A DNA stretch of 30,214 nucleotides from contig NZ_JBCMNM010000020.1 in the NCBI RefSeq assembly GCF_050459865.1, forward strand, positions 1 through 30,214. The letters run 5' to 3'. Both the position numbers and the translations under genes were made by a program. The notes beneath the pieces are model-generated. The model worked only from the letters and a program-made list of their open reading frames with translations. It searched no databases and was not told the DNA's origin. Source of the stretch: Rummeliibacillus pycnus (GTDB taxonomy: Bacteria; Bacillota; Bacilli; Bacillales_A; Planococcaceae). This document shows positions 1 through 30,214 of the stretch, one piece after another (position 1 is the first letter of the stretch; every line of letters starts with the position of its first letter).

Positions 1-45
1 CGAGGAGGCTCAACGCTCGCTTAGCACGAAAGCGAAGCTAATTCC
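1..45. repeat. Truncated copy of a GC-rich dispersed repeat; the full copy is at 10299-10410
   Basis: 'gaggaggctcaAcgctcgc' (2-20) matches 'gaggaggctcaCcgctcgc' (10366-10384) at 18/19 positions. It is followed by a similar '...cgaaagcg...' segment. The sequence is GC-rich in an AT-rich background and is cut by the window edge. Confidence 0.5.
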
Positions 46-90
46 ACATCATGCAGAAAACAGATTAATACAATAGAATTTCTAAATAGT

Positions 91-134
91 ATAACCCCTG
101 CAAAACAATAAGTTGCAGGGGTTATATGTTTTTT
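91..134 (+). terminator. Rho-independent terminator, probably for a + strand gene ending upstream of the window
   Basis: Perfect 13-bp stem 'ataacccctgcaa'/'ttgcaggggttat' (91-125), followed by a T-run (129-134). Confidence 0.6.
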
Positions 135-188
135 GGAACAGTGGAACTGCCACTTGTAGCTTTGTGAAAAGAGGAAAAGAATTTAATA

Positions 189-231
189 GAGCACGGCTAA
201 AAAGACTGGTTGTCCTTGTATAGCCGTGCTC
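189..231 (-). terminator. Hairpin downstream of the DASS transporter gene
   Basis: 11-bp perfect inverted repeat 'gagcacggcta'/'tagccgtgctc' immediately 3' of the minus-strand CDS that ends at 241. The loop is long (about 21 nt) and the T-run is weak. Confidence 0.45.
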
Positions 232-240
232 AATCCTATC

Positions 241-1665
241 TTACCAATATCCAAGTAGCTTCCACCATAAGCCACCGATTATAACAAAAATAAGAATCGT
301 AACGATAGAGACAATAAAGCCTACCGTCCACCATTTATTCTGTTCAATATAACCTGCGCCAAAGAATACAGGAGCAGGACCAGAACCGTAATGAGTTGTG
401 GAACCAAATAAATTACTGAATGCTGCTAATAGGATCGCCGCAAGCATGGCTGGTGCTCCCGCTTGAAGCATAACAGATAGAAACGCGGCATACATGGCAC
501 TAATATGCGCTGTAGAACTTGCAAAGAAATAGTGTGAATAGAAATAGACAAGTGCTAATATCAATACCGCAAACATCCAGTTATATCCAGACACAAACGA
601 ACTGACCTCTTTACTAAACCACGGAATCAGTCCGAGTGTATTCATGTAAGAGGCCATCATAAATAGCGTCGCAAACCAAACAAGCGTATCCCAGGCTCCT
701 TGTTCATTTTTAATATCTGACCATGTTAGTACTTCTAATAATAAAAGTAAGGAAAGCCCTATTAAAGCAGCTGTTGTGGCACCAATGCCTAAAGAATCCC
801 CACCAATCCAAAGTCCTAAAATAACGATAAACACTGCAATCATACGTTTCTCAGAGCTTTTTAATGGCCCAAACTCATCTAATTTCTCTTTTGCAATTCG
901 ACTCGCTTCTGGAGTTTGTTTAATCTCTGGAGGAAAAATCTTATAGATAATAAATGGAACAACAATCAATGCTACTAATCCTGGAACAATCATAGCAGTT
1001 GCCCATCCAAACCACGTTAATGTCACTCCAGCGGTATCACTCGCTAGCTTAACAATTAAAGGATTTGCTGCCATAGCTGTCATAAACATAGCAGATGTAA
1101 TCAAGTTCCCTTGAAATCCTACCGTCAAAAGAAAGGCTCCCATTTTACGTTCCGTACCATCTTCTGGTTTAGAACCGAATGTACGTGATAAGGATTGGAT
1201 AATAGGAAAAATCACACCACCTGCACGTGCAGTATTACTCGGAATAGCAGGCGCCAAAATTAAATCACTTAACAATAAAGAATACGACAAGCTTAACGTT
1301 TTCTTTCCAAATAACCGAACAAATACATAAGCTATACGCTCACCTAACCCCGTCTTAATAAATCCACGTGAAATAAAGAAAGCAATAACGATAAGCCAAA
1401 TCGTCGAATTCCCAAACCCACTTAGCGTTTCTTCAATTGTTAGTGTGTTAGTCACCGCGATTACTGCCATAGCAATAATTGAAATGGCTCCCATAGGTAA
1501 TGGTTTTGAAATAAAACCGACAATTGTTGCAACAAACACAGCAAACAAATGCCATGCACTTTCTTTTACTCCAGCAGGTGTCGGTATAAACCAAATAATC
1601 ATACCAATTGCAATGGTAATGAAGAAAGGAATCCATTTTATAGTACTTCCTGATGTTTCTTTCAT
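241..1665 (-). CDS. DASS-family (divalent anion:Na+ symporter) di/tricarboxylate transporter, YflS-like 2-oxoglutarate/malate translocator
   Basis: 474-aa polytopic membrane protein. It carries the DASS hallmark 'PSNTARAGGV' and a second hairpin-like motif ('STTHYGSGPAP'). An RBS 'aaggag' lies upstream of the ATG at 1665. Confidence 0.8.
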   Translation of the reverse strand: MKETSGSTIKWIPFFITIAIGMIIWFIPTPAGVKESAWHLFAVFVATIVGFISKPLPMGAISIIAMAVIAVTNTLTIEETLSGFGNSTIWLIVIAFFISRGFIKTGLGERIAYVFVRLFGKKTLSLSYSLLLSDLILAPAIPSNTARAGGVIFPIIQSLSRTFGSKPEDGTERKMGAFLLTVGFQGNLITSAMFMTAMAANPLIVKLASDTAGVTLTWFGWATAMIVPGLVALIVVPFIIYKIFPPEIKQTPEASRIAKEKLDEFGPLKSSEKRMIAVFIVILGLWIGGDSLGIGATTAALIGLSLLLLLEVLTWSDIKNEQGAWDTLVWFATLFMMASYMNTLGLIPWFSKEVSSFVSGYNWMFAVLILALVYFYSHYFFASSTAHISAMYAAFLSVMLQAGAPAMLAAILLAAFSNLFGSTTHYGSGPAPVFFGAGYIEQNKWWTVGFIVSIVTILIFVIIGGLWWKLLGYW

Positions 1666-1995
1666 GCCAACAAACTCCTTTCAATGTCTATCTTCTTAAC
1701 AATAACGTCCTCTGTCTAACATTTTTCCATCATTGGTTACTCATATTGAGTTTAACCAATTTTTGCATCCCATTTACTTGAAAACTAAAATATTATAACT
1801 AGTTCGCGTCCTAATGAAAAGAATTTTTTATCATTCTATGTATTTTTTTGATAAAATTTTTAATTCAAAAAAGAATTGTGTTTAAATAAGGGGTTATTGG
1901 AGTGAGCCACTTTATTCCTATATATACCACTTCATTTCTTGTTATTTGTTATAATGGTATTTAAATGAGTGGATATTCAAAGGAAGTGAAACAAG

Positions 1996-2601
1996 ATGAT
2001 TAAAATAGTTATTGCCGAAGACCAAGGAATGCTTCTCGGGGCTTTGAAATCATTGATTAATATGGAAGATGATATGGAAGTTGTAGGAGTAGGGCACAAT
2101 GGCGTAGAAGCATTAAAGCTTGTTGATCAATATCAACCGGATATCGCCATTATGGATATCGAAATGCCTGAAAAAACAGGTTTAGATGCTGCAGAAGAAC
2201 TAAAGGAAAAAGACTGTAAGGTAATCATTTTAACAACCTTTGCAAGACCGGGTTATTTTGAGAGAGCTAGAAAAGCAGGTGTCAGAGGATATTTGTTAAA
2301 GGATAGTCCTATTGAGGAATTAGTTAACGCCATTCGAATCATCATGGATGGTCGCAGAATTTATGCACCTGAGCTTATTGATATTGTTTATGAAGAAGAG
2401 ACAGAAAATCCTTTAACTGAACGCGAGAGTGAAGTATTGGGCCTTGTAGCAAAAGGAAGAACGACGAAAGAAATCGCAAATGAATTGTTTTTGTCTCCTG
2501 GAACTGTTCGGAACTATATCTCTACTATTTTTGATAAATTAGGTGTAAGTAATCGTATTGAAGCGATAGCGAGATTTAAGGAAAAAGGTTGGAATAAATA
2601 A
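1996..2601 (+). CDS. NarL/LuxR-family two-component response regulator (REC + HTH_LuxR), DesR/LiaR-like
   Basis: The N-terminal receiver domain has acidic residues 'AEDQ' and the phospho-acceptor 'IAIMDIEMP'. The C-terminal LuxR HTH reads 'LTERESEVLGLVAKGRTTKEIANELFLSPGTVRNYIS'. The RBS is 'aaggaagtg'. Confidence 0.85.
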   Translation: MIKIVIAEDQGMLLGALKSLINMEDDMEVVGVGHNGVEALKLVDQYQPDIAIMDIEMPEKTGLDAAEELKEKDCKVIILTTFARPGYFERARKAGVRGYLLKDSPIEELVNAIRIIMDGRRIYAPELIDIVYEEETENPLTERESEVLGLVAKGRTTKEIANELFLSPGTVRNYISTIFDKLGVSNRIEAIARFKEKGWNK

Positions 2602-2603
2602 TA

Positions 2604-2654
2604 TAAAAAAATCCGGATTAGCTTTCTGAGGTGAGTGGCTAATCCGGATTTTTT
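2604..2654. terminator. Bidirectional rho-independent terminator shared by the convergent response regulator and putB genes
   Basis: 12-bp perfect stem 'atccggattagc'/'gctaatccggat', flanked by an A-run on the 5' side and a T-run on the 3' side. Confidence 0.8.
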
Positions 2655-2673
2655 GAGCTGAAGCTGAATAAAT

Positions 2674-3645
2674 TTATTTGCGTTTCGTTAAACGACCAAG
2701 CGCGAAACCAGCAGCTGCTACTCCGATGATAGTATTTGTTTTTTTATTGAATACTTGCTTTACGACAAGTTCTATATTTTGTGGGCGTTCTGCTAAACGG
2801 CGCATAAAGTAACCATACCAATCTTGCCCGAATGGTACATATGTGCAGAAGTTATAACCTTCTTTAGCAAGTTCTAGTTGCATATCGCGACGGAAGCCGT
2901 ATAGCATTTGGAATTCGTATTTTTCTTTTGGAATATTATGAGCTGCGATAAATTGCTTCATATGATTAATAACAGTATGATCATGTGTTGCAATTGAAGT
3001 GAATTTTCCATTTAGTAAGTGATATTCCAGTAATTCTATGTAATTGCTGTCGATATCTTCTTTTGTTTGGTAAGCAACTTCAGCAGGCTCTTTATAAGCA
3101 CCTTTAACGATACGTAAACGATAGTTTTTGAATTTTTCGATGTCTTCTTTTGCACGGAAGAAGTAAGCTTGAATAACCGTTCCGATATTATCGTGACTCT
3201 CCGATAACTTTTCAAGCAAATCAAATGATGGTTGTAAACGATCATAATTTTCCATATCAAAATTGACAAAAATATCATAGCTGTCTGCTAAAGATACTAT
3301 TTCTTTAAGATTTTCATAGCAAAAATCATAGTCAATATCTAAGCCTAGTTGAGATGGCTTTAAAGAAATATGAGCATCAACACCATTTTGTTGGATTGCT
3401 TCTATGACTGCTAAAATTTGTTCTTTTGCAGCGGTTGCTTCTGATCTTTCATGAACAAATTCCCCTAAATTGTCCACTGTACATGAGATTCCATGTGAGT
3501 TAAGTTCTTTAATACTTTTGATTACTCCCTCAATGTTTGTACCAGCTACTACACTAGCAGCACCCATCTTTAGCCCATACTTTTTAGCATTGTTATTTAA
3601 AAATTGGTTTTCTGATAATGTGATAAAGAAATCTTTAAGTGACAT
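2674..3645 (-). CDS. putB: Proline dehydrogenase (PutB/YcgM-like)
   Basis: The protein is collinear with B. subtilis PutB as I recall it. Matching segments include 'GTVIQAY..RA.EDI', 'LR.VKGAYKE', 'ATHD', 'EFQMLYG', 'ELAKEGY' and 'YVP.G.DW..YFMRR.AERP'. It has an extra hydrophobic/basic C-terminal tail, 'IIGVAAAGFALGRLTKRK'. Confidence 0.85.
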   Translation of the reverse strand: MSLKDFFITLSENQFLNNNAKKYGLKMGAASVVAGTNIEGVIKSIKELNSHGISCTVDNLGEFVHERSEATAAKEQILAVIEAIQQNGVDAHISLKPSQLGLDIDYDFCYENLKEIVSLADSYDIFVNFDMENYDRLQPSFDLLEKLSESHDNIGTVIQAYFFRAKEDIEKFKNYRLRIVKGAYKEPAEVAYQTKEDIDSNYIELLEYHLLNGKFTSIATHDHTVINHMKQFIAAHNIPKEKYEFQMLYGFRRDMQLELAKEGYNFCTYVPFGQDWYGYFMRRLAERPQNIELVVKQVFNKKTNTIIGVAAAGFALGRLTKRK

Positions 3646-3960
3646 ATGCCATTTCCCCTTGTTGTGAAATTGTATTTTTCTCGATTATATCATAGTTAAA
3701 GGAAAAGTCATTCAATTCATATATTTCTTAATAGATAAATATAAATGCTCTATTAAGGATTTTTTTTGTGTAAAAGCAAAATTTTGAATGCCCTAAGATT
3801 AGGGTATATGCTATTTATTGTTCAAACACAATTGAACGATAAAGGCAACATGCGTTTATAGGCTCTTTTTTGTCGATTTTTGTAGCTTTTTATGAAAAAC
3901 AAGTTGCATTAACTAAATAATATCTGTAATTTAGTAATGAGGTACAAAATTAATATTATG

Positions 3961-4010
3961 ACGCAAAAAACGTTTTCCCTACATGGAATGGGGAAGACGT
4001 TTTTTTGCGT
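3961..4010. terminator. Long palindromic terminator downstream of fetB
   Basis: Near-perfect hairpin of about 19 bp: 'acgcaaaaaacgttttccc'...'gggaagacgtttttttgcgt'. Confidence 0.7.
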
Positions 4011-4014
4011 TCTA

Positions 4015-4770
4015 TTAAAATTTATCTTTCAACATTTGCATGCGATTATTGAAAAGAGAAGGATAAGATAAAAAGCCTAATAAAATACTAGAGATAGCTG
4101 CTGTTGTTAACAACACAAATAATATTAAAAGTTGAAATTGTACTGCCTGTACAGGATCAGCACCTGCAATAATTTGGCCACTCATCATACCAGGCAATTG
4201 AACAAGACCAATCGTTTTTTGACTTTCGATTGTTGGAATCATACTTGCTTTTATCGCATTAATTAGTTGTCTGTGGATTGCTTGTTTTGGGGTACCACCA
4301 AGCGACAAAATCAGTTCTGTCTCATCTTTGTAAGCCTCTAACTCTGCTTGGAATCGATTTAAAAAGAGAATAGAGAGTACCATAGAGTTCCCGATTGCCA
4401 TTCCGCTAATAGGAATAATATATTGTGCTGTAGCTGGAACGATATGAAATCCTAGCAAAATCGATTGTACAATGATTTCGACAGTAATCATCGTGAGAGC
4501 AACTTTCCATGTGATTCCACTAATCTTTTTGCCTTTTTTTCGAGCGTTAGCTGTAGCTGCCACAATCATTAATGTAATCATCGTGAATATGTAAAGAATG
4601 TTATTCGATTCAAATACAAACTTTAATATATATCCAACCGCTAGTAACTGAATAATAGAACGAATGGTAGCAATTAGCGTATCTTTTTCTAAACCAAGAT
4701 GTAAAGTTTTGGATAGTATCAGTGGTATTAAGACAAATAATAATGTTAAAGAAAGAGTGGCATAACTCAT
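4015..4770 (-). CDS. fetB: ABC transporter permease, UPF0014/FetB (YbbM) family, putative iron exporter
   Basis: 251-aa polytopic membrane protein. Its start overlaps the stop of the upstream ATPase gene in an ATGA-type overlap ('tcat' at 4767-4770 on the + strand). Confidence 0.65.
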   Translation of the reverse strand: MSYATLSLTLLFVLIPLILSKTLHLGLEKDTLIATIRSIIQLLAVGYILKFVFESNNILYIFTMITLMIVAATANARKKGKKISGITWKVALTMITVEIIVQSILLGFHIVPATAQYIIPISGMAIGNSMVLSILFLNRFQAELEAYKDETELILSLGGTPKQAIHRQLINAIKASMIPTIESQKTIGLVQLPGMMSGQIIAGADPVQAVQFQLLILFVLLTTAAISSILLGFLSYPSLFNNRMQMLKDKF

Positions 4771-5507
4771 TCCAATACCCCCTCTACAAAACGTTTCACA
4801 ATTTCTTTTGTTGGATTAGTTAGAAGAGTACTTTTACCGGTTTCAATCACTTGACCGTTTATCATAACCCAGGTGTAGTGACCAATTTTAATAGCTTGCT
4901 CTAAATTATGGGTAATCCAAATAATTGTGACTTTGTATTTCTGATTGATTTTGATAATAAGGTCTTCCACTTCTTTAATGGACGTTCGATCTAAAGCAGA
5001 AGTAATTTCATCTAACAATAGAATATCTGATTTATTGACCAGCGTTCTTGCAATAGAAACACGTTGGCGTTGGCCACCTGATAAGTCTGAAGCATCCTTA
5101 TCAAGAAATGATGCATCTAATCCAACATCCTCTAAGAATGAAATGGCCTCCGACCGAGATAATGACAAGCCTTGTAATGTTTTAGGTAAAGATAAATTAA
5201 TATAAACGGTACCTTTAATCATTGGTGCAGATTGTAATGCCATTCCAACATGGCGACGTAATGTAACTGGGTTTAAAGAGGTAATGGGTTCATTATCAAT
5301 ATAAATTTCACCTGAAGTAGGAGAGATTAAACCGTTACATAGTTTAAGTAAAGTTGTTTTACCAGCTCCAGATGGACCTACAAGTGTTGTGATTTCCCCT
5401 GTTGGGAAAGAACCTGTAACCTGTTGCAAAATTTTCTGTCCATTCACTTCAAAATCAACGTTATGAAAGTGAATAGCAGGTTGATAAATTGTATTCATAG
5501 ATAACAC
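4767..5507 (-). CDS. fetA: ABC transporter ATP-binding protein (FetA/YbbL-like)
   Basis: Walker A 'GPSGAGKTT', ABC signature 'LSGGQRQR' and Walker B 'ILLLDE'. It is translationally coupled to the permease gene. Confidence 0.7.
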   Translation of the reverse strand: MLSMNTIYQPAIHFHNVDFEVNGQKILQQVTGSFPTGEITTLVGPSGAGKTTLLKLCNGLISPTSGEIYIDNEPITSLNPVTLRRHVGMALQSAPMIKGTVYINLSLPKTLQGLSLSRSEAISFLEDVGLDASFLDKDASDLSGGQRQRVSIARTLVNKSDILLLDEITSALDRTSIKEVEDLIIKINQKYKVTIIWITHNLEQAIKIGHYTWVMINGQVIETGKSTLLTNPTKEIVKRFVEGVLE

Positions 5508-5573
5508 TCCTGCGACAATTTTCTTAATCTTAATGTAACATAATCTGTGAATTTTCTAGAAAAGGTGAATGTA

Positions 5574-6470
5574 TTAATATAAGTAACGCCATAAATAGAA
5601 TGTTGCATATGATTCAAATCCACGCCAGTCTTTTGCATAAACAAGTATTTCTTCTTTTGTGGGCTTGCAATCAGCTTTTGTTATATATTTAATAGCATTA
5701 TGTAAGCCAACATCTGCTATTGGAAAAGCATCAGGGTATCGTAAACAACGCATTAATACATAATTTGCAGTCCAGGGACCAATTCCGCGGATAGATGTTA
5801 ACTGCTGTTCAGCTTTTTTTAAAGAATTCATTTGTTTTAACATATTTTTTGATAATTCACCTGTAGAGATGAGGTGTGCTGCTAATAAGAGATATTCACA
5901 TTTTTTAGTAGTTAATTTTAATGGTAGTAAATCTTCTATAGAAAGTTCATCTATTATTGAAGCTTCAGGAAATAGCCAATATTGTTGATTATTCCACGTA
6001 ACACTTTTTCCGTATTTTTCAACAAGATTTCTTTTTAATGTATAAGCAAAAGACAAATTAATTTGTTGACCTAATATTCCCCAACTAATTGCCTCAAACA
6101 GATCTGGAATACCAATAGTACGTAAGCCATAATAATTTTCAATAGCTGAACAGAGTAGACTATCTTTTTTAGCCATTTGATAAAAAGGAAGAAGGTCTGT
6201 ATTAAGATCAAACCACTCACGAATATAGTGTATGATTGCTTCAAAATCTTTTGAACTACAGGGTTCTGTAGAATAGAGTATTTGAATAGAAAGCAGCTGT
6301 TCGTGACAGCTAATTTCCACAAGAGGAAAACTAGGCGAAATTGGAATAACTTTTCGTATAACCTCACCATCAACTTCAAACATACATTCTTTATCATTTC
6401 TTTGTAAATAGCACAGATTTTGTTGAAAACTAAATTCTTTTGGTAATTTAATTTGCAATGGATTACTCAT
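5574..6470 (-). CDS. alkA: DNA-3-methyladenine glycosylase II (AlkA, HhH-GPD superfamily)
   Basis: HhH motif 'LTSIRGIGPWTANYVLMR' and the catalytic-Asp region 'FPIADVGL'. It is divergent from adaA-adaB, as in B. subtilis. I set the start at the ATG at 6470, which is preceded by the RBS 'gaaaggtg', rather than at the longer track ORF start (6515). Confidence 0.8.
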   Translation of the reverse strand: MSNPLQIKLPKEFSFQQNLCYLQRNDKECMFEVDGEVIRKVIPISPSFPLVEISCHEQLLSIQILYSTEPCSSKDFEAIIHYIREWFDLNTDLLPFYQMAKKDSLLCSAIENYYGLRTIGIPDLFEAISWGILGQQINLSFAYTLKRNLVEKYGKSVTWNNQQYWLFPEASIIDELSIEDLLPLKLTTKKCEYLLLAAHLISTGELSKNMLKQMNSLKKAEQQLTSIRGIGPWTANYVLMRCLRYPDAFPIADVGLHNAIKYITKADCKPTKEEILVYAKDWRGFESYATFYLWRYLY

Positions 6471-6606
6471 AAACTCACACCTTTCATGGATGATTGTATA
6501 GAAGAAAAATTTCAATATGTTGCGATTACGTCCGGAAAGTATTTTTTAAGTAACTTTAGATAGGTATACTACAACTATACAAAAAACGCTTAAAAGGTGT
6601 GATAAA

Positions 6607-7182
6607 ATGAATCGGCAATTTGGTACAACACCAACTCAGGAAGAGTGGATTGCAATCACGTCAAATAATAGAAGTTATGACGGGAAATTTATTTATGCAG
6701 TCACTTCTACAGGTATATGCTGTAGACCATCTTGTAAATCTCGTAGCCCAAAATTTGAAAATGTCAGGATTTTTCAAAATATAGAAGCAGCTACTGAAGC
6801 AGGATTCAAACCCTGTAAACGATGTAAGCCAAGCGGTTTACGGATACCTGATGAAGAATGGGTAACCCAAATAAATGATTATATCGAACAACATTTTCAT
6901 GAACACATAACATTAGATATATTGGCAGACGCATGTCACGGTAGCCCATATCATTTGCAAAGGATTTATAAAAAAGTAACGGGTAATACACCGTTAGATT
7001 ATATTCAACATCAACGTATGGAAAAGGCAAAGTTATTACTTAAAACAACTGACCAAAAGGTGGAACAAATTGGACGAGTTGTAGGCTTTTCAAATACACC
7101 GTATTTTATTACGTTATTTAAAAAGTTTACAGGTAGTACGCCAAGAAAATATCGATATATTAATGGAGGTATAGAAAAATGA
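6607..7182 (+). CDS. adaA: Methylphosphotriester-DNA alkyltransferase / AraC-family activator (AdaA)
   Basis: The N-terminal Ada Zn-binding Cys cluster reads 'CCRPSCKS...CKRCKP'. The C-terminal AraC HTH reads 'GSPYHLQRIYKKVTGNTPLDYIQHQRMEKAKLLL...FSNTPYFITLFKKFTGSTPRKY'. Confidence 0.85.
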   Translation: MNRQFGTTPTQEEWIAITSNNRSYDGKFIYAVTSTGICCRPSCKSRSPKFENVRIFQNIEAATEAGFKPCKRCKPSGLRIPDEEWVTQINDYIEQHFHEHITLDILADACHGSPYHLQRIYKKVTGNTPLDYIQHQRMEKAKLLLKTTDQKVEQIGRVVGFSNTPYFITLFKKFTGSTPRKYRYINGGIEK

Positions 7183-7682
7183 AAAATATATATTGGAGCT
7201 CATTCAATAGAAAAGAATGGTCAATAATTATTGCGGCTTCTGATGAAGGATTAAGCTATGTTGGTACAACAATGGATGAAATAGAAGATTGGTGCAAGAA
7301 GCATTATAAGGATGCAGTATTGGTTGAAGATAAAGAAAAGACAACAGAATACCAAAAGCAGTACGAAGAATACTTTGCAGGTAAGAGAACTACCTTTGAT
7401 TTTCCATTGGATTTACAAGGAACTGCATTTCAACAACAAGTATGGCAAGCGTTAATTCAAATTCCATTTGGTAAGACCACTTGTTACTCTGAAATAGCGA
7501 ATATGATCCACAATCCAAAGGCTGTAAGAGCAGTTGGAGGTGCAATTGGTGCTAATCCAATCTTGATTGCCGTTCCATGTCATCGTATCATAGGTAAAAA
7601 TGGGAAACTAACTGGTTTCCGTAGTGGTATTCCATTGAAAAAAGAATTGTTGGGGATTGAAAGGGTACCATATAAAGAATGA
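7179..7682 (+). CDS. adaB: Methylated-DNA-protein-cysteine S-methyltransferase (AdaB/Ogt)
   Basis: The active site is 'VPCHRIIG'. An ATGA overlap joins it to adaA (7179-7182). Confidence 0.85.
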   Translation: MKNIYWSSFNRKEWSIIIAASDEGLSYVGTTMDEIEDWCKKHYKDAVLVEDKEKTTEYQKQYEEYFAGKRTTFDFPLDLQGTAFQQQVWQALIQIPFGKTTCYSEIANMIHNPKAVRAVGGAIGANPILIAVPCHRIIGKNGKLTGFRSGIPLKKELLGIERVPYKE

Positions 7683-7828
7683 AATGACATAACTCAGGGG
7701 TAATATGAAGGGATTTTAAAGTTTAATGCTTTTACAGTTGTCATGACAACTAGATGTTTCTTAAGACATATTTAAAGATAAATAGTGTATACTATGACAT
7801 ATTAAGATGGTGGAAGAAGGGACTAAGT

Positions 7829-9298
7829 ATGAAATCAAAATATCCAGATGATAGCCTGATGCTACATACAGATTTATATCAAATTAATATGGCTGAAAGT
7901 TATTGGGCAGATGGAATACATAATCGAAAAGCGGTATTTGAATTGTATTTCCGAAAATTACCGTTCGGTAATGGCTATGCAATATTTGCTGGATTAGAAA
8001 GAATGTTGGAATATCTACGCGATTTTCACTTCAGTGAATCTGACTTAGAATATCTTCAAGAAGAAGTAGGATACGACAAGGATTTTATTGAATACTTAAG
8101 AAATCTACGTTTTACTGGAAATGTCTACTCAATGACAGAGGGAGAACTTGTTTTTGGTAATGAACCAATTGTTCGTATTGAAGCTCCTTTAGTAGAGGCC
8201 CAATTGATCGAAACAGCGTTACTTAATATTGTGAACTATCAAACATTAATAGCGACAAAAGCTAGTCGTATTAAACAAATTGTTCAAGATGATGTTGTGA
8301 TGGAGTTTGGTACACGTCGTGCACAAGAAATGGATGCGGCTATTTGGGGAACACGAGCAGCAATCATTGGAGGTTTTGATTCAACTAGTAATGTTCGAGC
8401 AGGGAAATTATTCAATATTCCTGTTGCTGGTACACATGCCCATTCATTGGTGCAAGCGTATAAAAGTGATTATGAGGCTTTTCATGCCTATGCACGCCGT
8501 CATAAAGACTGTGTTTTCTTAGTTGATACCTACGATACTTTAAAATCTGGTGTACCAACTGCGATTAAAGTAGCGAAAGAATTAGGGGATAAGATTAACT
8601 TCCTAGGTATTCGCTTAGATAGTGGAGATATTGCCTTTCTATCAAAAGCTGCTCGTAAAATGTTAGATGAAGCAGGTTTTACAGATGCTAAAATTGTTGC
8701 TTCAAATGATTTAGATGAATACACAATTTTAAACTTACTTGCGCAAGGTGCAAAGGTTGACCAATGGGGTATCGGTACAAAATTAATTACAGCATATGAT
8801 CAACCTGCATTAGGTGCAGTATATAAACTTGTATCACTTGAAACTGCGAATGGTAAAATGCAAGATCGTATTAAAATTTCTGCAAATGCTGAAAAGGTAA
8901 CAACACCAGGTTTGAAAAAATTGTATCGAATCATCGATCTTGAAAACGGTAAAGCTGAAGGCGATTATATTACCATGCATGATGAAGATCCTGAATCAGA
9001 AGAACGTATTAAAATGTTCCATCCTGTTCATACATTTATCTCAAAATTCGTAACAAACTTTGCTGCTAAAAATCTCCATACAAAAGTAATAGAGGATGGC
9101 AAAAATATATATGAAAGTCCATCAGTACAAGAAATGAGAGCATACGCAGAAGAAAACCTAAACTTACTCTGGGATGAATATAAACGTTCTTTAAATCCTG
9201 AAGCTTATCCGGTAGACTTAAGCCAAAAATGTTGGGATAACAAAATGAGAAATATAGTAGAAGTCAAAGAGATGGTACGTGAAATTGATGCGGTATAG
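7829..9298 (+). CDS. pncB: Nicotinate phosphoribosyltransferase
   Basis: The N-terminus 'LHTDLYQINMAESYW' is typical of PncB, as are 'FGTRRAQ' and 'AGTHAHS'. I set the start at the ATG at 7829, which has the RBS 'ggtggaagaaggg'. The track ORF's 25-aa leader looks spurious. Confidence 0.85.
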   Translation: MKSKYPDDSLMLHTDLYQINMAESYWADGIHNRKAVFELYFRKLPFGNGYAIFAGLERMLEYLRDFHFSESDLEYLQEEVGYDKDFIEYLRNLRFTGNVYSMTEGELVFGNEPIVRIEAPLVEAQLIETALLNIVNYQTLIATKASRIKQIVQDDVVMEFGTRRAQEMDAAIWGTRAAIIGGFDSTSNVRAGKLFNIPVAGTHAHSLVQAYKSDYEAFHAYARRHKDCVFLVDTYDTLKSGVPTAIKVAKELGDKINFLGIRLDSGDIAFLSKAARKMLDEAGFTDAKIVASNDLDEYTILNLLAQGAKVDQWGIGTKLITAYDQPALGAVYKLVSLETANGKMQDRIKISANAEKVTTPGLKKLYRIIDLENGKAEGDYITMHDEDPESEERIKMFHPVHTFISKFVTNFAAKNLHTKVIEDGKNIYESPSVQEMRAYAEENLNLLWDEYKRSLNPEAYPVDLSQKCWDNKMRNIVEVKEMVREIDAV

Positions 9299-9311
9299 GA
9301 GGTAATTTTTA

Positions 9312-10136
9312 ATGACTTTGCAACAACATATTATTGAAGAATTACATGTCCTCCCTAAAATTGATGCAAAAGAAGAAATTCGTAAATCAATTGACTTTTT
9401 AAAAGCATATGCAAAAAAGAACACGTTCTTAAAAGGATTTGTACTTGGCTTATCAGGTGGTCAAGACTCTACTTTAACAGGTAAACTTACGCAACTTGCA
9501 GTAGATGAGTTAAATGAAGAAGCTGGAGAAGATAAATATTCCTATTGGGCAGTTCGTCTACCTTATGGTATACAAGCTGATGAACAGGATTGCCAAGATG
9601 CTATTGAATTTATCAAGCCTACAATAGTATATACGGTAAATATAAAACCGGCTGTAGATGCAGGAGTTCAATCATTAAAAGAAGTAGGCGTAGAACTTTC
9701 TGATTTTCTAAAAGGAAACGAAAAAGCGCGTGAACGTATGAAAGTTCAATTTGCGATTGCAGCTCACCACGGTGCTGTCGTACTTGGTACCGATCATGCG
9801 GCTGAAGCAATTACAGGTTTCTATACAAAATTTGGCGATGGTGCTGCAGACCTTACACCAATCTTCCGTTTAAACAAGCGTCAAGGTAAGGCAATGCTTG
9901 CAGAACTAAATTGTCCAAAGCATTTATACGAAAAAACACCAACTGCAGACTTAGAAGAAAATCGTCCATCTTTACCAGATGAAGAAGCACTAGGTGTTAC
10001 GTATGATCAAATCGATGATTATTTGGAAGGTAAAGAAATTGATGAAGAGGCTCGTAAAAAAATAGAAGGACATTATTTACGTTCGGAACATAAACGTCAC
10101 CTACCAATTACAATTTTCGATGACTTTTGGAAATAA
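9312..10136 (+). CDS. nadE: NH3-dependent NAD+ synthetase
   Basis: PP-loop '[10 protein letters not shown]' and '[15 protein letters not shown]'. The RBS is 'taggaggt'. It lies immediately downstream of pncB, forming an NAD salvage pair. Confidence 0.9.
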
Positions 10137-10154
10137 ATTTTTAAAACCCGTGAG

Positions 10155-10198
10155 ACTGTAGTTAAACTCGAAGAATTCGAGTTTGCCTACAGTTTTTT
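10155..10198 (+). terminator. Rho-independent terminator of pncB-nadE
   Basis: Inner 9-bp stem 'aaactcgaa'/'ttcgagttt' and outer stem 'ctgtag'/'ctacag', followed by T7. Confidence 0.75.
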
Positions 10199-10298
10199 TC
10201 TTTTACAATAAAATCAATTTCATCATTAAAAGATTTGATAAAAAACACGAACAGTATGGGTGATTGTTATATGCCATATCTATTAGAACATTGTCTAT

Positions 10299-10410
10299 GA
10301 AGCGGAAGATGGCGACTCCTGCGGGAAAGCGAGAAAGGTGAGACCCTGCAAGAAGCGAAGCGACTGAGGAGGCTCACCGCTCGCCCGCGGAAAGCGCCAT
10401 TTGGAGCGGC
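10299..10410. repeat. GC-rich palindromic dispersed repeat element (REP/MITE-like), full copy
   Basis: An island of about 110 nt with high GC content inside an AT-rich intergenic region. Nested inverted repeats would fold into a long imperfect hairpin: 'gcgggaaagcgag' (10321-10333) pairs with 'ctcgcccgc' (10380-10388), and 'ggtgagacc' (10337-10345) pairs with 'ggctcacc' (10371-10378). A partial second copy lies at 1-45. Confidence 0.6.
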
Positions 10411-10614
10411 ATACTAAGTAAATACTGAAAATGAAATATTAGCCGAATTATTGAGTTGTTTATTAGGGAAATATTCTTCGTATTTCTGAAATCGGTGCTC
10501 AAATAAGAATATAGGATTTTTTTGTTTATTTAGACAATAATTAGTCACATGGATTTTCAACTTCTTTCACAATTAGAAGGTAAAGTAATAATTAATTGAA
10601 AGGAGAGAGAAGAC

Positions 10615-11232
10615 ATGAAAAAGGAATTAGGAATAGCAATTATATTATGCGCATCATTATTAGGGGCATGTAATCTGACTGCCGAAAAAACTACTGAGCA
10701 TCATAAATCAACAGATCAAACAACTAAAGCAAGTAATACAGTAGATGAACGTTTAAAAGAACCGACAAAAGATGAGAAATGTGCATTTTGTGATATGAAG
10801 GTATTTGATGCAAAAGAAGAAATGGGTGCTTTTACTGCTCAAGCAATCAAGAAAGATGGCTCAACTATGTTCTTGGATGATATAGGCTGTATATTAAACC
10901 AAGAGCGAAAAGATAAAGTAACATATGAAAAATATGTTCGTGATTATAATTCGAAAGAGTGGTTGAAATTAGATGATGCCATTATTGTAAAAGCAGATAT
11001 TAAAACGCCGATGAACTATGGCTATGCATTTTTCAAAAATCAAAAAAGTGCAGATGCATTTATAGAAAAAAATAAAGGTGCAAAGGTTGTTAAAGTTTCT
11101 GATATTGATGAAGTAGCTCATAAGCGTTACGAAATGAAAATGAAGAAAATGCAAGATATGAAAAAAAGTGATTCTGATAAAAAGATGGATATGCATTCAG
11201 ATGATAACAATTCTGAAAGTCACAGTAAATAA
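10615..11232 (+). CDS. nosL: NosL-family lipoprotein (putative Cu(I) chaperone) with a Met/His/Asp-rich C-terminal tail
   Basis: Lipobox 'SLLGAC', the NosL-type 'CAFCDM' motif and 'DDIGCIL'. The tail reads 'MKMKKMQDMKKSDSDKKMDMHSDDNNSESHSK'. The RBS is 'aaaggagagag'. Confidence 0.7.
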   Translation: MKKELGIAIILCASLLGACNLTAEKTTEHHKSTDQTTKASNTVDERLKEPTKDEKCAFCDMKVFDAKEEMGAFTAQAIKKDGSTMFLDDIGCILNQERKDKVTYEKYVRDYNSKEWLKLDDAIIVKADIKTPMNYGYAFFKNQKSADAFIEKNKGAKVVKVSDIDEVAHKRYEMKMKKMQDMKKSDSDKKMDMHSDDNNSESHSK

Positions 11233-11245
11233 AAATACTATGGAG

Positions 11246-11271
11246 GGCTGGGGGGAACTCCAGCCTTTTTT
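11246..11271 (+). terminator. Weak intrinsic terminator/attenuator between nosL1 and nosD
   Basis: 6-bp GC stem 'ggctgg'/'ccagcc' with an 8-nt loop, followed by T6. Confidence 0.4.
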
Positions 11272-11293
11272 CGTGGAAGGGAGATAGACACAT

Positions 11294-12580
11294 TTGAAAC
11301 GATTTTGGGTACTAGTTGCTTTTTTCATCACTTCTTTTTGTCTGATCCCACAGGTTCATGCAAAAACAGCAACTTTACAACAGCTAATTGACCAAACGCC
11401 TGAGGGTGGCGTATTGCAACTGCAAGGAATTAAGTATAAAGAAAATGTCACCATTCATAAACCCATTACGATTAAAGGGTCAAAGCAAACAGTTTTACAA
11501 GGTAATACACAGGAAGCCGTAATCAAAATAGAAGATGTAAATAACGTGAAAATCGAAAATCTTATTATTCAAGATGCTCATACAGGCATTGTGGCAAAGA
11601 ATGTACAAAATTTTCAATGCAAGGATTTGACTCTATTAAATAATTGGAGTGGGGTTCAGATTTATAACTCAAAAGACGTTATATTGCAGCAACTTTCGAT
11701 TAAAGGAATTAGTGGGCATTACTCAAAAAAAGGAAATGGGATTGCTCTTTTTAATAATAAGAATGTGATCGCAAAATATAACAACATTGATCATGTACAG
11801 GATGGTATTTATATAGAAAACGGAAATGAAATCAATCTATTTTCTAATAACATTCAAAATGGTCGCTATGGAATTCATTTTATGTATATGAAAAATGTTC
11901 AGGCAAGAAACAATACATTTAGAAAAAATGTAACTGGGATTATGCTGATGATGACAGAAAATGCAGTACTTTCAACAAATAAAATCATGGAGCAAAGCGG
12001 ACTGAATGCATCTGGTATGACTTTGTTTCAAGCGAAAAATATTAAAACCGTAGAGAATACATTTCAATATAATCGTGCTGCAATTTCCGCGCAAAGTTTA
12101 ACAAATTCAACGATAGAAAAGAATACCTTTTTAATGAACCAAACAGCAGTAGAATTGCTACTTTCAAATGACAAAAATACCGTGAAAGAGAATGACTTTA
12201 TAGGTAACATTGTTAACATTCGCTCGGATGGAACGGGTAGTACAATAGCCCGTAATTATTATGATGATTATGCAGGAATTGATGTAGATGATAATGGCGT
12301 TGGAGATCGACCTTACGTTGCTCTGCAAAGTTTTGGGCAATGGATGGTAAGACAACCTGCTTATCAATATTTTATCGAATCACCAAGCGTTGTATTGTTA
12401 AACGAAATGGATCGACAAACAAATGTAATTGAAAAAAAGCAATTAGTTGACAAAACACCTATGATGCAAAGCGCGATTAACATGAAACAAGAAAGCACAG
12501 TGAGCATAGGAAAAGTCATGATAGGAATAGTTATTATGCTATCAATACTATGGTTTTGGAGAAAGGAAATACGATCATGA
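11294..12580 (+). CDS. nosD: NosD-family periplasmic/extracytoplasmic parallel beta-helix (PbH1 repeat) protein
   Basis: TTG start with the RBS 'ggaagggag'. The signal peptide ends in 'VHA'. There are many 'N.I..N..GI' beta-helix repeats, the NosD-type C-terminal motif 'YYDDYAGIDVDDNGVGDRPY' and a C-terminal TM anchor. Confidence 0.75.
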   Translation: MKRFWVLVAFFITSFCLIPQVHAKTATLQQLIDQTPEGGVLQLQGIKYKENVTIHKPITIKGSKQTVLQGNTQEAVIKIEDVNNVKIENLIIQDAHTGIVAKNVQNFQCKDLTLLNNWSGVQIYNSKDVILQQLSIKGISGHYSKKGNGIALFNNKNVIAKYNNIDHVQDGIYIENGNEINLFSNNIQNGRYGIHFMYMKNVQARNNTFRKNVTGIMLMMTENAVLSTNKIMEQSGLNASGMTLFQAKNIKTVENTFQYNRAAISAQSLTNSTIEKNTFLMNQTAVELLLSNDKNTVKENDFIGNIVNIRSDGTGSTIARNYYDDYAGIDVDDNGVGDRPYVALQSFGQWMVRQPAYQYFIESPSVVLLNEMDRQTNVIEKKQLVDKTPMMQSAINMKQESTVSIGKVMIGIVIMLSILWFWRKEIRS

Positions 12581-13032
12581 AAAAATGGTGGCTAATAAGT
12601 ATTTTCACTACATTATTATTACTACAAGCTTGTGGCAATAAAGAATATAAACCAAAAGAGATTGTAAGTGAAACGGATGTTTGCAAAGTTTGCAATATGA
12701 GTATTGTCCATAAAGAATTTGCTGGTGAAATTGCCTTTACCAACGGAGATTATGAAATGTTTGATGATCTTGGTTGTTTAATCGAATATATGAAGAATAT
12801 GAACGAAAAAGATTTAGGAAAGGCCTTCATCAAGGATCAAGACGGTAAGAAATGGCTGAATGTTCAAACAGCATCCTATGTTTATGAAAAAGATATTTGG
12901 ACACCCATGTCTTATGGAGTGATTGCTTTTCAAACGGAAAACAGTGCAAAAAACTATATAAAAAAAGAAGGTAAAGGAGAACTATTAAGTTTTGATGATT
13001 TAAAAACCTTTAAATGGGGTGTGCACCATTGA
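12577..13032 (+). CDS. nosL: Second NosL-family lipoprotein
   Basis: Lipobox 'LLLQACG', 'CKVCNM' and 'FDDLGCLI'. The ATG at 12577 overlaps the nosD stop in an ATGA overlap and has the RBS 'ggagaaagg'. The longer track start (12550) is unlikely. Confidence 0.7.
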   Translation: MKKWWLISIFTTLLLLQACGNKEYKPKEIVSETDVCKVCNMSIVHKEFAGEIAFTNGDYEMFDDLGCLIEYMKNMNEKDLGKAFIKDQDGKKWLNVQTASYVYEKDIWTPMSYGVIAFQTENSAKNYIKKEGKGELLSFDDLKTFKWGVHH

Positions 13033-13844
13033 GAAATCGCCTCTTTATCCGTTTAGAATGGAGACAAATGTTACGAAGTCGATGGATGCAATCAGTAGCA
13101 TTACTATTTGTTTTTGTTTTTGCCTCGATTTCTCTGATACAACAAATTGCTTTGCCTAATGATTTAGGATTTACTAGACAAACCGCAAGTTTTCTAAATC
13201 TACTTCTATTCCTACTACCATTATTTATCTTAACAATTGGGAGTATGGGAGTAGCAAGTGATTTAGAATCTGGTTGGTTTTCGTTATTAAAAACATATCC
13301 AATGACCGTTTTGCAGTATGTTATCGGAAAATATATAGCCTTGCTGCTATCCTTTACGCTGATTTTATTGCTTGCTTTTGGTGTGGTATTAAGTATGAGT
13401 GGAATCTCTGGAGAATTTTATCTTCCAACTATATTTGTAGGGTTATCTATTTTGATCATGCTTATTTTTTCATCCATTGCTATACTATGTGGCATTATAG
13501 CCAAGAACCGTTTACATGCTTTAGCAATATCATTGGTTGTATGGGCTTTGTCATTATTATTATTATCTTATGCATTAATGGCTGTTGGTACTGTAGTAGC
13601 TGGTCATATTTTGCAAAAATTAACGATCGTTATGATTCATATTAATCCTGCCGAATGGATTCGATATGGTTATTTTCTTTTCTCTGGTCAAACATCTGTT
13701 TTAGGACCATCATTTTATCGTTTTAATCAGTTCTATAGTTCTCCAACAGGATTGTTAGTTTATGCAATCGTAACACTAATTTGGATTGTGTTCCCGATTC
13801 TATTGGCGAAATGGTTACTAGAGAAAAGAGGGCGTCAAGTATGA
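13014..13844 (+). CDS. nosY: ABC-2 type permease (NosY-like)
   Basis: Hydrophobic protein with about six TM segments, located between nosL2 and the ATPase gene. The start is uncertain: it is either the ATG at 13014 or the TTG at 13029, which overlaps the nosL2 stop. Confidence 0.65.
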   Translation: MGCAPLRNRLFIRLEWRQMLRSRWMQSVALLFVFVFASISLIQQIALPNDLGFTRQTASFLNLLLFLLPLFILTIGSMGVASDLESGWFSLLKTYPMTVLQYVIGKYIALLLSFTLILLLAFGVVLSMSGISGEFYLPTIFVGLSILIMLIFSSIAILCGIIAKNRLHALAISLVVWALSLLLLSYALMAVGTVVAGHILQKLTIVMIHINPAEWIRYGYFLFSGQTSVLGPSFYRFNQFYSSPTGLLVYAIVTLIWIVFPILLAKWLLEKRGRQV

Positions 13845-14527
13845 TTGTTGAAGGGAAAAACCTAGTAAAGAAATATTCAAAAGAGCAAGGATTACTCGAT
13901 GTTTCGTTTACTTTATATGAGGGAAGGATCATCGCTTTAGCCGGTGGAAATGGTGCGGGGAAAAGTACGTTAATCCGCCTATTAATTGGAGAGGAAAAAC
14001 CAAATAGTGGTGCATTAAATTGGACTATTAAACCTTCCATTCGATATATGCCAGATGATGTGAATTTCCCTCCGACTTTGACAGCTCTTGAAATTTTGCA
14101 GCTACTTGCTGGACTAAAGCAAATTCCATCCGAAGAAATTGAAAAAGTGCTGAAACGAGTTGGACTATGGGAATATAGAAAACAACGTGTTCGTCAATTT
14201 TCGAAAGGAATGAGACAGCGTTTAAATTTAGCGCAAGCGTTATTAGGAGACGAACAACTGCTTATTTTAGATGAGCCTACAAATGGATTAGATATTCGTT
14301 GGATTGCTGAATTGAAGAATATATTGCAAGAACAAAAGGACATTGGGAAAACCATTCTATTTTCAACCCATCTTCTATCGTTTGCAGAAGAACTTGCAGA
14401 TGATGTCCTCCTATTACATGAAGGAAGGGTTCTAAAACAGGGGAATATTCACTCTGTTTTACAAGAATCAAAAACAATTCATTTAGAAGAACTTTTTATG
14501 CATGAAATCAGTGTAAAAAAGAAATAA
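13841..14527 (+). CDS. nosF: ABC transporter ATP-binding protein (NosF-like)
   Basis: Walker A 'GGNGAGKST', signature 'FSKGMRQR' and Walker B 'LLILDEP'. The ATG at 13841 overlaps the nosY stop in an ATGA overlap. The track's upstream extension lies inside nosY. Confidence 0.7.
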   Translation: MIVEGKNLVKKYSKEQGLLDVSFTLYEGRIIALAGGNGAGKSTLIRLLIGEEKPNSGALNWTIKPSIRYMPDDVNFPPTLTALEILQLLAGLKQIPSEEIEKVLKRVGLWEYRKQRVRQFSKGMRQRLNLAQALLGDEQLLILDEPTNGLDIRWIAELKNILQEQKDIGKTILFSTHLLSFAEELADDVLLLHEGRVLKQGNIHSVLQESKTIHLEELFMHEISVKKK

Positions 14528-14545
14528 GTGTAATATCGCCTAAAA

Positions 14546-14574
14546 ACACGACTAATTATTAAGTCGTGTTTTTT
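14546..14574 (+). terminator. Rho-independent terminator of the nos-like operon
   Basis: 8-bp stem 'acacgact'/'agtcgtgt' followed by T5. Confidence 0.7.
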
Positions 14575-14665
14575 GTAAGGGGCGAATTTAGTCATGTTAT
14601 AATAATGTTAATTGAGGAAATAAAAGAGAAAATGCATAAATGAGAAGTTTACAGGAGGACATCGA

Positions 14666-15613
14666 ATGGAGACACAGGAAAGGCTACAATCCATTATAAA
14701 AAATATAGAAAAAGTAATGATTGGAAAAAAACATATTGCTGATTTAAGTGTTGTAGCATTATTAGCAGAAGGACATGTTTTACTAGAAGATGTGCCGGGT
14801 GTAGGGAAAACAATGATGGTGCGTGCGCTTGCAAAGTCAGTAGGAGCTAATTTTAAACGTATTCAGTTTACACCAGATTTACTCCCTTCAGATGTAATAG
14901 GTGTATCCATTTATAATCCGAAAGATATGGAATTTCATTTTCGTCCAGGTCCAATTATGGGGAACATTGTATTAGCGGATGAAATTAACCGAACATCTCC
15001 AAAAACACAATCAGCTCTATTAGAGGGGATGGAAGAGGCAGCGGTAACCATTGATGGAGAAACAATGCAAATTCCAAAACCATTTTTTGTAATGGCTACT
15101 CAAAATCCGATTGAACATGAAGGGACCTATCCGCTTCCTGAAGCACAGTTAGACCGTTTTTTATTGAAATTGAAGATGGGTTATCCAAGTCTTGATGATG
15201 AAATTGAAGTATTACGTAGAGCAGAAGGAACACGCCCAATTGAGTCATTAAAATCCGTTGTTACGTTAGAAGAACTAAAGGAGTTACAGCAAGAAGTGAA
15301 AACTGTTCATGTTGATGAATTAGTTAAAGGCTATATTGTTGAGCTTGCAAGGGCGACTAGAGAACATCAATATGTTTACCTTGGCGCAAGCCCTCGTGGT
15401 TCAATAGCTTTAATGAAAGCATCGCAGGCATATGCATTATTAAAAGGTCGTCGATTTGTGACTCCAGATGATGTTCAATTTTTGGCACCATTCGTCTTTG
15501 CTCATCGCCTTATTTTAAAACCGGAAGCACGTTATGAGGGGATTACACCCGAAGAAATTATAGGACGCGTTATTATTAATACTAATGTGCCGATTAAAAG
15601 GACTTCGAATTGA
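14666..15613 (+). CDS. MoxR-family AAA+ ATPase (YeaC-like)
   Basis: Walker A 'DVPGVGKT', Walker B 'VLADEINR' and 'ATQNP.E.EGTYPLPEAQLDRF'. The RBS is 'caggagg'. Confidence 0.9.
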   Translation: METQERLQSIIKNIEKVMIGKKHIADLSVVALLAEGHVLLEDVPGVGKTMMVRALAKSVGANFKRIQFTPDLLPSDVIGVSIYNPKDMEFHFRPGPIMGNIVLADEINRTSPKTQSALLEGMEEAAVTIDGETMQIPKPFFVMATQNPIEHEGTYPLPEAQLDRFLLKLKMGYPSLDDEIEVLRRAEGTRPIESLKSVVTLEELKELQQEVKTVHVDELVKGYIVELARATREHQYVYLGASPRGSIALMKASQAYALLKGRRFVTPDDVQFLAPFVFAHRLILKPEARYEGITPEEIIGRVIINTNVPIKRTSN

Positions 15614-16830
15614 TGAAAAGATATAAGATTAGATGGCTATCACAAGCTATTACTCGTTTTGTAATGGTTATATTACTGTTAGTCATTACGCTTTGCTTTG
15701 CATTAATGCAAGGGGGATTTGTTAGCTGGTTTATCTTTTTCATGTTTTTGCCTTTTGCACTTTACTCCATCATGCTATTTTTTGTACCTTTAAAACAATT
15801 TTCGGTTGAAAGAACGATGCTTACAGGGTATTTGGAGCATGGAGATTCACTTCGGATGAAGATGGATTTGACTAGAAAATCAAGATTTCCATTACTGTAT
15901 ATGGTTATTCAAGAAAGTATGCCGAGTGAGATTTTCAATGAAGAAGCAGCAGATCAAACAAGGCATTTTTTTATGATGGGTATGAACAAGCAATTATCTT
16001 GGAACTATGAAATTCCTAATATGCCACGTGGTCATCATCAACTAGAAGGTATTGAATTAACAATCACTGATTTCTTTGGATGGGTCAAGAAAACAACATT
16101 ACTACCCGCTAAACGATCAGTGGTTGTTTATCCAAAGGTGACACACCTTATCTATACGCCACTCCGTTTAACCAAAAGTAGTGGTGCAGGGACGGCTCGT
16201 AATACCGCTGTTCGTGATACAACTATGGTATCTGGTATTCGTGAATATCAACCAGGAGATCGCATGTCTTGGATTCATTGGAAAACTTTTGCAAAGACCC
16301 AAAACTTGCAAACTAAAGAATTTGAGGATCAACAATCTCAAGAGATTTGCCTTGTTTTAGATGGGGCACCATCAGCACTATTTGAAGAACAAGTTGAGTT
16401 ATGTGCGTCGATATTATCAGCTGTTGTAAGTCAACATTTAAGTATGTCTTTTCTATTTGCAGGCGAAAAGCAATCGTATTTTGATCAAATTCAAACAGAA
16501 GAACAATTGCAGCGGGCAATGTATCAATTAGCGGGAATACAGTCTCAACCGATTGAAAAAATTGAGTATAAATATGGGCAGAATAATGTACTGTTAAATG
16601 CGACAATGATTTATTTTGTAACGAGTTCATTGACATCTGAGTGGCTTAACGTTTTGAAAAGAGTCTCTCGAAAATCACAAGGTGCTATTTGTTTTATTGT
16701 TCGAGCTCCTGCACAAAGTATTTCAGAGCATGAGCAGAAAATAGTAACGATTGCAAAGGAAAATGGTATTCTTGTATTTCCTATAACACCTCAACAATTT
16801 GCAAATACCTTTACGGAGGTGTTGAAATGA
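15613..16830 (+). CDS. DUF58-domain protein (YeaD-like), MoxR partner
   Basis: Two N-terminal TM helices and the DUF58 core 'IREYQPGDRMSWIHWKTFAK'. The ATG at 15613 abuts the moxR stop (tgATG). Confidence 0.8.
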   Translation: MKRYKIRWLSQAITRFVMVILLLVITLCFALMQGGFVSWFIFFMFLPFALYSIMLFFVPLKQFSVERTMLTGYLEHGDSLRMKMDLTRKSRFPLLYMVIQESMPSEIFNEEAADQTRHFFMMGMNKQLSWNYEIPNMPRGHHQLEGIELTITDFFGWVKKTTLLPAKRSVVVYPKVTHLIYTPLRLTKSSGAGTARNTAVRDTTMVSGIREYQPGDRMSWIHWKTFAKTQNLQTKEFEDQQSQEICLVLDGAPSALFEEQVELCASILSAVVSQHLSMSFLFAGEKQSYFDQIQTEEQLQRAMYQLAGIQSQPIEKIEYKYGQNNVLLNATMIYFVTSSLTSEWLNVLKRVSRKSQGAICFIVRAPAQSISEHEQKIVTIAKENGILVFPITPQQFANTFTEVLK

Positions 16831-19070
16831 TGGATTCAAAGGTATTGAGATGGACAGGCTTAATAGGCCTTTATCTTATTATTTTCTTGCTGTTAGTGGA
16901 ATGGCTAGTGCCAGTTGTGCAGCTTACAAATACTGGACATCTTGGCTTGTTTCTAATCTTCGTATTAATTTGTTTGGGGAGTAACATTATCAATTTAAAT
17001 GGCATAATGTCATTTATTATTAAGATTCTTTATGTAATATGGTTTTTGATGTACGTGTATATGGATACGACAGTATTTTCTATCGAAGGTTTAATGAAAA
17101 TAACTGACGAGTTTGTAAGTAGTATTCAAGCACTTATAGACGGAAATTGGGCAGGGGTAGCGGACTCGTTTCGTAGTATATTATTTTTCGTATTATTATG
17201 GATGACAATCTATTTGATCCATCACTGGCTAACGGTGAAGCATTCCGTATTATATTTCTTTTTAACAACTATTATATTTTTAAGCTTGTTAGATACTTTT
17301 ACAGAATACAATGCAAAATTTGCGATTATTCGTGTCATGGTACTTGGAATATTACTAATGGGTGTATTGTTTATCAATCGATTATTTAAAAATAGCCAAG
17401 TGAAATGGAAGCCAAAACATTATGCAATGTTGTTAATCCCGCTTATTGTCATGATTATTGGTAGTGCTGCATTTGCATATACCATGCCTAAAAAACAAGC
17501 GATGGTAAGTGTACCTAAGCATCTAGAAAACTTGATGAACTGGCAAAATGGTCAAAATGCAGGTATCGGGAAAATTGGTTATGTTGAAGATGACAGTACG
17601 CTAGGAGGGCCATTTGAAAAAGATAACCGTCCTGTATTTGAGGCAACTGCAAAAGAAAATCAATATTGGCGTGTTGAAACAAAGAATATCTATACAGGCA
17701 AAGGATGGGAACGCAAAGCAGGCGACATCTATGTTCATACCTTTGACTATGGTGAAGAGATTCCAATGACCATGAAACCTGGTAAAAAGAAGAATATAGA
17801 TGAAGCTACCATTACTTTGAAGAAAAACTATAAATTTATACTGCAGCCATATGGACTAAAAACAATTGATCAGCCAAATGATGAGAAAACCTTCTATATT
17901 GAAATTGACGGAGAAAAAATCCGCCCAACAATAAATGAGGGAAAGGTTCTTTTACCACACTATTCAATGTCCTATTCAACACCAGAATATAGCTTGAAGG
18001 CCTTACAAAGGACAAGAAAGTCTGATTTAAAGAAACTTCCGAAAGGTTATAAACAATATTTGCAACTTCCAGATTCTTTACCGAAACGGGTAAAGGAATT
18101 ATCTGTTGAAATAACGAAAGATGAGAAAAACTTATACGATAAAGCTAATGCAATCGTTTCATATTTTCAATACAACGGTTATAAGTATTCACGCACAGAT
18201 GTAGCGATTCCATCTAAAAAGCAAGACTACGTTGATCAATTCCTTTTCGATACTAAATCAGGCTATTGTGATAACTTTTCGACTTCTATGGTTGTTATGC
18301 TTCGTACATTAGGAATTCCTGCACGTTGGGTGAAGGGTTTCTCAGAAGGAAATGAGGTTCCGTCTAAGGATCCTACACGTCATTTTGTTGTAACCAACAA
18401 TAATGCGCATTCTTGGGTAGAAGCATATTTTCCTGGAATAGGTTGGATGGCTTTTGAACCTACAATTGGTTTTAATGGATTCGATAATGTATTAAATGAT
18501 GTAAAAGACAATCAAAATGAAGGTACGATCAATCCTAAACAAAAGGAAAATGATAAAGCAAGAGCAGAAAAGAAAAAGAAAAAGAAAGCAGAACAAAAGA
18601 AGAAGGAAAAACAAGAAAAAGAAAAAGCGAAAAAAGAAGAAAAGAAAAAACAAAAACAGGAAAAACAGAAAAAGCAAAATCAGAATCAAGCAACGAATCA
18701 TCAAGTGAATAAAGTGATGGTTATATCAGTCTTCATACTTATTATGTTGGCTATTCTATTCTATTTGACTCGTAGAAAGTGGATGCCGAAATGGTTATTG
18801 ATGAAATATCGCTTAAAGGGAAATCACCTTCAAATCGATAAACGATATGCAGATTTATTGAAACAACTTTCATTAATTGGATTAACAAAAGCACAAGGTC
18901 AAACTTTAGGAGATTTTGCAAAACAAATAGATAGTAAGTTCGGAACAAATCATATGAGTATTTTGACACAAGCCTACGAGGAAAGTCTTTATAGTAAAGA
19001 AGCACCAACAAGTAGTAAAGAAAAAATAATAGAATGTTGGAAATATTTAATCAATCGAACAACCGGTTGA
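16827..19070 (+). CDS. Transglutaminase-like domain membrane protein (YebA-like)
   Basis: ATGA overlap with the DUF58 gene. The protein has a multi-TM N-terminus and the transglutaminase-core Cys 'GYCDNFSTSMVVMLRTLGIPARWVKGF...NAHSWVEAY'. A K/E-rich linker is followed by a C-terminal TM. Confidence 0.8.
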   Translation: MMDSKVLRWTGLIGLYLIIFLLLVEWLVPVVQLTNTGHLGLFLIFVLICLGSNIINLNGIMSFIIKILYVIWFLMYVYMDTTVFSIEGLMKITDEFVSSIQALIDGNWAGVADSFRSILFFVLLWMTIYLIHHWLTVKHSVLYFFLTTIIFLSLLDTFTEYNAKFAIIRVMVLGILLMGVLFINRLFKNSQVKWKPKHYAMLLIPLIVMIIGSAAFAYTMPKKQAMVSVPKHLENLMNWQNGQNAGIGKIGYVEDDSTLGGPFEKDNRPVFEATAKENQYWRVETKNIYTGKGWERKAGDIYVHTFDYGEEIPMTMKPGKKKNIDEATITLKKNYKFILQPYGLKTIDQPNDEKTFYIEIDGEKIRPTINEGKVLLPHYSMSYSTPEYSLKALQRTRKSDLKKLPKGYKQYLQLPDSLPKRVKELSVEITKDEKNLYDKANAIVSYFQYNGYKYSRTDVAIPSKKQDYVDQFLFDTKSGYCDNFSTSMVVMLRTLGIPARWVKGFSEGNEVPSKDPTRHFVVTNNNAHSWVEAYFPGIGWMAFEPTIGFNGFDNVLNDVKDNQNEGTINPKQKENDKARAEKKKKKKAEQKKKEKQEKEKAKKEEKKKQKQEKQKKQNQNQATNHQVNKVMVISVFILIMLAILFYLTRRKWMPKWLLMKYRLKGNHLQIDKRYADLLKQLSLIGLTKAQGQTLGDFAKQIDSKFGTNHMSILTQAYEESLYSKEAPTSSKEKIIECWKYLINRTTG
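18535..18690 (+). repeat. Low-complexity purine-rich (AAG/AAA/GAA) tract encoding a poly-Lys/Glu/Gln linker inside the yebA-like gene
   Basis: Translates to 'KQKENDKARAEKKKKKKAEQKKKEKQEKEKAKKEEKKKQKQEKQKKQNQNQ'. It generates spurious ORFs in other frames. Confidence 0.8.
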
Positions 19071-19095
19071 TTTTGGTTCTTATAAACTGTAATAT
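19067..19095 (+). promoter_or_regulatory. Putative sigmaA promoter of the guaA leader
   Basis: -35 'ttgatt' (19067-19072), a 17-nt spacer and -10 'taatat' (19090-19095), about 30 nt upstream of the riboswitch. Confidence 0.45.
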
Positions 19096-19123
19096 TAAGA
19101 AAAATTATAAATAATTGATTTAC

Positions 19124-19193
19124 CCTCGTATATGTTCGAAAATATGGTTCGAATGTTTCTACCAAGCTACCGTAAATAGTTTGACTATGAAGG
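19124..19193 (+). promoter_or_regulatory. Purine riboswitch aptamer, guanine class, in the guaA leader
   Basis: The sequence 'ctcgtataT GTTCGAA aatatgg TTCGAAT gtttctacc AAGCTA ccgtaaat AGTTTG aCtatgaagg' shows conserved J1/2, L2 'atatgg', J2/3 'gtttctac', L3 'ccgtaaat' and P1-P3 pairing. The specificity position before the 3' strand of P1 is C ('gaC-tatg'), which indicates guanine/hypoxanthine. Confidence 0.85.
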
Positions 19194-19235
19194 CAAATAT
19201 AGCTATGTTTTAGACATAGTTTATTTGCCTTTTGG
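19191..19235 (+). terminator. Riboswitch expression-platform terminator
   Basis: Stem 'aggcaaata'/'tatttgcct' with inner pairing 'ctatgt'/'acatag', followed by 'tttt'. The 5' arm abuts and overlaps the 3' strand of P1. Confidence 0.7.
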
Positions 19236-19242
19236 AGAAACT

Positions 19243-19281
19243 GAACGCGTAGGAAGAGCAATACTTTCAACGCGTTCTTTT
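19243..19281 (+). terminator. Second terminator-like hairpin in the guaA leader
   Basis: 8-bp GC-rich stem 'gaacgcgt'/'acgcgttc' with a 19-nt loop, followed by 'tttt'. Confidence 0.45.
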
Positions 19282-19332
19282 CATAATAGAGCGCTGTATA
19301 AGGGAAGTAGTCATTTATAAAATATAGAAGAG

Positions 19333-20895
19333 GTGGAACTTTTGTCAGTAAGTACACAACTAATAAATCAAGAAAAAATCATCGTTCTTGATTTCGGTAG
19401 TCAATACAATCAATTAATTACACGTCGTATTCGTGAATTCGGTGTTTACAGTGAGTTACACCCACATACAATCACAGCACAAGAATTAAAAGATATGAAT
19501 GCTACAGGTATCATTTTCTCAGGTGGTCCAAACTCAGTTTATGACGACAATGCATTCAAAATCGACGAACAAATCTTTGAATTAGGCTTACCAATCTTAG
19601 GTATCTGCTACGGTATGCAATTAATGGCACATACTTTAGGTGGTAAAGTAGAAGCTGCGTCTCACCGCGAGTATGGTAAAGCAGAAATCAAAGTGCTTGA
19701 AGAAAACAAATTATTCGCTGATACACCAAAAGAGCAAGTTGTTTGGATGAGTCATGGTGACCTTGTAACAGCAACACCAGAAGGCTTCACTACAATTGCA
19801 ACAAGCGCTTCTTGCCCAATCGCTTCAATGGCAAACCCAGAACGCAAATTCTATGCTGTACAATTCCACCCAGAAGTACGTCACTCTGTATACGGTAATG
19901 ACTTACTTCGTCACTTCGCATTAGACATCTGTGGCTGCAAAGGCGACTGGTCAATGGCGAACTTCATCGAAATTGAAACAGAAAAAATCCGTAACATCGT
20001 TGGTGACAAACAAGTTCTTTGCGCACTTTCAGGTGGCGTAGACTCATCAGTTGTAGCGGTATTAATCCACAAAGCAATCGGTGACCAATTAACTTGTATG
20101 TTCGTAGACCACAACTTAAACCGTAAAGGTGAAGTTGAACAAGTTATGAAAACTTTCACTGAAGACTTCGATATGAAACTTATCAAAATCGATGCTCGTG
20201 AACGCTTCATGAACAAACTAAAAGGCGTGTCTGATCCAGAACAAAAACGTAAAATCATCGGTAACGAATTCATTTACGTATTCGACGAAGAATCAGCTAA
20301 ACTTACTGACATGGACTTCTTAGCTCAAGGTACTCTTTACACTGATATCATCGAGTCTGGTACAGCAACTGCACAAACAATCAAATCTCACCACAACGTT
20401 GGCGGTCTTCCAGAAGACATGAAATTCGAACTTATCGAACCACTTAACACATTATTCAAAGACGAAGTACGTGCACTTGGTTTAGAACTTGGTCTTCCTG
20501 AAGCAGTAGTATGGCGTCAACCATTCCCAGGTCCAGGCCTAGGTATCCGCGTACTTGGCGAAGTAACAGAAGATAAATTAGAAATCGTACGTAATGCAGA
20601 CTTCATCCTACGTGAAGAAATCAAAAAAGCTGGTCTTGATCGCGACATCTGGCAATACTTCTGCGTACTACCAGACATCCGTTCAGTCGGCGTTATGGGT
20701 GACGGTCGTACTTATGACTACGCAATCGGTATCCGCGGCGTAACATCAATCGACGGTATGACTTCTGACTGGGCACGTATCCCATATGACGTACTAGAAA
20801 AAATCTCTGTACGTATCGTAAACGAAGTAGATCACGTTAACCGCGTACTGTATGATATTACTTCTAAACCACCAGCTACTATTGAGTGGGAATAA
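19333..20895 (+). CDS. guaA: GMP synthase (glutamine-hydrolysing)
   Basis: The GATase domain has '[16 protein letters not shown]', 'GICYGMQ' and 'QFHPEV'. The PP-loop is 'LSGGVDSS' and the C-terminus ends 'KPPATIEWE'. The start may be the TTG at 19342, which has the RBS 'agaggtgg' 5 nt upstream, rather than the GTG at 19333. Confidence 0.95.
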
Positions 20896-20905
20896 TAAAA
20901 TTAAT

Positions 20906-20947
20906 AGCCTAGGCACTGATTATTCAGTGTTTCTAGGCTTTTTTTTG
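20906..20947 (+). terminator. Rho-independent terminator of guaA
   Basis: Stems 'agcctag'/'ctaggct' and 'cactg'/'cagtg', followed by T9. Confidence 0.8.
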
Positions 20948-21138
20948 TTTTGGTAACCATTTCGGTAACTATTGGAAGAATAAGTCTTTCTAAAACTAGA
21001 ACTTTTTGATTGGAAAGTTTATTTTGAACAAATATTATATAGCGAAAAGTGTTGTATTGAAAATAAAGATTTAATACTTACTTTAAGCCTAATGATCTAT
21101 GTATATGTTTTGATTTTTAGTCTATATCCTAATGTACA

Positions 21139-21167
21139 TAGATTAGGAGGTGTTTAAGTGGTATAAT
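21139..21167 (+). promoter_or_regulatory. Putative extended -10 promoter of the TIR/Macro/TIR operon
   Basis: 'TGgTATAAT' (TG at 21159-21160, TATAAT at 21162-21167) with a weak -35 'tagatt'. The right arm of the inverted repeat spanning 21088-21147 overlaps it. Confidence 0.45.
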
Positions 21168-21217
21168 TTTCACTATAATTAGTAAAAAATACATATAATA
21201 AATACTGGAGGTATAAT

Positions 21218-22078
21218 TTGTTTAGAGGATATAATTTGGATTTGTCTAATAATGAAAAACAGTCTTTTTTAGGAATAAGTGATCAAGAAATTGAAAACTA
21301 CGAGAACGAGCTAAAGAATCTAAAAAGCATATTAAAAAGTAAAGTCAACGACACTGTTGTATTACCAAGAGAAAAAGATGGTAAAATAGATGGTTCAAAA
21401 CTCATAGATGATTGGTTCCCAAGGCATAAATCAGATGTATTTATTTCTCATTCTCATAATGATACTAGAACAGCAAAGAGACTTGCTGTTTGGCTGAATA
21501 AAAACTTTGGACTAACAGTGTTTATTGATTCAATAGTATGGGGAAGTGCCAATGAGTTATTAAAAGGGATTGACAATGTATATAGCGTTTTAGAAAGAAA
21601 AGATGGTAATACTACCTATAATTATGACACAAGAAATTATACAACTAGCCATGTTCATATGATGTTGTCAACAGCCTTGAATGATATTATTGATCAAACG
21701 GAATGTCTAATATTTTTAAACACACCTGAGTCATTAAGTGTAAATGAAGCAAAAGATAAGAAAACTAATTCTCCATGGATTTACAATGAATTAAAAATAG
21801 CTTCTATTGTTAGAAAAATAGATCCTAGGAAATTAGAGTATAAAATGATTTTAGAAAAAAGTTATAGAGAATTTTCTCAACAGGAGCAAAGAAGTTTTGA
21901 TGCATTGTATCATGTTGATGATCAATTATCTAAAATGGAAAGTTTAAACGCAGATAGGTTACAGGAGTGGTTAAATAACTTTAATACAAGCTCAAATAAA
22001 GAATTTCATGCGCTTGATATTTTGTATTTTGGTAAGGAAGTATCTAAAGTGAGGAGATATTTAGTAAATGACAATTAA
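21218..22078 (+). CDS. TIR-domain protein (ThsB-like sensor/NADase) with N- and C-terminal extensions
   Basis: TTG start 6 nt after the RBS 'ggagg'. TIR hallmarks are beta-A 'DVFISHSHNDTRTAKRLAVWL', 'VFIDS', 'CLIFLNTPESL' and the catalytic-Glu helix 'SPWIYNELKIA' (the SxWCxxEL equivalent). Confidence 0.75.
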   Translation: MFRGYNLDLSNNEKQSFLGISDQEIENYENELKNLKSILKSKVNDTVVLPREKDGKIDGSKLIDDWFPRHKSDVFISHSHNDTRTAKRLAVWLNKNFGLTVFIDSIVWGSANELLKGIDNVYSVLERKDGNTTYNYDTRNYTTSHVHMMLSTALNDIIDQTECLIFLNTPESLSVNEAKDKKTNSPWIYNELKIASIVRKIDPRKLEYKMILEKSYREFSQQEQRSFDALYHVDDQLSKMESLNADRLQEWLNNFNTSSNKEFHALDILYFGKEVSKVRRYLVNDN

Positions 22079-22904
22079 AGTTAAATTTTTGGACAAAAGA
22101 ATACGGCAACAATTCTCAAAAATTGTGGCTACAGTTAGTGCAGTTCTTTCAGCGATATTAATTTTTTGTGAAATCCCTGATGAATGGAAAATTACAAGTG
22201 GAATTATTTTTCTTGTTCTCTTACTTGTAATATATTTCGTAGTTTGGGTTTATGCAAATAGATTAGCTGAAACTACTCTAAGTATAGGTGGAACTTCTGT
22301 ACAGATAAAAAAAGGCGATATTTTCAGAGAAGATGGCCTAAAAGTCATACCCTTCAACGAATATTTTGACACTATTGTTGATGATAGGATTATTGGAAAA
22401 AAATCTCTTAATGGCCAATATATTATAAAAATTTTTCCGGATGTTGATAAGCTATCTAAAAGAATAAAAGAAGATAAAGATTTAAATATTCCAGAAAATA
22501 TACTTTGCAAAAATGTTCCTAGAGAAGGAGGAACAACAAAGTATAAACTAGGAAGTTCGATTGTAATAGATGAATATGTGTTGACAGCATTTTCTAAATT
22601 TAATAATAAAAATGAAGCTGAGTTAACGATGACAGAATATATAAATTTCCTCCTACAATTTTGGAATGAAATTAATAGAGTTTATGCACAAAAAAGCGTA
22701 ACTGTTCCAGTTTTTGGGTCTGGAATAACAAGATTTAAGGGAGGATTTAATGAAATTGAGATTGATGAATTACTGAATATCATGCTTTGGACATTTAGAA
22801 TTAGTGAGACCAGGTTTAAGTATCCTGCAAAATTAACTATAGTTATCTACGGAGATTTATTTGATAAAATTAATTTATTTAGCCTTCAGGAGGAAATAGA
22901 TTAA
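22068..22904 (+). CDS. Two-TM + Macro-like domain protein (type II Thoeris ThsA-like effector)
   Basis: Overlaps the upstream gene by 11 nt and has the RBS 'gaggag'. The two TM helices are 'IVATVSAVLSAILIFC' and 'ITSGIIFLVLLLVIYFVVWVYA'. The soluble domain shows 'IKKGDIF...VIPFNEYFDTIVDDRIIGKKSLNGQ' and 'VPVFGSGITRF', patterns I associate with the ThsA-Macro (DUF6430) family. This assignment was not verified by a search. Confidence 0.6.
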   Translation: MTIKVKFLDKRIRQQFSKIVATVSAVLSAILIFCEIPDEWKITSGIIFLVLLLVIYFVVWVYANRLAETTLSIGGTSVQIKKGDIFREDGLKVIPFNEYFDTIVDDRIIGKKSLNGQYIIKIFPDVDKLSKRIKEDKDLNIPENILCKNVPREGGTTKYKLGSSIVIDEYVLTAFSKFNNKNEAELTMTEYINFLLQFWNEINRVYAQKSVTVPVFGSGITRFKGGFNEIEIDELLNIMLWTFRISETRFKYPAKLTIVIYGDLFDKINLFSLQEEID

Positions 22905-23467
22905 TGGCATATAGAAACGGAACGTACGTAGCGTTTGACGGACAAGCTACAACAGACCCAACAAAAAGTGATATGAAATATTATGGACTGCTTCAAAGAT
23001 GGAATCAAAATAAAAGTAATACTTTGAGCTTTAGTGACAGTCATAAAAAAACTCACCAAGTTAGAGATACAAGCTCAAAACTAACTTTGCAAAGAAGATT
23101 AATTGAGAGATTGGGAAATTCGAAAAACATGTTACTTATATTGTCTGATGATACTTCATGGGATAGAGGAATGCTAAATTTTGAAATTGAAAAAGCTGTA
23201 GATAAATTTTCCCTTCCTATTATTGTGGCGTATACAGGTTACAATTATATATTAGATCCCAAATCATTCAGCTCCAAGTGGCCAAAAGAATTAACTGCGA
23301 GAATTAGTAATGGAACTGCTAGATGTATCCATATACCATTTAAAGAGAAGGCTATTATGTCTGCAATTTCACAATTTAGTATTCATGGCACGGGGGATAA
23401 TATATTAACTGGTTCTTTAAATTATTACTCACGTAGTGCTTATCAAAATTGGGGATATATTCAGTAA
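22904..23467 (+). CDS. TIR-like protein, DUF1863/ThsB family
   Basis: The start overlaps the previous stop (taATG) and has the RBS 'aggagg'. Motifs are 'YVAFDG', 'YYGLLQRW', 'FSDSH' and 'MLLILSDDTSWDRGMLNFEIEKA' (a WxxxE-type catalytic Glu helix), followed by 'LPIIVAY'. Confidence 0.65.
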   Translation: MAYRNGTYVAFDGQATTDPTKSDMKYYGLLQRWNQNKSNTLSFSDSHKKTHQVRDTSSKLTLQRRLIERLGNSKNMLLILSDDTSWDRGMLNFEIEKAVDKFSLPIIVAYTGYNYILDPKSFSSKWPKELTARISNGTARCIHIPFKEKAIMSAISQFSIHGTGDNILTGSLNYYSRSAYQNWGYIQ

Positions 23468-23490
23468 TAACATGAATTTCTCACTTAAAT

Positions 23491-23534
23491 AAAACCAGAT
23501 AGCATAAAAATGCGATATCTGGTTTTATTTTTAT
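23491..23534 (+). terminator. Rho-independent terminator of the three-gene operon
   Basis: Stem 'aaaccagata'/'tatctggttt' followed by 'tattttt'. Confidence 0.7.
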
Positions 23535-23617
23535 AATATGTAGTATAAGTCTATTCAGATTTTTTATAATCTTTTCTCTTAAAATGTTGATTACCATTCC
23601 AGTTGTTCAAAGTTTTA

Positions 23618-23984
23618 TCAGAAGTTTTTAACACTAATTTTCCCGTTCATTTGACTAGCTATTTCACTATCAATTGTAGGATAGAGGTGTGAATGCGTTC
23701 CTAATGTAATTTGAATATCGGAATGTCCTAATCGTTTTTGTACAACAAGGGGGTTTGCATTTAATTCATTGATTAAAAAGCTTGTATGACTATGACATAA
23801 CCCTTTTGGTTGAATAGGGACAACATTGGCAATTTTCGCATGCCTTTTAATGATTCTCCTGATTGTCGATTTTTGTCAAAACATGAAATATTCTCAATCT
23901 AGCAACCCGATCTGGATTATTTTTAGTAAGACTAATATATGGTGTGTTCTGTTTGTTTTTTAAATATGATTGTATTTTCTCCAT
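23618..23984 (-). pseudogene. Tyrosine recombinase (phage-type integrase) remnant: C-terminal catalytic domain only, frameshifted
   Basis: My minus-strand translation gives 'IRRIIKRHAKIANVVPIQPKGLCHSHTSFLINELNANPLVVQKRLGHSDIQITLGTHSHLYPTIDSE...'. This is the box II region, but with 'LCHSH' where 'LRH(T/S)H' is expected and 'GTHSHLY' where the catalytic-Tyr 'GTYSHLY' is expected. An upstream piece, 'MEKIQSYLKNKQNTPYISLTKNNPDRVARLRIF', is in another frame. No N-terminal domain is present. Confidence 0.65.
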
Positions 23985-24087
23985 TGATTTCCCTCAATTA
24001 AACACTGAACACTTTCTATTTTGATTCTAATAACATCAGTATAGATAGAGTAGCTCTTAAAATTATTTAAAAGCTACTTAACTTTAA

Positions 24088-24372
24088 TTATCGATAGTTA
24101 TTTAGAACAATTCTTTTGCCTCTATTAATATCATCAATTAATAATGAGCTAGTTACATAGTGTCTCTTCACCTCAGAAAATCTCAAACCAATTACAGTGA
24201 ATTTAGCGTAATCATACTGCACGCTACCTTTGCCTGTAAGTCTCTCGTCAAGTTCTTCTTTAGCTTCAACCTGCTCTAAAATCAAAGGAATTTCTATTGA
24301 TGTACCACTTAATCTTTTACCTATTTCAGCTATTTTTCTAAGACCTTTTTCGTTTAATACTTTTGTAAACAT
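24088..24372 (-). CDS. Hypothetical protein (94 aa), no recognisable domain
   Basis: ORF with a strong RBS 'aggagg' 8 nt upstream. It lies 11 nt downstream of a small acidic ORF on the same strand. Confidence 0.5.
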   Translation of the reverse strand: MFTKVLNEKGLRKIAEIGKRLSGTSIEIPLILEQVEAKEELDERLTGKGSVQYDYAKFTVIGLRFSEVKRHYVTSSLLIDDINRGKRIVLNNYR

Positions 24373-24383
24373 TTCGTATCCTC

Positions 24384-24524
24384 CTAAAATTCATTTATTT
24401 CTTCAGTAATCTCATACCATTCATCACAATATTCAAGATAGCATTGATAATCTTCGGAATCTTGATTCTGCCATTCCTTTAGTTCTTCATCGATCATCAC
24501 AACCAAACTCCCTTCACTCTCCAT
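24384..24524 (-). CDS. Small acidic protein (46 aa from the ATG at 24524; more likely 37-38 aa from the GTG at 24500 or ATG at 24497)
   Basis: Not in the ORF track. My translation is 'MESEGSLVVMIDEELKEWQNQDSEDYQCYLEYCDEWYEITEEINEF*'. An internal RBS 'gaagggag' precedes the GTG/ATG at 24500/24497. The stop lies 11 nt before the next gene's ATG. Confidence 0.4.
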   Translation of the reverse strand: MESEGSLVVMIDEELKEWQNQDSEDYQCYLEYCDEWYEITEEINEF

Positions 24525-24566
24525 AATTAAGCTTATAACCTGCAATTTATTTTCTAGACACCTACT

Positions 24567-24631
24567 TGACTTATAGACTTATTGACTTACGAAAAAGAAT
24601 AACATAGATTTTTTATGTAAGCAATGCCTTA
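24567..24631. promoter_or_regulatory. Array of TG(A/C)CTTA direct repeats with 8-bp phasing (candidate operator) upstream of the small-ORF operon
   Basis: TGACTTA at 24567-24573, AGACTTA at 24575-24581, TGACTTA at 24583-24589 and TGCCTTA at 24625-24631. The last two sites are each followed by 'cgaaaa(a)g'. Confidence 0.5.
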
Positions 24632-24639
24632 CGAAAAGA

Positions 24640-24675
24640 AAAATAAAAAAACAGGGTCATTATAACCCTGTTTTA
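24640..24675. terminator. Bidirectional terminator downstream of the RHH gene
   Basis: Stem 'acagggt'/'accctgt' (24651-24671), flanked by A7 on the 5' side and T4 on the 3' side. The minus-strand reading gives the hairpin followed by T7. Confidence 0.65.
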
Positions 24676-24684
24676 ATTATTTTA

Positions 24685-24999
24685 TTAACTATTTTCGACT
24701 GTTTTCAGTATGTGCCTTGTAATATCAGCGGTAGGAGTAGTATGGTTTAAAACCATTTGTACTTTATAATTTGTATATAATTCTCTTTCTATTCTAAAGT
24801 TTATTTTGACATAATCATTATCATTAATTGTTTGTGTATAATCTGGAACATGATAGTTATCTACTTGCTTTTTTATATGTTCAATCAAATTATCTGTAAT
24901 TGTCTGATTGGTTCTTATCATAGTTACTTTATAAAGTTCGGAAAGTGTCTTTTTAACTCTTACAGTAACCATCATATGATTGTCTTTAATATCCTTCAT
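24685..24999 (-). CDS. Putative DNA-binding regulator with two tandem ribbon-helix-helix-like repeats
   Basis: The RBS is 'aaggagg'. There is an internal duplication: 'VTVRVKKTLSELYKVTMIRTNQTITDNLIEHIKKQV' versus 'VKINFRIERELYTNYKVQMVLNHTTPTADITRHILKTV'. Each copy has a beta-strand/helix/helix pattern. No search was run. Confidence 0.45.
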   Translation of the reverse strand: MKDIKDNHMMVTVRVKKTLSELYKVTMIRTNQTITDNLIEHIKKQVDNYHVPDYTQTINDNDYVKINFRIERELYTNYKVQMVLNHTTPTADITRHILKTVENS

Positions 25000-25008
25000 T
25001 AATGACGC

Positions 25009-25043
25009 CTCCTTAATATGTGCCTTAATGCCTTATCAACTTA
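25009..25043. promoter_or_regulatory. TGCCTTA repeats at the 5' end of the RHH gene (candidate autoregulatory operator)
   Basis: TGCCTTA at 25021-25027, TGCCTTA at 25029-25035 and CAACTTA at 25037-25043, with 8-bp phasing. CTCCTTA at 25009-25015 is the complement of the RBS. Confidence 0.45.
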
Positions 25044-25314
25044 TCACGAGGATTTTTATAAGTCAATTATTGCAGTGAGAATAGCAAGTTCGAATGATTT
25101 ATTTAAAAATGTTTAGTGAGTAACATTTAAAAGTATGGTGACTTTTCGGTAACCCTTCATATTAATTAAAGTTATTTTAATAACTTTAAAAGGACTAATA
25201 TGTATTGTTTGTAATTAACTAACGATATATCAATTTATTAATAAGTAGAGTGGGAATAGGTCATATACCTAACACTAACACTCTCTAAAGTTTTTTGTAT
25301 CAAGGGTTTAGCGC

Positions 25315-25668
25315 TTGTTGTATAGCGTAATTACTTATCCACCTGCAACAATTGTGTTTCAAATAGGACTTTCCTTTATTCACGTTTTTCATATGAAAGG
25401 GAGGTCTTTTTTTATTCCTAGAATTATTGAATTGATTGATGGTTTCAAAATGAATCAAGACATCATTGGGCGTAAACCGAAGTATGTACAGATGTTTATA
25501 TGGCGGTTAAACCGTTGGAGAGAATTCATGGAAATAGAATTTAACATCGAATTTGTAGAAGCGGTTGAGCCAATTCATGATCTCGTATTTACAATGTCAT
25601 GTCATTTGGTTGAACGCTTCAATGGAGAACGTTTCTTAATCACTTCAAAGAATATCGTGGCGATATAG
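25315..25668 (+). CDS. Hypothetical protein; the start is very uncertain and may be only about 72 aa from the ATG at 25450
   Basis: Open frame followed by a terminator. A good RBS 'aaagggagg' (about 25395-25403) is not followed by a canonical start at a suitable distance. No recognisable motifs. Confidence 0.3.
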   Translation: MLYSVITYPPATIVFQIGLSFIHVFHMKGRSFFIPRIIELIDGFKMNQDIIGRKPKYVQMFIWRLNRWREFMEIEFNIEFVEAVEPIHDLVFTMSCHLVERFNGERFLITSKNIVAI

Positions 25669-25715
25669 AGTAACTTTACGAAGAACATAGTCACGTTATT
25701 TACGATTCTCTACTT

Positions 25716-25746
25716 AGCACATCTGAAAAATGATGTGCTTTATTTA
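25716..25746 (+). terminator. Rho-independent terminator
   Basis: 8-bp stem 'agcacatc'/'gatgtgct' followed by 'ttattt'. Confidence 0.6.
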
Positions 25747-25817
25747 ACGGAAGTAATTAAATATAATTGGATATAATGGAATTAAATAATTTATAGAATA
25801 ATCTTTTTAACTTTTAT

Positions 25818-25835
25818 TATACACTTTAGTGTATA
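25818..25835. promoter_or_regulatory. Perfect 8+8 palindrome overlapping the probable -10 of the NDT/TIR-like gene
   Basis: 'TATACACT tt AGTGTATA', immediately followed by and overlapping 'tataaat', 15 nt upstream of the RBS 'gggag'. Confidence 0.5.
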
Positions 25836-25849
25836 AATGTTGGGAGCGA

Positions 25850-26743
25850 ATGATGGTGACAATAGAAATTACAGAACAAAATAATGATGTAGTAGAGAGA
25901 GTAGAAAAACAAACTTTAGTTGTAGGTTTAATCATGCCTATATCAAATGCAGAAGGTTTTCCAATAGGACATTGGGAAGAAGTTAGAAAAATCATTGAGG
26001 AATCATTAAATGAAATAAAGGAATACCATATTGAAGCCAGTATGGTAAGTGAATCCGAAGATACTGCAATTATTCAAAAGAATATCATTCAACGTATTTA
26101 TAAAGATGATATTGTAATTGTTGATGTAAGCTCAAAAAATCCTAATGTAATGTTTGAACTTGGTTTACGTCTAGCATTTGACAAACCTTTTATTCTTCTG
26201 AAAGATGATTTAACTGATTATGTTTTCGACATTTCTTCAATCTATCACATCAACTATCGCAGAGATTTGAGATATAAAGATATTGTAGATGTTAAAAATG
26301 AAATCAAGCGAAAAATAGTTGCAACATACAAAAAATCTTTAGAGGAAGATAGTATGTATTTAAAAGATTATGGCACATTCAAAGTAGCGGAATTGGAAAA
26401 TACTGAATTACCTATTAAAGATTATATGGAGAAGATGTTTAGCGATATTAGAACAGAAATCAAAGGTATTAGAAAAGATAACAATAATAGTGCCTTATCA
26501 AATAATATGCAAAAAATAGAAAAAAACAAGAAATATCATTTGGAAAATAGGATTTTAAATTTAGTTAGTGAATATCTTTTAGAAAACCCATCGTTAGATA
26601 CAACGGAGTTTTATAATAAGAATCATGAAATACAGCATTTAATAAGAGATGATAAAGAAGTAGGTATGTTCGCAACTAGTATTAAAGAAGTTGAGAATAT
26701 TACAATTGAAGTGTTTAGTAAGTTGGATATCTTACCTTTTTAA
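25850..26743 (+). CDS. Nucleoside 2-deoxyribosyltransferase-like / TIR-like Rossmannoid domain protein with a helical C-terminal half
   Basis: I set the start at the ATG at 25850/25853, after the RBS 'gggag'. The N-terminal domain has 'VVGLIMPIS', 'HWEEVRKIIEE' and 'DIVIVDVSSKNPNVMFELGLRLAFDKPFILLKDD'. This is the 'D-x-S..NpNV.fElG.a.a..Kp.i.l' pattern with a candidate catalytic Glu, as seen in NDT-like/TIR-like folds. The assignment is from memory. Confidence 0.45.
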   Translation: MMVTIEITEQNNDVVERVEKQTLVVGLIMPISNAEGFPIGHWEEVRKIIEESLNEIKEYHIEASMVSESEDTAIIQKNIIQRIYKDDIVIVDVSSKNPNVMFELGLRLAFDKPFILLKDDLTDYVFDISSIYHINYRRDLRYKDIVDVKNEIKRKIVATYKKSLEEDSMYLKDYGTFKVAELENTELPIKDYMEKMFSDIRTEIKGIRKDNNNSALSNNMQKIEKNKKYHLENRILNLVSEYLLENPSLDTTEFYNKNHEIQHLIRDDKEVGMFATSIKEVENITIEVFSKLDILPF

Positions 26744-26750
26744 GATTTTA

Positions 26751-26783
26751 AACGAGTAGCCAATGTGTTACTCGTTTTGTTTG
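26751..26783 (+). terminator. Rho-independent terminator
   Basis: Stem 'aacgagta'/'tactcgtt' followed by 'ttgtttg'. Confidence 0.6.
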
Positions 26784-27105
26784 TGTATACATAGCGCAGT
26801 CATACACCACTGTTCCACGCAACGATGGAAATCTTTTATCACTCGTCTCGGAAAACGACTCTACGCTATATCGGAATCACAGAGGAATTAATAGAAAATT
26901 GCATTAAGAGCATTTCATTTTTCTAATGGCTCTGTTGCTCTAAAGGGCTGACTTATAGGGGTTTAATCCACATTCAATTATTATAAATTGACCTGTAAAA
27001 TTCACATTTTACTTAAATAGCTAGCATTTAATAGTTAGATAGGGTATTATATAAACAACTATTGTTTAACTAATTTTGTTTAACTTTAGTTGTTTGTAAA
27101 AACTG

Positions 27106-27582
27106 ATGGAGGTAATGATGATGTACCAAGTTACTCAAAATTTACTTAAATGTATTTCGATTCGTTTTGCGGGATTAAAACCTTCGAGTTTGACCGAAGA
27201 TGCAGGTGTTTACGTTCTGCTCCTGCCTAAAAGTAATTTACAGAACAATGAATCTTTGAAGAAATTAGATGACTACCTTAGGACAATAGAATATGTAGGA
27301 CAAGAGAAAGGGGATTATCTATTATATGTAGGTCGAACTACCAATAGACGTGTTCGCTTATATCAAAATCACTTACAAGGTACTAAAGCAACAGCACGTT
27401 TAAAAGTAGCCTTAGTTTCTCATGGTATTGTTGCCACTGAAAGTGATGCAAAAGAGTTTATAAAGAAATATTGTAATTTTAAGTTTCTAACTTTACCTAA
27501 CGAAACTACGAAAGAGCAATATGACTTTAAGTTAGCGGAGCATCAAGTTAAGGTAGACTTAAAACCTGTATTTATTGATTAA
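27106..27582 (+). CDS. GIY-YIG-like nuclease-superfamily small protein
   Basis: 'GVYVLLL' ... 'YLLYVGRTTNRRVRLYQNHLQG' ... 'LAEHQVKVDLKPVF' corresponds to GIY / YIG / Arg / His / Glu, with an unusually long insert of about 35 aa between the GIY and YIG strands. The RBS 'ggagg' (27108-27112) implies the true start is the ATG at 27118 or 27121. Confidence 0.5.
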   Translation: MEVMMMYQVTQNLLKCISIRFAGLKPSSLTEDAGVYVLLLPKSNLQNNESLKKLDDYLRTIEYVGQEKGDYLLYVGRTTNRRVRLYQNHLQGTKATARLKVALVSHGIVATESDAKEFIKKYCNFKFLTLPNETTKEQYDFKLAEHQVKVDLKPVFID

Positions 27583-27643
27583 CAATACGGTGTTTTCCGA
27601 TATTTAGCAGATACAATTTCTTAATAGAGGGCAACCCTGTTTG

Positions 27644-27789
27644 CACTATTGGATAACGGCTTTTATTGATTTCATATCTTCTTCTTTAAAATCTTTAAAA
27701 TTTTTCTTTTCAACTGTTTAAATATCTTCTTTTCTAAGACAACTTAAATCGGCCATCATAAAATTAGCTATGTAAAGAATCCAATAGTG
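27644..27789. repeat. Perfect 11-bp inverted repeat pair flanking a 124-nt AT-rich segment
   Basis: 'cactattggat' (27644-27654) and 'atccaatagtg' (27779-27789). Confidence 0.5.
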
Positions 27790-27790
27790 T

Positions 27791-27831
27791 AAAAAAGCTC
27801 ACTTATCTTTATGAGATAAGTGAGATTTTTT
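27791..27831. terminator. Bidirectional terminator downstream of the pentapeptide-repeat gene
   Basis: 11-bp perfect stem 'ctcacttatct'/'agataagtgag', flanked by A6 and T6. Confidence 0.75.
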
Positions 27832-28458
27832 CTAGTCTTTAATCGTAACACCAAGCATTATAGCAAATGCAGCGGCTTGATCGAAGCGAATTGATAATCC
27901 CTTTGCTAAGGCAGGTGTTAATTTAATATCAATAAAATCACAAGTTGAAAAATCTAAACTACTTAATTTGCTCTCTGTAAAATCAGCTAATTGTAAATTG
28001 CATTTTAAAAATTCTACTTTATCAAAATGAACATCCTGAAAGAAAGCCTCCTCTAATTGATTTTCTTCAAAACCAACTAGATTCATTTTGCTTTCAGAGA
28101 AAATGGAATAATTCATCAAACAATCTTTCCATAATACATTTTTGAATTTACAGCCGATAAATTGTGATCCTATTAACTTACAAGACTGAAACTGACAGCG
28201 ATAAAATATTGATTTGTTGAAGTCAAAGTTAGAACAATCGCATTTTTTGAAAATGATATCTAAGAATTCCATTTGAGTGTAATCGTTTGTTAAGAATCGG
28301 CAATTTTCAAATTGCACTTCTTGTAATTGTTTTCTTCCGAAGCGACAATCAACTTCACAATCGATTAGATGTGTATTTTCTTCAATTTCCTCAAGCATAA
28401 TAGAATCATTCTGAATGGTTTGTGTATAGTTTTTTGATGGTTCCATTATTTTGTTCAT
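27832..28458 (-). CDS. Pentapeptide-repeat protein, Qnr/MfpA-like
   Basis: 208 aa with consecutive A(D/N)LXX-type pentapeptides: 'CRFLTNDYTQMEFLDIIFKKCDCSNFDFNKSIFYRCQFQSCKLIGSQFIGCKFKNVLWKDCLMNYSIFSES...'. The C-terminus is Qnr-like: 'LSIRFDQAAAFAIMLGVTI'. Confidence 0.75.
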   Translation of the reverse strand: MNKIMEPSKNYTQTIQNDSIMLEEIEENTHLIDCEVDCRFGRKQLQEVQFENCRFLTNDYTQMEFLDIIFKKCDCSNFDFNKSIFYRCQFQSCKLIGSQFIGCKFKNVLWKDCLMNYSIFSESKMNLVGFEENQLEEAFFQDVHFDKVEFLKCNLQLADFTESKLSSLDFSTCDFIDIKLTPALAKGLSIRFDQAAAFAIMLGVTIKD

Positions 28459-28612
28459 AAGATCGCCTCACTAGCTTAAATTTAGTAAATAGTATGTCGT
28501 ATATTGTAGGAAAGTGTAAATATTTATTACAAATAGATTGATTGAAAAGGTTGACGATAGGTTTATTTACGAACTATTCTACGATAAAGTTTGTAAATGT
28601 TCGGAAAAACTA

Positions 28613-28641
28613 TTGAAATGATAATAGAAGCGTGATATATT
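28613..28641 (+). promoter_or_regulatory. Putative sigmaA promoter of the pbuG leader
   Basis: -35 'ttgaaa' (28613-28618), a 17-nt spacer and an extended -10 'TGaTATATT' (hexamer at 28636-28641). Confidence 0.5.
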
Positions 28642-28662
28642 ATCAAAGTAAATTAAATAACG

Positions 28663-28731
28663 TCGTCGTATAATGTCGGGAATATGGCCCGAAAGTTTCT
28701 ACCGAGTTACCGTAAATGACTTGACTACGAT
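28663..28731 (+). promoter_or_regulatory. Purine riboswitch aptamer, guanine class, in the pbuG leader
   Basis: 'tcgtataat GTCGGG aatatgg CCCGAaa gtttctac CGAGTta ccgtaaat gACTTG aCtacga' is a near-consensus guanine aptamer with C at the specificity position. Confidence 0.9.
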
Positions 28732-28803
28732 TTAATAAGAAGAAGGAAAATACCTTCTATTTATATCTTTGCAAGATTTGAATGGCTTGTAAAGAATCGT
28801 AGG

Positions 28804-28839
28804 CAGTCAACTTAAAATTGAAGTTGATTGTCTTTTTTT
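28804..28839 (+). terminator. Riboswitch expression-platform terminator
   Basis: 10-bp stem 'cagtcaactt'/'aagttgattg' (one G-U pair), followed by 'tcttttttt'. Confidence 0.7.
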
Positions 28840-28879
28840 ATTCTCACAGACGTATAAGACGGCATACGGAGGATTAATC

Positions 28880-30214
28880 ATGAAAAAGTATTTCCAATTT
28901 GAAGAACTTGGCACAAATTACCGCCGAGAGATAATTGGTGGCGTGACAACATTCTTAGCGATGGCATATATTTTAGCGTTAAATCCACTTATTTTAACGT
29001 TAGCAGATGTAAAAGATTTACCTGATGCAATGCGTATGGATTACGGTTCTGTTTTTGTGGCAACAGCTTTAGCAGCAGCAGTTGGTTCATTCATTATGGG
29101 CTTCATCGCAAAATATCCAATCGGTTTAGCGCCAGGGATGGGACTTAATGCATTCTTTGCTTATACTGTTATCTTAACTTACCATATTCCATGGCAAACA
29201 GGTTTAACTGGCGTATTCTTCTCAGGTGTTATCTTTATTATTCTTTCATTAACAGGTATTCGTGAAACAATTATCAATGCTATTCCGGTTCAGCTAAAAT
29301 ATGCTGTTTCTGCAGGTATTGGTTTATTTATAACTTTTGTTGGTTTAAAAAATGCAGGTATTGTGGTAGCAAATAAAAGTACATTTGTTACTTTAGGTGA
29401 TTTCACAGATGGTAATGTATTGCTAGCGATCGCTGGTATATTTATAACTGTTATTTTATTAGCACGTAAAGTAAAAGCAGGTATTTTCTATGGTATGGTG
29501 ATTACAGCAATTATTGGTATGATTTTTGGTTTAGTAGACGTACCAAAAACAGTAGTTTCATCAATTCCAAGTGTAGCACCAACATTCGGTGTTGCTTTAG
29601 ATCCTATTATCCATGATCCAGCATCATTATTTAATGTAAAGTTCCTTGTCGTTGTATTAACATTCTTATTCGTTGACTTCTTTGATACTGCAGGTACTTT
29701 AATGGCTGTAGCAAACCAAGCAGGATTAGTAAAAGACAATAAATTACCACGTGCAGGTAAAGCTTTATTAGCAGACGCATTAGGTACAACAGTTGGTTCT
29801 ATCTTCGGTACTTCAACTACTACTGCATATGTAGAATCTACTGCTGGTGTTGGTGCAGGTGCACGATCTGGTTTTACAGCAGTTGTAGTAGGTGTGCTTT
29901 TCTTACTAGCGTTATTCTTCTCACCATTACTAAGTGTCGTAACAACAGCAGTAACAACTCCTGCACTTGTAATTGTTGGGGTAATGATGGCATCATCGTT
30001 ACGATTAATTGAATGGGATAAATTCGAAATTGCAGTGCCAGCGTTTATGACAATGTTCATGATGCCAATGGGTTACAGTATTGCTTCTGGTATCGCAGTT
30101 GGGTTCATTTTCTATCCAATTACAATGTTACTAGCTGGACGTAAAAAAGAAGTACATCCATTAATGTATGTTTTATTCTTCGTATTCCTTGCATACTTCA
30201 TTTGGGTTAGATAG
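28880..30214 (+). CDS. pbuG: Guanine/hypoxanthine permease (NCS2/AzgA family)
   Basis: 444-aa polytopic protein with the typical N-terminus 'YFQFEELGTNYRREIIGGVTTFLAMAYILALNP'. It lies downstream of a guanine riboswitch and has the RBS 'cggagga'. The stop codon is at the window end. Confidence 0.9.
   Translation: MKKYFQFEELGTNYRREIIGGVTTFLAMAYILALNPLILTLADVKDLPDAMRMDYGSVFVATALAAAVGSFIMGFIAKYPIGLAPGMGLNAFFAYTVILTYHIPWQTGLTGVFFSGVIFIILSLTGIRETIINAIPVQLKYAVSAGIGLFITFVGLKNAGIVVANKSTFVTLGDFTDGNVLLAIAGIFITVILLARKVKAGIFYGMVITAIIGMIFGLVDVPKTVVSSIPSVAPTFGVALDPIIHDPASLFNVKFLVVVLTFLFVDFFDTAGTLMAVANQAGLVKDNKLPRAGKALLADALGTTVGSIFGTSTTTAYVESTAGVGAGARSGFTAVVVGVLFLLALFFSPLLSVVTTAVTTPALVIVGVMMASSLRLIEWDKFEIAVPAFMTMFMMPMGYSIASGIAVGFIFYPITMLLAGRKKEVHPLMYVLFFVFLAYFIWVR

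Follow-up and report, generated by a model that had tools for sequence, protein, structure and literature searches.

Three co-oriented genes lie downstream of guaA in the 30,214-nt stretch of Rummeliibacillus pycnus DNA that we analysed (the window), and are bounded by a candidate promoter element and an intrinsic terminator (Table 1). The sequence-only reading of this DNA had described the genes as translationally coupled, and their ORF coordinates and both overlaps are confirmed to the base. Genes 1 and 2 overlap by 11 nt (22068–22078), and genes 2 and 3 meet in a TAATG at 22902–22906, where the two ORFs share 1 nt. All the motifs that had been quoted for the three proteins are found in their translations. 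The unit had been assigned a single promoter and a single terminator. The terminator stands: the hairpin at 23487–23530 with its U-tract has a folding energy of -19.6 kcal/mol (z = -7.3), 0 of 200 shuffles are as stable, and a bulge hid it from a simple terminator scan. For the promoter, the extended -10 sequence TGgTATAAT is present as a candidate promoter element of the cassette, but it is absent from the list of a consensus promoter scan, which skipped it because there is no good -35 element. The end of guaA is at 20895 and is followed by a GC-rich inverted repeat with a T-run, read by eye, that looks like guaA's own terminator; the cassette is therefore probably a transcription unit separate from guaA.

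Table 1 Features of the three-gene cassette and its downstream flank
Feature	Position in window	Strand	Description	Basis
Candidate extended -10 element TGgTATAAT	21159–21167	+	~50 nt upstream of gene 1	sequence reading
Gene 1, accessory-type thsB	21218–22078	+	TTG start, 286 aa	
Gene 2, thsA	22068–22904	+	ATG start, 278 aa	
Gene 3, core-type thsB	22904–23467	+	ATG start, 187 aa	
Operon intrinsic terminator	23487–23541	+	hairpin and U-rich tail	RNA fold
Decayed tyrosine-recombinase (integrase) gene	23590–23990	-	directly downstream of cassette	translation

The cassette is located in a low-GC island of ~8 kb, flanked by guaA and a purine-type permease, with a GC content of 0.28–0.31 across 21.0–28.5 kb of the window. 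Translation of the integrase gene reveals an intact C-terminal catalytic region and an upstream part broken by stop codons, and the gene appears to be the mark of a mobile-element remnant. A search for att-type direct repeats bounding the island gave only short, probably chance repeats, and the window contains zero tRNA genes. We also considered whether such cassettes are always placed beside guaA and rejected this, as guaA was found at no other cassette locus examined. The broken integrase and the failure to find att repeats would suit a cassette that is itself a decaying, non-functional remnant of the adjacent dead element. We regard this as extremely improbable: the three ORFs are full length against the family models, the catalytic and ligand residues are intact, and an independent assembly contains an identical stretch of gene 1, thsA and a truncated gene 3.

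The effector is the most readily recognized component. Gene 2 matches Pfam PF20016 over residues 78–261 (1.8e-57; 194 bits, cutoff 25), the PADLOC ThsA model (1.1e-109) and, in the PDB, the EcThsA Macro domain 8v6q (8e-65) and 8r66 (1e-52). It has two hydrophobic segments, at residues ~15–38 and ~39–68, in agreement with the two TM helices and ThsA-like Macro domain that had been read from the sequence. Residues D84, N97, D101, L114, N115, S176, S218, G219, and T221 of gene 2 correspond to EcThsA D83, N96, D100, L113, N114, S175, S217, G218, and T220, and Q117, R222, and Y261 also belong to the conserved set of ligand residues. The His-ADPR pocket residues of BaThsA from B. amyloliquefaciens Y2 (D100, N133, Q135, S194, R240, and Y277) all have identical counterparts in gene 2, and EcThsA K262 is replaced by Leu. 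By sequence, gene 2 is thus a textbook effector of this type, with two N-terminal TM helices and a C-terminal ThsA-type Macro domain whose ADPR/His-ADPR pocket is conserved. The 2025 nomenclature names this protein ThsC.

Gene 3 had been placed in the DUF1863/ThsB lineage, which is borne out by its matches to Pfam PF08937 (2.7e-14) and the PADLOC ThsB model PDLC00421 (1.4e-65). Its PDB matches are 3hyn (4.4e-16), the ThsB structure 9uv0 (7.5e-15), and EcThsB2 8v6t (3.7e-11), and in the alignments Y8 and E94 of gene 3 occupy the positions of the active-site Tyr and Glu in 9uv0 and EcThsB2. No hydrophobic TM segments are found. The protein ends in a Tyr-rich C-terminal tail, and the alignment to 9uv0 stops at residue 174. 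In ThsB sub-family 9 of Shi et al. 2024, a βA Tyr lies near the catalytic Glu, the C-terminal tail folds back on the TIR, and the members occur only with TM-Macro ThsA; these authors also link the sub-family to the production of His-ADPR. Judged by its sequence, gene 3 is a sub-family 9 ThsB of the EcThsB2/BaThsB class with a predicted Tyr8/Glu94 active site.

Gene 1 is a putative, very divergent TIR. Of the three Pfam families proposed for the cassette, PF20016 and PF08937 are found in genes 2 and 3, but TIR_2 is sub-threshold in gene 1 (7.4e-5, 23.7 bits against a cutoff of 28) and covers residues 74–108 only. NCBIfam has zero models for any of the three proteins. The TIR motifs quoted for gene 1 are nevertheless present, and the protein belongs over its full length to a catalogued ThsB family, with the PADLOC model PDLC00430 (2.5e-88) spanning residues 1–275. 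In the family alignment F75, S77, H78, S79, H80, E162, W187, and E191 are invariant, as is the motif SPW-x-x-x-E, and Phe75 and Glu191 are kept across 36–101 gene-1 homologues. These two residues (Glu191 in SPWIYNE) form the putative active site. The ends of ~70 and ~90 aa had been taken for featureless, which they are not: they are helical regions conserved together with the rest of the protein in a large family, and W66-F67-P68, W251, L266, and L269 are invariant outside the TIR core. Hydrophobic TM segments are absent. A direct PDB sequence search with gene 1 gave nothing meaningful, and a profile of the gene-1 family gave weak TIR matches to PdTIR, AbTir, and BtpA at E 0.3–0.5. The AF2 model of full-length gene 1 (pLDDT 72) had no significant Foldseek match. 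A model of the core from a deeper, core-restricted alignment reached pLDDT 85 with no improvement in Foldseek significance; its top matches are mostly TIRs with TM-scores of 0.3–0.4, the best being the TLR1 TIR (E 0.08, probability 0.89), and none is significant.

The closest assignment for gene 1 comes from its homologues. Over 95–97% of its length, gene 1 shares 58% and 48% identity with the representatives of two 90% clusters (P0011 and P0035), and these clusters contain ELB67023.1 and ETU24521.1, respectively, both listed as ThsB "sub-family 2" by Shi et al. 2024. Because of this full-length homology to clusters that contain listed members, gene 1 can be assigned to ThsB sub-family 2 at the sequence level.

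Full-length PADLOC matches to ThsB, ThsA, and ThsB bear out the sequence-only reading of the locus as a type II Thoeris cassette in which two distinct TIR sensors flank a TM-Macro effector. By sequence, the cassette is an intact three-gene system consisting of a putative TIR, a predicted membrane Macro effector, and a second TIR-like protein. The suggestion that this sensor combination may be undescribed does not hold, as Shi et al. 2024 list the same trio in their Table S2, for E. faecium EnGen0048 and E. faecalis EnGen0413, within a ThsB set drawn from Doron et al. 2018. The same cassette is in fact already catalogued in many Bacillota. Sixteen loci carry the trio of a gene-1-type ThsB, ThsA, and a PF08937 protein; their sources are Bacillus, Enterococcus, Listeria, Paenisporosarcina, Lederbergia, metagenomes, and a conjugative plasmid of Carnobacterium. 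Most of these loci adjoin restriction-modification genes or integrases. The three-gene form therefore moves as a unit among Bacillota chromosomes, islands, and plasmids. Type II Thoeris is a well-populated class, and the present locus is one more member of it, from a genus with none studied.

Comparison with listed and characterized systems shows what is shared and what differs. The two Enterococcus cassettes (ELB67021-23 and ETU24519-21) have the same three components as the cassette described here; the cluster representatives of their sub-family 2 ThsBs share 58% and 48% identity with gene 1, and Enterococcus loci from the same protein clusters have the same gene order. The insertion sites differ, with guaA as neighbor in Rummeliibacillus and an integrase and type I restriction-modification genes in Enterococcus. 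We know of no experimental test of either the Enterococcus or the Rummeliibacillus cassette, and no published experiments on the latter or on any sub-family 2 ThsB were found in the literature. E. coli type II systems with two ThsBs have already been studied structurally and genetically. The system of E. coli CFT073/ATCC 25922 has a TM-Macro ThsA closely similar to gene 2 (8e-65 to the 8v6q Macro domain; 278 aa for both full-length proteins), an EcThsB2 of the same Tyr-Glu class as gene 3, and likewise a second, canonical TIR ThsB, EcThsB1. EcThsB1, however, consists of a bacterial PH domain and a TIR, an architecture different from that of gene 1; beyond the TIR core, no similarity between the two proteins is detectable. 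Shi et al. assigned EcThsB1 to none of their sub-families. In ATCC 25922 thsB2 is on the opposite strand, whereas the three genes of the present cassette are co-oriented. The B. amyloliquefaciens Y2 system has a single ThsB, of the Tyr-Glu class, and a His-ADPR signal; the window adds an upstream sub-family 2 ThsB.

We propose, with a probability of roughly 0.8, that the region is best explained by a type II Thoeris operon gained by horizontal transfer, thsB (sub-family 2)–thsA (TM-Macro)–thsB (sub-family 9), that is transcribed as a single unit between a promoter and a terminator of its own and whose signals would activate ThsA. In this scheme, whose trigger, chemical products, independent action of both sensors, and cellular outcome we infer, phage infection would lead gene 3 to convert NAD+ to a signal of the histidine-ADPR type. 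This product is proposed because gene 3 has the Tyr-Glu site and belongs to the class of the characterized B. amyloliquefaciens ThsB. The signal would bind in the conserved pocket of the ThsA Macro domain and cause Macro oligomerization and clustering of the two TM helices, and the resulting membrane damage or growth arrest would stop phage propagation. Abortive infection had been inferred as the outcome from the sequence alone; for one type II system of E. coli, infection is described as leading to growth arrest and not to cell death. Gene 1 would be a second TIR of a different lineage, putatively catalytically competent through its Phe/Glu site and W-x-x-x-E, and would most likely broaden the range of phages sensed via an ADPR-based ligand accepted by the same Macro domain.

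By analogy with E. coli, an accessory ThsB need not feed ThsA, because EcThsB1 in vitro produces ADPR and imidazole/histamine conjugates, not His-ADPR, and because thsA and thsB2 of ATCC 25922 are enough for defence while thsB1 is toxic. That EcThsB1 is an NADase, and that its gene is toxic and dispensable, could be taken to mean that gene 1 consumes NAD+ as an autonomous TIR, or signals to an effector encoded elsewhere, and only co-travels with ThsA and ThsB, which would also agree with the promiscuity of the gene-1 family in its partners. We find this very unlikely. Gene 1 overlaps thsA by 11 nt, the adjacency of gene 1 and thsA is kept across distant hosts in two gene orders, and the perfect association of one residue with the Macro partner, described below, is hard to square with an unconnected passenger.

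What is new here is the partner range of the gene-1 family and a signature at residue 110. Most homologues of gene 1 occur with other effectors, namely a 3-TM protein (PADLOC PDC-M50A), SIR2-SLOG, or SLOG alone, and one ThsB family is thus common to at least four effector types. In 33 of the 57 3-TM loci the gene-1 homologue is the only TIR detected with the probe set used, and homologues of this kind are therefore presumably able to signal alone. Ser110 is found in 16/16 Macro-linked homologues and in 0/77 others, which usually have Tyr, His, or Asn at this position; the tally includes five prospective predictions, all five correct. Across 93 loci, a single residue, placed by us in a loop, predicts the Macro partner with no errors, and this tracking speaks for a functional link of gene 1 to the Macro module and against its being a passenger. 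The signature would be a trivial matter of ancestry if the Macro-linked homologues were one clade, but an NJ tree, indicative since it carries no support values, places them in at least three lineages whose nearest neighbors have other effectors.

We infer that residue 110 sits in the loop after strand βB, the classical region of TIR-TIR contacts. At such a location Ser could mark an interface with the partner ThsB, as would be expected if gene 1 were mainly a phage-protein-binding adaptor that recruits and activates gene 3 as the sole signal synthase. Cooperative sensing of this kind has a precedent in S. aureus type I Thoeris, in which ThsB2 is recruited by a ThsB1 that binds the major capsid protein, and it would agree with the 16/16 Macro loci in which the gene-1-type ThsB is paired with a PF08937 ThsB and never stands alone with ThsA. 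It is nonetheless unlikely in our view, as all gene-1 homologues, Macro-linked or not, keep the catalytic Glu191 and W-x-x-x-E, the family stands without another detected TIR in the 33 3-TM loci, and the ThsBs of S. aureus are of other sub-families, judging by the S. aureus/S. argenteus entries in Table S2 (sub-families 6 and 3). We tentatively suggest, while regarding it as rather doubtful, that a switch at residue 110 retunes a sub-family 2 TIR to the Macro receptor, away from its usual partners, Ser110 being the Macro-linked form. Such a switch might alter the ADPR-derived product or build an interface with the ever-present sub-family 9 ThsB. If this is true, the Phe/Glu and W-x-x-x-E site and the Tyr/Glu site are joined to one receptor, and a second natural ligand of ThsA-Macro or hetero-TIR activation in type II Thoeris could emerge. 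Residue 110 is a cheap and testable handle on what sets the chemistry of the signal, or the choice of partner, in TIR-based immunity of bacteria.

SIR2-SLOG effectors respond to 3'cADPR, and ThsA Macro domains bound neither 2'cADPR nor 3'cADPR; the SIR2-SLOG partnership of gene-1 relatives counts against gene 1 feeding the Macro domain. The 3-TM partner could not be equated with DUF2270/ThsF or SLATT/ThsH, as its members have no consistent Pfam match; the matches, all weak, are to DUF3278 in 8/42 and DUF2270 in 2/42 members. In the pairs of the PADLOC candidate system PDC-M50 and the type I Thoeris loci with sub-family 2 ThsBs, the effector is a ~135-aa 3-TM protein, SIR2-SLOG, or SLOG alone, in contrast to the TM-Macro protein of the present cassette. 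Their TIRs belong to the same full-length family at 37–48% identity, and they keep the invariant Phe/Glu and W-x-x-x-E of gene 1.

The three genes next to guaA make up a type II Thoeris cassette composed of a divergent ThsB (gene 1), a TM-Macro ThsA (gene 2) and a PF08937 ThsB (gene 3), as the sequence-only reading had annotated it, and we put the probability that this is a functional-looking system at about 0.9. The three ORFs overlap by exactly the 11 nt (genes 1 and 2) and 1 nt (genes 2 and 3, TAATG) reported earlier. Upstream, guaA ends at 20895 and is followed by a GC-rich inverted repeat with a T-run, which by its sequence looks like guaA's own putative terminator.

Features of the cassette and its surroundings in the window
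Feature	Position	Strand	Details
Genes upstream of guaA	14666-19070	+	MoxR-type AAA ATPase, DUF58 protein, transglutaminase-like membrane protein
Candidate promoter	21159-21167		TGgTATAAT element upstream of gene 1; sequence match
Gene 1 ORF	21218-22078	+	286 aa, TTG start
Residue 110 codon	21545-21547		in gene 1
Gene 2 ORF	22068-22904	+	278 aa
Gene 3 ORF	22904-23467	+	187 aa
Terminator	23487-23530		hairpin, followed by a U-rich tail, downstream of gene 3; -19.6 kcal/mol, z = -7.3 (RNA fold)
Decayed tyrosine-recombinase gene	23590-23990	-	C-terminal catalytic region intact; upstream part interrupted by stops
Small ORFs	24088-24372, 24384-24545, 24685-24999	-	
Small ORF	25315-25668	+	
NDT/TIR-like gene	25829-26743	+	304 aa
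ORF with weak GIY-YIG match	27106-27582	+	158 aa
Pentapeptide-repeat gene	27832-28458	-	208 aa

Gene 2 has two hydrophobic segments at its N-terminus. Its proposed identity as a Macro-type ThsA is borne out by matches to Pfam ThsA_Macro (PF20016, 1.8e-57) and to the full length of a PADLOC ThsA model (1.1e-109). It aligns with the crystallised Macro domain of E. coli ThsA (PDB 8v6q, 8e-65) and with that of 8r66, an entry labelled 'Thoeris protein ThsA' (1e-52). When published ThsA contact residues are transferred through the PDB Macro alignment, D83, N96, D100, L113, N114, S175, S217, G218 and T220 of EcThsA are kept in gene 2 as D84, N97, D101, L114, N115, S176, S218, G219 and T221, and the BaThsA His-ADPR contacts D100, N133, Q135, S194, R240 and Y277 are kept as D84, N115, Q117, S176, R222 and Y261. 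The sole changed contact residue is K262 of EcThsA, which is Leu in gene 2.

Gene 3 likewise proves to be a ThsB-type TIR-like protein, matching PF08937 (ThsB_TIR, 2.7e-14) and a PADLOC ThsB model (1.4e-65), with PDB matches to 9uv0 (a ThsB, 7.5e-15), 8v6t (EcThsB2, 3.7e-11) and 3hyn. Its Tyr8 and Glu94 occupy the Tyr-Glu active-site positions, which are Y8/E89 in EcThsB2. This site is found only with TM-Macro effectors, in ThsB sub-families 7 to 9, the largest of which is sub-family 9, and the His-ADPR-producing ThsB of B. amyloliquefaciens was placed in the same class (Shi et al. 2024, PMC11204291).

For gene 1 the NCBI entry WP_430309676.1, annotated as 'hypothetical protein [Rummeliibacillus pycnus]', is a 100% match, and the protein database contains at least 1,687 relatives close to it in length. 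A PADLOC ThsB model matches residues 1-275 (2.5e-88), and the Pfam TIR_2 match is sub-threshold and covers residues 74-108 only. Structural support for its description as a TIR is qualitative: a Foldseek search with the core model (pLDDT 85) returns mostly TIR domains, with a best E-value of 0.08. In alignments of 36 and 101 relatives F75, S77, H78, S79, H80, E162, W187 and E191 are invariant, the last being the Glu previously singled out in SPWIYNELK. We take the W-x-x-x-E of gene 1 to resemble that of bacterial TIRs forming cADPR isomers, such as AbTir. The N- and C-terminal extensions had been described as lacking recognisable features; the same alignments contradict this, as both hold invariant residues, and on this conservation the extensions are judged integral to the family.

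The idea that the sensor combination might be undescribed is refuted by Table S2 of Shi et al. 2024 (PMC11204291), which classifies 426 ThsBs from Doron et al. 2018 and lists the trio twice. In E. faecium EnGen0048 three consecutive genes are listed, the TM-Macro ThsA ELB67022.1 being paired with both the sub-family 2 ThsB ELB67023.1 and the sub-family 9 ThsB ELB67021.1, and E. faecalis EnGen0413 shows the same arrangement (ETU24521.1, ETU24520.1 and ETU24519.1). P0011 and P0035, which represent the 90% clusters containing ELB67023.1 and ETU24521.1, are 58% and 48% identical, respectively, to gene 1 over the full length. Since these clusters hold listed sub-family 2 ThsBs, gene 1 is by sequence a sub-family 2 ThsB and its three-gene combination already catalogued; the cassette is a new member of that configuration. 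The trio is also present in B. cereus, two Enterococcus lineages, Listeria marthii, Paenisporosarcina indica, Lederbergia citrisecunda and Bacillus sp. FJAT-29790, on the conjugative plasmid pDC01-1 of Carnobacterium viridans and on five more genome or metagenome contigs, with two gene orders. Most of the other trio loci neighbour restriction-modification genes or recombinases, and none of those found has guaA beside it. Structural and genetic studies have been published on E. coli type II systems with two ThsBs, but their accessory ThsB1, made up of a PH domain and a TIR, is not the same protein as gene 1.

When one genome per species was scanned, 277 genomes had a gene 1 relative, and 80 loci were kept. 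Because the partners vary across these loci, sub-family 2 is a sensor family promiscuous in its effectors. TM-Macro ThsA occurs in only three loci and SIR2-SLOG ThsA in eight, with a stand-alone SLOG protein in a few, and in 55 a 3-TM protein of ~135 aa lies immediately 3' of the gene 1 relative. This 3-TM partner (loci L004-L081, e.g. L061:6809-7225) matches only the PADLOC candidate PDC-M50A (1.2e-49), has no assigned family in Pfam and is probably a TIR-signal effector; attempts to place it in a named Thoeris type gave no consistent match. Many of the 80 loci contain additional ThsB-like TIRs; among 57 loci that have the 3-TM partner, 33 show the gene 1-type protein as the sole TIR detected by the probe set, and a PF08937 ThsB accompanies the gene 1 homologue in all 16 TM-Macro loci. 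Such promiscuity agrees with the mixed SIR2 and TM-Macro entries for sub-family 2 in Table S2 (TM-Macro in 7/24 by our own count; PMC11204291), and with the observation that one TIR cluster may serve several Thoeris types (Yirmiya et al. 2025). Relatives of gene 1 are found on 124 plasmid records. On a 14-kb Vinavirales element of Vibrio cyclitrophicus, a ThsB of the family (locus L098, PQ189363.1:1347-2195; 40% identical, Tyr110) and a small gene 3' of it adjoin the integrase, so the family also occurs on a virus-like element.

Residue 110 of gene 1 (in D-S-x-V-W-G-S-A), whose predicted location is the loop that follows strand betaB, is Ser in all Macro-linked homologues and never Ser in the others, where it is mostly Tyr, then His or Asn. 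A first tally gave Ser110 in 13/13 Macro-linked proteins and 0/74 others. In a prospective test of five Ser110 proteins, their context unknown beforehand, ThsA_Macro and a PF08937 ThsB lay beside all five, and one Asn-type control lacked this pairing. With plasmid and phage-collection loci taken in, the final tally is 16/16 Macro-linked against 0/77 with other effectors. Macro-linked homologues form at least three separated lineages, with nearest neighbours carrying other effectors, in neighbour-joining trees without support values, which leaves the number of independent origins uncertain. The remaining interest lies in the accessory ThsB class and in a residue-110 marker that predicts the effector partner.

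Following the cited literature, gene 3 would produce a His-ADPR-type signal that the Macro domain of gene 2 would bind, and the ligand-bound TM-Macro protein would then oligomerise and cause membrane damage or growth arrest. The abortive infection proposed earlier is one possible outcome; one type II Thoeris system arrests growth without killing. For gene 1 we prefer, at roughly even odds, an independent second sensor-synthase whose product is accepted by the same Macro pocket. The invariant catalytic residues, the ability of the family to be the sole TIR elsewhere and the Ser110 signature coupling gene 1 to the Macro module argue for this role. Against it, EcThsB1 made no His-ADPR in vitro, thsB1 of E. 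coli ATCC 25922 was dispensable and toxic, and neither 2'cADPR nor 3'cADPR, the presumed products of the gene 1 relatives that pair with SIR2-SLOG, binds to ThsA Macro domains. The chief alternative takes S. aureus type I Thoeris as its model: there ThsB1 attaches to the capsid protein and brings in the ThsB2 cyclase, and by analogy gene 1 may be an adaptor. That would account for the invariable presence of a PF08937 ThsB in Macro-linked loci, and could account for the change in the loop after betaB, a common site of TIR-TIR contacts.

GC content is 0.28-0.31 over ~21.0-28.5 kb, compared to 0.33-0.41 in the flanks, and the low-GC stretch is bounded by guaA and a xanthine/uracil-family (purine-type) permease. 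The broken recombinase gene lies directly 3' of the cassette terminator. This remnant and the low GC mark an ~8-kb island from guaA to the permease, around which no att repeats were found, and the best reading of the cassette is that it was carried by an integrative element that has since decayed. Searches of Pfam, PADLOC and PHROGs gave nothing significant for the four small ORFs between the recombinase remnant and the NDT-like gene. The 304-aa protein combines a nucleoside 2-deoxyribosyltransferase/TIR-like core (PF05014, 6e-4, below cutoff; PADLOC CBASS 'TIR effector' model, 1.4e-7; phrog_3634, 1e-17; faint similarity to the CMP hydrolase BlsM) with an uncharacterised region of ~140 aa after it; its gene is a third TIR/NDT-superfamily member in the island and may serve in defence separately from the cassette. 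The ORF with the GIY-YIG match (2.3e-3, below cutoff) and the pentapeptide-repeat gene (PF13599, 7e-46) close the island on the side away from guaA. The genes upstream of guaA provide a housekeeping context.
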